This document shows, in pieces, positions 1-64,000 of a DNA stretch of 64,000 nt. Position numbers and translations under genes: made by a program. Below the pieces are notes generated by a model that was not told where the DNA came from, did not search any database, and was given only the letters and a program-made list of their open reading frames with translations. The stretch's first letter is position 1. Each line of letters starts with the position of its first letter. This DNA comes from an uncultured bacterium (GTDB taxonomy: Bacteria; Planctomycetota; UBA1135; GCA-002686595), in contig CALSNU010000004.1 in the NCBI GenBank assembly GCA_943787795.1, forward strand, positions 96,001 to 160,000. Direction: 5' to 3'.

Positions 1-1
1 G

Positions 2-745
2 GCACCGCTCGCGCGTCTTCGGCTGCAGCAGTCCAGGGTCGAGTGCTCGGCGTTGCTGACGAAGGCACGCGCAGCTGACGCCAGCTACGAGACCCTGATG
101 GCCGCCGCCCGCGCGCTCGTCCTCAACGCGGACCTGCGCCTCCAGTCGACCCTCGCCCTCAACTCGACCCCCGCCGCGCTCCCGCCCCCTGAGGTCTTGA
201 TTGACCTGGAGGACGAGGTCTCCTCCGAGCTCAAGTCGCAGATTCGCTCCCTCGCCTCGAGCTCCGCGAAGTTCGCCCAGCGTGCGCTCCGGCTGCGCCC
301 CGAGGACCCGGCGGCAGAGCTCTTCAGCACCCTCGGGACCGGGCTGCGGCTCTGGTCGATGCCGACGCTGCAAGCACTCGCCAGCGGGGCCGCGACCACG
401 CTCCCTGGACAGATCAAGCGGCTCGCCGCGACCAGCCCCGACTTCGAGGGGGCCTCTCCGCTGCGACTGAAGGGGCGCTTCCAGTCCCGGGCGCCGTGGC
501 CGTTCAAGGACCTCGAGCAGGGCCGGGACACCCTCGCGGCCGCGGTCGACGTCGCCCCCATCCCGCTCAACCTGCTCTTCCTCGGCGACGCCCACTGGCT
601 CTGCGGTGAGAAGGAGGCGGCGCTGGAGCGCTGGCGCGAAGCCACGATCGCCGAGGCCGACGCGGAGACCGAGGTGGCATCCCCCTTCATCCGTGAGATC
701 GCTCGCCTGCGCATCGAGAGCGCCAAGCTGGAAGCCGAGCGCTAG
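2..745 (+). CDS. TPR-like helical hypothetical protein, 5'-truncated by window edge
   Basis: Frame is open from base 2 to TAG at 745. Ala/Leu-rich helices with a TPR-like end (LFLGDAHWLCGEKEAALERWREA). Confidence 0.6.
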   Translation, partial: APLARLRLQQSRVECSALLTKARAADASYETLMAAARALVLNADLRLQSTLALNSTPAALPPPEVLIDLEDEVSSELKSQIRSLASSSAKFAQRALRLRPEDPAAELFSTLGTGLRLWSMPTLQALASGAATTLPGQIKRLAATSPDFEGASPLRLKGRFQSRAPWPFKDLEQGRDTLAAAVDVAPIPLNLLFLGDAHWLCGEKEAALERWREATIAEADAETEVASPFIREIARLRIESAKLEAER

Positions 746-752
746 GCCGAGG

Positions 753-1877
753 TCAGTCCACGCGCAGGGCCAGGGCGTTGCTGGCATCGACCCCGACAGC
801 GGACGGGGCCCACGAGCAGCGGAGCTCCTCGAGGCGGCGCTGGGCCGCGGGAAGCACCTCGACCAGGCGTTCCAATGGCGCGAGGCCGATGCGCTGTCCT
901 CGCGCCCTGCGCTCGAGGACCTCGGTGCGTGCGGAGACGAGCACGAGAGCGTCCGCGGCGGCCAGTGCGGCGCTGGCCTCGTCCAGGTGAACGTCCGCAA
1001 TCTGGGCCACCCCCTCTCTCCGCGACCAGGCGGAGCCGGCGTCGCTGACCTGGTCACCGCTCGAGACCCGCACAGCCGGGAGACCAGGGGCTGCGAATGA
1101 CGCCGCCAGATCCGCCGCGACGCTGCTGCTGCCAGCGAGCGGGAGGCCGGTCACCACGATCCGCTGCGCCGCTCCCAGTCGCGCGCGGCACCTGACGATG
1201 GCCTCAGCCCGCGCCATGCAGGCGGGCACCAGCTGCTCCATCCCGGCGAGCACCGCCTCGGCCTCCACGCCGTCATCGCTTCCGCCGCCGTAGCCCCTTG
1301 GAATGTGCACGTGGGGCAGGCCATTCGCCCAGGCCGCGTCGCGGTCGCCTGCGCGGTCCCCGACCATCAAGGCGCGGCGGGTGCCGAAGGTGTGCAGCAG
1401 GTCCTCGATCATGTCGGCCTTGTCCCGGACACCGGGCGAGGCGAGGCAGCGCCCCTCCTCGATCCACTCATCGAGGCCCGCCCGACCGAGCATGAGCTCG
1501 AGGTACTCCGGCGCGCAGTTCGAGGCGATCCCGAGGCGCACCCCCTGTCCAGCGAGCTCCGCGAGGGTCTCCTTCACCCCGGCGAGGAGCGTCGCTCCGT
1601 GCCGCTCCAGCTGCGTATGACCCGCCTCGGAACAGGCCACGAGGAGGGCCGCGCGGGCGTCACCGTCGAGGTCGCTGAACGTCGACTCGAAGGCCTGCTC
1701 CAGGGGCATGCCGACCATGGCCATCCACTCCGCCACGCCCGGGACAGCCCGGGTGATCCCTCGCCTTCGAAAGACCTCCAGCGTCGCAGCCCGGGCGACG
1801 TCGGGCCAGAAGCGGTCCGTGGCCACGAGGGTGCCGTCGAGATCGAAGAGCACGGCATCGAAGGGAATTCTGTTCAC
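753..1877 (-). CDS. HAD-superfamily hydrolase fused to a degenerate P-loop kinase-like C-terminal domain
   Basis: HAD motif I FDLDGTL, motif II IASN, motif IV MVGDRAGD. C-terminal VVTGLPLAGSS resembles a P-loop. Start moved to GTG at 1877 because the longer ORF overlaps the divergent gene. Confidence 0.8.
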   Translation of the reverse strand: MNRIPFDAVLFDLDGTLVATDRFWPDVARAATLEVFRRRGITRAVPGVAEWMAMVGMPLEQAFESTFSDLDGDARAALLVACSEAGHTQLERHGATLLAGVKETLAELAGQGVRLGIASNCAPEYLELMLGRAGLDEWIEEGRCLASPGVRDKADMIEDLLHTFGTRRALMVGDRAGDRDAAWANGLPHVHIPRGYGGGSDDGVEAEAVLAGMEQLVPACMARAEAIVRCRARLGAAQRIVVTGLPLAGSSSVAADLAASFAAPGLPAVRVSSGDQVSDAGSAWSRREGVAQIADVHLDEASAALAAADALVLVSARTEVLERRARGQRIGLAPLERLVEVLPAAQRRLEELRCSWAPSAVGVDASNALALRVD

Positions 1878-1920
1878 GGGGTCGCATGGTAGAGGCCCCG
1901 CTCGCCGGTACGATCCAGCC

Positions 1921-3348
1921 ATGGGCCTTTGTGTACCGACATCCGCCGTTCTCCTCTCGCTGCTCCCGGCCTCCTTCGCAGGAGGCCTCACGGGGTTGCC
2001 CGCGCGGAGCTCCACAACGACCCCGCTCCCCGCTGCTGGCAGCTCCACAGGGGAGGCCGCCGCTCCCTTGGCCTTGGGGGTCATCCAGGGCGACCGGCCC
2101 GCGGCAGAGCCGGCTGCGACGGCTAACCTCGAGGACTTGCTGACGGGCCTCTCCCGGTCGCCCCGGGTGGTGGGTACGCCGGCCCACGAGCGGGGGCTCG
2201 ACCTGGTCGAGGCGGCGCTCCGCGGCGCGGGCCTTCGACCGGAACGTCTGGAGGTCGAGGTCGCCCGCGCGATCCCGACACGCTCGGAGGTGCTGCTCTT
2301 CGAGGACGCCATCGCATCGGTGGCCTTCGCAGGACTCAAGGAACGCTGGGATCCCAAGGCGTCGCCCTCCGGGCCACTCCCCGCCGCCTACGCCTGGAAT
2401 GACCCGACGGCCAGATCACGGGGACCCGTCGTCGAGCTCGGAGGTGGGCTGGAGGCCGACTTCATCGAAGCTGAACGCCTGCGAATCTCCCTGGAGGGTG
2501 CGATCGCGCTCGTGACCGTCCCAGCCACACCCTGGGATCGCAGGACGTCGCTGCGGGCGATCGCGTCGCGAGCCGCCGACCGCGGCTGCGCCGGCGTCCT
2601 CGTCGCGCCGCTCCGACCGGGCGCCACCCGCGATGACTTCGTCCTCGCGGACATCCAGCCCGCGAGAGGCAACCCCGACGACCTCCGGCTCCCCCTCCCC
2701 TGCGCCCCCATCCGCAGCGCGGAGGCCGAGATGCTCCGGTCGCGCTTGAAGGTCCGCCGTGTGCGAGGCGCCAACGGCAAGGCGACGACGATCCGAGTCG
2801 GCCCGGGACCGGTGGAGGTGGCCCTGACGATCGAGTGCCCCGTGACCCAGGTGAGCGCGGGCGCTCTCCGGCTCGACGTCCCCTCGAGAGAGGGCGGGAC
2901 CCTCCACGTGGTCGCCTCGGACCACCGCACGGACCTGGCGCTCGGCGGGGCCCCGGCCCTGGCCGTCGCCGTCGGGGCAGCGGCCGCCCTCGGCGCGCCC
3001 GGGGACGGAGACACCGCCACCCTCTGGTTCGGCCCTCGCGGCGCCGCGCGCCCCGCCGGCCTCGGCGCGCCGGGCCTCCAACTGGACGCCGTGCTGGCGC
3101 CGCGCCCCGGTACGACGGTGATGCTCCGCCTCGGCCCCCTGGGCCCCTCGCGGCTCACTCCACTGCTGGACGAGTCCGGCCGGCAGCTCGCATCCCGGCT
3201 CGCGGGGCAGCTCGAGAAGCGCTTGGCCGCCGCCGTGAGCTGGACCAGCTACAGCATCACCGGGGCGAACCTCCCGCGGAAGCCGTCCGGCGCCCAAGCC
3301 GCCCGCGGACTGGAGCGCCTCCTGGCGCCGCTGCCGAGCGAACGCTGA
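1921..3348 (+). CDS. Secreted PA-domain protein, M28 peptidase-like, apparently lacking Zn ligands
   Basis: ATG at 1921 followed by a signal-like segment. PRVVGTP is an M28 N-terminal motif. PA-domain pattern GPVVELGGG..ADF..ISLEGAIALV..AADRGCAGVLV. No HxD/DD/EE ligand set seen. Confidence 0.55.
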   Translation: MGLCVPTSAVLLSLLPASFAGGLTGLPARSSTTTPLPAAGSSTGEAAAPLALGVIQGDRPAAEPAATANLEDLLTGLSRSPRVVGTPAHERGLDLVEAALRGAGLRPERLEVEVARAIPTRSEVLLFEDAIASVAFAGLKERWDPKASPSGPLPAAYAWNDPTARSRGPVVELGGGLEADFIEAERLRISLEGAIALVTVPATPWDRRTSLRAIASRAADRGCAGVLVAPLRPGATRDDFVLADIQPARGNPDDLRLPLPCAPIRSAEAEMLRSRLKVRRVRGANGKATTIRVGPGPVEVALTIECPVTQVSAGALRLDVPSREGGTLHVVASDHRTDLALGGAPALAVAVGAAAALGAPGDGDTATLWFGPRGAARPAGLGAPGLQLDAVLAPRPGTTVMLRLGPLGPSRLTPLLDESGRQLASRLAGQLEKRLAAAVSWTSYSITGANLPRKPSGAQAARGLERLLAPLPSER

Positions 3349-3352
3349 GCCG

Positions 3353-5128
3353 TTGGTCATCCTGGCGCGCTTCTTCCGCCGCTTCTTGCGGTACCGCGGC
3401 CCTCTGCTCATGGGGCTGGTGTGCATCCCGCTCGCGCAGCTGGCGGATGTGTCCATCACGTTGCTCGTCGGTGACGCCCTCGATCGAGCCAAGGACGCCT
3501 CGGACGCGGAGTGGATGGTCCACGTGCTCATGTGGATGGCGGTCTACGCCATCGGGCACAGCGTCCTGCGCTTCTACCAGCGCTGGTTGATCGTCGTGGT
3601 GTCTCGCAGGGTCGAGGTCGACCTGAAGCGCGAGCTCCTCGACAAGCTCACCTCGCTCCCCTTCGCGTTCCACGATCGCAGCCGATCCGGGGACGTGGTC
3701 TCGCGGTTGACCAGCGACGTCGAGGCCGTCCGCATGACCCTGGGCCCTGGGCTCATGTACACCCTGGGCGCGGTGGTCATCGTCCCCATCAGCCTGGCGA
3801 TCCTCTTCACCATCAAGCCGGCCCTCGCCCTCGCCATGGTGGTCCCCCTGGTCGGCATGGGGGTCACCATGAAGCTGCTCACAGGCCGGCTGCACTCGTT
3901 CTCGGTGGCGGTCCAGGAGTCCATCGCGGGCATCAGCCACCGGGCTCAGGAGAACTTCGGCGGCATCCGGATCGTCAAGGGCTACGCCCGCGAGGATCAG
4001 CAGGCCCGGCTCTTCGAGGCCACGAGCGCCGAGAACCGAGACAACCAGGTCGAGCTGGGCAAGGCGCGGGGCCTCACGCACGCGGCCGTCAACGCCTCCT
4101 TTGATCTCACCTTCGCCGTCATCCTCCTGGTCGGCGGACTGGCTGCGGTGGACCGCACCCTGCCGATCGGTGACCTCTTCAAGTTCATCGACCTGACCAT
4201 GAAGGTCTTCTGGCCGCTCATCGCCATCGGCTGGGTCCTGGGCATGCTCCCCCGGGCGATCGCGAGCGCCGAGCGCGTGCAGGAACTGCTCGACGAGGAG
4301 AACCCCATCGAGGACGGCGACGCGCCGGTCTCCATCGCAGACATCCGCGGCGGCCTGGAATTCGACGGCGTCTCGTTCTCCTACGAGCGCGGTCCAGAAC
4401 CCGCGCTGAAGGAGATCCGGTTCGCCGCCGCCGCGGGCTCCACCGTCGGCGTCGTGGGTCCGACCGGAGCGGGGAAGTCGACCCTGCTCAACCTCGTGGG
4501 CCGGCTCTTCGAGGCGACCGAGGGCGAGGTCCGCCTCGACGGCACGCCGATCCGAGACCTGCCGCTGGCGGTCCTGCGGGGCGCCATCGGCTACGTCCCC
4601 CAGGACTCCTTCCTGTTCAGCGAGCCCTACGCCGACAACATCCGCTTCGGCGCCGACGAGCCGCTGGACGACGCGGCCGTCGAGGCGCTGATCGAGCGGG
4701 TCTCCATGAAGGACGAGGTCGCCGAGTTCCCCGAGGGGATGGCCACGCTCGTGGGCGAGCGGGGCGTCACGCTCTCCGGCGGTCAGCGCCAGCGGACCTG
4801 CATCGCACGCGCCCTCGCGCGAGACCCGAGGATCCTCATCCTCGACGACTGCCTCTCGGCCGTGGACACGGAGACCGAAAAGGCGCTGCTCGGGAGCCTG
4901 CGGAGCGCCGGCGCCGGGCGCACCGTCCTGGTCGCCGCGCATCGCCTGAGCTCCGTCCGCGACGCCGACCAGATCCTGGTACTTGATGCCGAGGGAGCGA
5001 TGGAGGCGGCGGGCACCCACGCTGAGCTGCTCCAACGGGAGGGCTGGTACCGAACGACCTGGGAGCAGCAACAGCGCACCGAGTCCCTCTCGGCCGAGGT
5101 GGAGAGTGAGATCGGGAGGACCGGATGA
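3353..5128 (+). CDS. ABC exporter, fused TMD-NBD subunit (MdlA-like)
   Basis: Six-TM N-terminal half, Walker A GPTGAGKS, signature LSGGQ, Walker B ILDDC (non-canonical Asp), H-loop AHR. Confidence 0.95.
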   Translation: MVILARFFRRFLRYRGPLLMGLVCIPLAQLADVSITLLVGDALDRAKDASDAEWMVHVLMWMAVYAIGHSVLRFYQRWLIVVVSRRVEVDLKRELLDKLTSLPFAFHDRSRSGDVVSRLTSDVEAVRMTLGPGLMYTLGAVVIVPISLAILFTIKPALALAMVVPLVGMGVTMKLLTGRLHSFSVAVQESIAGISHRAQENFGGIRIVKGYAREDQQARLFEATSAENRDNQVELGKARGLTHAAVNASFDLTFAVILLVGGLAAVDRTLPIGDLFKFIDLTMKVFWPLIAIGWVLGMLPRAIASAERVQELLDEENPIEDGDAPVSIADIRGGLEFDGVSFSYERGPEPALKEIRFAAAAGSTVGVVGPTGAGKSTLLNLVGRLFEATEGEVRLDGTPIRDLPLAVLRGAIGYVPQDSFLFSEPYADNIRFGADEPLDDAAVEALIERVSMKDEVAEFPEGMATLVGERGVTLSGGQRQRTCIARALARDPRILILDDCLSAVDTETEKALLGSLRSAGAGRTVLVAAHRLSSVRDADQILVLDAEGAMEAAGTHAELLQREGWYRTTWEQQQRTESLSAEVESEIGRTG

Positions 5129-6942
5129 GCGTCAGCGAAGTCGACCCCTCCGAGCTCGTCGTCACCAAGGCCTGGGACTCGTCGCTGTTCCGGCGCCTGC
5201 TGGAGTTCATCCGCCCCCACCGGCGGCTGTTCCTGGCGAGCTTCGCCGTGCTCATGTGCCTCTTCGCCGGCGAGCTCTTCGGGACATGGATCTGGCGCGG
5301 CGCCATCGACGGGCCGGTCACCGGGGCCGCCGGTGCCGAGGACCGCTCCCCCTATGTGCGGGAGCTCTTGGGCTGGGTCGGGCTGTACGTCGGCCTGGTC
5401 GTGTTCATGACCGGCATGCGTTACCTGGAGACCTCCGTGCTCACGCGGACGGGCCAGGCGGTGGTCCATGACCTGCGGGCGAGGGTCTTCCGTCACCTCC
5501 AGCACCTCGACCTCGGCTTCTTCGACCGTCGCCCCACGGGGGCGCTGGTGACGCGGGTCACCACGGACATCGAGAACCTCTCCGAGATGTTCACGTCCGG
5601 GGTGGTGGTGCTCTTCTTCGACGCGCTCAAGGTCACGGTGGTGCTCGGGATCCTGTTCTCGATCAACGCCCAGCTGGCGCTGATCACCCTGCTCACCACC
5701 CCCCTGCTCATCGGGGTCTCGCTGGGCTTTCGTGGCGGGGCCCGGCGCGCGCACCGCGAGGTCCGGGCGCGGCTGGCGCGGCTGAACGGATACCTCCAGG
5801 AGGTCCTGAACGGCATCCGCGTCGTCCAGGTCTTCCGCCGTGAGGAGCGGGTCGCTGGCCGCTTCAACGAGGCCCTCGACCGCTACTTCGAGGCCAACCA
5901 GCGGACCATCTTCCTCTTCGCGCTCTTCTATCCCGCCATGTCCCTGGCGGTCTACGTCATCCAGGGCGCCGCGCTATGGGCCGGGGTCGTCGCGATCACG
6001 GGCGAGGCGCTGTCCTACGGCGCCTTCATTCAGTTCTGGCTGCTGCTGAACATGCTCGTCCGCCCCATCCGGGAGCTGGGCGAGCGGTACAACGTCCTCC
6101 AGAGCGCCTTCGCCTCCGCCGAACGGATCTTCCAGGTCCTGGACACCGTCCCCTCCGTGGCGAGCTCCGCGGCGCCCGAGGCGCTGCCCGACTCGGGCGG
6201 GCTGCCCCCCGCCATCCGCTTCGACGGCGTGGAGTTCGAGTACGTCGAGGGCTCCCCCATCCTCAAGGACATCTCCTTCGAGGTCCCGCGGGGCAAGACC
6301 GTGGCCGTGGTCGGCGCGACGGGCGCCGGCAAGTCCACGCTCGTCAACCTCCTGTTGCGCTTCTACGACCCCCAGGCCGGACGAGTGACCCTGGATGACG
6401 TCAACATCCAGGCGCTCCCCCTGGAGACCCTGCGGAGCCGCTTCGGACTCGTCCTCCAGGAGGACTTCCTCTTCGCGGGCACCGTTCGGGACAACCTGAT
6501 CATGGAACGAGAGGGGGTCACCGAGGCCTCCCTCGCCGAGGCGCTCGAGGCGTCCCAGGCCAGGGCCCTCGTCCAGCGGCTCGACGGTGGATTGGACGCG
6601 GAGGTCGCCGAGCGCGGCGCGACCTTCTCCACCGGGGAGCGCCAGCTGCTGGCCATCACCCGCGCCCTGGCCGCGCGGCCGGACATCGTCGTTCTGGACG
6701 AGGCCACCGCGGCGGTGGACAGCGGGACCGAACACCGGATCGAGCGTGCGACCCGCGCCCTGCTGGCGGGCCGCAGCGCCCTGGTCATCGCCCACCGCCT
6801 CTCGACCATCCGGGACGCCGACGAGATCCTCGTCATGGCGCGCGGCGAGATCCGTGAGCGCGGAACCCACGAGGAGCTGCTGGCACGCGGTGGACTCTAC
6901 GCCAAGCTCCACGCGCTGCAGTTCGAGGAGCCTGCGGCCTGA
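5125..6942 (+). CDS. ABC exporter, fused TMD-NBD subunit (MdlB-like), heterodimer partner
   Basis: ATGA overlap with the upstream gene. Walker A GATGAGKS, degenerate signature FSTGE, Walker B VLDEA. The complementary degeneracy is typical of heterodimeric exporters. Confidence 0.95.
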   Translation: MSVSEVDPSELVVTKAWDSSLFRRLLEFIRPHRRLFLASFAVLMCLFAGELFGTWIWRGAIDGPVTGAAGAEDRSPYVRELLGWVGLYVGLVVFMTGMRYLETSVLTRTGQAVVHDLRARVFRHLQHLDLGFFDRRPTGALVTRVTTDIENLSEMFTSGVVVLFFDALKVTVVLGILFSINAQLALITLLTTPLLIGVSLGFRGGARRAHREVRARLARLNGYLQEVLNGIRVVQVFRREERVAGRFNEALDRYFEANQRTIFLFALFYPAMSLAVYVIQGAALWAGVVAITGEALSYGAFIQFWLLLNMLVRPIRELGERYNVLQSAFASAERIFQVLDTVPSVASSAAPEALPDSGGLPPAIRFDGVEFEYVEGSPILKDISFEVPRGKTVAVVGATGAGKSTLVNLLLRFYDPQAGRVTLDDVNIQALPLETLRSRFGLVLQEDFLFAGTVRDNLIMEREGVTEASLAEALEASQARALVQRLDGGLDAEVAERGATFSTGERQLLAITRALAARPDIVVLDEATAAVDSGTEHRIERATRALLAGRSALVIAHRLSTIRDADEILVMARGEIRERGTHEELLARGGLYAKLHALQFEEPAA

Positions 6943-7098
6943 GCCCCGCAGCGGGAGCCGCTTTCGCTGAAGGCAAAGCGCTGGAGGCACGGCCGCGGCG
7001 CGCTCACGGTCTGAAGAGGCAGACGTTCCGGAGTCGAGCGCCAGTGCGGACCGGATGCAGGAGCCAATTCAAGACCCACGCCAATGGAACAGCCCCCC

Positions 7099-7139
7099 AA
7101 AGCAAGAGGCCCCGGGAGTCATGGGACTCCCAGGGCCTC
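7099..7139 (-). terminator. Intrinsic terminator-like hairpin downstream of glutathione peroxidase
   Basis: Minus strand reads GAGGCCCTGGGAGTC-CCAT-GACTCCCGGGGCCTC then TTGCTTT. The 15-bp stem is fully paired (one U-G wobble) only on the minus strand. Confidence 0.65.
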
Positions 7140-7191
7140 CGTACGCTGAGCGGTCACTCGCCGGGGCGAGCGCAGCCCTGCATTGCGGGGA

Positions 7192-7872
7192 CTACTGGCC
7201 GCGGAACTCCACGATCGCGTCGCGCAGCGCCGAGCCCTCCGGGCCCTCGCTGGACTTGAAGAAGCGCGCCTCGGTCCCGTCCTTGGAGACCACGTACTTG
7301 CAGAAGTTCCAGTTGGGCCGCTCGCCCGTCATGCCGGCGAGGCCGTCGAAGATCGGGCTGTCGCCCTCCTTGGTGCCCACCTTGGCGAGCATGGGGAAGG
7401 TCACGCCGTAGTTCTCCTCGCAGAAGGCTTGGATCTCCTCGGCGGAGCCGGGCTCCTGCCTCCCGAAGTCGTTGCTCGGGATCCCGACGACGGTGAAGTC
7501 TTCGCCCCCAAGCTCCTCTTGCAGCTTCTGAAGGCCGGCGTACTGGGGGGTGTACCCGCACTTGCTCGCCACGTTGACAAAGACCGTCACCTTGCCCTGG
7601 AGCATGGAGAGGGGCATCGCGCCGCCGTCGAGCGCCGTGGCGTCCAGCGCATAGAGCCCGCTTCCCGCGGCCTCCGGAGCAGGAGCGGTCGCTGCCGGAG
7701 CGGGCGCTGCAGCCGAGGCCGTCGCCGCCGGGGCAGTCGCGGCCGGGGCCGTCGCGGCCGGGGCGGTCGCCGCCGCAGCTTCCTGCGTACCGCCGTGGGA
7801 GGCGTCTGTGGTGCTTCCGCAGGCCACAAGGGCGGTCAGGAGAGAGAGGCTGAGAAGTCGTTCGTTGCGCAT
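7192..7872 (-). CDS. Glutathione peroxidase family lipoprotein (Cys-type)
   Basis: VNVASKCGYTPQY, PSNDFGRQEPG and WNFCKY motifs. Lipobox LVAC followed by an ATAPA repeat linker. Confidence 0.92.
   Translation of the reverse strand: MRNERLLSLSLLTALVACGSTTDASHGGTQEAAAATAPAATAPAATAPAATASAAAPAPAATAPAPEAAGSGLYALDATALDGGAMPLSMLQGKVTVFVNVASKCGYTPQYAGLQKLQEELGGEDFTVVGIPSNDFGRQEPGSAEEIQAFCEENYGVTFPMLAKVGTKEGDSPIFDGLAGMTGERPNWNFCKYVVSKDGTEARFFKSSEGPEGSALRDAIVEFRGQ
7700..7778. repeat. In-frame 15-bp tandem repeat encoding (ATAPA)n linker
   Basis: GTCGCGGCCGGGGC-like units repeated about 4-5 times. Confidence 0.75.
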
Positions 7873-7964
7873 GGTGAGGTCGTGTGCGGGGAATCAGGGC
7901 TGGACCATGCTGGTGTTCGGCACCCACCCGCGGCCGGATGCCACGCAGCCGGAAGTCTGCGCCC

Positions 7965-8012
7965 ACACCAACAACAGACGGCCGCGGCCCCTCAGGGGAC
8001 CGCGGCCGTCTG
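7965..8012 (-). terminator. Intrinsic terminator-like hairpin downstream of thioredoxin-family gene
   Basis: CAGACGGCCGCGG..CCGCGGCCGTCTG 13-bp perfect inverted repeat plus an inner CCCC/GGGG stem. Followed on the minus strand by TTGTTGGTGT. Confidence 0.65.
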
Positions 8013-8030
8013 ATCGAGGGGCCGAGGCGC

Positions 8031-9032
8031 TCAGCCGATCCACTCGTCGAGCATCGCGAGCTGCTCCTTGCTGTCGGAGCCGATGGCCTTGGCCTTCGTC
8101 GCGTACTTGACCTTCCCCTCGTCATCCGACAGGGGGCCCGCGCACCAGTTGGCCGCCTGGAAGTTGAGGCGGAAGGCGAGCTCAGTGTCCTTGAAGCCGA
8201 GCTCGTTCACCTGATCAAGGGCGACCAGCGCAGCCCTGGCCGAGACGTCGTCTCGGACCACGGAGAACTTGGCGTCCGCCACGTAGTCCATCATGCCAAG
8301 GTCGTTCTTCGGATCGAGCCCGGCGGCCATGGCGATGTCCGCCTCGGTGGCGAGGCCGCTCTTGAGCAGCGCCAGCACCGTGCGGCCCTTCGAGCCCTTC
8401 TTGTTGTCCGCGTCCGCCGTCAGGGCGAAGCGCACGGGAGCGTCGAGGCTCGGGAGGAAGGGCGCGCCCGAGGGGGCCTCCTCGTAGATCGTCACCGCAG
8501 CCAGCCAGAGCTTCCACCGACCCGCGTCATCGGAGGCCGCCTCGAAGTCCGAGGCGATGGTCTTGGCGGCCATGAGCTGCTCACGCCCCTTGCGGAGCTC
8601 CTGCATGTGCTCGAGGTACTTCTCGGGGCCGCCCGCCTGGTAGCCCGTCCGGCCGTAGACCTCGCCGTCGGCGGTCATCATCAGGATCGTCGGGAAGCCG
8701 CGCACGCCGTACTTGGCCTGCAGCTCCTCGTTGCGCTCGGGGTTCGGGACCTTCGCCTTGATCTCCTCGGCGCGCGGGAAGTCGAGGGCCACCAGGATGT
8801 AGTCCTTCTGTGCGCTCTCCATCCACGTGTCGTGCTGGAAGACCTCGTCGTGGAGCTTGATGCACCAACCGCACCAGTCCGAACCGGTGAAGTCGACGAG
8901 GAGATCCTTGCCCTGCTCCTTCGCAGCCGCGGCGGCGGCATCGAAGTCGTCGAACCAGGTCTGGTCCGCGTGCACGGGGGTCGAGAGGACAGCGAGGCTG
9001 CCCAGCGTGAGGGCGGCGAGGGTGTTGAACAT
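8031..9032 (-). CDS. Secreted thioredoxin-family protein with helical C-terminal extension
   Basis: Signal peptide from ATG 9032 (MFNTLAALTLG..VHA). DFTGSDWCGWC active site and GFPT cis-Pro motif. Confidence 0.9.
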   Translation of the reverse strand: MFNTLAALTLGSLAVLSTPVHADQTWFDDFDAAAAAAKEQGKDLLVDFTGSDWCGWCIKLHDEVFQHDTWMESAQKDYILVALDFPRAEEIKAKVPNPERNEELQAKYGVRGFPTILMMTADGEVYGRTGYQAGGPEKYLEHMQELRKGREQLMAAKTIASDFEAASDDAGRWKLWLAAVTIYEEAPSGAPFLPSLDAPVRFALTADADNKKGSKGRTVLALLKSGLATEADIAMAAGLDPKNDLGMMDYVADAKFSVVRDDVSARAALVALDQVNELGFKDTELAFRLNFQAANWCAGPLSDDEGKVKYATKAKAIGSDSKEQLAMLDEWIG

Positions 9033-9256
9033 GTCGGGGTGTGGTTCGAGAAGGGCCGATCCCTCGGGCGCAGGATGCCGAGGTGCGCGATCGGTGTAGG
9101 CGATGGAGGATGGGGCCCCCACAGGATTTTCTCCAGTGCCCCGCGGGCAGAATGCACAGTTCGAACGGGAGGGCCCGCTCGATCGAGCCCCCGTAGAGCC
9201 TCAGCCCCCGTGAACTGGAGCCCCATCAACTCGGGCCCAGGCGTCCCGCCGGCGGC

Positions 9257-10444
9257 TCAGCGGCGCTGCTCGAGCACGCCCCAGACCAGGCTGGCGACGG
9301 GCTTGACCCGCCCGAACTCGCTGTTGGTCATGACCACCACTGCTCGCCCGCTGTCCGGCCGCACCGAGAGCAGGGTTCGGGTCTTCTCCTGCGATCCGGT
9401 GTGCCGGACCGTCCGCTCCCCGCCCACTGAAGCGACGCTAAACCCGAGGCCGTACGAGGTGCGCTCTCCGCTTGAGAGGCGCAGGGGTGTCCACATCCGG
9501 TCGAGCGCGGGGCGCGGCAGAAGGTCGTCGCCCATCAGACCCCGGGCGAATCGAGCCAGGTCGCCGACCGTGGAGATGAACCCGCCGCCGGCGAGCTTCC
9601 AGCTCACGTCTCGATCCAGGGACGGCACCACCTGTCGGGCCACGCGCCGGTAGCCGCGCGCGCGCCCGGAGATGGACACCCACTGGTCGTCCGGCTGGAG
9701 AGAGGCCATCCCGAGCGGCGCTGCGATGAACTCGTCCACCTGTTCCCGCAGGGACCCCTCACCCGCCCTCGCCACCGCCGCGCCGAGGAGCATGTAGCCA
9801 TGGGTCGAGTACGAGTACCGGCTGCCCGGCTCACAGACGAGCGGCGACTCCTTGAACCGATCCAGGGCCGCCACCGTGTCCATGAGGGGACGCCCTTCGG
9901 CCTCGCTGCGCTCCGTCACGATCACCTCCCCGTTGGAGTAGTGGACCACCCCACCGAGGTGCCCCGCGAGCTGCCGCGCGGTCACCGGCCAGGGTTTCAC
10001 CGGGAACTCCGGCACGAGCACGCGCACGTCATCGTCGAGATCCAGGCGGCCCGCCTCCGCGAGCTGAACCGCGCGCACGGCGACCAGCGGCTTCGAGATG
10101 GACGCCCAGCGGAACATGGTGCTCGGCCCAACAGGGGTCCTCGCCTCTCGGTCGGCGAAGCCGAAGTAGAACTCGTCGATCTCGTCCTCGACCACGACAG
10201 CCACCGCGAGTCCGACCAGCTCCTGGCGCGCAAATTCCTGCCTCAGAGCCCCGTGAAGAGCCGCCTCCAACGGGAGGTCCTCGGCCTGCGCCGTGAGGCG
10301 ACTCGCGGCCCAGTTGGGCGCCTCGGCAGTGCCGCCCAGCGGTTCACCGAGGGGCGTCCTTGGCAGCAGGCCGAGACCCACGGCCAGACCGATCCGGAGA
10401 GCGAGGGAGCCGAGCATCAGGCCCAGCCTAAGGCACGGCGACAC
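9257..10444 (-). CDS. Serine hydrolase, beta-lactamase class C/AmpC-like family
   Basis: SxxK (ASISK), YSYSTHGY, LAGGGFIST and HTG motifs. N-terminal hydrophobic segment. Confidence 0.9.
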   Translation of the reverse strand: MSPCLRLGLMLGSLALRIGLAVGLGLLPRTPLGEPLGGTAEAPNWAASRLTAQAEDLPLEAALHGALRQEFARQELVGLAVAVVVEDEIDEFYFGFADREARTPVGPSTMFRWASISKPLVAVRAVQLAEAGRLDLDDDVRVLVPEFPVKPWPVTARQLAGHLGGVVHYSNGEVIVTERSEAEGRPLMDTVAALDRFKESPLVCEPGSRYSYSTHGYMLLGAAVARAGEGSLREQVDEFIAAPLGMASLQPDDQWVSISGRARGYRRVARQVVPSLDRDVSWKLAGGGFISTVGDLARFARGLMGDDLLPRPALDRMWTPLRLSSGERTSYGLGFSVASVGGERTVRHTGSQEKTRTLLSVRPDSGRAVVVMTNSEFGRVKPVASLVWGVLEQRR

Positions 10445-10468
10445 GGTTCGCCCGCGCCTGCGGGAGGC

Positions 10469-11566
10469 TCAGGACCGCGCGACGAGGCGCCGCCGTCCCT
10501 GGTGCGCGGTGAGCACCCGGAGCGAGGCGGCCACCAGGCGCTCGACGGTGATCGTGGAGCGGTCCACATCACGGCGGTAGCTGCAGTAGTCCGGCGCGCT
10601 GCTCGCGACCTTCTCACCAAGGCCGAACAGGTCGATCTCGGGAGCGGAGGTCGGGGCAAAGAAGGCGACCGTCGGCACCTCCATGGCGAGGCCGAGGTGG
10701 AGCGCGAGGGAGTCGCTGGTCAGCAACAGGTCGCTCAGCCCCAAGATCGCTGCGAACGTGTTGAGGTCGTGGTCTGTGCCGGCGTCGATCACCCGAGGCG
10801 GCGCGTCGAGCCCTGCGAGCCCGGCGAGTATCCTGTCGTTCCTCTCTCGCTCCGCGGCACCTCCGAGGACGAGGAAGGTGACCGGGCGGTCCAGCGCCTC
10901 CTCCAACGCACCGGCGTAGGCGACGACCCGCTCGACGGGGAGTTCCTTGCTCCGCCAGCGTCCCCCGGCTCCGGTATTCAGCCCACAGACCAGGGTCGAG
11001 TCCTCGAGCCCGAAGTCCGTGGCGAAGCCCAGCGCGGCGGCGTGAGCCTCGGCCGGCAGGGGCAGCTCGGGTCGACCGCTCTCGACCCCCAGCATCGAGG
11101 CAAAGATCTCCGGGTGTGAGCGCTCGTTCTCCCGCTTGCGCCGATCGGCAGCCTCCTTGCCGTCCTTGGACAGGAGCCCCATCCCGAACCAGGGCTCCAC
11201 GTCGTCCGTGTAGGTCGGCTGCCCTTCAGCATCGAGAGTCGCCCCCGACAGTCGCGCGGTCTCCAGCGACGCGGCGAGCGTGCAGAACGGGACCTCATCG
11301 TCCAGGGACAGCACCCAGTCCCAGCGAATCCCGGGCAGCTCCGAGCGCACGGCAGCCACCGAGGCCGCGTCAGCCGGGTCACATGTGATCACCCGCGACA
11401 CGAGCCGGTGACGCTCCACGAGGCTCCGCGCCGCCGGCGCCACCAGCCACGTGAGCTCGAGGTCGGGGAAGCGCCGCTTGAGGCCCGGGAGCACGGAGGT
11501 CGTCCGGAGGACATCCCCGAGCGAGCCGGTCTTGATCATGAGAACCGAAGTCACACTGGAACTCAC
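10469..11566 (-). CDS. Glycosyltransferase family 9 (heptosyltransferase-like)
   Basis: IKTGSLGDVLRTT, GAGGRWRSKEL and TSDSLALHLGLA motifs. Start approximate. Confidence 0.9.
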   Translation of the reverse strand: MSSSVTSVLMIKTGSLGDVLRTTSVLPGLKRRFPDLELTWLVAPAARSLVERHRLVSRVITCDPADAASVAAVRSELPGIRWDWVLSLDDEVPFCTLAASLETARLSGATLDAEGQPTYTDDVEPWFGMGLLSKDGKEAADRRKRENERSHPEIFASMLGVESGRPELPLPAEAHAAALGFATDFGLEDSTLVCGLNTGAGGRWRSKELPVERVVAYAGALEEALDRPVTFLVLGGAAERERNDRILAGLAGLDAPPRVIDAGTDHDLNTFAAILGLSDLLLTSDSLALHLGLAMEVPTVAFFAPTSAPEIDLFGLGEKVASSAPDYCSYRRDVDRSTITVERLVAASLRVLTAHQGRRRLVARS

Positions 11567-11636
11567 TTCGCCGCCCCTCGGGGCCCCGCTCAAGCCCCGC
11601 CCGGGTTTCCTGGGGAAGTTCCAGAGGGAGATGCGC

Positions 11637-14006
11637 TCACCCCCCCGGAATCGCCAGGATCAGCTCGACCGCAGCCCCCGGGCCATGGCGCCGCGCCGCG
11701 GCCGGCCCCCTCGATGATTCGGTCGACAGCGCGGTCGACGGCGTTCCCTCTCGGGACTCGACCTCCAGCACCGCTGGTAACGGGCGACCGCTGGGATCCA
11801 GGAGCCAGGGCGCAGCGTGGGGGCACGCACCGGCCAGCTCAGCCAGCAGCTCCTGGGCGGTCCATCCCAAGGGCGGTGCGGCCAACTCCAGGCGGACCTC
11901 GTCCCCGGGGGAGGCGCCCGCTCCTGCGAGGATCACTCCGGGGTGCCCGGACAGACGCGCGCCGAGAGGCCCCCGCGCAAGCACCGTCAGCGGACCGGCG
12001 CCCGCGGGGAGGCGGTCGGTAGCCGCGTCGGGTCCCCCCTCGGCGCTCGCCTGGCGACCCTCTCCCCCGGGCGATTCGCGATGGAACAGACCGCCTTCCA
12101 CGTGCTCGTCCCGAGCCGCGAGGTATCCCTCCACCGCTGCGGGGTGACGCTCAAGGAGTCCATCAGGAATCACCCCGTCGGCCCCTTGGAGCTCCCGGTG
12201 AAGGGCCAGGTGGCGGGCTCCAGAGCGGAGGAAGACCGCCGCCGGAGTGGACCCCTCCTCGGGCGCGATGCCCAGGGCCTCGCCCAGCTCGGAGATCCCC
12301 ATGACGCCGTCGGCGAGGAGACCGGCGGCGGAGAAGGAGCAGAACCCGCTCACGTCCACCGCAGCGGCGACGCACTCGTGCCAGAAGGCAAGGGTCCCCG
12401 CGTCCCGCTCCCTGTCCCCCGACCACGGCAAGGGCGCGATCATCTCCCTCGCTCGCGCGCCGTCCAGGCCGAGGATGCTGAGGCTACGGAGCGGTTCCGG
12501 TCCGCGGACGGCGAGCGCCTGCCCGACCTCTGCGGCCAGGTCGCCGCGGGCGAAGGTGTCCCCCGCGCCTGGAAGCTGCGTACGCTCCAGAGCCGCGGCG
12601 TGGATCTCGCTGTCCGGGTCGAGGAGCCCGGCGAAGAAGACCTCTGGGGAGGCGGACGGGAAGCAGGTCATGAGCCCCGCAACGGCCCGCGCGTCCACCC
12701 CGAGGTGATTGCAGCGCTCGAGGAGCTCCAGCGGATCGCCCCGCTCCGCGAACCCCTGGAGCGCAGAGAAGCGACCGCCAACCCTTGATCCACCGCGGCC
12801 TTCGACCTCGAAGGTCCAGCCGCATGGAGTCGGACACCCAGCACAGCCGTGCTTGCGCCGGGGCGCATCCACTGCGAGGGCCGAGCCTCGGCTCGCGGCA
12901 AGCTCGAGAGTCCCCCCCGTCGCGCGGCTCAAGAGCCGAGGAGATCGCACGAGCGCGGCCTCCAAGGGGTGCCTCGGGCCAGCGCTCGGCGAGCCCGGGT
13001 CGCCCGGGTCGAGGTCCGCGGGCTCCGCAGCGTGTAGGTTCGCTGGGTCGGGGTTCGCTGGATCGGGGTTCGCTGGATCGGAGGTTGCTGGCGACGAGGC
13101 ACCAACGGGCTCCTCTCCGGCGGGCCAAGGCACCTCCTCCACCGTGAGGGCCACGACCCCCGCCGCGGCGAGGGCGGCGCCGAGCCCGCCCCGCCCGACC
13201 ACGCTGGGCGCGGCATCAGGGTCAGCGCCGTCAAAGCTCGAGAGGTTGGCGAAGGGGAGGCCGGCCTGGGCGCCCGGCCCGGTGGCGAGGGTGTGGACCC
13301 TGGCCGACGGGCCTCCCAGCCGAAGCGCACGCGCGGCGGCGCCGAGCGAGACCAGCTCAGCCGGAGCGTGTTCCACCTCGGCTTCGCCGCTGCCAAGGAC
13401 CCGAACCACGCTCGTCCCCGCGGCCCGCCCCAGCAGCACCAGCGCGTCGGCATGGGCGGCCAGCGCGCGCCCGAACGGTCCGCCAACCTGGGCCTCTGTG
13501 AGCCCCGGCCGAAGGGGAGCCCGGGCGGAGAGGGTCGCCCGTGCCGCGGTCGGGACGGCCCGCCGGACCGCGTCGCCCACCGAGACCACGAGGCTCGGCT
13601 CCGCCAGGACACTCTCCACGAGGCCAGCCCCATGCGAAGCGCTGGCAGGCGGCCCCAAGGCGTCCGTCAGACTCCGTTCGCGGGAACGGCGCGCGGCGGC
13701 GAAGAGCGCGGCCGCGAGCGCCGGTCCAGAGCTCGCCACGGCAGCTCGGAGGTCGGGGGCAGCAGAGATCGCGGCCCTGATGCCCTCGAGCCAGCTCCTG
13801 GCCCCGTCGACCGCGTCGGCCCAATCAGCCCTGTCAGCTCGGTTAGCCCGGTCAGCTCGGTTAGCCCGGTCAGCTCGGTCAGCCCGGTCAGCACCCTCAG
13901 CGGCGATCGGGCCCAACGCGACGACGAGGACCCGACGCCCGGCGAGCTCGCCCAGGAACACGGAGCCAGCCCCCTGCGGAGGCTCTGAAGGGTCGCGGAC
14001 CATCAC
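11637..14006 (-). CDS. Aldehyde:ferredoxin oxidoreductase-like protein fused to C-terminal MoaD/ThiS-like domain
   Basis: AOR-type segments ARAPL..GLTEAQVGGPFG, TGPGA, GRGGLGA, CAGCPTPC, CNHLGVD, DVSGFCSF. The C-terminus ends AVELILAIPGG-stop. Confidence 0.75.
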   Translation of the reverse strand: MMVRDPSEPPQGAGSVFLGELAGRRVLVVALGPIAAEGADRADRADRANRADRANRADRADWADAVDGARSWLEGIRAAISAAPDLRAAVASSGPALAAALFAAARRSRERSLTDALGPPASASHGAGLVESVLAEPSLVVSVGDAVRRAVPTAARATLSARAPLRPGLTEAQVGGPFGRALAAHADALVLLGRAAGTSVVRVLGSGEAEVEHAPAELVSLGAAARALRLGGPSARVHTLATGPGAQAGLPFANLSSFDGADPDAAPSVVGRGGLGAALAAAGVVALTVEEVPWPAGEEPVGASSPATSDPANPDPANPDPANLHAAEPADLDPGDPGSPSAGPRHPLEAALVRSPRLLSRATGGTLELAASRGSALAVDAPRRKHGCAGCPTPCGWTFEVEGRGGSRVGGRFSALQGFAERGDPLELLERCNHLGVDARAVAGLMTCFPSASPEVFFAGLLDPDSEIHAAALERTQLPGAGDTFARGDLAAEVGQALAVRGPEPLRSLSILGLDGARAREMIAPLPWSGDRERDAGTLAFWHECVAAAVDVSGFCSFSAAGLLADGVMGISELGEALGIAPEEGSTPAAVFLRSGARHLALHRELQGADGVIPDGLLERHPAAVEGYLAARDEHVEGGLFHRESPGGEGRQASAEGGPDAATDRLPAGAGPLTVLARGPLGARLSGHPGVILAGAGASPGDEVRLELAAPPLGWTAQELLAELAGACPHAAPWLLDPSGRPLPAVLEVESREGTPSTALSTESSRGPAAARRHGPGAAVELILAIPGG
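13037..13085. repeat. In-frame 15-bp tandem repeat (DPANP)x3
   Basis: GGTTCGCTGGATCGG-like unit repeated three times. Confidence 0.75.
13822..13895. repeat. In-frame 9/18-bp tandem repeat (ADR/ANR)n
   Basis: GTCAGCTCGGTTAGCCCG units, encoding ADRADRADRANRADRANRADRAD. Confidence 0.8.
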
Positions 14007-14134
14007 CCGGGAGAGGATACCGCCCCCACGCCGCTTCGCCGCTCCAGGGTGACAACAGGGTCCTGAGGTGGGAAAGGCCGGTCCGCTGGCCTAACCTCCC
14101 TGGACCCACCCTGGCCCGCATCCGGCCCATCGTC

Positions 14135-15124
14135 TTGTTCGAGAACCACACCATCGCGCGGATCGCCGGGATCCCCATCCGCGCCAACCTGCTCCTCGGC
14201 TATCTGCTCGCCTTCTGGGCGATCATGGGCGCGTCGCGGGGTAAGGCGGAGCTCACGCTCACCCTGATCGTCCTCTCCATGGGCCTGCTGCTGCTCCACG
14301 AGCTCGGCCACGCCCTCATGGCCCGCCGCTTCGGTCTGCAGGTGGTCGACATCGTGATCTGGCCGCTCGGCGGCATGGCCCGCATCAGCGACTTCCCCGC
14401 GGACCCCCGCACGGAGGCGTGGGTCGCGGCCGCGGGCCCCCTGGTCAACCTGACCCTCGCCACCCTCGCCGCGCCGCTGGTGCTCTTGACCGGTGGCAGC
14501 GGGGCTGCCTTTGAGTTCACCCGAGGCGGAGGCCTCGGGTTCAGCCCGGACAGCGGAGGCCTCCTCTCCCTGTTCGTGGTCATCAACCTCGCCTTCGGCC
14601 TGATCAACCTCATCCCCGCCTTCCCCATGGACGGTGGTCGGCTGCTGCGCTCCTTCCTGGGCCGCGGCAGCAGGGACTGGGTCGCCGCGACAGACCGTGC
14701 GACCCGCGTGGGGAGCGTGATCGCCTGGGTGATGATCATCTCCTTCATCGCGCGCGGCGAGTGGCTCCTGTCCCTGCTGGGGTTCTTCATCCTCTTTGCG
14801 GGCATGAAGGAGCGCTTGACGGTCCGCCTCCGCGACCAGGCCGAGCACCTTGGCGGCGGGCCCGGTCGCTTTGCCGGCTGGGAGAGCCTCCTCCGCCAGC
14901 GCGGCGGGCCCTTTCCTGGCATGGGGTTCCCCGGCGCCGAGCCACGGGCAGAGGGTCCGGGAGAAGAAAGTCGACCGGCCCAGGGCCCTGCTGGCCAAGG
15001 GCCGGCGACCGCGTCAGGCGCCGAGGGCAGCCCGGGCCCCGGGTTCTCCGAGGACGACGTCCGCCGCCTGGAGTCCTTCCGCGGCCGATTGCCGCGCAAG
15101 CCCGGGGTCAACGACCCGGACTGA
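14135..15124 (+). CDS. Site-2 protease (peptidase M50 family)
   Basis: HELGH, AAAGPLVN and NLIPAFPMDGGR motifs. Multiple TM segments. Start (TTG) approximate. Confidence 0.93.
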   Translation: MFENHTIARIAGIPIRANLLLGYLLAFWAIMGASRGKAELTLTLIVLSMGLLLLHELGHALMARRFGLQVVDIVIWPLGGMARISDFPADPRTEAWVAAAGPLVNLTLATLAAPLVLLTGGSGAAFEFTRGGGLGFSPDSGGLLSLFVVINLAFGLINLIPAFPMDGGRLLRSFLGRGSRDWVAATDRATRVGSVIAWVMIISFIARGEWLLSLLGFFILFAGMKERLTVRLRDQAEHLGGGPGRFAGWESLLRQRGGPFPGMGFPGAEPRAEGPGEESRPAQGPAGQGPATASGAEGSPGPGFSEDDVRRLESFRGRLPRKPGVNDPD

Positions 15125-15195
15125 GGCGATCCGGTCGAGCGTCAGCCGGGCCGCGATCCTAGAGTGGTCGGGTCCCCACGACCTGGACCCCGACC

Positions 15196-17178
15196 ATGAT
15201 TGCACTCGCCTCGACCCTCGCCCTCGCCGCCGCCTCGCTTCAGGCCGGCTCCCCCATCGCTGCCCAGATGGCCGCAGCCGACGCCGCGGTCGAGGCCATC
15301 CTCTCGATTCCCGCCGGGTCCCGCACGGTGGACAACACCCTCGTGGCGCTCGACGACACCGTCGCCCGCTTCTTCGAGACCGCGAGGATGCCCGGCTTCA
15401 TGGCCGATGTCTCCACGGACCCCGCGGCGCGCGAGGCAGGCCGCGAGGCGCAGAACGACCTCTCCAACTGGTTCAACCGGATGGGCAAGGATGAGCGGAT
15501 CTTCGCAGCCCTCGAGGAGCTCGAGGCCCTGTCCCCGACGTTCACGCCCGAGCAGCGTCGCTTCTTCGACGAGTCGATCCGGGACTATCGCAGGTCCGGC
15601 CTCGACCTCCCCGAGGAACAGCGCGCGCGGCTCGACCAGATCGACGAGGAGCTGAACGAGCTCGGCTCGGACTTTCGCAGAAACATCGCCGACGACGAGA
15701 CGGTCGTGCTGTTCTCGGAGGCGGAGCTCGCCGGGGTCCCCGAGTCCTTCATCGCGAGCCTCCCCCGGTCCGGGGAGCTGTGCATCGTCAACATGAAGGG
15801 CCCGAACCTCGGGTACATCCTCGGCTACTGCGAGGACCCGACGACCCGTCAGAAGATGGGCTGCGCCGCGGGCCTGCGGGGCGGGCAGCGGAACGTCCGG
15901 GTCCTCGAGAAGATCATCCGGCTGCGCCACGAGCGCGCTCAGCTTCTGGGCTACCCCACCACCGCGGCCTATGTCGTCGAGACCAAGATGGCCCTCGACC
16001 CCGAGACGGTCTTCGAGTTCTACGAGGACCTGCGCCCCAAGCTGCGGGACAAGGCCAAGCAGGACTATGCCGAGTATCAGGCAGCCAAGCGCGAGCACAC
16101 CGGAGACCCCGAGGCGGTCCTCGGGGCCAGCGACATTTCCTTCTACTCCAACTGGCTCAAGCGCGAGAAGTACGCCGTCGACACCGAGGCCCTGCGCGAC
16201 TACTTCTCGATGGCCGACGTCAAGGCCGGCATGTTTGGCGTCTATCAGGACCTGTTCGACATCACCTTCAAGGAGATCTCGGCCGCCGCCCGCGAGGAGG
16301 GCCGGCCGTTCTGGCACGAAGACGTGGAGCTGTACGCCGTCGTGGACAACCAGACCGGGGAGATGCTCGGTGAGTTCTACCTCGACCTCTTCCCCCGCGA
16401 CGGCAAGTACAGTCACGCCGCCCAGTTCCCCCTCCGCCTGCGGAAGGTCTGGCCGGACGGTTCGGTCACCTCCCCGATCGTGGCCCTGGTGTGCAACTTC
16501 ACCAAGCCCATGGCGGACCGCCCCTCGCTGCTGTCCCACGGTGAGGTCGAGACCTTCTTCCACGAGTTCGGCCACTGCCTGCACAGCATCCTCACCCGCG
16601 CCACTCTGGCGAGCTTCTCGGGGACCAACGTGGCCCGCGACTTCGTGGAGGCGCCCTCCCAGATGCTGGAGAACTGGACCTGGCAGCCCGCGGTCCTTTC
16701 ACGCTTTGCCCGCCACTACGAGACCGGTGAGCCGCTGCCCGCGGCCATCATCGACGGCATGATCGCGGCCAAGAACCTGGGCTCGGGGATCAACACCGAG
16801 GGGCAGGTCTACCTCGGGATGATGGACATGCGCTTCCACACCGACGAGGACGGCGTGGTGGACACGACCGAGGTCTGCGAGCAGACCTACCGGGACGCCC
16901 GGCTCTTCTCCCCCGCGGCGAACCTCGTCCGCCAGGCGTCCTTCGGACACCTCGTCGGCTACGAGGCTGGCTACTACGGCTACCTGTGGTCGCTGGTCTA
17001 CGCCCAGGACATGTGGAGCCGCTTCGAGGCGGCCCCCATGGACGCCGAGGTCGCCCGGGCCTATCGCCGCGCCGTGCTCGAGCCTGGCGGGACCAGGGAC
17101 GCCCTGGACATGGTCCGGGACTTCCTCGACCGCGAGCCGAACTCCGCCGCCTTCCTCAAGAGCCTCGGGCTCCAGTAG
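15196..17178 (+). CDS. M3 family metallopeptidase (thimet oligopeptidase-like), secreted
   Basis: FFHEFGH, DFVEAPSQMLENW, GKYSHAA and YYGYLWS motifs. N-terminal signal peptide. Confidence 0.95.
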   Translation: MIALASTLALAAASLQAGSPIAAQMAAADAAVEAILSIPAGSRTVDNTLVALDDTVARFFETARMPGFMADVSTDPAAREAGREAQNDLSNWFNRMGKDERIFAALEELEALSPTFTPEQRRFFDESIRDYRRSGLDLPEEQRARLDQIDEELNELGSDFRRNIADDETVVLFSEAELAGVPESFIASLPRSGELCIVNMKGPNLGYILGYCEDPTTRQKMGCAAGLRGGQRNVRVLEKIIRLRHERAQLLGYPTTAAYVVETKMALDPETVFEFYEDLRPKLRDKAKQDYAEYQAAKREHTGDPEAVLGASDISFYSNWLKREKYAVDTEALRDYFSMADVKAGMFGVYQDLFDITFKEISAAAREEGRPFWHEDVELYAVVDNQTGEMLGEFYLDLFPRDGKYSHAAQFPLRLRKVWPDGSVTSPIVALVCNFTKPMADRPSLLSHGEVETFFHEFGHCLHSILTRATLASFSGTNVARDFVEAPSQMLENWTWQPAVLSRFARHYETGEPLPAAIIDGMIAAKNLGSGINTEGQVYLGMMDMRFHTDEDGVVDTTEVCEQTYRDARLFSPAANLVRQASFGHLVGYEAGYYGYLWSLVYAQDMWSRFEAAPMDAEVARAYRRAVLEPGGTRDALDMVRDFLDREPNSAAFLKSLGLQ

Positions 17179-17207
17179 ACGCTGCGGCCAGCGAGGGGGC
17201 GCTGGGT

Positions 17208-18791
17208 TCAGTCCAGCAGGTAGGGGCTCACGAGGTTGCGCGTCAGCGCGATGCCACCGGGGATCCGGAAGGCTCCCTGGAGGTGCATCTGCGTCCCTCT
17301 CAGGGCGCTGGACCCCGGGATCGGCAGCGTGAGGTCCATGCGGCCGTCCGCGTCGGGCAGGCCAACGTGGAACTGGAGCCCGCTGCGGCGCAGGAGCAGC
17401 GGCCCGTCCACCCCCGGGAACTGCGCTGGCAGCTCGGCTCGCGGCCCGATGAGGAACCAGCCGATGGTCGCGCCGGGCCTGCGGGCCGTCGCCCGGAGCT
17501 CTCCCCCGAGGCGAGGGGTCTCGAGGAGCTGAAGCTGTCGCTCGCCGCTATCGACCAGGCGCACGTCGCCGCGCGCGCTGGCGACCGACGCGTGGACATC
17601 CTTGGCTGCGAGGACGAGGCGCGTTCCCGTGGCGTCGAGGGCCAGGTCGCGTACGCTGCCCGCGGTGTCGATCCGCAGGACCGGTCCGAAGGCGCCCATC
17701 TCCAGCAGGAAGACCTCGGGGTCCGAGCCGTTGCCCCAGGTGCCGAACGCCGCGCGGCGGTCGTCCGAGGAGAACTCGACGGCGCTGACGAGGTTCTGCG
17801 TCGCGCCAGGGAGCCCGGGCAGGTCGTGGCTCGCCATCTGGAACTGAAAGAGCAGGTCGAAGATCTCGAGCCGCGCGGACCGACCCGTGGTGTAGTCCCA
17901 CCAGCCGATGGCCGCCAGGGTCCCGTCACGGGAGAGGTCCAGGCGCGTGGGCAGCTCGGCTGCACCGCCGGCGACGCTGCCTGTGGGCAGGTAACCGAGC
18001 CCGGGGAACTCCGTCAGCAGGCGCACCGCGCCGAATTCACCGTAGGCCACGGTGCCGCCGTCCATGGACACCCCGACCGCCTGGGTGGCGAGGGTGAGGG
18101 GCTGGGCGTGAACGGTCCGGGCCGCGGCGTCGAGGACGAACAGGTTCATCCCGGCAGAGACCACCACCCGCTCACCGTCCGCAGACATTGAGAGCGCACT
18201 GAGCCCCACGGCGGGCAGATCGGTCCGCCCGAGCAGGGTGCCCGTGGTCCCGTCGAGGATGTCCACCCGGACCTCCGCCGTGGCATCGTTGAAGGCCGCT
18301 GCGACCACGAGCTCTCCGTCAGCGTCGGTCACCAACTTGGCCGCGCTGTTGATCTGGATTCCGAGGTCATGGGTCCACACGTCCCTCAGAAGCGCCCCGG
18401 CTGAGGCCGGTAGAGGGTCGAAGCCCGAGACCAGCGGGGTCCGACGGAAGAGCGAGGGGATCGAGATCTGACGCAGGGCGAACACGCGATCAGCCCGTGA
18501 TCCCGCCGCGATCTCGGGGGCCCGGAACTGGTCCGCGAGGGGCGGCACCACGCCGCGGATCGCGCCCGCGCCGTCGGCGACCGTGTCGAGGAGCAACAGG
18601 GAGTTCTGCGTCCCCCGTACGGAGCACCAGACGAAGGCCTCGTCACCCGCGAAGGCCACCTGCTCCGGGGCCCAATCTGCGCCGGAGGGGGCAGCGAGCC
18701 ACCGCTCGGAGGGCGTGAAGGGATTCTGAGCCGTGGCGAGGGCCGGGAGAGCGGCCGCCACGAGGAGAGGAGCGAGGTGGAGTCGGGACAT
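17208..18791 (-). CDS. Secreted beta-propeller (WD40/YVTN-like) protein with small C-terminal beta domain
   Basis: Signal peptide ending ATA-Q. Repeated blades ALSMSADGERV, VGVSMDGGTV, LDLSRDGTLA, VEFSSDDRRA, LALDATGTRL. Confidence 0.7.
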   Translation of the reverse strand: MSRLHLAPLLVAAALPALATAQNPFTPSERWLAAPSGADWAPEQVAFAGDEAFVWCSVRGTQNSLLLLDTVADGAGAIRGVVPPLADQFRAPEIAAGSRADRVFALRQISIPSLFRRTPLVSGFDPLPASAGALLRDVWTHDLGIQINSAAKLVTDADGELVVAAAFNDATAEVRVDILDGTTGTLLGRTDLPAVGLSALSMSADGERVVVSAGMNLFVLDAAARTVHAQPLTLATQAVGVSMDGGTVAYGEFGAVRLLTEFPGLGYLPTGSVAGGAAELPTRLDLSRDGTLAAIGWWDYTTGRSARLEIFDLLFQFQMASHDLPGLPGATQNLVSAVEFSSDDRRAAFGTWGNGSDPEVFLLEMGAFGPVLRIDTAGSVRDLALDATGTRLVLAAKDVHASVASARGDVRLVDSGERQLQLLETPRLGGELRATARRPGATIGWFLIGPRAELPAQFPGVDGPLLLRRSGLQFHVGLPDADGRMDLTLPIPGSSALRGTQMHLQGAFRIPGGIALTRNLVSPYLLD

Positions 18792-19013
18792 GTGCGGTTC
18801 TTCGAGTAGGAATGAGACCGCCCCCAGCGGCCTCCAATCGAAAACTACCCCGCTGCGGGGCTGGCGGCGGCCACCACGGTTCCCCGCGCGCTGCGCGTGT
18901 TGCCGGGCAGAGACCCCTGCCCAGGGCGTCCCGAATCCCTACACTCTCTGGCCGCCCATCCGGGCGAGCGGCCCCATTCGGGACGCGATGACCCCGCGAA
19001 GAGCACCCAGACC

Positions 19014-20129
19014 ATGACCGACGCCGATCTGAAACAAACCGACCTGCACGAGGTCCACGTCTCGAGCGGCGCCAAGATGGTCCCCTTCGGCGGCTGGAGC
19101 ATGCCGGTGCAGTACGCCTCGATCCTCGACGAGGCACGGCGGGTGCGCGAGCACGTCGGGCTCTTCGACCTCGGCCACATGGGTCGACTTGAGGTCACCG
19201 GCCCGGACGCCACGCGCTTCCTCGACTCGGTGGTCACCAGCTTCGTGGGCAAGATCCCCGTCGGCGCAATCCGCTACGGGCTGGTCTGCGCCGAGGACGG
19301 CGGGCCGCTCGACGACCTCCTGCTCTACAAGTCGAGCGACGAGAACATCTTCGTGGTCGCCAACGCCTCCAACTGCGCGACGGTCCTCGCCTGGCTGCAC
19401 GACCACGTCGGGTCCCATGACGTGACGATCACCGACCGCTCGGACGAGCTCGCGATGCTCGCGCTCCAGGGACCGAAGTCGCAGGACGCGCTGCAGCCCC
19501 TTGTGGAGGGCAAGGACCTGGGCGAGGTCGGCTACTACAAGTTCACCTTCGCCACGGTCTGCGGGATCCCGGACGTCCGCATCAGCCGCACGGGGTACAC
19601 GGGTGAGGACGGCTTCGAGCTCTACTTCCCGAGCGCCGAGTCGGTGCGGGTCTGGAACGCGCTGATCGAGGCTGGCGCCGCGCACGGCCTGGCCCCCATC
19701 GGGCTGGGCGCCCGCGACACCCTGCGCCTCGAGGCGGGCATGCCCCTCTACGGCCACGAGATCGACCGGGAGCACAACCCCGTCGAGGCCGGCCTGAACT
19801 TCGGCATCTCCTTCAAGGAAGAGAAGGGCGACTGGATCGGCCGCGCCGCGCTCGCCGCGGTCAAGGAGTCGCCCAAGCGAAAGCTCGTGGGTATCACGAC
19901 CGAGGGCAAGCGCGTCCCCCGCGAGGGCTACCTGCTCTTTGACGGCGATCGCGAGGTCGGGCACATCTGCTCCGGCGCGGTCTCCCCCACGATCAACACC
20001 AACATCGGCTCGGCCTACCTCCCCGTGGAGCTCGCCGTCGCCGGTCAGACCATCGATATGGACATCCGCGGAAAGCGCCAGCAGTGCGTCGTCTGCGACC
20101 TCCCCTTCTACTCACGAACCCGCAAGTGA
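19014..20129 (+). CDS. gcvT: Glycine cleavage system aminomethyltransferase T
   Basis: MVPFGGWSMPVQY, GLFDLGHMG, RTGYTGEDGFE and GLGARDTLRLEAG motifs. Confidence 0.97.
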   Translation: MTDADLKQTDLHEVHVSSGAKMVPFGGWSMPVQYASILDEARRVREHVGLFDLGHMGRLEVTGPDATRFLDSVVTSFVGKIPVGAIRYGLVCAEDGGPLDDLLLYKSSDENIFVVANASNCATVLAWLHDHVGSHDVTITDRSDELAMLALQGPKSQDALQPLVEGKDLGEVGYYKFTFATVCGIPDVRISRTGYTGEDGFELYFPSAESVRVWNALIEAGAAHGLAPIGLGARDTLRLEAGMPLYGHEIDREHNPVEAGLNFGISFKEEKGDWIGRAALAAVKESPKRKLVGITTEGKRVPREGYLLFDGDREVGHICSGAVSPTINTNIGSAYLPVELAVAGQTIDMDIRGKRQQCVVCDLPFYSRTRK

Positions 20130-20131
20130 CC

Positions 20132-20527
20132 ATGCGCCCTGACGACCGCAAGTACCTCGACTCCCATGAATGGGCCAAGCTCGAGGGCGACCTCATCGTT
20201 GTCGGCATCACCGACTTCGCCGTGGAAGAGCTCTCCAACGGCAACGAGGGAGACCTCGTGTACTGTGACCTCCCCGACGTCGGCCGCGAGGTCGACCAGG
20301 GCGAGACCTTCGGCGAGATCGAGTCCGTCAAGGCCGTCTCCGACCTCAACGCCCCAGTCGGCGGTGAGATCGTCGAGGTCAACGCGGACATGATGGAGCA
20401 CCTCGAGACCCTCGCCGAGGATCCCTGGAAGAAGGGCTGGCTGATCAAGATCAAGCCGACCGACCCCAGCATGGATCACCTCCTCGGCGCCGAGGCGTAC
20501 GAGCAGCAGATCACCGCCGACCACTGA
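20132..20527 (+). CDS. gcvH: Glycine cleavage system H protein
   Basis: SHEW, VGITDFA and lipoyl-lysine motif IESVKAVSDL. ATG 2 nt after the gcvT stop. Confidence 0.97.
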   Translation: MRPDDRKYLDSHEWAKLEGDLIVVGITDFAVEELSNGNEGDLVYCDLPDVGREVDQGETFGEIESVKAVSDLNAPVGGEIVEVNADMMEHLETLAEDPWKKGWLIKIKPTDPSMDHLLGAEAYEQQITADH

Positions 20528-20550
20528 TCCCCCGACGGGGATCCGTCTCC

Positions 20551-21315
20551 TTGGCGGTCTGGAACCTGATCGAGACCTGGGACGCCAGCCCCGGGTTCGC
20601 CATGGGCCTCGACGAGGCCCTGCTCCGGAGCGTCGGCCGCCCGCCGACGCTCCGGCTGTATTCGTGGGCGCCGGACGCGCTCTCCCTCGGGTACTTCCAG
20701 CGCTTCGGGGACGTACCAGCGGCGGCCGCTCACCCGCACGTGGTCCGGCGCCTGACGGGCGGCGGCGCGATCCACCACCACCCCCGGGAGCTCACCTTCT
20801 CCGTCACCCTCGACGCCGATGACCCCGCCTACCGGGGCTCCGTGCCGGACTCCTACGAGCGGGCGCACGAGGCCGTGATCCGCGCCCTCTCGGCGCTGGG
20901 CGTCTCCGAGGTGCGGATGCGCCGCGCGGAGGCGGTGGGCTCCGACCTCCGGGACACCGGCATGTGCTTCCACGAGTCCACGCCCCAGGACATCTGCTGG
21001 CGCGGCGCCGCGGGGCCGCTCGCCAAGGGGGTCGGGACGGCCCAGCGCCGGACCGCCGGTCGAATCCTCCACCACGGGTCGATCAAGCTCGGCCCTTCCC
21101 CCCTCGAGCCCGAGGTCGCCACCGTGGCGGACCAGGCCGCGGACGTCAGCCCCGTCGAGGCCGGCCGCGCGCTCCGCGACGGGTTCGCCCAGGAGTTCGG
21201 CGTCGACCTCGAGCCCTGTGAGCCGGGCGCCGAGCTGCGGGCAGCCGCCGAGGCGATGGCGGCCCGCTACTCGGCGCCCGAGTTCGTCCACCGGGAGACC
21301 CGGCGGCAGCGCTGA
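20551..21315 (+). CDS. Lipoate-protein ligase/octanoyltransferase family (LplA/LipM-like)
   Basis: MGLDEALL, TLRLYSW, SLGYFQ, VRRLTGGGAIHH, KGVGTAQRR and HGSI motifs. Adjacent to gcvH. Confidence 0.9.
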   Translation: MAVWNLIETWDASPGFAMGLDEALLRSVGRPPTLRLYSWAPDALSLGYFQRFGDVPAAAAHPHVVRRLTGGGAIHHHPRELTFSVTLDADDPAYRGSVPDSYERAHEAVIRALSALGVSEVRMRRAEAVGSDLRDTGMCFHESTPQDICWRGAAGPLAKGVGTAQRRTAGRILHHGSIKLGPSPLEPEVATVADQAADVSPVEAGRALRDGFAQEFGVDLEPCEPGAELRAAAEAMAARYSAPEFVHRETRRQR

Positions 21316-21331
21316 ACGGGCGCCCACGCCC

Positions 21332-22051
21332 TCAGAGGCGAAGCTCCACGCGCCAGCTCTCCTCCTCGTTGATGAGGCCAATGGAGAAGCCGGTGATCGC
21401 TGCGCCGTTGGACATCCGAACGGGGCGCCAGGTGTCGCCCATCGGGCGATCCGAGATCCACTCCTTCTGACCCGCACGGGCGAGCTCAGCGGAGATCGAG
21501 GCCGCGCTGGAGTCCTTCCCCAGGGGGATGACGAGGTTGGCCGCGCCACGGACGGGGAGCTCGCCGGACGGACGGATCACCGTCGTGACGTCGACCCGGA
21601 GGGCTTGCTCCATCGCGCCGTCGGTGGGCGGGCGGATCGCGAGCGACGTCGGCGGCCCCTCCGCCAGGGCGATCTCAGCCCGCAGCCCGCCACCGAGACG
21701 CAGGTGGACGTACTCGGCGCTCTCGACCCAGAGGTTCCCGCTGTCCGGGGTCGCCACGGTCTTGATGCCCATGGAATTCAGGCGCCGCCCGACGAGGGTC
21801 GCCAGGTCGACCCCGGTGGTGCCGGGCGCGAGGTGGACGTGGAGGGTCAGGAAGTGGGGCTTCCCCGCCACGTTCGCCCCGATCTCGACCTCGACCAGCT
21901 GCCCGACGAAGTGGCCGGTCTTGCGCTCCTCGTCGAAGACCGTGCGATTCACCCTGCCGCCGAAGCGGAGTTGGAGGAGCCCCTCGGCTTGAACAGCGGG
22001 CGTGAGCGCGAGGAGGCAGAGGAGGGCAGCGGCGACGGATCGAAGGCTCAT
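21332..22051 (-). CDS. Secreted hypothetical protein
   Basis: Signal peptide (MSLRSVAAALLCLLALTPAVQA) and normal amino-acid composition. No family recognised. Confidence 0.7.
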   Translation of the reverse strand: MSLRSVAAALLCLLALTPAVQAEGLLQLRFGGRVNRTVFDEERKTGHFVGQLVEVEIGANVAGKPHFLTLHVHLAPGTTGVDLATLVGRRLNSMGIKTVATPDSGNLWVESAEYVHLRLGGGLRAEIALAEGPPTSLAIRPPTDGAMEQALRVDVTTVIRPSGELPVRGAANLVIPLGKDSSAASISAELARAGQKEWISDRPMGDTWRPVRMSNGAAITGFSIGLINEEESWRVELRL

Positions 22052-22209
22052 GGGTCGGCTCTAGAGGTTGAGATCGGACGACCTGTGGGACGGTCCGTCG
22101 ACGCCTCTCTTCCCCCCAATCCGGGAATGCGACCTCCGCTGAGCGCGCGCGCAGGCGACCTGGACCGCCACCCTCGACTGGACCCCTGGGGACAAGGGCA
22201 GGAGGGAAG

Positions 22210-22284
22210 TGGTTACCCCACCAGGACTCGAACCTGGAACGTCTGTACCAAAAACAGATGTGTTGCCAATTACACCATGGGGTA
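22210..22284 (-). tRNA. tRNA-Gln (anticodon TTG) with encoded CCA
   Basis: Minus strand TACCCCA..TGGGGTA-A-CCA acceptor stem, D arm GGTGTAATTGGCAACAC, anticodon arm TCTGT-TTTTGGT-ACAGA, T arm CCAGG-TTCGAGT-CCTGG. Confidence 0.97.
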
Positions 22285-22386
22285 ACGGGACACCAGCGAG
22301 GCCCGAGGGCGCTCGCCGGATGGCGGCCAAGAGAATAGCAGCGTCTGGCCGCGATACCAGCCCGCGCCTGACGAGATTCCGCTCCT

Positions 22387-23691
22387 CTAGATCGAGTCGG
22401 GGCCGCGGGGCGCTCGGGCCCTCGCCTGCGCCAGCAAGTGGGCCAGGGCGCGGTTGGCGGCCCAGCGCCGGACACGGGCTCGACCCAGGGGCGGCCAGCG
22501 TCGCTCCTCGGCCTCGACCGCGGGGGGGGCGCCGGCCTGGCCGCGGCTCGCGATCCCGAACCAGACCAGCCCCACGGGCTTCAGAGCGCTCCCTCCTTCG
22601 GGGCCCGCGATGCCTGTGACGGAGACCGCGACCTCAGCCCCTGAGCGCTCGAGGGCCCCCAGGGCCATCGCCCTGGCGCAGGCCTCTGAGACGGCGCCGT
22701 GCTCCTCGAGGACCCGCCTTGGGACCCCGAGTTCGGACTCCTTCGCCCCGTTGGCGTAGGTGACGAACGACCGCTCAAAGACCCCGCTGATCCCCGGAGC
22801 GCCGGTGAGCGACGCGGCCACCAGGCCGCCCGTACAGGACTCGGCCAGGCTGAAGCTGACCCCGAGGCGCCGGAGCTCCTCGCCCACGAAGGCCCCCAGG
22901 TCGTCCACGCGCTCGGCGAGGTACCGCTCGGGGAACAGAGCGCGCAGACCGTCGATGCGATCCTCGGCCATGGCCGTGGCCGCCTCGGGACTCTCGGCCG
23001 TCGCGACGGCGCGAGTGGTCAGGATCCCGTCCTTCACGGTCACCCCCACCAGCGGGTTGGCTCCCCGCTCGAGCCAGGCCCCGGCGGCCTCGGCGAAGGT
23101 GCTCTCCGGGAGGTCCACGAAGGCGGCCGACGCCCGCGCGCGGTGCAGCACGTCAGGACGGTTCTCGGCGAGCCACGGCTCCACCTCCGCGCCGAAGACC
23201 CCCTGAAGCTCCCGAGGGGGGCCAGGCAGGACGACCACGGTCGCGCCGAGGGGGTGCGAGCACCTGAAGCCGGGGGCCGTCCCGAAGGCGTTCGGGACGC
23301 GGGTGGCCCCCGTGGGCATGAGCGCCTGGCGCCGGTTGTTGTCCAGCATCGCGCGCCCCGCGCGTGTGAACCAGGCCTCGATCTCAGAGACCGCCTCAGG
23401 GCACTCCTCAAGGGGAGCGCCGGCGGCCCGCGCCACGCCGTGCCGGGTGACGTCATCGAGGGTCGGGCCCAGCCCGCCGCTCACAAAGATCAAGCCGCAG
23501 CCCGCAGCCAGCGCGTCGACCGCGCTGGCGATGTGCTCCTCATCGTCCCCCACGACGATGACCCGTTCGACCCGGCGGCCGAAATCGGCCATCCGGCTGG
23601 CCAGGTAGGGGCCGTTGAGGTCGGGGTGGGCCCCGGCGAGCAGCTCGTCCCCGACCGACACGACGCCCACCGACGCGGGGGCGACGGTCAA
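22387..23691 (-). CDS. cinA: CinA-family protein (MoCF-binding-like domain plus NMN deamidase PncC domain)
   Basis: VGDELL.G, SGGLGPTLDDVTR, GTAPG, LPGPPRE, AESCTGG, HGAVSE and SVTGIAGP motifs. TTG start overlaps the tatC stop. Confidence 0.93.
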   Translation of the reverse strand: MTVAPASVGVVSVGDELLAGAHPDLNGPYLASRMADFGRRVERVIVVGDDEEHIASAVDALAAGCGLIFVSGGLGPTLDDVTRHGVARAAGAPLEECPEAVSEIEAWFTRAGRAMLDNNRRQALMPTGATRVPNAFGTAPGFRCSHPLGATVVVLPGPPRELQGVFGAEVEPWLAENRPDVLHRARASAAFVDLPESTFAEAAGAWLERGANPLVGVTVKDGILTTRAVATAESPEAATAMAEDRIDGLRALFPERYLAERVDDLGAFVGEELRRLGVSFSLAESCTGGLVAASLTGAPGISGVFERSFVTYANGAKESELGVPRRVLEEHGAVSEACARAMALGALERSGAEVAVSVTGIAGPEGGSALKPVGLVWFGIASRGQAGAPPAVEAEERRWPPLGRARVRRWAANRALAHLLAQARARAPRGPDSI

Positions 23692-24683
23692 GCGACGGCT
23701 CCCTCGCCCGAGAGGTCGAGGTCCGTGGACTCCGGCTCTCTCCACGAGATCCGCGCGATCCAGTAACCGATCTCCCAGAGCAGGACGGCGGGGCCGGCGA
23801 GCATGACCTGTGTCACCGGATCAGGAGGGGTCAGGATGGCGGCAACGATCAGGGTGATGACGAGCATGTGCCCGCGCAGCTTGGCGAACGTCGAGGGATG
23901 GACGACCCCCATTCGACTCAGCGCGAACTGGAAGATCGGAAGTTGGAAGACCAGCCCGAGCGCCAGGGCGAGGCCCTTCAGGAACTGCATGTACTGGTCG
24001 AGCTCCATGGTCCGGTTGATGTTGTCCAACCCCAGGTCCTGCCCCTGGAGCGCATAGAGGGCCATGGGGACGAGGGAGAAGTACCCGAAGGACACGCCCA
24101 ACACGAACAGCAAGAAGCTGGCAGGGAAGTAGCTGTAGACGACCTTCTTCTCGGCCTTGTAGAGGCCTGCGGCCACGAACATCCACACCTCCCACAGCAG
24201 GAACGGGCCCCCGATGATCAGAGACAGCCAGAAGCAGGCCTTGAGCTTCACGAAGAACGGGCCCCCCGCCTTGAAGCTCGTGGGGCTCTTCTCCATCTCC
24301 TCGCCGGAGACCAGCCGCTCCATCCTCGGCGTGCGGAAGTAGCTGCTCCACTGCAGGGTGGGCACCGCAGGCGGCGGCAAAGCGGCCCTGACCGTCGGGA
24401 GCGCCCGGGTGAGCTGCGCGCTGCTCCAGAGCGCGAGGTCAGCCATGAAGGCCTCCTCCACCTGGGCACGTCGAATCGGCACCAGCTCATCGTTGAGCCG
24501 CTGAGCGCAGTCGACGTAGGGCTTCTGGATGAAGTGAATCACCTCCACGCGGAAGGCGTAGAGCGTCGAGAACGCCACCACGAGCACGACGGTGGAGCGA
24601 ATCAGACGGACCCTCAGCTCATCGAGGTGCTCCCCGAGGGTCATCCTCGTGTCCTCGACCGGATCGTGTTCGCGCGGGTCCAT
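23688..24683 (-). CDS. tatC: Twin-arginine translocase subunit TatC
   Basis: MTLGEHLDELRVRL, FVAAGLY..E, GLVFQLP and AAILTPPDPVTQ motifs. Confidence 0.95.
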   Translation of the reverse strand: MDPREHDPVEDTRMTLGEHLDELRVRLIRSTVVLVVAFSTLYAFRVEVIHFIQKPYVDCAQRLNDELVPIRRAQVEEAFMADLALWSSAQLTRALPTVRAALPPPAVPTLQWSSYFRTPRMERLVSGEEMEKSPTSFKAGGPFFVKLKACFWLSLIIGGPFLLWEVWMFVAAGLYKAEKKVVYSYFPASFLLFVLGVSFGYFSLVPMALYALQGQDLGLDNINRTMELDQYMQFLKGLALALGLVFQLPIFQFALSRMGVVHPSTFAKLRGHMLVITLIVAAILTPPDPVTQVMLAGPAVLLWEIGYWIARISWREPESTDLDLSGEGAVA

Positions 24684-24923
24684 GGTGGCCTCCGGCGACC
24701 TTCAAGTGGAGCCGCCGAGGGGACGGAGATGCTCGGCTTTCTGCCCCTGAAGCGCCAGCGCTCGGCGCGGATAATCGCTCCCCTGCGGAGTACTCGGCGG
24801 CCTGGAACCGGCCCCGAGGACCCCCGAGTTCTGACGCCTTGGTGGAAGCCGTCCTGGGAGTCGCACCACCTCCCACGACCCGAGACCGGGGGCGTCCCCT
24901 CCCCGCTCGACACCCGTCACAGC

Positions 24924-24986
24924 GGGCTGCCCCGACCGCGAGACTGCCCCGACCAAAGGGCTGCCCCGCACGCAGGGCTGCCCCGC
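24924..24986. repeat. Intergenic 17-bp-period direct repeat x4 (GGGCTGCCCCG core)
   Basis: CTGCCCCG starts at 24927, 24944, 24961 and 24978. Confidence 0.8.
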
Positions 24987-25011
24987 GGGCCACGTCGTCA
25001 AGGTCCCCACC

Positions 25012-25052
25012 AATGCAACGGGCGCCGGGGGCCGATTGGCCCCCGGCGCCCG
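25012..25052 (-). terminator. Strong hairpin, probable terminator of the coiled-coil gene
   Basis: CGGGCGCCGGGGGCC-GATT-GGCCCCCGGCGCCCG perfect 15-bp stem, about 25 nt after the stop. Followed by TTGCATT on the minus strand. Confidence 0.7.
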
Positions 25053-25075
25053 CCGGTCCCGGAGTCGGGATTCGA

Positions 25076-26344
25076 TCAGCGCTTGAAGTACTGGAGCACG
25101 TCACGCATGGACACGATCTCCACCCCGAGATCGCGCGCCTCGCCGTAGACCGGGAGTTGGTCCACGGGCATCGGCGTGTCGAGGGGCTCTCCGTCCTCGT
25201 CATTGAAGACCGGGCCGCCGGTGATCAGGAAGTCGGTGGCGTTCGAGATTTCGCTCTGGACGTTGATACCGATCTCGGAAAAGAGCGTGCGAAGCTCGGC
25301 CTCGTTGTAGGCGCCGGAGATGTTACCGGCGAGGACCGCGTTCCGTTGCCCCTTGGCCTCGTAGAGCGGGTTGTAGATCAGGTCGCCGACCACGACCGGC
25401 TCGAAGCGATCCGCCACGTCATAGATGGCGACCTCGGCGAACTTCGGCCCGACGCTGGTGACGCGGCAGTGGGCCTTGGCATCGGAGGTGTCGGCGCCGG
25501 GGCGGCCGCTGACAATGCGGAACACGGTGCCTTCGCTGAGACGATCCGACGCGGAGAGGTTGATGAACCCGACCCCGAACTCGGCCATGACCGCGCTGAT
25601 CTCGCCGTCGGCCTTCTCGCTGCCGCGCTGCATGTCGTTGCGAAGCGAGGTCCACTGCCCGCGCTCGGCGGAGTGGTTGAGCCTGGCCTCTTCGAGGGCG
25701 CGCTCGGTGACGCGCTTGGCGTCCTCGGCGTCGGTCACCTGGGCGGTGGTGCTGTTGAGCTGCGAGCGGAGCTTGGACACGCTGTCCTCGAGGCGGCTGA
25801 TCTCGGAATCAGCGGTCTCCGAGGCGTCGCGCGCCTCCTGCTCGAGGCTGGAGATGCGCTGGTCCTTCTCCTGCTGAAGGGCGGACTTGGCGTCACGCTC
25901 GGACGAGACCTGGCCCTCGAGCTCGGCGATCCTTCCCTCGAGCGCGGCGATTTGCTGCACCTTGGTCTTGTAGGCACCGATGGCGATCGGGACGGCGTCC
26001 TCGAACGTCTTCACGCCGTCCATGTTCGGGAAGTTGCCGCTCAGCTCGCCGAGCGAAGCCTGAGCCGCCTCGAGGTTCGACGGGGTGATCGCCGCGTTCT
26101 CGCTGAAGCCGAGGAGGATCGACCGGTCAGCGAGTTCGTTGACCTTGGACAGCAGCTTCGATTCGGACTGCGACTGGGCCTTGTTGGCCGCTGCGAGTTC
26201 GTTGCGCACGGCTGACTCGGCGTCCTGCGCGACGTACCCGTAGAAGACGGCGACAAGGAGAAAGACGAACATGACGATCGACACCACGCCGACGCGGGCT
26301 GCGCCGCGACGGGACACGATCGAGTTAGAGGTGCTGGTGAGCAT
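25076..26344 (-). CDS. Membrane-anchored coiled-coil protein with C-terminal BRCT-like domain
   Basis: Single N-terminal TM and a long heptad-rich region. A beta-rich segment (GFINLSASDRLSEGTVFRI) is followed by the BRCT-like GINVQSEISNATDFLITG..ARDLGVEIVS. Confidence 0.7.
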   Translation of the reverse strand: MLTSTSNSIVSRRGAARVGVVSIVMFVFLLVAVFYGYVAQDAESAVRNELAAANKAQSQSESKLLSKVNELADRSILLGFSENAAITPSNLEAAQASLGELSGNFPNMDGVKTFEDAVPIAIGAYKTKVQQIAALEGRIAELEGQVSSERDAKSALQQEKDQRISSLEQEARDASETADSEISRLEDSVSKLRSQLNSTTAQVTDAEDAKRVTERALEEARLNHSAERGQWTSLRNDMQRGSEKADGEISAVMAEFGVGFINLSASDRLSEGTVFRIVSGRPGADTSDAKAHCRVTSVGPKFAEVAIYDVADRFEPVVVGDLIYNPLYEAKGQRNAVLAGNISGAYNEAELRTLFSEIGINVQSEISNATDFLITGGPVFNDEDGEPLDTPMPVDQLPVYGEARDLGVEIVSMRDVLQYFKR

Positions 26345-26672
26345 GGATGTTCAGCCGGGGAGGGCACCGCGCGCGCGCGGTCTGGGCGCCGGACGGGAGG
26401 GCTGCGCCGATGAGGAGCAGTCCTGTGGGTCCGTCAGGGCCGGAGAGGGCCCATCATGAATTGGGGGGAGTAGGGTCGCCGCGGAGCCGCGGCTGTCCGA
26501 AGGTGATAACCGAGGGGCCGTCCGTGGACAAGGGCGAGCCCGGTGTAGTGTGACGCGGAGCCGGGTTTCGGCCGCCTCACCGGCGGGCCTATTGCATCGT
26601 CCCCGGCAGGTTTCCCAAGTTCTATGCCCCCGCAGCGAGGCCGGCCGCCCGGGCCAGGCCTCCCCCCCTCCC

Positions 26673-27320
26673 ATGAGCGAAGCCACCCCCTCTGAGGCCC
26701 CCACCGGGCAGCCGACCGTCATCATCGGCGTGCTGGGAGGCATTGCGTCGGGCAAGTCGACGGTTGGGAGGCTCCTCGCGGGGCCCGAGGGGGCTGTCCT
26801 CGACGCCGATGAGGTCGCCCACGGGGTCCTGCAATCCGAGGAGATACGGGACCTTGTGCTGGCCCGACACGGGACGCAGGTCCTGGATGCCCAGGGAGCC
26901 GTGGACCGGGCGGCGCTGGGCGAGCTCGTCTTTGCCGATCGGGATGCCCGGATCGAACTGGAGGGCTGGATCCACCCGAGGGTTCGTGCGACACTCCGCT
27001 CGTCGTTGGAGGACGCCGCCGCTCGCGGGGTCCCCATCGTCGTGCTCGACGTCCCGCTCCTGCTGGAACATGCCGAAGAGCACGGGCTCCTGGAGCTCTG
27101 CGATCACCTCGTCTTCGTCGACGCTCCGGCCGACGCCCGCGACCAGCGGGCGGTCCGCGACCGGGGCTGGAAACCCGGAGAAGTGGCCCGCCGCGAAGCC
27201 GCCCAGATGCCGCTCTCGACAAAGCGCGCCCGCGCTCACGTCGTGATCTCAAATGACGGCGACCTCGACTCGGTGACCTCGCAGGTCGAGCTCGCCCGGC
27301 GCCATCTCCGCGGCGCTTGA
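26673..27320 (+). CDS. coaE: Dephospho-CoA kinase
   Basis: IGVLGGIASGKST, DADEVAH, DRAALGELVF, IHPRV and LDVPLLLE motifs. Confidence 0.95.
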   Translation: MSEATPSEAPTGQPTVIIGVLGGIASGKSTVGRLLAGPEGAVLDADEVAHGVLQSEEIRDLVLARHGTQVLDAQGAVDRAALGELVFADRDARIELEGWIHPRVRATLRSSLEDAAARGVPIVVLDVPLLLEHAEEHGLLELCDHLVFVDAPADARDQRAVRDRGWKPGEVARREAAQMPLSTKRARAHVVISNDGDLDSVTSQVELARRHLRGA

Positions 27321-27367
27321 CGCCCCCACCCCCACGACTCTCCTCCGCGCCATCGAGCGCGGGCGCC

Positions 27368-28813
27368 ATGGCTCAGCAGCACAAGAAGAAGCGCTCCTTC
27401 AAGCAGAAGAAGCAGTACTTCAAGCAGAAGCAGACCGTCCAGAAGGGCACCGGTATCTACGTCGACTTCGACGAGGTCCCCAGGGACCTCGGTGAAGAGC
27501 AGATCGACGAGCTCTACGCGGCGCTGCCGAAGACCCGGCGAAAGAAGCACCCCGAGCGCGACTTCGTCCCGGTCCAGGGGCTCAACCTCAACGAGCTGCA
27601 CGAGCTGGCCGAGGAAGAGGAGCTCGAGGGCTTCGTCGGGCGGAATCGCCGCGACGCGCTCTGGGAGCTCGCGCGCTTCTGGATCGACAAGCACGAGGTC
27701 CTCCACGCCGAGGGCATCCTCGACGTACAGGCTGGCGGACACCACTGGCTCCGCATCAGCTCAAACGACTACATCCCGGCGATGGAGGACGTCTACGTCC
27801 CCGCCTCACTGGTAGAGAAGCACCAGCTGGAGCGCGGCATGCTCGTGCGCGGCCGAATTCGTCCCGCCGCGGAGGGCGAGAAGTTCCTCGGCATCCACAC
27901 CGTGGAATCCGTGGACAACCACGACCCGGAGGAGGTCCTCGGCCGCGCCCCCTTCAAGGAGCTGGTCCCGATCTACCCCGACGAGCGCGTCATCCTGGAG
28001 GGCACCTCCGAGAACCCGCTCGAGATGCGGATCTGCGACCTGGTCACCCCCATCGGTCTGGGCCAGCGCGGCCTGATCGTGGCGCCGCCCCGGACCGGCA
28101 AGACGGTACTGCTCCACATGCTGGCCAAGTCGATGGTTCACTCCAACCCGCGGGCCAAGCTCATGATCCTCCTCGTGGATGAGCGGCCGGAGGAGGTCAC
28201 CGACTTCACGCGGTCCATCCACGGTGAGAACGTGGAGGTCATCAGCTCGACGTTCGATGAGCCCGCGGCGCGCCACCTTCAGGTGGCCGAGATGGTCATC
28301 GAGAAGGCCAAGTGCCTGGTGGAGGCCGGCGAGGACGTCGTCATCCTGCTCGACTCGATCACCCGCCTCGCGCGGGCCGCCAACGTCGAGGCCCCGAGCA
28401 ACGGAAAACTCCTCTCCGGCGGCCTCGAGGCCACCGCCCTGGCCTTCCCCAAGCGCTTCTTCGGCGCGGCGCGGAACATCGAGCACGGCGGCTCCCTGAC
28501 GATCCTCGGCACCGCGCTGATCGAGACCGGCAGCAAGATGGACGAGGTGATCTTCGAGGAGTTCAAGGGCACCGGCAACATGGAGATCGTCCTGGACCGG
28601 CGCCTCTCCGACCGGCGCATCTTCCCCGCCATCGACATCAACCGCTCGGGTACACGGAAGGAGGAGCTCCTCTTCACCCCCGAGGAGATCGAGCGCGTGT
28701 GGATGCTCCGCAAGGTGCTCAACGAGCTCGACCCGGTGGAGGCCATGGAGATGCTCATCGCGAAGATGAGCAAGACCTCGGTCAACGCCGAGTTCTTGAT
28801 GACGGTGGGCTGA
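27368..28813 (+). CDS. rho: Transcription termination factor Rho
   Basis: PIGLGQRGLIVAPPRTGKT, DERPEEVTD, LLDSITRLARA and FEEFKGTGNME motifs. Confidence 0.98.
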   Translation: MAQQHKKKRSFKQKKQYFKQKQTVQKGTGIYVDFDEVPRDLGEEQIDELYAALPKTRRKKHPERDFVPVQGLNLNELHELAEEEELEGFVGRNRRDALWELARFWIDKHEVLHAEGILDVQAGGHHWLRISSNDYIPAMEDVYVPASLVEKHQLERGMLVRGRIRPAAEGEKFLGIHTVESVDNHDPEEVLGRAPFKELVPIYPDERVILEGTSENPLEMRICDLVTPIGLGQRGLIVAPPRTGKTVLLHMLAKSMVHSNPRAKLMILLVDERPEEVTDFTRSIHGENVEVISSTFDEPAARHLQVAEMVIEKAKCLVEAGEDVVILLDSITRLARAANVEAPSNGKLLSGGLEATALAFPKRFFGAARNIEHGGSLTILGTALIETGSKMDEVIFEEFKGTGNMEIVLDRRLSDRRIFPAIDINRSGTRKEELLFTPEEIERVWMLRKVLNELDPVEAMEMLIAKMSKTSVNAEFLMTVG

Positions 28814-28840
28814 CTCCTGGTGACGGCGGGCTGAGCCGCG

Positions 28841-29872
28841 TCACAGGTCCATGGGCGCGGCCCCGCTGAGGGTCGCGCGCGACTCGGCCATCTCGCCGAG
28901 TCGATCCATGGCGAGGGCCATGCCCTCCAGGGTCTCTCGATCGCCGGTCAGCCCCGCCTCGAGGGCGGTGCGCCAGAGGCTGACGAGGTGCTCCGCGGCG
29001 TCGGTGCGCGTGGAGAGGTGCTTCCAGCGCAGCAGCAAGCGATTGCGGGCCCTGAGGGCCCGGGCGGCTGGTGCCTCGAGAACGTCCGGCACGCCGTCTC
29101 CAAGATCGAGGTGGAGCGCCTCGGCGCCGAGCACCTCCACCAGGCTCCGGCCTCGGCGGCGGGCGCACAGCGAGAGGTCCACATCCTCGAGGGTTGCCGG
29201 GCCGAAGAGCCGATCGAACCCGCCGAGATCGAGGAACTCTCCGCGGCGCACGAGCACAGCGGCAGAGGGGAGCACCTCGAGGTCGATCACCCGCTGGCCC
29301 CCCACGGCCCTCGCAGGCCGAGCATCCTCGGCGGGATCGCCGACCTCACGGACCCGGAGCCAGTCGTCCTCGAGGTGAACGATGCGAGCAGGGACGCGAA
29401 CCGGCGCCGTGTCGGAGGCTGTGTCGGAGGCGGTGTCGGGGCCCGTGGGCCTCAGGAGCCTTGGCGAAGCAGCGAAGATCGTGGGTTCGGCGTGGAGCAC
29501 CTCGAGCAAGGCCGCGACCCCGTCGGCGTCGATGAGCACGTCGTCATGCAGCGCGAGCAGGAGCGCCCCCCGGGCATCCCGCGCGCCACGCATCACCGCC
29601 GGGGCGAAGCCAAGGTTGCGTTCGGTGCGCACGATCCGGATCGAGACCTCGCGGGACGCCGGGTCGAGGGTCGAGAGGATCTCCGGGAGCGAAGCTTCGG
29701 CCGCCCCGACCCCGGAGTCATCCACCACCACGATCTCCGCCTCGCCACCGGAAGGAGTCCGGGCGCCAAGCTCTACGAGCGCCTCACAGAGCGCGGGAAG
29801 CGAGCGTGGGAGCCGCTCCTGACTCCCCAGCGTGGGGAGCACGAGGGAGAGGTTCAGCTTCGATTTCCTCAT
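28841..29872 (-). CDS. Glycosyltransferase family 2 (divergent)
   Basis: LSLVLPT, IVVVDDSG, NLGFAPAV..G, GGFD..F..EDVDLS motifs. Confidence 0.8.
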   Translation of the reverse strand: MRKSKLNLSLVLPTLGSQERLPRSLPALCEALVELGARTPSGGEAEIVVVDDSGVGAAEASLPEILSTLDPASREVSIRIVRTERNLGFAPAVMRGARDARGALLLALHDDVLIDADGVAALLEVLHAEPTIFAASPRLLRPTGPDTASDTASDTAPVRVPARIVHLEDDWLRVREVGDPAEDARPARAVGGQRVIDLEVLPSAAVLVRRGEFLDLGGFDRLFGPATLEDVDLSLCARRRGRSLVEVLGAEALHLDLGDGVPDVLEAPAARALRARNRLLLRWKHLSTRTDAAEHLVSLWRTALEAGLTGDRETLEGMALAMDRLGEMAESRATLSGAAPMDL

Positions 29873-31782
29873 GCCCGGACCTCCCCGCCTTCGGCGTGAT
29901 CGGCGTGATCGGTGCGCCCGGCGGAGTCGTCGGTGACGGACCCCAGGCCCACGGCCCGCTGCTCATCACCCGCCGGGTCCGCCTCCGTGGCGACGGCCTC
30001 CGTGGCGACGGGCTCCGTGGCGACGGGCTCCGTGGCGACGGGCTCCGTGGCGACGGGCTCCATGGCGAGGGGCTCCGGCGGCGCCGCGACTCCGGTTCCG
30101 CTGGGCCCGCCGGGCCGCGGACGCGGCAGCAGGTCCGGATCTTCGTCCAGCACCTCGCCGACCCGAGGTAGGCGCGCGCCGGGCCCCGCGTCCGCTGCAC
30201 GGTCCCCAAGCGGACCGCCGCGGGCGACCGCTCGAGCCATGAGAGTCGCGGTGTCCTCGGAGAGTCCAAAGGCTCCGCGGAGCTGCTCGAGGCCCGCCTC
30301 GACCCGGCCGAACAGATCCCCGAGGGAGGCTCGACCCAACTCCGCCAGCTCGGCGCGGAACTCCTGAACGTGACGCGGGCCCTCCTCCGCGCCAGCGGGC
30401 GGGATCGCTCCAGCCAACTCCGCGTACGACTGCCGCCACTCGCGCGCCTCGGCGTCGAGCCCCTTGAGGGCGCCCCCGCCGGCCTGGGCCACGGAGCGGT
30501 GCAAGGCGGCCTCGCGCAGCTCACCCAGGTGCCCGGCGCGGTGGACGACCGAGGCCAGGGCTCCGGCCAGCTGCCCCACGTCACCAGGATCCACCAGGAT
30601 CGACGAGGCCGAGGAGAGGAACTCCTCGAGGCCTGGAATCGAGGAGGCGATCACGGGCAGCCCGCTGGCCTGGGCCAGGCGCACAGGCGTCGGGGCAAAT
30701 TGCCCCCAGCGAGCTGGAAACACGAGCCCATCGACACCCACCAGCGCGCCGGCCACGTCCAGCGCGCCCCGCCGGCATTCGAATTCAACGCCCAGGGCCT
30801 CGGCCCGCAGGGCCAGCGCGGAGTCTCGGAGGGGGTCCGTCGCCTCGAGGACGACACGCAGGGAGGGCGCCTCTCGATCCGGCGCGGCCAACAGCTCCCG
30901 CAGCGCGTCCAGCAGGACATCCAGCCCCTCCACGGGGTGGCTGCTGCCCATGAACAAGAGCCTCGACCTGACCACGTCGGCCCCGCGATCCTCCGACCGC
31001 ACGGCCACCGGCTCCGTCCCCGGGAGCCTCGGCGTGAACGCGCGTCCGACGGTCGCCGAGAGCTGGCGGGCCAGCATGCGCGACGCGGCGAAGCGGCGGT
31101 CGACCGTGGAGAGCACGGCCCGCTTGTGGGCACGATCGGCCTGGATCCGCTCCCGTGCGGCGCTGATCTGCGCCTCGAGCTCTGGCCGTGCGGCGAGGGC
31201 GGACTCGTCTCCCTCGAGCAGCAACCTGAGCAGGACCCTCTCGCCGGGGTCCGAGGGCACGCCCCCCCCATCAGGGATCGACGGGCAAAGTTCCCTCGCC
31301 ACGTCTCCGCGGGCCTCCGCCTCACAGTCCCCCAGTTCAAAGGGCGCCAGGTTGGGCAGCGTCAGGCTCAGCTGATCGTGAGCGGGCCATGGGTCGCGCG
31401 CGCAGAAGACCGTGGGCAGCCCGCGCTCTCGAGCCTCCCCGAGGAGCGCCGGACCGAAGGCCGCGATCGACTCGAAGTGACAGACCGCGGGATGCTCCCG
31501 GTCGAGGAAGTCGCCGAACGCCGCGGCCAGCTCCGACGCCGTCTCGCTTCCGTCCACGGCGACCGCCGTGAGGGCGAGCGCCCCCTCCGTCCCCTTGACC
31601 ATCCCCTTGACCGGGACCTGCCGGCGCCGCTGGGTCAGCCGCCGTCGGGTGCACGCTTCGATCGTGAAGACCTCGACCTCGAGCCCCGCCCGGGCGAGCG
31701 CCGAGGCGAGGCCCCTGGCGTGGGATCGGAGCCGCAACGCCGCATCGGGCCGGAACTCACTGCAGACGAGGGCGACGCGCAT
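29869..31782 (-). CDS. Glycosyltransferase family 4-like (GT-B) protein, divergent
   Basis: MRVALV start, LARAGLEVEVFT, LFMGS..EGLDVLLDA, GLPVIAS.IPGLEE and LVDPGDVGQLA motifs. ATGA overlap with the GT2 gene. Confidence 0.75.
   Translation of the reverse strand: MRVALVCSEFRPDAALRLRSHARGLASALARAGLEVEVFTIEACTRRRLTQRRRQVPVKGMVKGTEGALALTAVAVDGSETASELAAAFGDFLDREHPAVCHFESIAAFGPALLGEARERGLPTVFCARDPWPAHDQLSLTLPNLAPFELGDCEAEARGDVARELCPSIPDGGGVPSDPGERVLLRLLLEGDESALAARPELEAQISAARERIQADRAHKRAVLSTVDRRFAASRMLARQLSATVGRAFTPRLPGTEPVAVRSEDRGADVVRSRLLFMGSSHPVEGLDVLLDALRELLAAPDREAPSLRVVLEATDPLRDSALALRAEALGVEFECRRGALDVAGALVGVDGLVFPARWGQFAPTPVRLAQASGLPVIASSIPGLEEFLSSASSILVDPGDVGQLAGALASVVHRAGHLGELREAALHRSVAQAGGGALKGLDAEAREWRQSYAELAGAIPPAGAEEGPRHVQEFRAELAELGRASLGDLFGRVEAGLEQLRGAFGLSEDTATLMARAVARGGPLGDRAADAGPGARLPRVGEVLDEDPDLLPRPRPGGPSGTGVAAPPEPLAMEPVATEPVATEPVATEPVATEAVATEADPAGDEQRAVGLGSVTDDSAGRTDHADHAEGGEVRA
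29983..30075. repeat. In-frame 15-bp tandem repeat (EPVAT)x6
   Basis: CTCCGTGGCGACGGG unit repeated about six times. Confidence 0.9.
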
Positions 31783-31898
31783 GCCCTGACTATAGACAGA
31801 ACTCCGCAGCCCGACACCGCGCCTCTGCCCCGTCGCGACCGGGGCCTGCACCGGGACCTCGACGCCCTGGGGGCGCGAAGAACCCGGAGCCGAGGCCC

Positions 31899-32723
31899 TC
31901 AGGACATGAACGCGCCGCCGTTCATGTCCAGGGTCTGCCCGGTCACGCCGTGCGCATCGGGGGAGGTGAGCCAGGTGACGAGCCCTGCGATTTCCTCCGG
32001 CCGCCCCATGCGCCCCAGGGGCACGTCCTTCATGGCCAAGGCCAAGGCCTCCTCCTGACTGATCCCCATGGCGTTCGCCATGCCATCGATTCCCTCCCTG
32101 GCCATGTCCGTGTCGACCCACCCCGGAGCCACAGCGTTGACCTGCACATGCAGCGGTGCGAGCTCGGCGGCCATGGCGCGCACGAGGCCGCTCACGCCCG
32201 CCTTGGAGGCGCAATACCCGGAGTAGCCCGCGACGCCAATGCGCGCGAGAATCGACGACACGGCCAGCAGGTGCCGCCGTGGCCCCGCCCCGTGGGCGTC
32301 GGGGGCCTCTGGCGACAGGTGCTCCAACGCGGCTCGAAAGAACCGGTAGGTCCCGCCGAGGTTGGTGCTCACGAGGTCGTCGAAGCGGTCTTCTGCGCCC
32401 TCTTCCTGGAAGCACGGGCCGTTCGGCCCGCCGATTCCAGCGTTCGAGATCGCCACGTCCACGGGCCCGAACGCCTCGACGGCGCTGGCCATGGCGGACC
32501 GCACGGACTCGCCGTCGCGAACATCACAGGCGTGGGACGCCAGGGCTCCAGGCCCATCGCCCAGGGCCATGGTCGCATCGAGCGCGCTGACCCTGCGGCC
32601 GAGCAGTGACACCCGGGCCCCGTCCGCGGCGAAGCGGAGCGCGATGGCCCGCCCGATCCCCGAGCCGGCGCCGGTCAGGACCACGTGCCGACCGGGGCCG
32701 GGCGCTGCTCCAGGTCCGCTCAA
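31899..32723 (-). CDS. Short-chain dehydrogenase/reductase (SDR)
   Basis: TGAGSGIG, NAGI, YCASK and VNAVAPGWVDTDM motifs. Start approximate. Confidence 0.93.
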   Translation of the reverse strand: MSGPGAAPGPGRHVVLTGAGSGIGRAIALRFAADGARVSLLGRRVSALDATMALGDGPGALASHACDVRDGESVRSAMASAVEAFGPVDVAISNAGIGGPNGPCFQEEGAEDRFDDLVSTNLGGTYRFFRAALEHLSPEAPDAHGAGPRRHLLAVSSILARIGVAGYSGYCASKAGVSGLVRAMAAELAPLHVQVNAVAPGWVDTDMAREGIDGMANAMGISQEEALALAMKDVPLGRMGRPEEIAGLVTWLTSPDAHGVTGQTLDMNGGAFMS

Positions 32724-32727
32724 CGGA

Positions 32728-33684
32728 TCAGGAGGCCGCGGCCTCGGCGGGCGCGTGCGACTGGTTCTCGAGCCAGCGCTCCGCGTCAATGGCGGCCATG
32801 CACCCCGAGCCAGCGGCGGTGATCGCCTGTCGATAGGTGTGGTCCATCAGGTCCCCGCAGGCGAAGATGCCCTCGACCGAGGTGTGCGTTCCGTCGTGCA
32901 CGAGGACGTAGCCGTTCTCGTCCGTGTCGAGCTGATCCTTGAAGTACTGGGAGTTCGGCACGTGGCCGATCGCGACGAAGACCCCGTCCGTGGCGAACTC
33001 CTTCTTCTCACCGGTGCGGGTGTCCTCGAGGATGACCGCGCGGACCTTGCCGTCGTCACCCGCGATGATGTCGTTCACCGCCTGGTGGAGCTCCCACTCG
33101 ATCTTCGGGTTGGCTCGGGCCCGGTCGAGCATGATCTGCGACGACCGGAACTCCTCCCGCCGGTGGACCACGGTGACCTTGGAGGCGAAGCGGGTGAGGT
33201 AGTTGGCCTCCTCCATGGCGGAGTCCCCTCCCCCGACCACGATGATCTCCTTGTCGGGGAAGAAGGCGCCGTCACAGGTCGCGCACGCCGAGACGCCCAT
33301 GCCCATCAGCTTGGACTCGTTCTCCAGCCCGAGCAGGCGAGCCGAGGCGCCGGTCGAGAGGATGATGGAGTTGGCCTTGAACTCGCCGAAGTCGCTCTTG
33401 ATCGTGAACGGCCGCTGAGAAAAGTCGAACTCGACGATCTCCTCGAACTTGATCTCGGTCCCGAAGCGCTCGGCCTGGGCCTTGAACTGCTCCATCATCT
33501 CAGGCCCCATGACACCGTCGGGGTAGCCCGGGAAGTTCTCGACGTCGGTGGTGATGGTCAGCTGGCCCCCAGGCTGCATGCCCTGGAAGAGCACGGGCTT
33601 GAGGTTGGCGCGCGCGGCGTAGATGGCGGCGGTGTATCCGGCAGGGCCGGACCCGATGATGATGACGTCGTGGACTTCGCTCAT
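32728..33684 (-). CDS. trxB: Thioredoxin-disulfide reductase
   Basis: [34 protein letters not shown] and YRQAITAAG motifs. Confidence 0.98.
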
Positions 33685-33862
33685 GGTTTGCAGCCGAACG
33701 GATTGCCGGCGGAGGGTGAGGTGCGGGCGGGGCCGCGGGGGACGGTCGCGCGGGCACTTCGGTTCGGTCGGAGTGTAGGACCGCCAGCCCGGGGCACAAG
33801 GACCGCCTCGGTCCCACCGCTCCAGGCTGGGAGTTCCATGATGGCCGTCATAGGCTCGGGGA

Positions 33863-34903
33863 ATGACGGGAAGCCTCCAATCGACCGGCGACGACTGGTC
33901 AGCCGCCATCTCCGAGCTGTGTCGGGACATTCGTCGACCCGTTCGTGCCGGGCTCGCCGAGGTCGCGGCGGGGCGCGCCTCCCTGGACTCGGTCGCCGAG
34001 GCGGTCAGCGTCGGCGCCGGGGACGTGACCTTCGCCATCGACGTGGTGGCAGAGGACGAGGTCACCCGGTGGCTCCACGAGGAAGGCTCGAAGCGGCCGG
34101 TCTCCCTCTTGACCGAGGACGCCGGATGGCGGCACATGGGGCCCGGTCCCGACGGGGCGGCGGTCGCGCTGCCGGGATTTGATCACGGGGGACCGCGGAT
34201 CGCCCTCGACCCGATCGACGGGACCCGCAACATCATGCACGACCTCCGGTCCGCCTGGATCGTGGTCTCCATGGCCGGGCCAGGCACAGGGGCGCCACGC
34301 TTCGCCGATCTCGAGCTCGGCGTGCTATCAGAGATCCCCGACACTCGCGCCAAAGTGGCGCGTGAACTCACGGCACGCCCCGGCGGCGGCGCGTCGGTCG
34401 TGGACCTCGACCTCCAGAGCGGCGACGCGTCGGGGCAGCGCGCAGTGGTGGCGGACGAGTCTCGACGTCTCGACGGTGGCTACTTCCCGTTCTTTGGGTT
34501 CCACCCGGCGCTCCGCCCCCACGCTCAGCGGCTCGCCGCTGACGTGTCCCGTCGGGTCGCCGAGGCGCACGGCGCGGACCCGTCCACGATGTTCGACGAC
34601 CAGTACATCTCGAGTGGTGGGCAGCTCGCGCTGCTCGCGCTGGGCCGCTATCGATCCATCGTCGATGCCCGCGGCGCGATCGGAGATCGGGTGGGTGATC
34701 CGAGGCAGACCTGCAAGCCGTACGACATGGCGGGCGCTGCGCTCATCGCCCAGGAGGCGGGCTGCGTGGTGGTGCGCCTCGACGGAGCCCCCCTCGACTT
34801 CGAGCTGGATACAAAGACGACCGTCGACTTCGCGGGCTTCCATAACCCAGGGACCGCCGGCGCGATCCTCCCGGTTCTCGGAAGCGCCCTCGAGGCGCTC
34901 TAG
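33863..34903 (+). CDS. Inositol monophosphatase family protein
   Basis: [20 protein letters not shown] and PYDMAG motifs. Confidence 0.85.
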
Positions 34904-34907
34904 CCCG

Positions 34908-36029
34908 TCAGAGGTTCGCCTGCTCGGCGACGACGGAGGCCAGTACCCGCACCCGCTGGGCCATGGCTCCGAAGTTGAGGACCTGTGGGATATCTGCCCC
35001 CGTGCGGATCTCCGGCATTCGCTGCGCGCCGGTGTCCGAGATCACCAGGGCGGTGATGGACGCGTCGCGGAACGGAGCCTCATCGGCGAGGGGTACACCA
35101 GGAGCCCAGGAGGGCAGCGCGAATCCTCGGGCCGGGAGGTCGGAATGGCGGCTCCAGCTCGCAAGCAGATCCTCGGTGGCCCCACGCTCCCCGAGACCAC
35201 CGTGCACAGCGACCCAATCGCCCACATCGGGGACCGCCAGGTTCCAGGGGAAGTTCACCTGGTGGGAGCCCTCGACGTCGGACCAGCTCCCGAAGCTCGA
35301 GAGGAGCAGGGCCAGCTCGATCTCCCCCCCGTCAGGCAGGTACTCGGTGCGGCCCTCCTCGCTGGCAAATTGCTCCAGCCACGCTGCTGCCCCGGCCTTC
35401 GGCTTCCCGTGGTTGGGCCGCTCCCCGTTGTCGAAGAAGCAGAACAGCACGGTGCGCTGCAGAGCCTTCCCGCGGAGCTCCCCGGCGATGCCCTCGAGGG
35501 CTGCCACGGCGCTGGCCGAGGCGTTGGCACACGGGCTCCGCCCGAGCGAGTCAAAGTGGGCCCCCACGAGAACGGCGCCCGGTGCTGGACCGGGTAGCAC
35601 CCCGATGAAGTTGCGACCCGAGACCGACTCGACGGTGTAGTCCTGCTCGACCAGGCGGAGCCCCGCCCCGAGGATCGCTCCCCGGATGAAGTCCTCGAGC
35701 ACATCCTGACGCGGCGAATAGCGCGAGGTGCGGCGCCCGACATCGGCGCACTGGAACATCACGCTGCGTCGCAGGGACTCGGCGAGTGCGCCTCCCGCCG
35801 CGGCGTCGTCCGATCCCATGGCCCCCCCGACAGATCCCCCGGCCTGCCCGACCGGCTCGAGCCCAACCGTGTGAACCACCCCGCCCACGGTCAACGCCAC
35901 CAGAGACGCGGCTGTGATCAAGGGGCCGAACCGCCGACGTACCGGGCCGCGCAGGGAACCATGCGCGCTCGCCTTCCGGGCCTTCGACCCATGGGGCTCC
36001 GCCGACCGGCCGGAGGCGGTCTGCTGCAT
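34908..36029 (-). CDS. M28 peptidase-like membrane-anchored protein, degenerate active site
   Basis: RNFIGVLPG, VLVGAHFDS and RTVLFCFF fold motifs. ANASAS replaces ADDNAS. Start uncertain (36029 or 36059). Confidence 0.7.
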   Translation of the reverse strand: MQQTASGRSAEPHGSKARKASAHGSLRGPVRRRFGPLITAASLVALTVGGVVHTVGLEPVGQAGGSVGGAMGSDDAAAGGALAESLRRSVMFQCADVGRRTSRYSPRQDVLEDFIRGAILGAGLRLVEQDYTVESVSGRNFIGVLPGPAPGAVLVGAHFDSLGRSPCANASASAVAALEGIAGELRGKALQRTVLFCFFDNGERPNHGKPKAGAAAWLEQFASEEGRTEYLPDGGEIELALLLSSFGSWSDVEGSHQVNFPWNLAVPDVGDWVAVHGGLGERGATEDLLASWSRHSDLPARGFALPSWAPGVPLADEAPFRDASITALVISDTGAQRMPEIRTGADIPQVLNFGAMAQRVRVLASVVAEQANL

Positions 36030-36323
36030 GGCGCGCTGGCGAGCGCTCGAGTACGGCATCCGCTCTCCCGCCTCGCCATGAGGCGGCCTGTCTTGCTGGG
36101 ATCCCCACATGGCTGGCGCCCGCGCGACGACCTGGCCAACGAGAGGCTGGCAGGGAATCGGTTGGCAGGGAGGTCCTCGACCGTTGCCCACCGATCGTGG
36201 AGACGTATCACGCGAACATCCTCGCCTGTCTCCTCTTGGGCCCCCAGGCGGGAGTGGCGGCGGCACACGCAGCCCCAGCCCGCAGCCCGCGAGGCGTCGC
36301 GGGTCGTCAGGGACAAGGGTCGT

Positions 36324-36378
36324 ACCCCGCGGTCTTGATTCCGCGGGGTCTACTACGCGGGGTCAATCCCGCGGGGTC
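36324..36378. repeat. Intergenic hairpin plus 14-bp-period repeat x3 (CGCGGGGTC)
   Basis: ACCCCGCGG..CCGCGGGGT inverted repeat at 36324-36349. CGCGGGGTC at 36342, 36356 and 36370. Confidence 0.7.
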
Positions 36379-36420
36379 TCCCCCGCTGCGCACTCCCAGC
36401 CGCGGCTCACCCGGAGCCCT

Positions 36421-36468
36421 GGAGGCTCAGAACAAGAGAGGCTCAGAACAAGGGAGGCTCAGAACGAG
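36421..36468. repeat. 16-bp tandem repeat x3 spanning a stop codon
   Basis: GAGGCTCAGAAC at 36422, 36438 and 36454. Confidence 0.85.
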
Positions 36469-36968
36469 AAGGTCGACGGGGGCGGCGCCGCAGGCACGTA
36501 AGTGCTCAGCTGCTGAAAGAACTCCTCGTAGAACGCCGAGGGCACCGTGTCGAAGCTGGCTTCGATCGGTCCCACAGAATTCCCTTGGATGTTCTCCGCC
36601 TCAAGCTCCACGAGCGTGCGCGGGGCACGCTTGTGCATGTCCACTTGACGGACCTGGACCCCGACACGGAGCCAGGTGCGCCGAAGGAGCTCCCCCTCGG
36701 ATGCCCCCCCCGGTGCGCCAGCAGCCATGCCGCGATGGGCGATGATGTACGTTCGATCCTCGGCGTCTGGATAGACCTCGAAGCCCTGGTCTCGGAGAGA
36801 GGCGATCACGGCCGGCCGGACATCTTCTGAGGTCCCGACAAAGGTGCGCGCCTTGAAGCCCCGATAGGCCTCGTAGGACGTCCCGAACGGCGGCGGCGCG
36901 GTGGCGCACGACGCGAAGAACGGGAGGCCGAGGACCGCCAATGAGAAGAGTGTCAGGTTGCGATTCAT
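36459..36968 (-). CDS. Hypothetical lipoprotein
   Basis: MNRNLTLFSLAVLGLPFFASC lipoprotein-type signal. GGAGGAA Shine-Dalgarno-like sequence upstream. Confidence 0.75.
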   Translation of the reverse strand: MNRNLTLFSLAVLGLPFFASCATAPPPFGTSYEAYRGFKARTFVGTSEDVRPAVIASLRDQGFEVYPDAEDRTYIIAHRGMAAGAPGGASEGELLRRTWLRVGVQVRQVDMHKRAPRTLVELEAENIQGNSVGPIEASFDTVPSAFYEEFFQQLSTYVPAAPPPSTFSF

Positions 36969-37029
36969 GTGCGGTTCCTCCGCAGAGCATCCTTGCGATC
37001 GCAGAGCCCGAATGGAAGTGTCGGATCGA

Positions 37030-38328
37030 ATGAACGGTGCAGACTCCCAGAAGGCTGAGAAGATTCCCGGCCCGGACCCGGCGCCGGACACCCCAACGAG
37101 CGAAGCGAGGGCGGCCGGAACGGACGTCGACGTCCTGGTCATCGGCGGCGGTATCCAGGGTGCTGGCGCCGCCCAGGCCGCTGCCGCAGCCGGCTTCAAG
37201 GTCGCTCTCCTGGAGCGACGTGAGGCGGCGATCGGGACCTCCAGCCGCTCCAGCAAGCTCATCCACGGGGGCCTGCGCTACCTGGAGAGCTACCAGTTCA
37301 GCCTCGTGCGAGAGTCGCTCGCCGAACGCCAGACGCTCCTTCAGATCGCGCCCCACCTGGTCCGCCTGGTCCCCTTCCATGTCCCGGTCTACCGGGACAC
37401 TCGTCGCAGCCCGCTGACGATCCGAGCGGGTCTCAGCCTCTATGCCGCCCTGGGGAACCTGAGGCGCTCAGCCCGCTTCGAAGCGCTGCCTCGCCGCCAG
37501 TGGGACGGGCTCGACGGGCTCCAGACCGACGGCCTGCGGGCCGTCTTCCGATATCAGGATGGCCAGACGGACGACGCGGCTCTCTGCCGGGCGGTGCTGG
37601 CCTCCGCCGTTGACCTTGGCGCCCTCGTGGAGGTCGGGGCGGAGGTCCACCGGATCGAGCGGCCGGACGGGGCGAGCCGGTGGCAGGTCCGCTACGGGAA
37701 CAACGGGGAGGAATCATCCCTCCATGCCCGTGTGGTCATCAACGCGGCGGGCCCCTGGGTCAACCGGGTCGCTGCCCTTGCGACACCAGGACCCCCGATC
37801 CGAGAGATCGACCTCGTCGGAGGCACTCACATCGAGCTCCCAGGGGAGCTCAAGCGTGGCATCTACTACACCGAGGCGCCCTCGGATCAACGGGCCGTGT
37901 TCTCCATCCCCTGGCGCGGGCACGTCATGGTCGGGACGACGGAGACTCCCTTCACCGGGGATCCCGCCACCGTCGCTCCGACGGAGGATGAGATTGACTA
38001 TCTCCTCGCGGTCCATCGCCGCTACTTCCCCGACAGCCTCGGAGAGGTGTCGGCGGCCTGGGCCGGGCTGCGGGTGCTGCCGCGAGCGAGCGGCTCCGCC
38101 TTCAGCCGCCCGCGAGACGTGACGCTCGTGACCGAGTCGCCCGAGCGCCCCAGCTGGGTGAGCGTCTACGGGGGCAAGCTCACCGGGTACAGGCACACAG
38201 CAGAGCGCATCCTCCGCCGCATCACCCCGACCCTTGGGTCGGGCGAGCGTGTCGGTACGGGGCGGCGCATCGCCGACACACGGACCCTGAGGCTCCCGGA
38301 CCTCGAACGCATCAGGGTCTGGGACTGA
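37030..38328 (+). CDS. FAD-dependent glycerol-3-phosphate dehydrogenase/oxidase family (short GlpD-like)
   Basis: VIGGGIQG, GTSSRSSKLIHGGLRYL, NAAGPW, GTTE, WAGLR and GGKLTGYR motifs. Confidence 0.9.
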   Translation: MNGADSQKAEKIPGPDPAPDTPTSEARAAGTDVDVLVIGGGIQGAGAAQAAAAAGFKVALLERREAAIGTSSRSSKLIHGGLRYLESYQFSLVRESLAERQTLLQIAPHLVRLVPFHVPVYRDTRRSPLTIRAGLSLYAALGNLRRSARFEALPRRQWDGLDGLQTDGLRAVFRYQDGQTDDAALCRAVLASAVDLGALVEVGAEVHRIERPDGASRWQVRYGNNGEESSLHARVVINAAGPWVNRVAALATPGPPIREIDLVGGTHIELPGELKRGIYYTEAPSDQRAVFSIPWRGHVMVGTTETPFTGDPATVAPTEDEIDYLLAVHRRYFPDSLGEVSAAWAGLRVLPRASGSAFSRPRDVTLVTESPERPSWVSVYGGKLTGYRHTAERILRRITPTLGSGERVGTGRRIADTRTLRLPDLERIRVWD

Positions 38329-38339
38329 CCGGCCGCAGT

Positions 38340-38390
38340 CTCCGTCCACGCCTCCGTCCGCGCCTCCGTCCGCGCCTCCGTCCGCGCCCA
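38340..38390. repeat. Intergenic 12-bp tandem repeat x4
   Basis: CTCCGTCC at 38340, 38352, 38364 and 38376. Confidence 0.85.
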
Positions 38391-38520
38391 CACCTCCGCA
38401 GGCCACCCGACTCGCGCGGCCTCGGAGCAACGAGCCAGCCGCCCGGTGAACCGACGCACGGCGCGCACCGTTCGGCCCCGCTGGAGCCCGACGGACAAGC
38501 ACCGCAACACCGCTCCAAGA

Positions 38521-38568
38521 CCCACCCTCAGGGGCCCGCCCTCAGCGGCCCGCCCTCAGGGGCCCACC
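38521..38568. repeat. Intergenic 14-bp tandem repeat x3
   Basis: CCCTCAG at 38525, 38539 and 38553. Confidence 0.85.
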
Positions 38569-38664
38569 CGCCCGGACGCTGCCCTATCGGGCAGCCCAGG
38601 CGATTGAGCAGATCAGGCCTTCGAGTCGATCAGCGGCTGCGGACCAGGTCTCGACCGGGGTCGA

Positions 38665-38949
38665 TCAGACCTCGGCGGCGCGAAGGGTCACGTCGCAGTT
38701 GACCACCATCTGGCAGCCAAGGCGCGCGCCCTCTTCGTCCGTGGCCATCTCCACAGTCTCGGCCTCCTCATCCCCCACCGGGGCGAGACCCTCCCCGCCC
38801 TCCGTGACCACCAGGGCACAGGTGCCGCAGCTGCCGACGGTGCAACCGAAGTCGTGCGGGAGGTCGTTCTCCTGGCAGAAATCGAGGAAGCGAGTCCCGT
38901 CGGGGACCTCGTGGGACTCACCGGTGGAGGCGAATGTGATCTTGGGCAT
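38665..38949 (-). CDS. 2Fe-2S ferredoxin
   Basis: FGCTVGSCGTC ... RLGCQ cysteine pattern in a 94-aa acidic protein. Confidence 0.92.
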   Translation of the reverse strand: MPKITFASTGESHEVPDGTRFLDFCQENDLPHDFGCTVGSCGTCALVVTEGGEGLAPVGDEEAETVEMATDEEGARLGCQMVVNCDVTLRAAEV

Positions 38950-39090
38950 CGATTGAGTTCCCGGGTGGAGCGCCGCCGACATTGACGACGCGATTCAAAA
39001 TCAGGAAGGCCGACCGGCTGACGCGTCGGCGGGGGACATGATGAGACCCCAGGGCTGCCAAGAGAACCCGGCGGCCCGCGAATTCATCCG

Positions 39091-39825
39091 ATGCTGCTCT
39101 CTCCCCCTCCCCCGCCCGCGGACTTCGCCGGCGAGCCCGAGCGCCCGCCGCGGCCCTCGCTCGGGACCGGCGCGCAGCTCTGGCTGGTCCGGCACGGTCG
39201 GGTGACCGCGCCGGATACCGCCTATGGCGACGCCGATGTCCCCCTCTCCGAGGAGGGCCTCCATCAGACCGAAGCGGTGGCGGGGTCCCTCGCGCCACAG
39301 CGCCCACGCGGCGTCCTGTCCTCGCCCCTCCAGCGAGCCCGGCGGCTGGGCGAGGCTGTGGCCCGCGCCTCCTCCGCGCCGCTCCAGATCACCGACCGAC
39401 TGAAGGAGCTCCACCGCGGTCAGTGGCAAGGGGTGGCTCGAACCGAGTACGCGGACCGATGGGCCAGGGAGCGGGACGCCTACTGGAGCGCCCCGTTGAC
39501 CTGGCGTGGCCACGGGGGCGAGTCCGAGGAGCAGCTGGTCACGAGGGCCTGGCCAGCCCTCATCGAGGCAGCGCAGATGGCCGCGGGCGCCGTGGCCGTG
39601 GTCACCGCTCACCGCCAGGTCATCCGCGCTCTGACGGCCGCTGCCATTGGCATCAGCCCCGGCGCGAGCCACAGGATGGACCTCGAGCCAGCCCACGGGA
39701 TCCTGCTCCGGGACGCCGTCGGCGGGTGGATCCTGGAGCGGACGAACGCGCCCTCTCCCGGCGCGCCCCACGCCGCCGAGCCCCTCGATGGCCCGCCCGA
39801 GGACGTGGTCACGCAGCTGCGCTGA
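39091..39825 (+). CDS. Histidine phosphatase family protein (phosphoglycerate mutase/CobC-like)
   Basis: LVRHG, DVPLSEEG, SSPLQRA, LKELHRGQWQG, GGES and VTAH motifs. Confidence 0.9.
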   Translation: MLLSPPPPPADFAGEPERPPRPSLGTGAQLWLVRHGRVTAPDTAYGDADVPLSEEGLHQTEAVAGSLAPQRPRGVLSSPLQRARRLGEAVARASSAPLQITDRLKELHRGQWQGVARTEYADRWARERDAYWSAPLTWRGHGGESEEQLVTRAWPALIEAAQMAAGAVAVVTAHRQVIRALTAAAIGISPGASHRMDLEPAHGILLRDAVGGWILERTNAPSPGAPHAAEPLDGPPEDVVTQLR

Positions 39826-40018
39826 TCGGCGACTCCTCGGCGATGGCCCGCAGCGCAGCCCGGGCTCCAACGCCAGCCAGGGCCCCCGCAGCTTGCCGCC
39901 CGGCGCTCTGCCGCGCGGAAGGAGCTCCGTCGCGCGCCGGACGCGTTCGGGTTCCGGCTCTGGATCCGGGGTCCGGGGTCCGTGCTCAGGTCGGGGTGCG
40001 TGATCGGAAGCCAGGCGG

Positions 40019-41749
40019 TCAGTCGCTGACTGGACCGTCCGAATCCCGGGGCTCCTCAAGGCCCTGCATGAGGCGCAGCTCCTGGATCCGCTCGCCGTTG
40101 TCCACTCCGATGCCGAAGTGAAGCGCTCGGCGCTCCAGCTCGATCAGCTCCTCCCACCTTGTCCAGAGGTCGTCAACTTCCCCCGTCTTGTCCTCGAATT
40201 CAGGGACGCCGGACCAGGATCGGCGCGCGGCCACCGCTGCGAGCTCAGGGTGGTAGGCCACCGTCCTCGAGGTCGCCTCGACCAAACCGAAGCCTGGCAC
40301 CAGCGACGGGCGAACCGGGAGACGCCGCCGCACAGGCGCGCGGTCGCCCTCGAGCAGCGGACGGAGAGACGTGCCGAGGAGCGGCCGGTCCACCCCGACC
40401 CCCAGGAGGTCGACCAGCGTCGGTGCGACGTCGATGGACCCCACCAACGCGTCGATCCGCGGGACCGGCGGCGCGCCTTCGGCTCCCCAGCCGAGAGCCT
40501 CCCGGAAGGCCTGGGACGGTCGAATGAGGAGGGGGACGTGGAGGTCGGCATCCTCCGCAAGCCCGGCGCGAAGGTAGACGCCGTGCTCGCCCATCGAGGT
40601 CCCGAAGCTCCCCATCAGGATCACCGTCAGGTTGTGCTTGCGACCGAAGTCCTCCACGGACGAGAGGATCCTCGCCACGCTGGCGTCCACCGCACGGATC
40701 GCCCGGTCGTAGCGCAGCTCATACTCCGCCAAGGTCACCGATTGCCCGCGGCTCGCGCGCGACGGCGGCAGGGTATGGAAGGCCCGCTCGGCCAGGCCAA
40801 GCGGCGGGACAAACGCGAGCTCGGGGCGCCCGCGCCACTCCGCCACAGCCTCGTCGACGCCTCGAAGCCGCGACTTCTTGCTCTGGGATGTCCAGGCTCG
40901 CTCGAGGTCATGCATCTGGAGGTAGGCGAACCAGTCCTCGTCGAGCTCACGCTCGTTGACCCATTGAATGAAGCGGCGCCCCACGCCTACCGCGCCCTCC
41001 TGGCGCACCTGATCGCCTGGCTCACCGCGGTGCTCGACGAAGTCACGGAAGCCGCGGTCGAAGCCGCGCAGCTCCGCAATCATCGGGTGGTCCACGAAGG
41101 CGGCGGTGCTCCAACCTTGCCCCAGGAAGTGGCGCCCGAGGAGGTTGAGGTCGGCGGGCAAGAACCAGCGGGTCTCCTGCTCCGAACCAATGTCACGGGC
41201 TGGGAAGTCGGCCCCCCCGAGCGGCGGAGGGATCGCGATGCCCGGATCGTCCCCCGAGAGGATCGCGACGTGTGAGCCGACAAGCGTGGGCGTCACGCCC
41301 CATGCGTTCTCGAAGACCACGCTCTCCTGCGCGAAACGGTTGATCGCTGGCGTGGTATTCCGGTCGTAGCCGGCGAGGGAGGTGTGGTCCCAGCGAAGGC
41401 CATCGATGGCGATCACCAGGACGCCCTGCCCCGTGACCTCGACCTCACCAGACCGGACGCGCTCGAGGGAATTCACGTCGTCGGCACACGATGAGAGACC
41501 CACGACCGTCGCGATCGCCGCCAGCGCTGCCCGGCCGACCCGGTGCCCGCCGGGCTGCGCACACTGTTGGCCACATCGCTGGCCACTTAGCTGGCCACGC
41601 TTCCGGAGGCCCGGCTGCCGAATCAGCTGGTGAATCCGCTGGGAAAACAGCTGGCGGGTCATTGTGGCGAAGACGCTCATGGGCAAGGTGCGCAGAGCGA
41701 AGCCCGTGCGCGCCCCGCGAGAGTATCGGAGGCGCCGGGGCTCCGTCAC
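40019..41749 (-). CDS. Sulfatase/alkaline-phosphatase-fold protein, probable lipoprotein, degenerate active site
   Basis: VLVIAIDGLRWDH, TTPAI..FA, GFDRGF, YDRAIRAVD, LHVPLLI and IDVAPTL motifs. Lipobox-like LSSC. Start uncertain; GTG at 41749 overlaps the upstream stop. Confidence 0.8.
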   Translation of the reverse strand: MTEPRRLRYSRGARTGFALRTLPMSVFATMTRQLFSQRIHQLIRQPGLRKRGQLSGQRCGQQCAQPGGHRVGRAALAAIATVVGLSSCADDVNSLERVRSGEVEVTGQGVLVIAIDGLRWDHTSLAGYDRNTTPAINRFAQESVVFENAWGVTPTLVGSHVAILSGDDPGIAIPPPLGGADFPARDIGSEQETRWFLPADLNLLGRHFLGQGWSTAAFVDHPMIAELRGFDRGFRDFVEHRGEPGDQVRQEGAVGVGRRFIQWVNERELDEDWFAYLQMHDLERAWTSQSKKSRLRGVDEAVAEWRGRPELAFVPPLGLAERAFHTLPPSRASRGQSVTLAEYELRYDRAIRAVDASVARILSSVEDFGRKHNLTVILMGSFGTSMGEHGVYLRAGLAEDADLHVPLLIRPSQAFREALGWGAEGAPPVPRIDALVGSIDVAPTLVDLLGVGVDRPLLGTSLRPLLEGDRAPVRRRLPVRPSLVPGFGLVEATSRTVAYHPELAAVAARRSWSGVPEFEDKTGEVDDLWTRWEELIELERRALHFGIGVDNGERIQELRLMQGLEEPRDSDGPVSD

Positions 41750-42705
41750 AAGCGAAGCTCGAAGAGGGCCTCAGAGGGGACCCAGCGGGCCTCGCCGCCA
41801 ACCCGGACCTTGGTCCAGCCCGGGAGCTCGTCGAGATAGCTGACCACCTCGCCCGCCGGAAGGGAGCCCACCCGCTCGGCACCGGCCTCGGGAGCCGCTC
41901 GGAGCTGGACACCCGAGGGATCGATGACCATGAATGGTTCCGAGCCACGCTCTGACAGGTGGAGCGCCAACGGAGCAAAGAAGACCGGCTGTGAAACAGC
42001 CACCAGCACCAGCCATCGACGCGCCCAGCGGCCACCCCGCAGGGCCTCCAGCAGCCCAGCGCCCGCGAAGAGGAGGGCCCCGAGGAGCGCCAGCCATTCC
42101 GACTCCCCGGGGGTCAAGGCCCCCGCTGCGGCCTCCAGTGACTCCAGCAGCCCATCCCCTGTTCGCGGTCCGAGCCCAGCCTCGGCCCGGGCGAGGTCCA
42201 GGTTGTAGCGGGCATCTCCCAGGCCCGGAGCGGCTCTCAGGGCCGCCTCGAACCAGGCGACAGAGCGCATGGCCTCCCCCCTCGCAGCCTCGCTCACGCC
42301 CAGGTTGTAGGCCAGGCGCGCGCGCTCCTTGAGCGGAGCCCCCGCTGCTCCGGCCTCGTCGAGCGCGGCCATCCACGCAGCCACGGCGCCGTCACGGTCG
42401 CCGGCGCGCCAAAGAGCGCTACCTCGATCGGCCCCGGCCTCCGCACGCACATCCGGACCCGGGACCGCCTCCTCCAGGCCCTGCGACGCCCCCGCAGGCG
42501 CGGCGACGAGCGCACGCCCTGAGCCCGCGGCTGAGCCTGCACCTGGGGCCACAGCTGGGGCCACAGCTGGGGCCCCAGCAGGAGCCACAGCAGGAGCCAC
42601 AGCCGGGGCCGCAGCCGGGGCCGCCGCCAGGCCGCTCGAGAGCAGCCAGCACCCCACGATCCAGCCCACCGCCGCGGCGGCTCTTCCTGCCACATTCCCT
42701 CCCAT
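41746..42705 (-). CDS. BatE-like TPR plus SH3 protein
   Basis: TPR (LAYNLG..A..WFEAALRAAPG..DARYNL), two TM segments and a C-terminal SH3b-like domain (LRAAP..LPAGEVV..GWTKV..WVP). Confidence 0.8.
   Translation of the reverse strand: MGGNVAGRAAAAVGWIVGCWLLSSGLAAAPAAAPAVAPAVAPAGAPAVAPAVAPGAGSAAGSGRALVAAPAGASQGLEEAVPGPDVRAEAGADRGSALWRAGDRDGAVAAWMAALDEAGAAGAPLKERARLAYNLGVSEAARGEAMRSVAWFEAALRAAPGLGDARYNLDLARAEAGLGPRTGDGLLESLEAAAGALTPGESEWLALLGALLFAGAGLLEALRGGRWARRWLVLVAVSQPVFFAPLALHLSERGSEPFMVIDPSGVQLRAAPEAGAERVGSLPAGEVVSYLDELPGWTKVRVGGEARWVPSEALFELRL
42543..42625. repeat. In-frame 12-bp tandem repeat (APAV/APAA)n
   Basis: GGGGCCACAGCT-like units repeated about seven times. Confidence 0.8.
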
Positions 42706-44450
42706 CAGAGTCCCTCCTTCACAGCCACCTGCGCAAAGTCGAGGACGCTGGTCGGCTGGGCCGGGGCCTCCCCCTCGCCGCCGAAGAGCGCCCTGTCCAG
42801 GTCTCGCCTGAGCGCCTCGAAGCGCTGCTCCAGCTCAGCCGAGACCTCGGTGGCTCCCGCGCCGGTGAGGCTCGACCGACCGATCCAGAACTCCGGCGGG
42901 CGACCGCTTCGACGGGAGAGGAAGCGGTCGAGGGACGCGGAGACCTCCTGCGGAGATCGGGCCCCTTGTAGCTCGCGTCGAAGGAGGCCGAGGGCACCGC
43001 GGCGCTGCCGCGCACGGATTCCCGCGGGGTCACCGCGGCGGCGCACCGCCGAGCGGAGCGCCGCCCAACCGAGCACCGCCGCGGCGAGGGCGCCCAGGCC
43101 CAGGAGGCCGCCGGGCCCCGCCCCGTCGCGACCGGTCGCCGGACGTGAGAGGATGTCTCGCATCACCAGGGGGGCCTCTGCCTCGACCGCAGGGCCGAAG
43201 GGGTCCTCGCCAGCACCAGCGGTGGGCGTGACCCTGATTTCCAGGGGCTCGGTCGAGATCGCGGCGAAGCGGCCGGACCCGGTATCAAAGACCGAGAGCG
43301 GAACCCCCGGGACCTCGTCCACAGCGGCGTCGAGCGGGACCAGGTCGTAGGTGACCACGCGCTCGTCCGGGGACTTTCGATCCTCCACCCCGAGCACCCT
43401 GAACTGATCGAACGCCCGCAACCGCGACAGGTCGGGCGGGTCGAAGAACTCCAGGTTGCCCTCCCCGAACCAGCGCACCTCGAGCTCGATCGCGTCGCCG
43501 AGGTCGATGTCACGGCGAGGCACGCTGCGCGCCGCCTCGATCTCGCCCACCGCCCCGCTCCACTCCAGGGGCCGCCCCTCCTCTGGCACTGGAAGCACCT
43601 CGATCTTGAAGGGCTCAACGGGGGCATAGTAGTCCCGGGAGGCCCCACGAGAGAAGACCCCCCCACGCCCCACGAGCTCGGAGAACTTGAACAGCGACCG
43701 TCCGAACTCGACGGTTCCGGGCCGGGTGGCCACGAAGCGTCGGCGGAGCCGGTACACGTCGAAGCGCCGACCTTCACGCTCCACCGGAGGGAGCTTCTCG
43801 ATGGCCGCTGCGCGGCGGCCAGGGCGGATCGGAATCTCATAGGTTCCGGTCTGGGAGACCTCCGACGTGACCTCGATCACCCCCTCCTGGCGCTCCCACC
43901 AGGGGAGCTGCAGCTCGGCATCCGCGAGCTTGCGCGTCACGTCCCACCCGAAGCGCAGCTCCAGGGTGTAGGGCTGCCCCTCATAGACCTGGCCAGGCAC
44001 TTCGGCTCGCTCGAAGAGCAGCAGTTGGCTCGCCTCGATGTCCTTCACGACCTCGAGGGTCATGGCTTGATCGGGCGCCTGAACCGATTGGCCGTCCAGC
44101 TCGATCGCCAGCGGCGGGATCGAGTACTTACCCACGCTGGTGGGCTGGACACGCACCTCGAAGGTGGTCCGCTGCTCCACCACCGGCCGGCCCCGCGCGT
44201 CGTAGCTCACGGACTGCTGCCGCCCGGAGCGCGTGACCTTCGAGAAGCTCAACCCGCTCACGGTGGGGAGCGGTCCGAACCGCACCCGCCGATCGCCCTC
44301 CACGCGGATCACGATCCCGACGGGCTCCCCGAGCTTGACCAGGGCGCTGGAGAGGGAGACCTGCAGGCCCTCCGAAGGGGTCTGCGTTGCACGCGAAGGC
44401 GCCATCAGTGCCGCTGCCAGCGAGAGAATCAGGATCCAACGCATCATCAC
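42705..44450 (-). CDS. BatD-family protein
   Basis: Signal peptide and repeated Ig-like beta domains (GKYSIPPL, WSGAVG, GEGNL, FDTGSGRF). C-terminal TM. Position in the cluster fits. Confidence 0.85.
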   Translation of the reverse strand: MMMRWILILSLAAALMAPSRATQTPSEGLQVSLSSALVKLGEPVGIVIRVEGDRRVRFGPLPTVSGLSFSKVTRSGRQQSVSYDARGRPVVEQRTTFEVRVQPTSVGKYSIPPLAIELDGQSVQAPDQAMTLEVVKDIEASQLLLFERAEVPGQVYEGQPYTLELRFGWDVTRKLADAELQLPWWERQEGVIEVTSEVSQTGTYEIPIRPGRRAAAIEKLPPVEREGRRFDVYRLRRRFVATRPGTVEFGRSLFKFSELVGRGGVFSRGASRDYYAPVEPFKIEVLPVPEEGRPLEWSGAVGEIEAARSVPRRDIDLGDAIELEVRWFGEGNLEFFDPPDLSRLRAFDQFRVLGVEDRKSPDERVVTYDLVPLDAAVDEVPGVPLSVFDTGSGRFAAISTEPLEIRVTPTAGAGEDPFGPAVEAEAPLVMRDILSRPATGRDGAGPGGLLGLGALAAAVLGWAALRSAVRRRGDPAGIRARQRRGALGLLRRELQGARSPQEVSASLDRFLSRRSGRPPEFWIGRSSLTGAGATEVSAELEQRFEALRRDLDRALFGGEGEAPAQPTSVLDFAQVAVKEGL

Positions 44451-45754
44451 CAGTCCCTCCTTGCGGGCACCTTGCGCCCCAGCCGCAGAATGCGCCGGAG
44501 TTCCTCGCCATTCTCCTGGTACTTGCGATTGCGATCGAGGATCCGGCTGCGCTCTTCGGCCGTCATGAGCCGCTCCTCCTCGGGCTCGCCCTCAGGGTCC
44601 GCCCCCTCATCCTCTTCTTCGTCCGGCGACTCGTCCGCGGAGCCTTCCTCTGAATCTTCCTCGGAGTCGTCCTCAGGCTGATCCTCCGGCTCCTGCCCGT
44701 CCTCCTCGGCCTGGTCCTCGGAAGGCTGCTCACTCTCGGACTCCTGGTCCCCCTGCTGCTCCTGGTCCTCTGAATCGGAAGGGTCCTGTTCCTGATCCTC
44801 TGAGTCTTGATCCTCTGAGTTCTCGTTCTCCTGGGACTCCTCCGAGGGGTCACCCTCGTCCTGGGGGTCCTGCTGCTCTTGCTGCTCCTCGCGCTGCCGT
44901 TCGATCTCGTCCAGCTCACGGAGTCGGCGGAGGACGAGCTCGGCGTTCGCCCGGGCGTCTTCGCCAGCGCCCATGCGGAGCCGCTCCACGAAGCCCTCGC
45001 GAGACGCGAGGTAGGCGGCCCTGGCCAGGTCCAACGGGTCCCGGTCGTCCTTGCCGCCTGCGGCGTCCTTGTCGGACGCCGGGGGGGGCGGCGGGCCGCC
45101 GGAGATCTCGGGCAGGGTCTGCCGGATGGCCTCGGCCGTCAGCAGGTCGAGGGTGCCCAGGTCGTAGACGGCGTCGAGGCTTGCACCGCCGCCGGACGCG
45201 CGCGCCCGCTCGAAGGCTGCCACGGCTCGGTCCATGCGTCCCGCAGCATCGTCTGGGCCGCCGTCTGGGCCGCCGTCTGGGCCGCCGCCTGGACCGCCGT
45301 CTGGACCGCCGTCCGGGCCGCCGCCTGACCCCGGCCCTGTGGCGCCCGTTCCCCCAGCGGACTGCGCCGCCGAACCGAGGAGAGCCACGGCGCGCGCGAA
45401 CTGGATCTCACCCCGCTCGGGCGAGGTCAGCACGGGGAGCCCGAGCCCCGAGAGGCTACGGTCAAGGGGAGCCAGGAGGTCCTCCGAGGCGCCAGCGGTG
45501 ATCTCGGCCGCCCGGGCCCGCAGGGCCGCGAGGGCGCCGGCGCGGTCCATTCGATCTGCGACCAAGAGGGCCTCGTCGAACTGTCCCTCGGCCGCGAGAT
45601 CTTCCATGGCGGCGAGCCCCTCCGCGAGGGTCCCACGCCAGGGCTCCAGGTCGGAATCTGCACCGCCCGGGCAGCCCACCAGGGGCAGCGTGCAGGCCAA
45701 CATGAGCGTCGCGCCGAAGGGCGCTCGACCGGTAGTTTGCTGACGGTTCTTCAT
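44447..45754 (-). CDS. BatC-like lipoprotein with helical repeats and long acidic Q/E/D linker
   Basis: Lipobox LVGC, AVYDLG and DARANAEL. The acidic tract is followed by MTAEE..RIL..RDW-stop, typical of BatC C-termini. Confidence 0.75.
   Translation of the reverse strand: MKNRQQTTGRAPFGATLMLACTLPLVGCPGGADSDLEPWRGTLAEGLAAMEDLAAEGQFDEALLVADRMDRAGALAALRARAAEITAGASEDLLAPLDRSLSGLGLPVLTSPERGEIQFARAVALLGSAAQSAGGTGATGPGSGGGPDGGPDGGPGGGPDGGPDGGPDDAAGRMDRAVAAFERARASGGGASLDAVYDLGTLDLLTAEAIRQTLPEISGGPPPPPASDKDAAGGKDDRDPLDLARAAYLASREGFVERLRMGAGEDARANAELVLRRLRELDEIERQREEQQEQQDPQDEGDPSEESQENENSEDQDSEDQEQDPSDSEDQEQQGDQESESEQPSEDQAEEDGQEPEDQPEDDSEEDSEEGSADESPDEEEDEGADPEGEPEEERLMTAEERSRILDRNRKYQENGEELRRILRLGRKVPARRDW
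45250..45327. repeat. In-frame 12-bp tandem repeat (GGPD)x6
   Basis: GTCTGGGCCGCC units. Confidence 0.85.
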
Positions 45755-46887
45755 GACTGTTCTTCCCCGGCTGGACCGGTCTGCGGCGCGGGGGCACCGC
45801 CGGACGAGGCGCTCTCGGCCGGACCTCTCTTCGACAGGCCCGCGGCGCGGCCGCGCCGCGCGTCCAGCGCCGCGCCCTCCAGAACGAGGAGCGCCAGCCC
45901 GAGGACCAGAGGCCACTGGTAGCGGTCACGAGGGACCCGCTCCTTGCCATCGACGATATCCCGGCCTTCCATGGTGGCGATGGCCCGGCGGTGCAGCTCC
46001 TCCAGGGGCAGCACCCTCCCTCGCGCCTCGAGGTAGATGCCGCCAGTGGCATCTGCGATCGCCCGCAGGGACTCGGACCGAAGCTGTGAGACCACCTCAC
46101 CCCCTCCGGTGGTCGCGTCAGGATCCACCACGAAGCCGCCCTCGCCATCGGGGACCTTGCCCCCGCCGGCGGTCCCCATGCCGAGCACGTGCACGCGCAC
46201 TCCGCGGTCCCGCGCGACCTCGGCCGCCGCCAACCCCTCACCCGTGAGGTCCTCCCCGTCCGTCACCAGGATGATGGCCTCGCTCGACCCGCTCTCGCCG
46301 TCGAAGCGCTCGAGCGCGAGCTTGAGCGCGGCTCCCAGGTCCGTGCCACCGCGCCGGTTGTCCTCGGGGGAGAGCCCATCGAGGAAGTAGCGCACCGTGT
46401 TCAGATCGGCGGTTAGCGGCGCGACGTCGCGCGCGCTCCCCGCGAAGGCGACCAGGGAGACGCGCTCCCCGGTCATGGCGTCGAGCAGCGCCCCGATCTC
46501 GACCTTCGCACGCTCGAGGCGACTGGGCTCCACGTCCTCGACCAGCATCGAGCGCGAGGTGTCGAGGGCCACGACCACGTCGATCCGTCGCTGCTCCACG
46601 GGGACCAGCGCGAACCCTCGGGTCGGACCCATCCAGGCGAGGCCCACGAGCGCCATCCCCGTCGCCACGAGGCCCGCCCGGGACCATGCTCGGCGGCGGA
46701 TCCACCCCAGCGCGTCGTCCCCCGCCCCGACGAGGCCGGGGAAGACCCGGCGCAGGTGCCGGGGCTCGGCCACGAGGCGCAGCGCGCGGATCCGGCCCGG
46801 CAACTCCCAGAGGCAGAGCGCCAGCGGGACGAGCCCCGCTGCCAGCACCGCGGCGAGCTCAGGGCGCAGGATCTCGAAGCCCATCAC
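45751..46887 (-). CDS. BatB-like vWA domain membrane protein
   Basis: MIDAS DTSRSM, PSRLERAK, PLTAD, GTDLGAAL and VTDGED motifs. N- and C-terminal TMs. Confidence 0.9.
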   Translation of the reverse strand: MMGFEILRPELAAVLAAGLVPLALCLWELPGRIRALRLVAEPRHLRRVFPGLVGAGDDALGWIRRRAWSRAGLVATGMALVGLAWMGPTRGFALVPVEQRRIDVVVALDTSRSMLVEDVEPSRLERAKVEIGALLDAMTGERVSLVAFAGSARDVAPLTADLNTVRYFLDGLSPEDNRRGGTDLGAALKLALERFDGESGSSEAIILVTDGEDLTGEGLAAAEVARDRGVRVHVLGMGTAGGGKVPDGEGGFVVDPDATTGGGEVVSQLRSESLRAIADATGGIYLEARGRVLPLEELHRRAIATMEGRDIVDGKERVPRDRYQWPLVLGLALLVLEGAALDARRGRAAGLSKRGPAESASSGGAPAPQTGPAGEEQS

Positions 46888-47933
46888 GGGACCCTCCGGG
46901 CGACGGTGGCCCCGGCGATCGACGCCAGCAGCAGCAGCGCGAGCGCGGGCCCCAGGAGGAGCGGGTAGAGGTCGTAGCGCTCGGCGAATCGCTCCTCCGA
47001 GCGCGGCGTCCGCTCCAGCTCCTCGATGGCCGCGTAGGCCGCTTCGAGCTCCTCGCGATTCTCGGCGTGGAAGAACAGCCCCCCGGTCAGCTCGGCGATC
47101 CTGGGGAGTTCGCCCACGTCAGCCTGGACCCGCCGCGCCCCTCCGAAGGGCATCTGGACCAGCTGAACCCGAGGTCCTGCGTAGACGGTGTAGACACGAA
47201 TCCCGAGCTCGGACGCCACCTCCGCGGCCTCCATCGGCTCGATGACGTGGATCGTCTCCTCGCCATCGGTGAGGAGCACCGCCACCCGCGAGCGAGCCTC
47301 ACTCTGGCTCAAGACCTCGCATGCCTGAGCCAGGGCGCTCCCGATGGCCGTGCCGTCGAGGCGCTGCTCGGTCTCGATGTCAGTCTCATCCAGCACAGCC
47401 GTCAGCGCATCCACGTCGAGGGTGAACGGGACCAGCAGGTCCGCGAAGCCCGCGAAGCCAAAGAGCCCGACGCTGTCGCGCGCGCCCTCCTCGTCGGTCA
47501 TCCGCCGCCGAGCAAAGTCCGCGATGACCTCGGTGACGATGTCGAAGCGACGCGGCGCCCCCGGGCGTGCTCGCTGATCCATCGAGCTCGAGCGGTCGAG
47601 CAGCAGCGCGATGTCAATGCCCTCGGTCTCGCGCGCCATGGACACTCGCCCCTCGAGCGGCCGGCTGAGCGCGACAGCCAGCAGCGAGACCGCGGCGATC
47701 CGGAGAGCGGTGGGGAGCCAGGCGAGGCTCCCACGGGTCCCCCCAGGCGCAGGCCCCAGGGCGGGTACGTGGGCGCCGACCTGGCGCCTGGCCTCGCGGC
47801 CACGCCAGAGGAGGAACGCCGCGACCGGGATGATCACGAGGAACCAGGGATCGGCGAAGGTGACCCCCCCGATCTCGAGGCGCCCAGTCGCTGTGCTGCG
47901 GGTGGCCTCCTGCAGGGCGAGCACGGGGATCAT
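46884..47933 (-). CDS. BatA-like vWA domain membrane protein
   Basis: FADPWFL N-terminus, ALSRP, EGIDI..DRSSSM, PFTLD, DGTAIG, LLTDG and IAELTGG motifs. Confidence 0.9.
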   Translation of the reverse strand: MIPVLALQEATRSTATGRLEIGGVTFADPWFLVIIPVAAFLLWRGREARRQVGAHVPALGPAPGGTRGSLAWLPTALRIAAVSLLAVALSRPLEGRVSMARETEGIDIALLLDRSSSMDQRARPGAPRRFDIVTEVIADFARRRMTDEEGARDSVGLFGFAGFADLLVPFTLDVDALTAVLDETDIETEQRLDGTAIGSALAQACEVLSQSEARSRVAVLLTDGEETIHVIEPMEAAEVASELGIRVYTVYAGPRVQLVQMPFGGARRVQADVGELPRIAELTGGLFFHAENREELEAAYAAIEELERTPRSEERFAERYDLYPLLLGPALALLLLASIAGATVARRVP

Positions 47934-48832
47934 GCTGTGCCTCCGGCCTTCTCGGAACCGGCGCCGCCCAGGGCGCGGATGTGATCCACCGCCTGCCCCA
48001 CGGCCTCGCGGGCCGCGAACGAGCTCGGCTGGGCGCCTCCGAAGCGGACCCGGCCAAGCTCCTCGATCAGCGCCGTGAGCTCTGCGCTCTGCTCAGGTGA
48101 GACCCCGGGCGCGCCTTCGAGCGAAGCCGCCCACTCGCCATCTGTGAGGCTCGCGAGGTCCTCGCCCCTCGCCTCGTCCACGGCACGGCGGAGGAGTGGC
48201 CCCAGCGCTCCCATGGCCGCCGCCGGGTCAGCGCCAGGATCGAGGGCCTCGATCCGTTCTATCAGGCGGGGCTCGCGGTCCACCGGAGCCTCCGCGACGC
48301 TCCGGCCGCGGCGAACGCGAGCTGCCAGGGGAAAGCCAGCCGCGAGCAGCAGCAGGGCCGCCGCCACGAGGACGAGGTCGGCGTCCCCTCCCTCCGGCTC
48401 CTCGACATCCCGGAAGCCCACGAGCGGCCGCGGCGCGTCCTCGGCCTCGCTCAACGCCCCCGCGAGTTCGATGCGCGCGGGCGCAGCGGCAATGGGCTCT
48501 TCATCCCCGATCTGAAACCGGACCTCCGGCGTCTCGAGCTCGCCAGCCTCCAGGCCCATCAGCTGCCAGCGCAGCACGAGGCCAGGACGGGACGCCGCCG
48601 CGAGGTCACTATCGACCACCGGCGTCGGGCCCCCGAGGATCACCCACTCCGGTCCAAGATCGGGGGGCCCCGCGAGGACGGCGTCCCTGGAATCACGACC
48701 GCTCAGGCTGACCGTCCACTCCAGGGGCTGCCCCGTGGCCGCGGAGGCTCCAGGAGCGGGCTCGAGCCTCGTGGAGACCTCCAGGGCCTGGGCGAAGCCG
48801 CAGAGGACGGTGGACAGGACGAGGGTGATCAT
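47930..48832 (-). CDS. Bat-cluster membrane protein (DUF4381-like position)
   Basis: Signal peptide, Ig-like domain, single TM and a helical tail (SLTDGE..VRFGG). Overlaps both neighbours by 4 nt. Confidence 0.7.
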   Translation of the reverse strand: MITLVLSTVLCGFAQALEVSTRLEPAPGASAATGQPLEWTVSLSGRDSRDAVLAGPPDLGPEWVILGGPTPVVDSDLAAASRPGLVLRWQLMGLEAGELETPEVRFQIGDEEPIAAAPARIELAGALSEAEDAPRPLVGFRDVEEPEGGDADLVLVAAALLLLAAGFPLAARVRRGRSVAEAPVDREPRLIERIEALDPGADPAAAMGALGPLLRRAVDEARGEDLASLTDGEWAASLEGAPGVSPEQSAELTALIEELGRVRFGGAQPSSFAAREAVGQAVDHIRALGGAGSEKAGGTA

Positions 48833-49821
48833 GCTCCGCCACCGCTCCTGCGCGGCCCCCGCGCCTGAGCTCGCCTACGGAAGAAACGCACCAGCGGCGC
48901 CGCGAAATCGCCGTCCGTTCGGACGTCAATCCACTCGGCGCGGGCCCGTCGGAAGGCAGCCCCCAGGGCATCGCGGCGCGCCCTGGCGTGCTGGCTCCAC
49001 GCCTCGCGCTCCACTGCCCGGCGACCGTCGACCTCCGCGACCTCGCCATCCTCCATGCGCACGAGGCGCAGCAGGCCAGTCGCCGGGAGCTCCTCCTCCA
49101 GTCGATCCACGAGGCGAACGCAGATAACGTCGTGCGTCCGAGAGAGCCTCGCCAGGGTCTCGACCCACTCCTTACTGCCGCCCTCGTTGCCGTCGAGATC
49201 CACGCTGGAGAAGTCGCTAAGCACGAAGACCATGGCGCGCCGCCGCAGGGTCGACTCCTGCGCCTTCAGCACCGCGTGGAGGCTCGAGTGACCCGGCGTC
49301 ACCGGCGCCGCTTGGATCTCCCGCACGAGGCGGAGAATGTGCCGCGACTGGCGCCCTGGCCCGAGGTGAGCCCCCGGCTCCGCTCCGAACAGCGTCAGGC
49401 CCACCCGGTCCTGGTGCCGGACCGCGACGAAGGCGATGAGCGCTGCCAGCTGAGCCGCGGCGTCGCGCTTGGTCTCCCCGAAGGTCGCGAAGTCCATGGG
49501 GAGCGCCGTGTCCACGAGCAGGTGGAGGGTGAGCTGGCGCTCCTCGCGGTAGGACTTCACGAAGGGCTCACCCGTGCGAGCCGTCACGTTCCAGTCGATC
49601 GCGCGGACCTCGTCGCCCGGTTGATACGGGCGCACCTCCTCGAACTCCACGCCCTGTCCCCGGAAGGTGCTGCGGTACCCTCCCGCGAGGGCCGTGTTCA
49701 TCAGCCGATGCGTCCGGATCTGAATCTGCCGCACCCGCGCCATCAGCGCGGGGGACAACAGGGGCGCGCCTCCGACCTCGTCAGCGCCGCCGCTCGCCGT
49801 ACTTCCCGTGAGCCAGCCCAA
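48829..49821 (-). CDS. DUF58 domain protein
   Basis: YRSTFRGQGVEFEEVRPYQPGDEVRAIDWNVTAR..FVKSYREER motif. Confidence 0.95.
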   Translation of the reverse strand: MGWLTGSTASGGADEVGGAPLLSPALMARVRQIQIRTHRLMNTALAGGYRSTFRGQGVEFEEVRPYQPGDEVRAIDWNVTARTGEPFVKSYREERQLTLHLLVDTALPMDFATFGETKRDAAAQLAALIAFVAVRHQDRVGLTLFGAEPGAHLGPGRQSRHILRLVREIQAAPVTPGHSSLHAVLKAQESTLRRRAMVFVLSDFSSVDLDGNEGGSKEWVETLARLSRTHDVICVRLVDRLEEELPATGLLRLVRMEDGEVAEVDGRRAVEREAWSQHARARRDALGAAFRRARAEWIDVRTDGDFAAPLVRFFRRRAQARGPRRSGGGA

Positions 49822-49831
49822 GCCTCAATCC

Positions 49832-50839
49832 CTAGCGGTCGAGCGGGACGCGCTCGAGCACCCTGGTCACGATCTCGTCCGTGGAAATCCCCTCCGCCTC
49901 GGCCTCGTATGTCGGCAGGATCCGGTGGCGGAGCACCTCGTGCGCGACGGCCTTGACGTCCTCGGGGGTTCCGTACGCGCGCCCGGCCATGAAGGCCGAG
50001 GCGCGCGTCATGAGCGCGAGCCAGATGGAAGCTCGGGGCGAGCCGCCGCACTGAATCAGGGGCTCCAGCTCGGCCATCTTGTGGGCGGCCGGGGCCCGTG
50101 TGGCCTCGACGATCGACACGATGTAAGAGGCCAGCGCCGGAGCGATGGAGACCTGGTCCACGAGCTTGCGGGACGCGAGGATGTCGTCCGTAGAGACCAC
50201 CTCGGACACCGGTTCGGGCGGCGAGGTGCGCGCCATCATGTCGAGGATCTCAAGCTCCTCCTCGCGGCTGGGATACTCGAGGTGGACCTTCAGCGCAAAG
50301 CGGTCCAGCTGAGCCTCGGGGAGCGGGTAGGTCCCCTCCTGCTCGAGGGGGTTCTGGGTGGCGAGCACGAGGAACGGTCGCGGCAGCTCGAAGGTCTGGC
50401 CGCCGATGGAGACGGTGCGCTCCTGCATGCCCTCGAGCAGCGCGGACTGCACCTTGGCCGGCGCGCGGTTGATCTCGTCAGCCAGGACGAAGTTGGCGAA
50501 GATGGGCCCCTTTCGGACGGTGAAGTTCCCGTCCTTGACGCTGTAGATCTCCGTGCCGACGAGGTCCGACGGCAGGAGGTCCGGCGTGAACTGGAGCCTG
50601 GCGAAGGAGCCCTTGACGCCCTTCGCCATGGCCGCCACAGCGAGGGACTTGGCGAGGCCGGGGACCCCCTCGAGGAGGATGTGGCCGCCCGCGAGCAGCC
50701 CAAGGACGAGGCTCCGGGTGAGCTTCTTCTGGCCCACCAGCACCGCGCCCATCGCCCCGGTCAGCTCCGTGGTCCAGGCGCTCGTGCGCTCGATCTGAGC
50801 TTCGATGGCAGAGTTCGAAGAGAGGTTCGTGTCGGTCAC
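49832..50839 (-). CDS. moxR: MoxR-family AAA+ ATPase (MRP subfamily)
   Basis: HILLEGVPGLAKS, QFTPDLLPSD, LADEINRAPAKVQSALLE and ATQNPLEQEGTYPLPEAQLDRF motifs. Confidence 0.97.
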   Translation of the reverse strand: MTDTNLSSNSAIEAQIERTSAWTTELTGAMGAVLVGQKKLTRSLVLGLLAGGHILLEGVPGLAKSLAVAAMAKGVKGSFARLQFTPDLLPSDLVGTEIYSVKDGNFTVRKGPIFANFVLADEINRAPAKVQSALLEGMQERTVSIGGQTFELPRPFLVLATQNPLEQEGTYPLPEAQLDRFALKVHLEYPSREEELEILDMMARTSPPEPVSEVVSTDDILASRKLVDQVSIAPALASYIVSIVEATRAPAAHKMAELEPLIQCGGSPRASIWLALMTRASAFMAGRAYGTPEDVKAVAHEVLRHRILPTYEAEAEGISTDEIVTRVLERVPLDR

Positions 50840-50967
50840 GGCTGCAAGGTTGGGTCAGTGGGGCGAGCGGGCCCCGCGGGGGCGGCGGCCCCGGGCGGCG
50901 TCGCTATGCGGCGGCTCATGCTACGGAATCAATCGGCCCGTGTTAGCGGCTCCGTGTCTGGTCCGCG

Positions 50968-51636
50968 TCAAAGGGTGCCCCGCTCCTCGAGTGCCTCCTG
51001 AGCCAGCAGCACCTCCCGCGCGTAGGCGAGCGCGCCGGTGGTCGAACGGCCCTCCCCCCGCGCGTCCTCCTCGGACTTCACCCAGGCCTCGTACGTACCG
51101 TGGTCCTCGATCCAGCCAAAGAGCCGCGCCCGCCCGGCGTTGTAGGAGACAAGAACCGCCTCAAGCGTCCACTCTCCCTGGTGATCCAGGAGCCAGCGCA
51201 GGTGCGCCGCGCCGAGACGGATGTTCAGCTCCTCATCCTCGAGCAGCGCCCGCTCGAGGGCCGCAGGGTCCTCCGACAGCGTCACATCCAGCCGGCGGGC
51301 TGCGTCCCGTGCGGCGGCGGGCATGAGCTGGAGTAGACCCAGCGCACCCGCGGTGGACTTCTGGCCACTCCGGCCCCGGCTCTCGGAGAACATCAGCGCC
51401 CCGAGGAGCAGCGGCGGCACACCCGACTCGGCGGACGCCGCGCGGATCGAAGCGGAGCGCGCCTCGACGTTGTCCAGCCCGCGCTCGTCGTTGATCTCCC
51501 TGAGCGGGCCAAGGAGGCGCTCGAACGAATCCGGCACATGCCCCCCATGAACCACTCGCAGAGCGCCAGCGGCCACGGGCACGCCGACCACGGCGATCAA
51601 GATGAACAGCCCACCGAGGATGGCGTCTCGATTCAT
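50968..51636 (-). CDS. Lytic transglycosylase (SLT domain), membrane-anchored
   Basis: Catalytic ES (MFSESRG), GALGLLQLMP, NIRLGAAHL and SYNAG motifs. N-terminal TM from ATG 51636. Confidence 0.92.
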   Translation of the reverse strand: MNRDAILGGLFILIAVVGVPVAAGALRVVHGGHVPDSFERLLGPLREINDERGLDNVEARSASIRAASAESGVPPLLLGALMFSESRGRSGQKSTAGALGLLQLMPAAARDAARRLDVTLSEDPAALERALLEDEELNIRLGAAHLRWLLDHQGEWTLEAVLVSYNAGRARLFGWIEDHGTYEAWVKSEEDARGEGRSTTGALAYAREVLLAQEALEERGTL

Positions 51637-51664
51637 CCCGGGGAGGTCCGCGTCGCCGCGTCCC

Positions 51665-54600
51665 TCAACGACTCCCTTCAGGATCCAGATCGCCACCGAC
51701 CCCGGGGGCCTCCCCAGAGGTGTCCCCAGAGGTGTCTTCAGCAGCGGGCCCAGCAGCGGGCGCCGGAGCAGGTCCTGCAGCGGGCGCCGGAGCGACAATC
51801 TCCCGGGTGCTGGTCACCCAGACATCGACGGCGTTGAGGCCCAAGGGAAGCGGCTCGAGAAGCTCGCCGTGCAGCCGCTCAAGCTCGCGGCGCGCGCGCT
51901 CCGCGAGCAGTCGATCCGGCAGCTCAGCGATCAACGAGAGCAGGAAGAGCCGCGCCTCCTTGGTCCCGCCGAGATCGAACTCCGCCCTGGGCGGGTAGCC
52001 GATGTTTCGCCGCTCCAGGGCCGCGAGGAACCAGGAGAACGGGTCCCTGCGATCCACCTCATCCCACCACTGGAACCAGCTCTCTGCGGGGAGCCCGTCA
52101 CTGCGGTAGTCCACGCAGGTCAGGATGACGAGCTCCTCGCCGGCCCGAACGTCATCAGGGTCCTCGGCGAGCGTCCGCGCGAGGACGTTGACCGCCCGCG
52201 GTTCGAGCTGACGCGCGAGCAGCAGGGCCGCCTCGCGGCGGAGCGTGGAGTCCGGCGAGCGCATGGCGCTGAAGACCTCGTCGGAGGCCAGCGCCCCCAG
52301 CTGCAGGAGTCCCGTGCGAGCCTGGGCTCGGATCGACGGCCGCGAGCTACCGCGCAAGAGCGAGACCAGCAGCGGCGCCGCCTCCACGTCGCCGATGGTC
52401 GCGAGCCCTTCGGCCGCCGGCAGGTGGTAGCGCTCGTCCGGGGAGGTGATCCCGCGAACCAGCGCGTCGATCGCGCCGGGGCCGCCGATACGCCCGATGG
52501 AGCGCAGGGCCGCGGTCCGGATCATCGGGATCTCTGATTCGGTGAGCGCCAACACCCGCCCCTGGGCGGCTTCCGCCTTGCGGGCACCCAGGGCCAGGAT
52601 GGCGGCGACCTGGACGTCAGGATCCCGGTCTCCGAGGAGCCCGACGAGGAGGTCGAGGTCCTGCTCTTCCTCTCCCTCACCCAGCGCGCCCGCTGCGGCG
52701 ACACGAAGGAGACCGCGCCGGTCCACAGCAGCGACCAGGACCGCCTCGCGCCCCTGCTCTGCCAGGAGCCTCCTGATGGCCGGCAGGGCCGAGGGTCCGA
52801 ACCTGTCGTGGAGCGTCGCGATGATCTGCGTGGTCACCTCCGCCGAGAGCTCGTCCGCGCCGGAGGCGGCGGCAGTCCTGAGGAGGTCGACCAGGGAGCG
52901 CGACCGGTTGTTGAAGCGCGGCTCGTCGACCAGGAGGTCGAGCATCGGCGGGATGTCGTCCGCGACCAGGACATCGCCTGAAGCGGAGATCCGAACGAGT
53001 TCAGCGAGCCCCTCATCCCGGTCGTCCGGCTGCACCGAGAGCAGGTGACGCAGGACCAGCGACTTCAGGCGGGCGGTGCGCTCCGACGGCTCCCGCGCGG
53101 CGGCCCACCAGTCGACCTCCTCGAGGAAGAGCGAGGGGGCGTCCGCATGCTCGCCTGCGACCGGGAAGTGCTGCCAGCTGTTCTGCTCTCTCAGCCCCTC
53201 GAGCCGGACGAGGGTCCGGTCGAACCAGGCGGAGCTGCGACCCACTCCGAAGCGGAAGCTCTTGCTCCCGCTGCTCGTGGCGACACGGAGCTGCCTGCCC
53301 TCGGTGCCGATGGCTCCGCGCGGGCCGGGCAGTAGCTCGGCGCTGAAGACACCCTCCTCCCGAAGGAGCGTGCAGAGCTCAGTGGACTGGGGGGCCGTGA
53401 GGAAGCTCACCTCGCCGAGCCGCGCGAGGGCGGGGTAGCCGGGCTCCTCCCCCGCATCGAGCACCATCCACTCGGGGTCGGACGCGAGAGCGCGGCCGGC
53501 GAGGATGTAGCGCGAACCGGTGCCGAGATCCTCGAAGGTGACCACGATGCGCTGCTCTTCTTCGGCCGAGACCTCGATCACCGAGCGAGAGGCGCGGAAG
53601 CCGATCTTGCCCTCGCTCCACCAGCGGGCCCAGGCCGGCCCGTTGCTCCCGTGGCTCACGCCGGTGATCCGACGCAATCGGCGCAGGGCAGGGTCTCGGA
53701 CGACCTCGAAGCCGTCGAAGAAGGTGAACCCCGCGGCGACCCCCACCAGCACCGAGGGAACGGAGACGTCCAGCCACCGAGTGGCCTCGCTCCTCGGGCT
53801 ACGGAAGCCGATGCCGGCCAGGGCCACTGCGCAGGACGCCTGGACCAGGGGGAGTGGGCTCTGAAGCCCGCGCACCAGGGGGGCCGTGTGCTGGGGTCCG
53901 AGGATCGCCCGGGCCTGCCGGTCTTCGCGTTCCGTGATGGCGATGAGGAGCATCGCCTCACGCCGAAGGATCTCGCCACGCTCCATGGCCCGCCGCAGCA
54001 ACTCGAAGTCGATCTCGTCGCCCTGCCGGCCGCGCAGGGCGCGAACCGCGATGGCGGCCACACCGGAGCTCCGGTCGCTCACACGGTCCACCAGGAGCCG
54101 GTTCACTTCTGGGCCCTCCAATCCAGCGAGCAGCTCCGTGGCGGCCCGACGCACGTCCGATCGGCGGTCCGTCAGCGCAGGCCCCAGGAGGCCGGCGTTC
54201 TTGCTGTCCAGCTTCGGTCTCAGCTCGCGCTTCGCGGTTCGGCGGAGAGGGCCGCTGTCGTGTCGAAGCAGCTTCGCGAGGAGCTCCGTGTTCCCTCGCA
54301 CGGGGTCGTTGGCCACGAGGAACTCGAGGGTGGGCGGCGCCGAGAGCCCGGGCATCTTGCCCTGCAGAAGTCGCACCACGTCGTCACCGTCGCTGGCGCT
54401 CCCCGCCTGGATGAGCGCGCGTCCGCCGGCATACGCCAGGACATCCCTGTTCTCCCGGAGGGCGAAGCGAGCCACCTCGACGCCGTCGGCGCCGAGCCGC
54501 GCGAGGCGGTCCGCCGCCTCGGCCACGGCGGGATCCCCCACCCTCGGGGCCGCGAGGAGCTGCTCGTAGAGGAAACGCGCTGAGTTCCTGGTTGACGGAA

Positions 54601-55039
54601 AGCCCACCGGCACCGGGACCGAGGACAGCGGCGTTACGGCCGGCGCAGGGATCCCGAGCGGGGCGGTCGCCTCGGGGGGGGCGGCGACCCCGGGCAAGCT
54701 GAGGGGCGGCTGGTCCCTCCGGCCTTCGCTGGGGATGCTCAGGGAACCGCGCCTCGACTGAGCTCCGACCGGGACGTTGACGCTCCGTGTGGTCACCTGG
54801 CCACCCTCGATCGGGCGGCCCTCAGCGTCCACGAGGGCCTTGACCTTGACCTTCTCTCCGGTGGAGGGGCCGGAGACATCCCCTCCCAGGTTGCTGGTCA
54901 CAGGCCGGCCGATCTTGCCGCTGCCCTGCTGAGCCCTGCTGGAGCGCTTGGAGGGGAGGTCGAGCTGGGGCGCGGCCCAGAGAACGCTCGGCGTCCCTAG
55001 AAAGAGCGTGAGGAGAAGCAGGTGGCGCGTCATGGGCAT
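51665..55039 (-). CDS. Large secreted HEAT/PBS-lyase repeat protein
   Basis: Signal peptide and two arrays of HEAT-like repeats (ALTDRRSDVRRAATELL, LLGDRDPDVQVAAILALG). LRRITG..G..WARWW capping motifs. Confidence 0.85.
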   Translation of the reverse strand: MPMTRHLLLLTLFLGTPSVLWAAPQLDLPSKRSSRAQQGSGKIGRPVTSNLGGDVSGPSTGEKVKVKALVDAEGRPIEGGQVTTRSVNVPVGAQSRRGSLSIPSEGRRDQPPLSLPGVAAPPEATAPLGIPAPAVTPLSSVPVPVGFPSTRNSARFLYEQLLAAPRVGDPAVAEAADRLARLGADGVEVARFALRENRDVLAYAGGRALIQAGSASDGDDVVRLLQGKMPGLSAPPTLEFLVANDPVRGNTELLAKLLRHDSGPLRRTAKRELRPKLDSKNAGLLGPALTDRRSDVRRAATELLAGLEGPEVNRLLVDRVSDRSSGVAAIAVRALRGRQGDEIDFELLRRAMERGEILRREAMLLIAITEREDRQARAILGPQHTAPLVRGLQSPLPLVQASCAVALAGIGFRSPRSEATRWLDVSVPSVLVGVAAGFTFFDGFEVVRDPALRRLRRITGVSHGSNGPAWARWWSEGKIGFRASRSVIEVSAEEEQRIVVTFEDLGTGSRYILAGRALASDPEWMVLDAGEEPGYPALARLGEVSFLTAPQSTELCTLLREEGVFSAELLPGPRGAIGTEGRQLRVATSSGSKSFRFGVGRSSAWFDRTLVRLEGLREQNSWQHFPVAGEHADAPSLFLEEVDWWAAAREPSERTARLKSLVLRHLLSVQPDDRDEGLAELVRISASGDVLVADDIPPMLDLLVDEPRFNNRSRSLVDLLRTAAASGADELSAEVTTQIIATLHDRFGPSALPAIRRLLAEQGREAVLVAAVDRRGLLRVAAAGALGEGEEEQDLDLLVGLLGDRDPDVQVAAILALGARKAEAAQGRVLALTESEIPMIRTAALRSIGRIGGPGAIDALVRGITSPDERYHLPAAEGLATIGDVEAAPLLVSLLRGSSRPSIRAQARTGLLQLGALASDEVFSAMRSPDSTLRREAALLLARQLEPRAVNVLARTLAEDPDDVRAGEELVILTCVDYRSDGLPAESWFQWWDEVDRRDPFSWFLAALERRNIGYPPRAEFDLGGTKEARLFLLSLIAELPDRLLAERARRELERLHGELLEPLPLGLNAVDVWVTSTREIVAPAPAAGPAPAPAAGPAAEDTSGDTSGEAPGVGGDLDPEGSR

Positions 55040-55135
55040 AGGCAGAGGGGGCCTCGATGGATCCGGTACCCCGCTGAAGGGGCAGAGGATACACCCGAAT
55101 CGGGGGGCCCGACGGGAACGGGAGCGGGATCGGGG

Positions 55136-55813
55136 TCAACGCCCGTGCAGGCCACACCAGGGGCGGCAAGAGGGCCCATGCCCCTCCTCGCGCTCCCGAT
55201 ACGCTGAGCTCCTCAACCAGGCGATCAGATTGCGACGCCTCCCCCGAAGGATGGGATCCACCCGGTGTCGCTGCCGCCCCGCGTGGAGCACCGCCAGACC
55301 GGGCTGGTGCTCGATCTCGATCACCTCCGAGTCCGCCACCGGCGTCTGCCGGTGCACGTCGCAGCGGGCGCCGAGCAGCACCAGCTCCGCGCCGGAGAAC
55401 TCCTCGCCAAGGCAGAGGTTCAAGGTCACCTCGCTGTCGTCCACGTGGAACCCGAGGTCCTCGTCGAGCTCCCGTCCGTACTCGACCAGGTAGCTGTGGT
55501 GGTGATCGATCTCGCCGCCACCCTGGAGGGGGAAGTGGGCCGTGATGAGCGGCGACAGGTGACGGCTGAGCTGGTCGACGAGGCCGTCCAGGCCGATGCT
55601 GCCCAGCATGACCCCATGGTCATGCATGGAGCTCGGCGGGCGCTGGGCAGCGAGGGAGCGACGCCGCTCCTCGATCTCCGCCAGCACGGCCTCGCAGGAC
55701 GAGGGGGTCAGCAGCGGCACCAGCAGCACCCCCGGGGCCAGCACGACCTCCTCACCCGAGACGACTTCCGTCGCGCTCAGCTCGAACTCCTCGAATCCTC
55801 CAGGGCTCTGCAC
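55136..55813 (-). CDS. 2OG-Fe(II) dioxygenase, OGFOD2/ICU11-like
   Basis: HxD in LGFHVDDSEVTLNLCLG, distal His in LHAGRQRH and 2OG-binding Arg in GRRRNLIAW. Confidence 0.88.
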   Translation of the reverse strand: MQSPGGFEEFELSATEVVSGEEVVLAPGVLLVPLLTPSSCEAVLAEIEERRRSLAAQRPPSSMHDHGVMLGSIGLDGLVDQLSRHLSPLITAHFPLQGGGEIDHHHSYLVEYGRELDEDLGFHVDDSEVTLNLCLGEEFSGAELVLLGARCDVHRQTPVADSEVIEIEHQPGLAVLHAGRQRHRVDPILRGRRRNLIAWLRSSAYREREEGHGPSCRPWCGLHGR

Positions 55814-55822
55814 GGCGTACCC

Positions 55823-57835
55823 TCAGCTCCCGAGGAAGTGCTGGACGAGGTCGGGCCGCTCCTGGAACAGGTCGCGCGCCGCGATCAGGAGCGGCAGGTC
55901 ACGATCGGGGTCGATCAGTCCCTCGAGGTTGTCCCCGGACTGGCGGAGCCCGAGCAGGTCCCCCATGCCCCGCTGGCGCAGGTCCTCCTCCGCCAGCTCG
56001 AAGCCGTCTCGCGAGCGCTCCAGCAGGCGGAACTTCTCCTCCGCCTTCTTGTCCCCGAGCAGGAAGCAGTACGACGCCTTGCTGCCGCGCCCCACGCGGC
56101 CTCGAAGCTGGTGTAGCTGCGCGAGCCCGAGCCGATGCGCGTCCTCGATCACCATGACCGTCGCGTTGGAGACGTCGACCCCCACCTCGACCACGGTCGT
56201 CGCGACGACGGTCGCCACCTCGCCGCGCCGGAAGCGATCAAGCCGATGCCCGCGCTCAGGGGCGGGTAGCCGGCCGTGGACCAGCTCGATGCCAGCTGCG
56301 GAGAACCCGGGGCGCGCCTGGAGGTCAGCGTGCCGCCGCTCCGCGCTCACCGCGGAGGCCGCCTCCTCTCCCTCGCCGTCGCCGCCGATTCGCGGCACCA
56401 CCCAATAGATCTGCTCACCGGCCTCGAGCCGCTCGCGCAGGAAGCGCGGCATCTTGCGGCGGTCGTCACCCCGGGCCCAGCGGGTCACGATCTCCCCGCG
56501 CCCCGGCGGGAGACCGTCCAGAACCGACACCTCGAGGTCGCCGTAGACCGTCAGCGCGAGCGTCCGCGGGATCGGTGTCGCGGTCATGAGCAGCACGTGG
56601 ACCTCGTCCCCCTTGGCCGCCAGCTGCTCCCTCTGGGCCACCCCGAAGCGGTGCTGCTCATCGATCACCGCGAGGTCCAGCCGCCGGAACTGGATGTCCT
56701 TGGAGAAGAGCGCGTGGGTGCCAAAGGCGACGTCGATCTCTCCGGCCTTCAGCCGCTCGACCGCGGCCCGCCGCTCGCCCGAGCGCATGGCGCCAGTGAT
56801 CAGGCAGGTCCGCAGGCCCTGCGCCTCGAGGATCGGCGCGAGCCCGTAGGCGTGCTGGGAGGCCAGCACCTCTGTGGGCGCCATGACCGCCACCTGGCCG
56901 CCGTTCTCTGCGACTCCCATGGCCGCGTAGGCCGCGACGGCGGTCTTGCCCGCGCCCACGTCCCCTTGCAGCAACCGGCGCATCGGGCGGGTACGTCCGA
57001 GGTCGGCGCGGATCTCCCCCACGACCTTCGCCTGGGCTTCGGTCAGCTCAAACGGGAAGCGAGACAGGATGTTCTCGTGGGTGGACCCGCTGATACGCGC
57101 TGCCCGCGCTGCGCCCGACAGTGAGCGGCGCCGGGCCTGGCACCGGGCCTGCAGCACGAGGATCGGCTGGAGCCCGAAGCGGCGGCGGGCTCGCTCGAAC
57201 TCCGCCACGCTCTTCGGTCGATGGAGGCTGAAGGCCGACTCCCTGGCGGGCAGCGCGGCGGCGCGCTCCAGGAAGACCTCGGGGAGCGGCTCGGTCAGCT
57301 GGTCGCCGAAGCGATCCAGGGCGTCCTGGATCAACCCGCCCACCACCTCGCCGGAGATCCCGTCTCCGCCGGCGTACTCGGGTGCGAGGGTGCCCGGCGG
57401 CGGGAGCGGGCGCTCCTCCGTCCCGAGCCGCGGTGAGGCGAGGCCCGGGCCGCGGACGTCGACGACCTGGCCGTGCGCGATCACCTCCGAGCCCGGAGAG
57501 AGCTGCTCCTTCATCCACGGCTGGTTGAAGAACACGAGGTCCATCTCCGCCGTCCCGTCCTCGAGCGTGGCCCGGACGAGGGAGCGCTTGCCACCGATCC
57601 GCTGGAGGACCGAGCGCCGGATCGTGCCCTGCAGGGTGACGCGCTCCCCCTTCCGCCCGCGGGCCGCGCGGATCGACTCCGGCTCCGGCCAGACCACGAG
57701 CCGCACCGGCTGGGTCAGGAGCAGGTCGCGAATGGAGCGGATCCCAAGGCGCGCGAGCCGCGCCGCCTTGGCGTGACCGACCCCCTTGAGCTCGGTCAGG
57801 GGGCCGATGGCCTCGTCCTGAACGGCGCCGCTCAC
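55823..57835 (-). CDS. recG: ATP-dependent DNA helicase RecG
   Basis: RLLQGDVGAGKT, MAPTEVLA.QH, IDEQHRFGV.QR, MTATPIPRTL and QLHQLRGRVGRG motifs. N-terminal wedge domain (FFNQPW). Confidence 0.98.
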   Translation of the reverse strand: MSGAVQDEAIGPLTELKGVGHAKAARLARLGIRSIRDLLLTQPVRLVVWPEPESIRAARGRKGERVTLQGTIRRSVLQRIGGKRSLVRATLEDGTAEMDLVFFNQPWMKEQLSPGSEVIAHGQVVDVRGPGLASPRLGTEERPLPPPGTLAPEYAGGDGISGEVVGGLIQDALDRFGDQLTEPLPEVFLERAAALPARESAFSLHRPKSVAEFERARRRFGLQPILVLQARCQARRRSLSGAARAARISGSTHENILSRFPFELTEAQAKVVGEIRADLGRTRPMRRLLQGDVGAGKTAVAAYAAMGVAENGGQVAVMAPTEVLASQHAYGLAPILEAQGLRTCLITGAMRSGERRAAVERLKAGEIDVAFGTHALFSKDIQFRRLDLAVIDEQHRFGVAQREQLAAKGDEVHVLLMTATPIPRTLALTVYGDLEVSVLDGLPPGRGEIVTRWARGDDRRKMPRFLRERLEAGEQIYWVVPRIGGDGEGEEAASAVSAERRHADLQARPGFSAAGIELVHGRLPAPERGHRLDRFRRGEVATVVATTVVEVGVDVSNATVMVIEDAHRLGLAQLHQLRGRVGRGSKASYCFLLGDKKAEEKFRLLERSRDGFELAEEDLRQRGMGDLLGLRQSGDNLEGLIDPDRDLPLLIAARDLFQERPDLVQHFLGS

Positions 57836-59124
57836 GCCCCCGACCCCGCGCTGGCGCTCGCCGAGACCGCGGGTCCCTGCTCCATGACCCGCCGCTCGAC
57901 GCTACGGAGCAGCGTCCACGTCAAGATCGCGGCGAGGAGGTAGAGCCCGACGGTCGTACACATCAGCACAGCGTAATCATCCGAGGTGGCGTCAAGCACG
58001 CGCCCCGCCACCAGCGGGCCCACGACCCACCCCACGCCCCAGAGCGTGGCGTTGACACCGGTCTGGACCTCCCTCGCGCCGGGGGGGGTCGCCTGCATCA
58101 TCAGGTTCTTGATGATCGGGTGGGTCGCGTTCATGAGCGCCCCGCGCATGAGGAACGCGAACATGGCGACGGGCAGACTGGTGGTGAAGGCCAGGGCAAG
58201 GAAGAACGGAAGCGAGGACAGTTCGATCGCCACCATGCTCTTCACGAAGCCGAGGCGGGCGAGGATGAACGGGGTCATGAGGAACCCGCCAGTCATCAAT
58301 ACCTGACCGCTGGCGAACAGGTAGCCCCACCCGTCTGGGCCGACACCGAAGCGCTCCTGGAAGTAAGTGGGCAGGAAGGGGATGCAGAACCCCGCGCCGC
58401 ACGCGATCAAGAACTGGGGAGCGGCGAAGCGCATCAGCAGCGCCGCGTTCTCGCGGACGACGGGCAACACCCGGGCGCCCACGGGCATGGACGGCTCAGG
58501 GTCGTCGATGCGGGCGTAGAAGAGCGCTGCGATGAGCGAGCAAACGCCAGCGGCGCTGATCACCGCGTTGGTGGCAGGGACCTCCCCACCCAGGGGTTCC
58601 GACAGGCGCGCCACCACGAACCCGGCGAGCCCCGCCCCCACCACGGCTGCCAGCGTCCGTGCCGCCTCCGCGAGGGAGAAGGCCCCCGCCCGATCGAGCT
58701 GGCTCGTATGCCGGAACAGGAACGGGGCGATGGCCACGTAGTGGACCGTCATGGCGAGGCCCGCGACGAAGTTCGCGGCGTACATCCAGCGCAGGGAGGG
58801 GAGGTGCGGGAGCACGAGGTACACGGCTCCAGCGATGAGCGCCGAGAGGACGAACACCCCGCGCGCCGGACGACGCGCGAGCAGGAAGGCGGCGGGCAGC
58901 GCCACGGCGACCTTCCCCCAGCTGTCGAGGGACTGGAAGGTCCCGATCTCGGTCTTCGTGTACCCCTGGACATTGAGCCAGCGGGTGAGGAAGGACCACG
59001 TCACGGCCTGGGCCGCCCCCATGAAGGCGGAGCCGTACAGGTACGCGCGCGCCGCTGGCTGGAGCTGTCGGAAGGTCTCGGGGATGGACACGGGGCGATA
59101 CGGGTCAAGACCGATCCTCGCCAC
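57832..59124 (-). CDS. MFS transporter
   Basis: About 12 hydrophobic segments in 430 aa. GTGA overlap with the recG start. Confidence 0.85.
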   Translation of the reverse strand: MARIGLDPYRPVSIPETFRQLQPAARAYLYGSAFMGAAQAVTWSFLTRWLNVQGYTKTEIGTFQSLDSWGKVAVALPAAFLLARRPARGVFVLSALIAGAVYLVLPHLPSLRWMYAANFVAGLAMTVHYVAIAPFLFRHTSQLDRAGAFSLAEAARTLAAVVGAGLAGFVVARLSEPLGGEVPATNAVISAAGVCSLIAALFYARIDDPEPSMPVGARVLPVVRENAALLMRFAAPQFLIACGAGFCIPFLPTYFQERFGVGPDGWGYLFASGQVLMTGGFLMTPFILARLGFVKSMVAIELSSLPFFLALAFTTSLPVAMFAFLMRGALMNATHPIIKNLMMQATPPGAREVQTGVNATLWGVGWVVGPLVAGRVLDATSDDYAVLMCTTVGLYLLAAILTWTLLRSVERRVMEQGPAVSASASAGSGA

Positions 59125-59245
59125 GTATGAGCGATCGGGGCGTCAAGGCGTGGCGCCCCGCGGGCCAAGCCGTCGGAGTCCGACGGGCGATGGCTCGCGG
59201 ATGCAGCGGCTTGGCGGACTTGAGGCCAACCGAGCCGCCGCTCGC

Positions 59246-60253
59246 TCAGTCGTTGCTGCGCTGCCAGTCGCCGCCGCCACCGCCGCCGCCATGCTGGCCG
59301 CCGCCGCCGCCGCCGCGGTAGCCGCCGCCACCGCCGCCGCGGTAGCCGCCGCCACCGCCACCGCCGCCGCGGTAGCCGCCGCCACCGCCGCCGCCGCCGC
59401 GGTATCCACCGCCGCCGCCGCCGCGGTATCCACCGCCGCCGCCGCCGCGGTATCCGCCGCCGCCGCCGCCGCGGTATCCGCCGCCGCCGCCGCCGCGGTA
59501 TCCGCCGCCGCCGCCGCCGCGGTATCCGCCGCCGCCGCCGCCGCGGTATCCACCGCCGCCGCCGCCGCGGTAGCCACCGCCGCCGCCGCCGCGGTAGCCA
59601 CCGCCGCCGCCGCCGCGGTAACCGCCGCCGCCACCGCCGCCTTCACCCGGGGGCGTGGCGGGGCGCGCCTGCACGGCTCGACCGCGCACCTGAACGCCTG
59701 TGATCGAGCTGATGATCTGCTCGCCCTGGTCTTCGGGGACCTCGACGAAGCTATAGCGCGAGAAGATGTCGATCGAGCCGATCGAGGAGCCCTCGATCCC
59801 GGACTCTCCGGCGATGGCGCCGACGAGGTCGCCGGGGCGGACGCCGTCCATCCGGCCGACGTTGACGAAGAGGCGGGTCATCCCCTCCTCCACGGGCTTC
59901 CATCCCTGACCTTCTCCCTGGTCGTGATGGTCGTTGCCGCGCGGGCGGAACTCCGAGGTGCCCTGACCGCGGTACGGCGTGCTGTCGTCGCCTGCCGTGA
60001 CGGGGCGGACGACCTTGGCGTCCGGGCGGGACTTCTGAAGCTCGTAGCCGGCGATGCGCTCCAGCACCCCCGGCTCTTCGGCCCGTCGGGTCAGCCGCGC
60101 GCAGGCGGCGGCCACCTCGACCGGGGTCTTTCCGGACTCGCTCGCGACCTCCTTGACGAGGTCCTCGAAGAGTTCGAGGTTGCCTTCCTCGAGGCTGAGG
60201 ATCAGGGCGGACTTGAACTGCGCCAGGGGCGCCTCTTCAACGGCGTCGGACAT
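59246..60253 (-). CDS. Stand-alone DbpA-type RNA-binding-domain protein with Gly/Arg/Tyr-rich tail
   Basis: MTRLFVNVGRMDGVRPGDLVGAIAGESGI..IGSIDIFSRYSFVEVP is the DeaD/DbpA C-terminal RBD. No helicase motifs present. Confidence 0.88.
   Translation of the reverse strand: MSDAVEEAPLAQFKSALILSLEEGNLELFEDLVKEVASESGKTPVEVAAACARLTRRAEEPGVLERIAGYELQKSRPDAKVVRPVTAGDDSTPYRGQGTSEFRPRGNDHHDQGEGQGWKPVEEGMTRLFVNVGRMDGVRPGDLVGAIAGESGIEGSSIGSIDIFSRYSFVEVPEDQGEQIISSITGVQVRGRAVQARPATPPGEGGGGGGGYRGGGGGGYRGGGGGGYRGGGGGGYRGGGGGGYRGGGGGGYRGGGGGGYRGGGGGGYRGGGGGGYRGGGGGGYRGGGGGGGGYRGGGGGGGGYRGGGGGGYRGGGGGGQHGGGGGGGDWQRSND
59270..59641. repeat. In-frame 24-bp (some 30-bp) tandem repeat encoding (YRGGGGGG)x13
   Basis: 13 occurrences of GCGGTA separated by (CCG)n runs. 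Confidence 0.95.
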
Positions 60254-60421
60254 CGTCTTGGCCCACCCTCTTCGGGGCGGGCATGGGGGTCGAGTTGTGG
60301 GACTTGGAACAACGGGGACGGGCCCCGGTCGCGCTTTGCGGCGAGCAAGGCTACTCCCGGGCCTGGCACCAGCGGGGCCACGGGTCCCCAAAACTCGCCG
60401 GCGACCCGCACCGGGACCGGC

Positions 60422-61876
60422 TCACGGGGTGAAGGGGGCCGCTTCGAGGTCGGGAACACCGCCTCCAGGCAACCCGATCCTCGCCCCTCTCATCCAGCGA
60501 GCCAGCTGGAGGCGCAGGTCGGCGTCGACCCCCGTGACCTCATCGCAGGGGCCCCAGCGCAGGCCTCGTCGCGGATCGACCCCTGCCCTCCGCGACCTGA
60601 CGAGGGCCGCGGGCGGCTCGGCCTCGAGGATCACCGCTCGATCTCCGTCCAGCCCGACCACGGCGCAGATGCCCCGCGAGGTGGCTGCACGAAGGGGTCG
60701 CTCCGGCATCGCGGAGCCCGGGAAGACCGAGGCCCCGTCGAGGTCCAGGCGCGGCTCAAGACCCAGCGCACACAGGAGCGTCGGCCCGAGGTCCAGCAGG
60801 GAGACGGGCGCGCCCACGACGCCGCGGAGGGTCCGACGCCCCCCTCCTTCACCGGGCACCCGCTCCTCCCCGGGCGCGCGGCCCCCACCGCTCGCCGCCG
60901 GCACCTCCAGCCAGAGCGGGACCCTCAGGTCCTCGGGCTCCATCGACGGGACGAGGCCGTACCGGCCCCGCTCTCCGAGGGCGGGCTGACGGAGGCCAGC
61001 GATGGCGATGACCGGAGCGAGGTCGCGGTGCTGTCGCGCCCCCTCGACCAGCTGACGGGCGAAGGCGTCCGCCGCAGCGACCTCCGTGGCGTGCAACGCT
61101 GCGAGCTGCGCGCGATCGGTGTCGTCCAGGTCTGGACCGATGCGCAGCAGGTCGTCATGGGCCATCCCAGGCTCAATCGGCCCCTCGTATCCGGGGCCCG
61201 GTCCGCCCTCTCCGCCGCGATAGAGATGATGCGGCGCGCGGGGGTCCGCCAGCGTCACGACCAGCAGGCCGGGGCGCGCGCTCTCCGCAAGCCAACCGAG
61301 CGCGGCCTGCGCGACAGAGGACCCCTGGGCGCCGGCGGGGTCGTCCAGCCCCGCCGGAAGGAGCACCTCCTCGAACGCCGCTGGCCCCGGGCGCAGACCA
61401 GCTCCCTCGAAGGCGTGCCGTCGATGGCCCGGAACAAGAGCCGTTCGATACCCGCGGCGCAGCAGCTCATCGGCCAGCCCGGGGGTCCAGCCCTCCGTGC
61501 CCCGCGAGACCGGACGGTGCTGCCCCGTGAGCAGCCCGCTCAGGGCCTCGCTCGCCCAGGGCGACGGAGCGTAAGCGTCGCGATAGCTGACCGAACCGGC
61601 GCCGAAGCCCTGGAGGAACGGCGTACCCGCCCCGCTCACCTCCGCGACCCCCAGCCCGTCGATGGCGATGATGATCACGTCCGGCCGCGCCTGGACGGCT
61701 GGCGCTGCGGCACGGCTGGGGCCAGAGCCCGTGCGCGTCGCCATCGCGACCGTGCCCGCGATCACCAGCACGGCGATCGCGATCAACGCGGCCCGCGGCT
61801 GCGCCCGCTCGGAGCTCCCATCGGGAAGCTCGGGCGCGCGCGCGACCGTCACCTCCTCGGTATTCCCCTCGTCCAT
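60422..61876 (-). CDS. Sulfatase-fold membrane-anchored protein, degenerate active site
   Basis: RPDVIIIAIDGL, TPFL, YRDAYAPSPW, LLTGQ, LRVPL and VSLLDLGPTL motifs. N-terminal TM. Confidence 0.75.
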   Translation of the reverse strand: MDEGNTEEVTVARAPELPDGSSERAQPRAALIAIAVLVIAGTVAMATRTGSGPSRAAAPAVQARPDVIIIAIDGLGVAEVSGAGTPFLQGFGAGSVSYRDAYAPSPWASEALSGLLTGQHRPVSRGTEGWTPGLADELLRRGYRTALVPGHRRHAFEGAGLRPGPAAFEEVLLPAGLDDPAGAQGSSVAQAALGWLAESARPGLLVVTLADPRAPHHLYRGGEGGPGPGYEGPIEPGMAHDDLLRIGPDLDDTDRAQLAALHATEVAAADAFARQLVEGARQHRDLAPVIAIAGLRQPALGERGRYGLVPSMEPEDLRVPLWLEVPAASGGGRAPGEERVPGEGGGRRTLRGVVGAPVSLLDLGPTLLCALGLEPRLDLDGASVFPGSAMPERPLRAATSRGICAVVGLDGDRAVILEAEPPAALVRSRRAGVDPRRGLRWGPCDEVTGVDADLRLQLARWMRGARIGLPGGGVPDLEAAPFTP

Positions 61877-62031
61877 GGGGCGAGACTAGCGACTGGCGCT
61901 GCTCGAACAAACCTGGGGTTGCTCGAACGAGGCCACCGGGCGAGAGAGCAGCCAGGGCCCAGCTAGGACTCAGCAGGGACCCAGCCAAGGCCCGGCCAAG
62001 GCCCGGCGAGGGCCCACGCCGGGCCGCGGGG

Positions 62032-63999
62032 TCACGCCCCGCCGCCCCGTGCCTTCAGGACGACCTCAAGCTCGACCTTCTCACCGCTGGCGCGGGTCAC
62101 GCCCACCTTGACCTTGTCTCCAGGCTTGGCGGCCTTGAGCTTCTCGCTGAAGCCAGCGAGGTCCACCGCCTCACCGTTCCAGGTCCGGATCCGGTCGTTC
62201 TTCATCAGCCCCGCAGCAGCGGCAGGCGAGTCGGGCGTGATGCCCTCGACCACGATGCCCTCCTCGGTGTACGAGGGACGAATCCCAAACTGCACCGTGG
62301 CGGCCCGGGGGGCGCCGCCGCCCGAGGTCTCGGCCTCGGCCTCAGCCTCGGCTGGCGCGGTGTTCCGCCGGGCGCGGCGACGGGTCCGCTGCTCGACGAA
62401 CGGGAAGGCCTCCGGCCGCTGCGCTGCGCCCAGCGCGATCTCGTAGAAGAGGTTGGCAGCGTGGACCGCGTCCACCCGATTGATGAGGCTGGAGACGTCC
62501 CTGGGCGTGTGGTAGTCCGCGTGGAAGTCCGCGATGATCGCGAAGAGCACGGGCATATCCTTGCGCATGAACGAGGTGTGATCACTCGCGCCGCTCATGC
62601 GCTCGGGCTGAACGATGGCCAGGGGTGACCCGTCGATGATGGGGTCGAGGAACTCCTGGAGCCCCGCCCCGGTCTCCGCTCCGGAGAGCGACAGACGGCG
62701 GTCCTTGATGCGCCCGATCATGTCGAAGTTCATCATCAGGACGTGCTTGCCGATCGGCGCGATCGGGTGGTTCGCGTAGTAGTTCGAGCCGTTGAGGCCG
62801 GACTCCTCGGCGCTGAAGCCCATGAAGAGCACCGAGCGCAGATTGGCGGCGTCACCGGCCGCCTCGTAGTCGCGCGCCATCTTGTCAGCGATCAGGATGA
62901 TCCCTGCGCTTCCGGAGGCGTTGTCGTCGGCGCCTGGGTGCAGCTGACGGCCTGCATTCTCACGATCCCGCGAGCCGAAGCTCCCCTGGCCGAGGTGGTC
63001 CAGGTGCGCGCCGACCACGATGTACTCGTCCGCCAGCGCTCCCTTGCCCGGCAGGAGACCGATGACGTTCTCGGCCACCACGGCCCGGCGCTCGAGGCCG
63101 GCAACCATCCTGGCCGTGCCCTGGAACTCCCGGACCGCCGCGCCAGCGTTGGCCTCGTCGCGCAGCACAGGGAGGGTCGTCGCCCCGCCTGTCCCCGCGG
63201 CCACCAGCCGCTCGCCCGCCTCCGCCGAGAGGTGAAGCACCGGGATCTCGGCGATAGCTCGGCCGCCGCCGCCCGCTGCGAGCAATGTGCTGACCCTGGC
63301 GTCGTTGGCGCCCGGCGTGTTGACGATGATGGCACCGACCGCCCCGCGGTCGGCCACGGCCTGAAGCTTGCCGTTGAACCCCGCGCGCCGGGACCAGCTC
63401 CCGTCACGGCGGGTCCAGAGGCTATTTCCCTCCGCGTCCATGGGCTCAAATCTCAGGAGCACCGCGACCTTGCCGGTCAGGTCGGTCTCCTCGCCGAAGC
63501 TGGAGAACCGATCGCGACCGTCCTCGATCCCGTAGCCGACGAAGACCAACGGCGCGTCGATCTCCCCCCCCACGCCGAGCCCGGTCACCGTGAAGTCACG
63601 GTCCTGCCCATGCGCGAAGGAGACCCCACCCAGCTCCAGCGAGGCCACCGTGACCTCGTTGGTGGAGCCGAGATTGAATGGCTGACGGAAACTCCGGGAC
63701 TCGCCCCCTGAGCCCACCGCGGGGAGCAGCCCCGAAGCGCGGAACTGGAACTCCATGTACTCCTTAGCGAGCTCCATCCCACGGGTCCCGGGGAGCCGCC
63801 CCTCCATCCACGGGCTGGCGAGGATCGTGAGGTGATCGTTGAAGGTCCTCACCTCTCCACTGACCCCGGCGAGCGCCTCGGCGATGAGCGCGCGACTCAT
63901 CGCGGCGCCCGGATCCTCGGCCGACACCGCCTCCTGGCCAGACGCAGCGCCGGCGAGCGCGAAGAGGCTCGCCAGCAGGGTCGCACCGCCAGGAGCGGT
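62032..63999 (-). CDS. M28 family aminopeptidase with PA and PDZ domains, 5'-truncated by window edge
   Basis: Intact ligands GAHLDH, GADDNASG, SAEE, NFDMIG, SDH and DYH. PA domain (LVFVGYGI) and PDZ (SPAAAAGL..ND.I). Frame is open to the window end, with the tail of a signal peptide. Confidence 0.95.
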   Translation of the reverse strand, partial: TAPGGATLLASLFALAGAASGQEAVSAEDPGAAMSRALIAEALAGVSGEVRTFNDHLTILASPWMEGRLPGTRGMELAKEYMEFQFRASGLLPAVGSGGESRSFRQPFNLGSTNEVTVASLELGGVSFAHGQDRDFTVTGLGVGGEIDAPLVFVGYGIEDGRDRFSSFGEETDLTGKVAVLLRFEPMDAEGNSLWTRRDGSWSRRAGFNGKLQAVADRGAVGAIIVNTPGANDARVSTLLAAGGGGRAIAEIPVLHLSAEAGERLVAAGTGGATTLPVLRDEANAGAAVREFQGTARMVAGLERRAVVAENVIGLLPGKGALADEYIVVGAHLDHLGQGSFGSRDRENAGRQLHPGADDNASGSAGIILIADKMARDYEAAGDAANLRSVLFMGFSAEESGLNGSNYYANHPIAPIGKHVLMMNFDMIGRIKDRRLSLSGAETGAGLQEFLDPIIDGSPLAIVQPERMSGASDHTSFMRKDMPVLFAIIADFHADYHTPRDVSSLINRVDAVHAANLFYEIALGAAQRPEAFPFVEQRTRRRARRNTAPAEAEAEAETSGGGAPRAATVQFGIRPSYTEEGIVVEGITPDSPAAAAGLMKNDRIRTWNGEAVDLAGFSEKLKAAKPGDKVKVGVTRASGEKVELEVVLKARGGGA

Positions 64000-64000
64000 T

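Follow-up and report, generated by a model that had tools for sequence, protein, structure and literature searches.

The window, by which we mean the whole stretch of 64,000 nucleotides that was analysed, encodes a protein with an AOR/WOR fold and four cluster cysteines, followed by a beta-grasp, ubiquitin-like (Ubl) domain that ends in Gly-Gly (Table 1). While the architecture itself has been known since 2006, what is new here is the clade to which the protein belongs: a near-core gene with an apparent fusion event of its own, which has lost the equivalents of Glu311, Glu313 and His448 of the Pyrococcus furiosus AOR (PfAOR). Residues for aldehyde oxidation are absent family-wide, and judging from the alignment this activity appears to have been abandoned in the clade. 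We tentatively propose that the tethered Ubl carrier may hand thiocarboxylate sulfur to the pterin/metal site of the divergent AOR scaffold, a reading whose chances we put a little below even.

Table 1. Features of the fusion gene and its neighbours (window positions; clade counts out of 148 members)
Feature	Position	Strand	Basis or conservation
Fusion gene, 789 aa	11637..14006	-	start GTG 14006 or ATG 14003; true start may be later
AOR/WOR-fold domain, ~residues 14-640	12087..13967	-	AFOR_N 57.3 bits; Z 26.7 to 1AOR
Low-confidence linker, ~residues 641-668	12003..12086	-	pLDDT ~50
Beta-grasp (SAMP1/MoaD-like) domain, ~residues 669-789, low-complexity inserts	11640..12002	-	fold matches
Terminal Gly788-Gly789	11640..11645	-	translation and family conservation
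In-frame 9/18/27-bp tandem repeat near N-terminus	13825..13901	.	
VGRGG motif, residues 270-274 (G185-R186 of PfAOR), pterin/phosphate loop	13185..13199	-	G 148/148, R 147/148
SPRLxxR clade signature, residues 355-361, in predicted Ubl-binding surface	12924..12944	-	P 146, R 144, L 148, R 148 of 148
CxxCxxxC, Cys388/391/395, [4Fe-4S] ligands	12822..12845	-	148/148 each
R412-F413-S414 replacing PfAOR E311-Y312-E313	12765..12773	-	alignment
Pro505 replacing PfAOR His448	12492..12494	-	P 144, S 2, R 2 of 148
Cys556 of DxxGFC, fourth cluster ligand (PfAOR C494); Asp551 upstream	12339..12341	-	148/148
GT9 (heptosyltransferase-like) gene, downstream positional neighbour	10469..11593	-	74/80 loci
M50 peptidase gene, divergent, positional neighbour	14135..15124	+	68/80 loci

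Architecture, retained motifs and lost residues

The open reading frame, which a first-pass annotation of the bare sequence had described as uninterrupted, does translate without an internal stop to a C-terminus of ...ELILAIPGG-stop, with the true start of the protein uncertain because the database protein has 768 residues. An assembly artefact as the origin of the fusion was rejected: no stop or frameshift separates aor and moaD, and contigs of two DNA runs from other studies (X5, 10300-12944, and X6, 11474-13070) bridge the junction without an indel. Near the N-terminus, 18 bp of the tandem repeat are missing from one sequencing run. Contigs from RNA libraries carry the gene in patches and at low depth, which is not evidence of transcription.

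Membership of the AOR/WOR group is given by the family profile (1.8e-42) and by a profile search in which AFOR_N lies over its cut-off of 29.8 bits and AFOR_C, at 16.4 bits, under its cut-off of 27. The AF2 model of the window protein (pLDDT 83.6, pTM 0.89) matches 1AOR with an rmsd of 3.4 Å over 462 residues (model range 23-639), and helices have been lost in the protein's subclade. The cysteines of CAGCPTPC and GFCSF align with the four [4Fe-4S] cluster cysteines of AORs, as had been read from the motifs, and the scaffold is predicted from this alignment still to bind the cluster. In AOR-Aa, the equivalents of R76, G95, R182, D343, D489 and C494 are pterin contacts (PMC10413684); five of these six are invariant in the clade, and the sixth, R182, is lost (S in 120 and H in 22 of 148 members). 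A bis-pyranopterin cofactor is probably present, its metal being more likely Mo than W.

Glu311, Glu313 and His448 are each found in 0 of 148 clade members in the alignment, the Y427 column aligns with a gap and Tyr is outside the six commonest residues there among the 148 members, and the T243 column holds T or S in 142/148. Two replacements named in the first-pass annotation, of the EYET segment (here RFSA) and the SKNLKA segment (here AAGVVA), were borne out; the latter is not informative, because that segment varies across the family (consensus GLxA). The same annotation spoke of a repurposed Fe-S scaffold with an activatable Gly-Gly, which agrees with the conserved Gly-Gly, the lost second shell and the E1 and JAMM genes described below, although 'Fe-S scaffold' understates the pterin contacts that are kept.

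The C-terminal domain matched no Pfam family by sequence, and its best scores against the NCBIfam MoaD-type models were far below cut-off. Its fold is nonetheless the expected beta-grasp: residues 670-787 of the AF2 model match SAMP1 with Z 9.3 and an rmsd of 2.2 Å over 84 residues, and the domain folded alone does so with Z 8.5 and an rmsd of 2.3 Å over 83 aligned residues, its best 12 fold rows all being MoaD/SAMP/Urm1/CysO-type proteins headed by SAMP1 and MoaD (Z 8.5-7.8). The length first given, about 117 residues, holds for the window protein with its low-complexity inserts, whereas typical members have 84-86. The Gly-Gly is kept in 236/236 proteins with a complete Ubl match (of 249 family proteins); it forms the very C-terminus in 211 of them and is followed by a short variable extension in 25, and a JAMM homologue occurs in all four extension-bearing genomes tested. 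Hallmarks of MoaD are FAxLRE at the N-terminus and PPVxGG at the C-terminus; the Ubl is without FAxLRE (0/64) and PPxxGG (0/249), and both patterns are present in the genome's own MoaD. The model confidence of the window protein's tail (pLDDT 83 for the last block of the full model, 80 and then 51 for the lone domain) is compatible with a loose Gly-Gly and does not show that it is ordered.

Distribution, origin and selection

The AOR domain occurs in 80 of the 84 genomes of one Planctomycetota family (two of these are other types), members of the fusion clade are mostly 30-40% identical to the window protein, and the lineage has cultured members, Saltatorellus ferox and Engelhardtia mirabilis. 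That a sister planctomycete family has an unfused AOR and Ubl gene pair at the same locus suggests that the clade arose by its own fusion from such an adjacent pair, separately from the proteobacterial fusions. In more distant relatives Glu313 is already Gly or Ala, and no Ubl gene was found beside these relatives in loci L102, L103, L104, L128 and L191. The loss of Glu313 is thus older than the link to the Ubl and did not arise for the tail.

Across nine pairs, dN/dS ranged over 0.06-0.30 in the AOR part and over 0.11-0.56 in the Ubl, much as in the neighbouring GT9 gene; the fusion gene is under purifying selection, and pseudogene status was rejected on this ground. These values, well below 1, together with intact ORFs, newly gained invariant residues and near-universal retention in the family, make it very unlikely that the protein is catalytically dead, a slowly decaying relic or pseudo-enzyme that persists only in a structural, Fe-S or pterin-binding role. 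Such decay would nevertheless fit the low identity of members to the window protein, their long branch (stem 0.87 in a quick tree with strong compositional bias), the helices lost in the window subclade, the clean loss of the fusion in genus g8, where neither of the two genomes has it at the locus, and the absence of TupA from 82/84 genomes.

Gene order around the fusion is conserved (Table 1), with a gap to GT9 of at most 150 bases in 57/74 loci. A functional link to GT9 (thiosugar/LPS) or M50 was set aside despite this synteny, because GT9 homologues are widespread in families f1 (84/84 genomes), f2 (20/20), f4 (4/4) and f5 (4/4) and because M50 adjoins GT9 in genus g8, where the fusion is missing; GT9 also occurs in families without AOR.

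Predicted docking and a proposed sulfur route

Complex prediction for the unfused sister-family pair, whereas the window protein is the fusion, gave a score of 0.88, the best of three controls reaching 0.00. Among solved pairs, 116 of 157 reach the mark applied here, and among mismatched pairs 2 of 215 do so; these figures are only rough with our own alignments. Runs for the pair share at least 78% of contacts, with a partner pLDDT of at least 85, and the predicted interface involves Ubl residues 76-84, among them tail residues 78-84, and AOR residues 305-307 (the E311-G313 positions), 432 (H448) and 490-500, such that the Ubl tail is predicted to plug into the former active site of the AOR domain. 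G83 and G84 appear in 0 of the 25 best residue pairs, a listing of interface residues and not of tail-to-site contacts. The interface, of 45 residues, takes in 7 of the 21 near-invariant residues that are specific to the clade and 2 of the 29 that canonical AORs have as well, an enrichment (hypergeometric p 4e-4) whose test is not independent of the alignment driving the model and uses only two canonical references. By calculation, a model with its Ubl unplaced and with disordered residues could reach a pTM of 0.82-0.86 at most, which the model of the window protein itself surpasses. The window subclade is without the stretch matching interface residues 247-268. No PDB entry with both an AOR chain and a Ubl chain was among the structure matches.

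The same docking prediction fits a tail that carries no sulfur, its free carboxylate acting as a plug (autoinhibition, oxygen protection) or as a stand-in for Glu313, as metal ligand or base. Glu313 is missing throughout the clade, Gly-Gly could be kept merely to pass a narrow funnel, and the annotated recurrent neighbours of the fusion loci include no E1 or sulfur-relay gene; a permanent plug, however, would bar substrate entry, the extended tails would need processing anyway, and the loss of Glu313 predates the Ubl link. We regard sulfur-free docking as distinctly unlikely.

A search of the protein's own genome for an E1-like gene and a JAMM protease found both, namely one ThiF/MoeB (E1) gene over cut-off and a desampylase-like JAMM protease. 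Pterin supply is present across the family (MoaC in 80/84 and MoaE in 83/84 genomes), and the genome carries a housekeeping MoaD as a MoaD-MoaE fusion; the idea that the AOR-Ubl fusion replaces a missing MoaE was rejected on the MoaE count. A tungstate transporter is largely missing: a TupA query found it in 2/84 genomes of the family, each of which has another type of AOR, and gave no match in the protein's own genome (85% complete). The first-pass annotation had also raised covalent conjugation of the protein as a whole, which came to be favoured by none of the findings. In this reading the C-terminal Gly would join the protein to its targets, much as in SAMP or TtuB modifiers but with a 70-kDa cargo. 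The closest folds and profiles of the Ubl are SAMP1-like, E1 and JAMM are encoded, and AOR-linked archaeal Ubls form conjugates (PMC11323500); yet no E2/E3-like or target gene is among the annotated recurrent neighbours, the AOR domain takes up the tail region in the predicted complex, and E1 and JAMM are accounted for by ThiS and the MoaD-MoaE fusion. Conjugation is highly improbable.

The sulfur hand-over that we prefer would take place on a divergent AOR/WOR scaffold that has lost aldehyde oxidation and carries its Ubl partner on a flexible tether. Any extension after Gly-Gly would be trimmed by the JAMM protease, after which the genome's one E1 would adenylate Gly789 and a sulfur relay would make the thiocarboxylate, by analogy with MoaD/ThiS chemistry. 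The Ubl would then swing back and its tail enter the former substrate funnel, as predicted from the unfused ortholog pair, where Arg or His in place of Glu311 could hold the anion (the part of Arg being inferred), and sulfur would pass to the pterin/metal site. There it would either sulfurate or repair the protein's own cofactor or make up the opening half of a sulfur-transfer turnover. We see only a small chance that the scaffold is a multi-turnover sulfur transferase with a swinging Ubl arm, in which E1 recharges the thiocarboxylate, the arm loads sulfur onto a Mo/W-bis-pterin and the enzyme inserts it into an anionic substrate; if true, such chemistry would be a first among AOR-family proteins, and AOR-linked Ubls (WorX) could act on the enzyme directly and not via MoaE. 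The fusion loci have no linked sulfur acceptor, electron partner or sulfurtransferase gene, and no sulfido ligand on AOR-family cofactors was found in the portions of the literature looked at.

Relation to known systems

The suggestion that this was an undescribed system did not survive for the architecture, an AOR with a C-terminal MoaD having been reported in Azoarcus by Iyer, Burroughs and Aravind in 2006 (PMC1779556); the window protein likewise has an AOR and then a C-terminal MoaD-like domain. The Azoarcus fusion and the AFOR+ThiS clusters that the ESM Atlas has for Pseudomonadota (773-774 aa) share the domain order and terminal Gly-Gly of the planctomycete clade. The clade is set apart by a probable fusion event of its own and by its near-core status, and it has lost E311, E313 and H448. 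For proteobacterial AOR-ThiS fusions, no PF02597 was found among the best 120 of 373 longer matches, and plasmid records showed no fusion by product name among 40 of 87 and 60 of 95 listed. In the literature searched, mostly without subscription journals, we met neither a description of the clade nor one of a Ubl that docks on an AOR, and we found no planctomycete names in the supplement text of PMC13328260 that was available (3 files, 46,045 characters; full dataset 4,064 sequences).

That small ThiS/MoaD-like genes can lie next to those of tungsten AORs was first noted in 2006; a classification of 2026 still gives their exact function as unknown (PMC13328260). WOR class I with WorX, Aromatoleum AorD/AorE and Thermococcus UblC (TK1065) combine an AOR large subunit with a dedicated beta-grasp Gly-Gly protein, as here (PMC13328260, PMC6365974, PMC11323500). 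The AORs of all these systems keep the aldehyde-oxidising second shell and their hosts mostly bear TupABC, whereas the clade has lost the second shell; and WorX is described as no enzyme subunit, whereas in the clade a covalent tether holds the Ubl, for which docking in the funnel is predicted. An ordinary aor+moaD (WorX) pair may simply have been fused for co-expression, the Ubl serving with MoaE as a second MoaD and the AOR doing unrelated redox chemistry on a larger or anionic substrate. Such a role has been proposed in print for AOR-linked MoaD/WorX (PMC1779556, PMC13328260, PMC6365974), T. kodakarensis without its AOR-linked Ubl keeps ~54% of AOR activity (PMC11323500), YdhV, BamB and GAPOR are AOR-family proteins without some or all second-shell residues (PMC12096430), and the unfused ancestor is a standard adjacent pair. 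That the working MoaD of the genome has motifs which are missing from the Ubl, that a housekeeping MoaD-MoaE is already present and that clade signature residues gather at the predicted Ubl interface nevertheless render this unlikely, and sulfur hand-over remains our preferred reading.

Structures of the family (1AOR, 9G7J, 9MQX, 8C0Z) share with the clade the fold (Z 24-27), four cluster cysteines, T243 and most pterin contacts. Compared with these structures, the clade has a Ubl domain in addition, E311, E313, H448, T344 and R182 replaced, and the Y427 region altered. Like the clade, YdhV of E. coli (bis-Mo-MPT) and BamB are AOR-family members without the usual second shell, and YdhV uses Mo in a host without TupABC. 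On the other hand, both have an extra Cys metal ligand and belong to multi-subunit complexes, whereas none of the 148 clade rows shows a Cys at columns 311-314 and genes for partner subunits are not linked to the fusion; the extra ligand presumably lies in that segment, which fits the YdhV-like row L093.

In the sulfur transferases TtuA/TtuB and BexX/CysO, the thiocarboxylate tail of a Ubl is inserted into the enzyme active site for sulfur delivery. Entries of these types, 5GHA and 4N6E, appear as fold matches of the C-terminal domain, while their acceptor folds are unrelated to that of the clade. TtuA has a three-Cys cluster with free iron; a cluster of this kind is not favoured here, because the clade keeps all four cysteines.

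The clade thus offers a direct route to what sulfur-carrier genes beside AORs do: a testable tail-in-funnel model within one polypeptide, in a lineage some of whose members are in culture, with the unfused pair as a natural control and genus g8 as a lineage in which nature has deleted the gene. The 'aldehyde ferredoxin oxidoreductase' annotation in ~80 genomes is probably wrong on activity and metal.

Architecture and family of the fused protein

The reading frame described in the first-pass annotation was confirmed as one ORF (Table). The searches it had proposed placed AFOR_N above its Pfam cut-off and AFOR_C below, and the last 120 residues had no sequence match in the Pfam search. A profile of 66 homologues matched 1AOR at 1.8e-42 and, through its last 75-90 positions, SAMP1 at 1e-4, with MoaD-type chains weaker. 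In the AF2 model (pLDDT 83.6, pTM 0.89), residues 20-640 align with AOR structures (Z 23-27) and residues about 669-789 with SAMP1/MoaD (Z 8-9); the isolated domain also retrieved SAMP1/MoaD in an unbiased structure search, as expected of the beta-grasp fold claimed for it. Contigs from two other studies cross the AOR-Ubl junction without indels, which argues against an assembly artefact, and marine metagenomes contain the window's DNA. Its low-complexity loops hold in-frame tandem repeats, with an 18-bp unit absent in one run.

Coordinates of the genes and sequence features discussed
Feature	Location	Strand	Remark
Fusion gene (AOR, linker, Ubl)	window 11637-14006	-	789 aa
GT9 gene	window 10469-11593	-	downstream of fusion gene
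M50 peptidase gene	window 14135-15124	+	divergent neighbour
In-frame tandem repeats	window 13825-13901; 13037-13091		low-complexity loops
GT9 proteins of sister family f7	L090:10861-11997; L101:3-587		N-terminal Cys-rich extension, absent from window's GT9
Patatin + 4Fe-4S dicluster fusion	e.g. L045:3181-4344		upstream of M50 or fusion gene, 17/80 loci
MoaD-MoaE fusion, own genome	L190:3690-4544 (G000:C6)		Gly/Pro-rich insertion, about 50 residues, within MoaE
Molybdopterin oxidoreductase match, own genome	G000:C4:644457-645725		one in-frame TGA; possibly selenocysteine formate dehydrogenase
Other AOR type in f1 genomes	L095:60-3532; L097:6487-8933		accompanied by two MoeA genes

The terminal Gly-Gly is widely kept: it ends 80 of the 97 proteins from the first homologue search (window included), and 73 of 81 ORFs (80 GTDB loci and the window) stop directly after it, four having a short extension and four being truncated at contig ends. 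In the set of 249 family proteins, GG is terminal in 211 and followed by an extension in 25; another 13, which look partial or frameshifted, have no complete Ubl match. Named members are Planctomycetota (e.g., Saltatorellus ferox, Engelhardtia mirabilis), and cultured members are presumably aerobes. Records labelled Glaciecola (L058), Paracoccaceae (L022) and Chlamydiales (P0038) also have the gene and are probably mislabelled or mis-binned; in L058 and L022 it sits in a planctomycete neighbourhood.

Among 151 genomes sampled from the window's class, AFOR_N was present in 80/84 of the window's family (f1), 3/3 of f7 and 1/32 of f3 (a weak match at a contig end), with none in f2, f4, f5, f6 or f8. 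Two f1 genomes (G010, G095) have other AOR types as their sole matches, leaving 78 as counted by AFOR_N match. Full-length f1 matches scored 545-688 bits, and in a survey of 300 genomes phylum-wide nothing outside f1 scored above 224 bits.

The suggestion of an undescribed system is not supported for the architecture. Iyer et al. 2006 (PMC1779556) already describe MoaD fused at the C-terminus of an Azoarcus AOR and propose that AOR-linked MoaD may function in tungsten-cofactor synthesis. The planctomycete clade, its residue losses and Ubl docking on AOR were not found described in the literature searched, of which one large WOR supplement was perhaps incompletely covered; in the Atlas, AOR-MoaD-type fusions form two Pseudomonadota clusters and one separate Planctomycetota cluster. 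Many AORs are fused to other enzymes, mostly archaeal where named (P0292-P0411, among matches listed), with partners there including an AMP-binding acyl-CoA synthetase (Thorarchaeota), a hexulose-phosphate synthase/OMP decarboxylase barrel and an Fe-alcohol dehydrogenase.

Active site and predicted docking

PfAOR residue numbers not printed in PMC12096430 or PMC13328260 were assigned in part by counting. According to those two papers, the second shell of aldehyde-oxidising AORs comprises T243, E313, Y427 and H448, with E311 and Y312. Positions were transferred via one canonical AOR plus the 1AOR alignment as printed; 148 family rows then read R116/H30/K1/T1 at E311, S69/G57/A13/N9 at E313, P144/S2/R2 at H448, A145 at T344 and T124/S18 at T243, with E311, E313 and H448 absent from every row. 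The four cysteines, R76, G95, G185, D343 and D489 are invariant, and of six pterin contacts in the list of PMC10413684 (AOR-Aa), five are kept and R182 is lost. With most pterin contacts and all four cluster cysteines kept and the catalytic second shell lost, the cofactor pockets look maintained and aldehyde catalysis appears gone. The repurposed Fe-S scaffold first proposed thus survives in its four cysteines and lost second shell, but most pterin contacts are kept as well. The gene might alternatively be a dead relic, which we regard as very unlikely; across nine close pairs, dN/dS was 0.06-0.30 for the AOR part, 0.11-0.56 for the Ubl and 0.04-0.22 for the GT9 neighbour.

Complex prediction for the natural, unfused f7 pair (64-row alignments) scored 0.88 against 0.00 for the best of three controls; of 157 solved pairs 116 attain the score mark, as do 2 of 215 mismatched ones, a calibration that is rough with our own alignments. 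At least 78% of contacts were shared between runs, with partner pLDDT at least 85. The predicted interface spans Ubl residues 8-12, 46-62 and 76-84 and AOR residues 226-247, 267-269, 305-307, 432-451 and 490-500, segments that include the E311-313 and H448 positions and residues after C494, and that we take to line the substrate funnel. Clade-specific invariants are enriched there (7/21: P356, R357, R361, E368, F413, P505 and D566, window numbering), in a test that shares data with the complex model. Support for docking in the window protein is indirect: its pTM of 0.89 exceeds the level allowed for an unplaced Ubl, but part of the interface is deleted in its subclade. By pLDDT, its GG is not seen as ordered, and G83 and G84 occur in none of the 25 best-resolved pairs of the f7 complex. 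A Ubl acting as a plug or ligand without sulfur would also occupy the funnel; we think it unlikely.

In the funnel, acidic catalytic residues are replaced by Arg/His and small residues. Taken jointly, the invariant GG, flexible linker, altered funnel and predicted tail-in-funnel complex favour, as the most economical reading, though one we put somewhat short of an even chance, a carrier tethered to the AOR scaffold through the linker. An E1 would charge the Ubl C-terminus as a thiocarboxylate, and the tail would deliver sulfur at the pterin/metal site, either maturing or repairing the cofactor or driving turnover.

Carrier and metal machinery of the host

The own genome, 85% complete, encodes the E1 and the desampylase-like JAMM that had been sought, one of each. 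JAMM homologues occur in 4/4 extension-bearing genomes tested (9/11 overall), and the same query found none in two f7 genomes; in Deinococcus, JAMM is reported to cleave MoaD-MoaE (PMC8832034). Conjugation of the whole protein, raised at the outset, we consider highly improbable.

The own genome also has ThiS beside a ThiG-like gene, ModABC, several Mo-enzyme genes and, among the Moco genes asked after, MoaC, MogA, one MoeA and a MoaD-MoaE fusion. Since FAxLRE and PPVxGG, patterns of that MoaD, are absent from the fusion Ubl, and MoaE is present in 83/84 f1 genomes, the Ubl is dispensable as a housekeeping MPT-synthase subunit. That it is instead a conventional second MoaD, with the AOR acting on some other substrate, seems doubtful. 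A tungstate transporter was largely missing: the TupA query matched 2/84 f1 genomes, both with other AORs. Together with ModABC and the Moco genes, this points to Mo as the likelier metal, an argument also made for Class V WORs in PMC13328260. Of the two MoeA genes beside the other AOR type at L095, one encodes a SAMP1/MoaD-like domain at its N-terminus and the second belongs to the PRK14498 type.

Origin of the fusion

Each of the three f7 genomes has the orthologue as two genes, an AOR of 617-619 aa and, overlapping it, one of 84-86 aa whose product ends in VAGG. In two of these genomes the pair lies at most 5 kb from the same GT9 gene. Unlike the fused clade, the f7 AOR retains E311 and H448, with Gly at 313. 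In a quick ML tree built from 59 AOR domains, rooted at the midpoint and subject to strong composition bias, f7 is the neighbour of the fused clade (support 99), whose stem is long (0.87, support 100), and a grade mostly with E-F/Y-G for E-Y-E separates both from canonical AORs. Members of this wider grade (P0208, P0213, P0225, P0282, L102-L104, L128) mostly also have a WW(H/Q)EN motif and show no adjacent Ubl at the loci seen, four of which were searched for such a gene, one of them only 2.3 kb long. In an f1 genus, g8, the gene is missing from 2/2 genomes and M50 directly adjoins GT9. P0218, an unfused f7-type AOR of 622 aa, has no beta-grasp domain, yet its chain finishes in SGVAGG; a fusion intermediate, a read with a frameshift or chance could each explain this.
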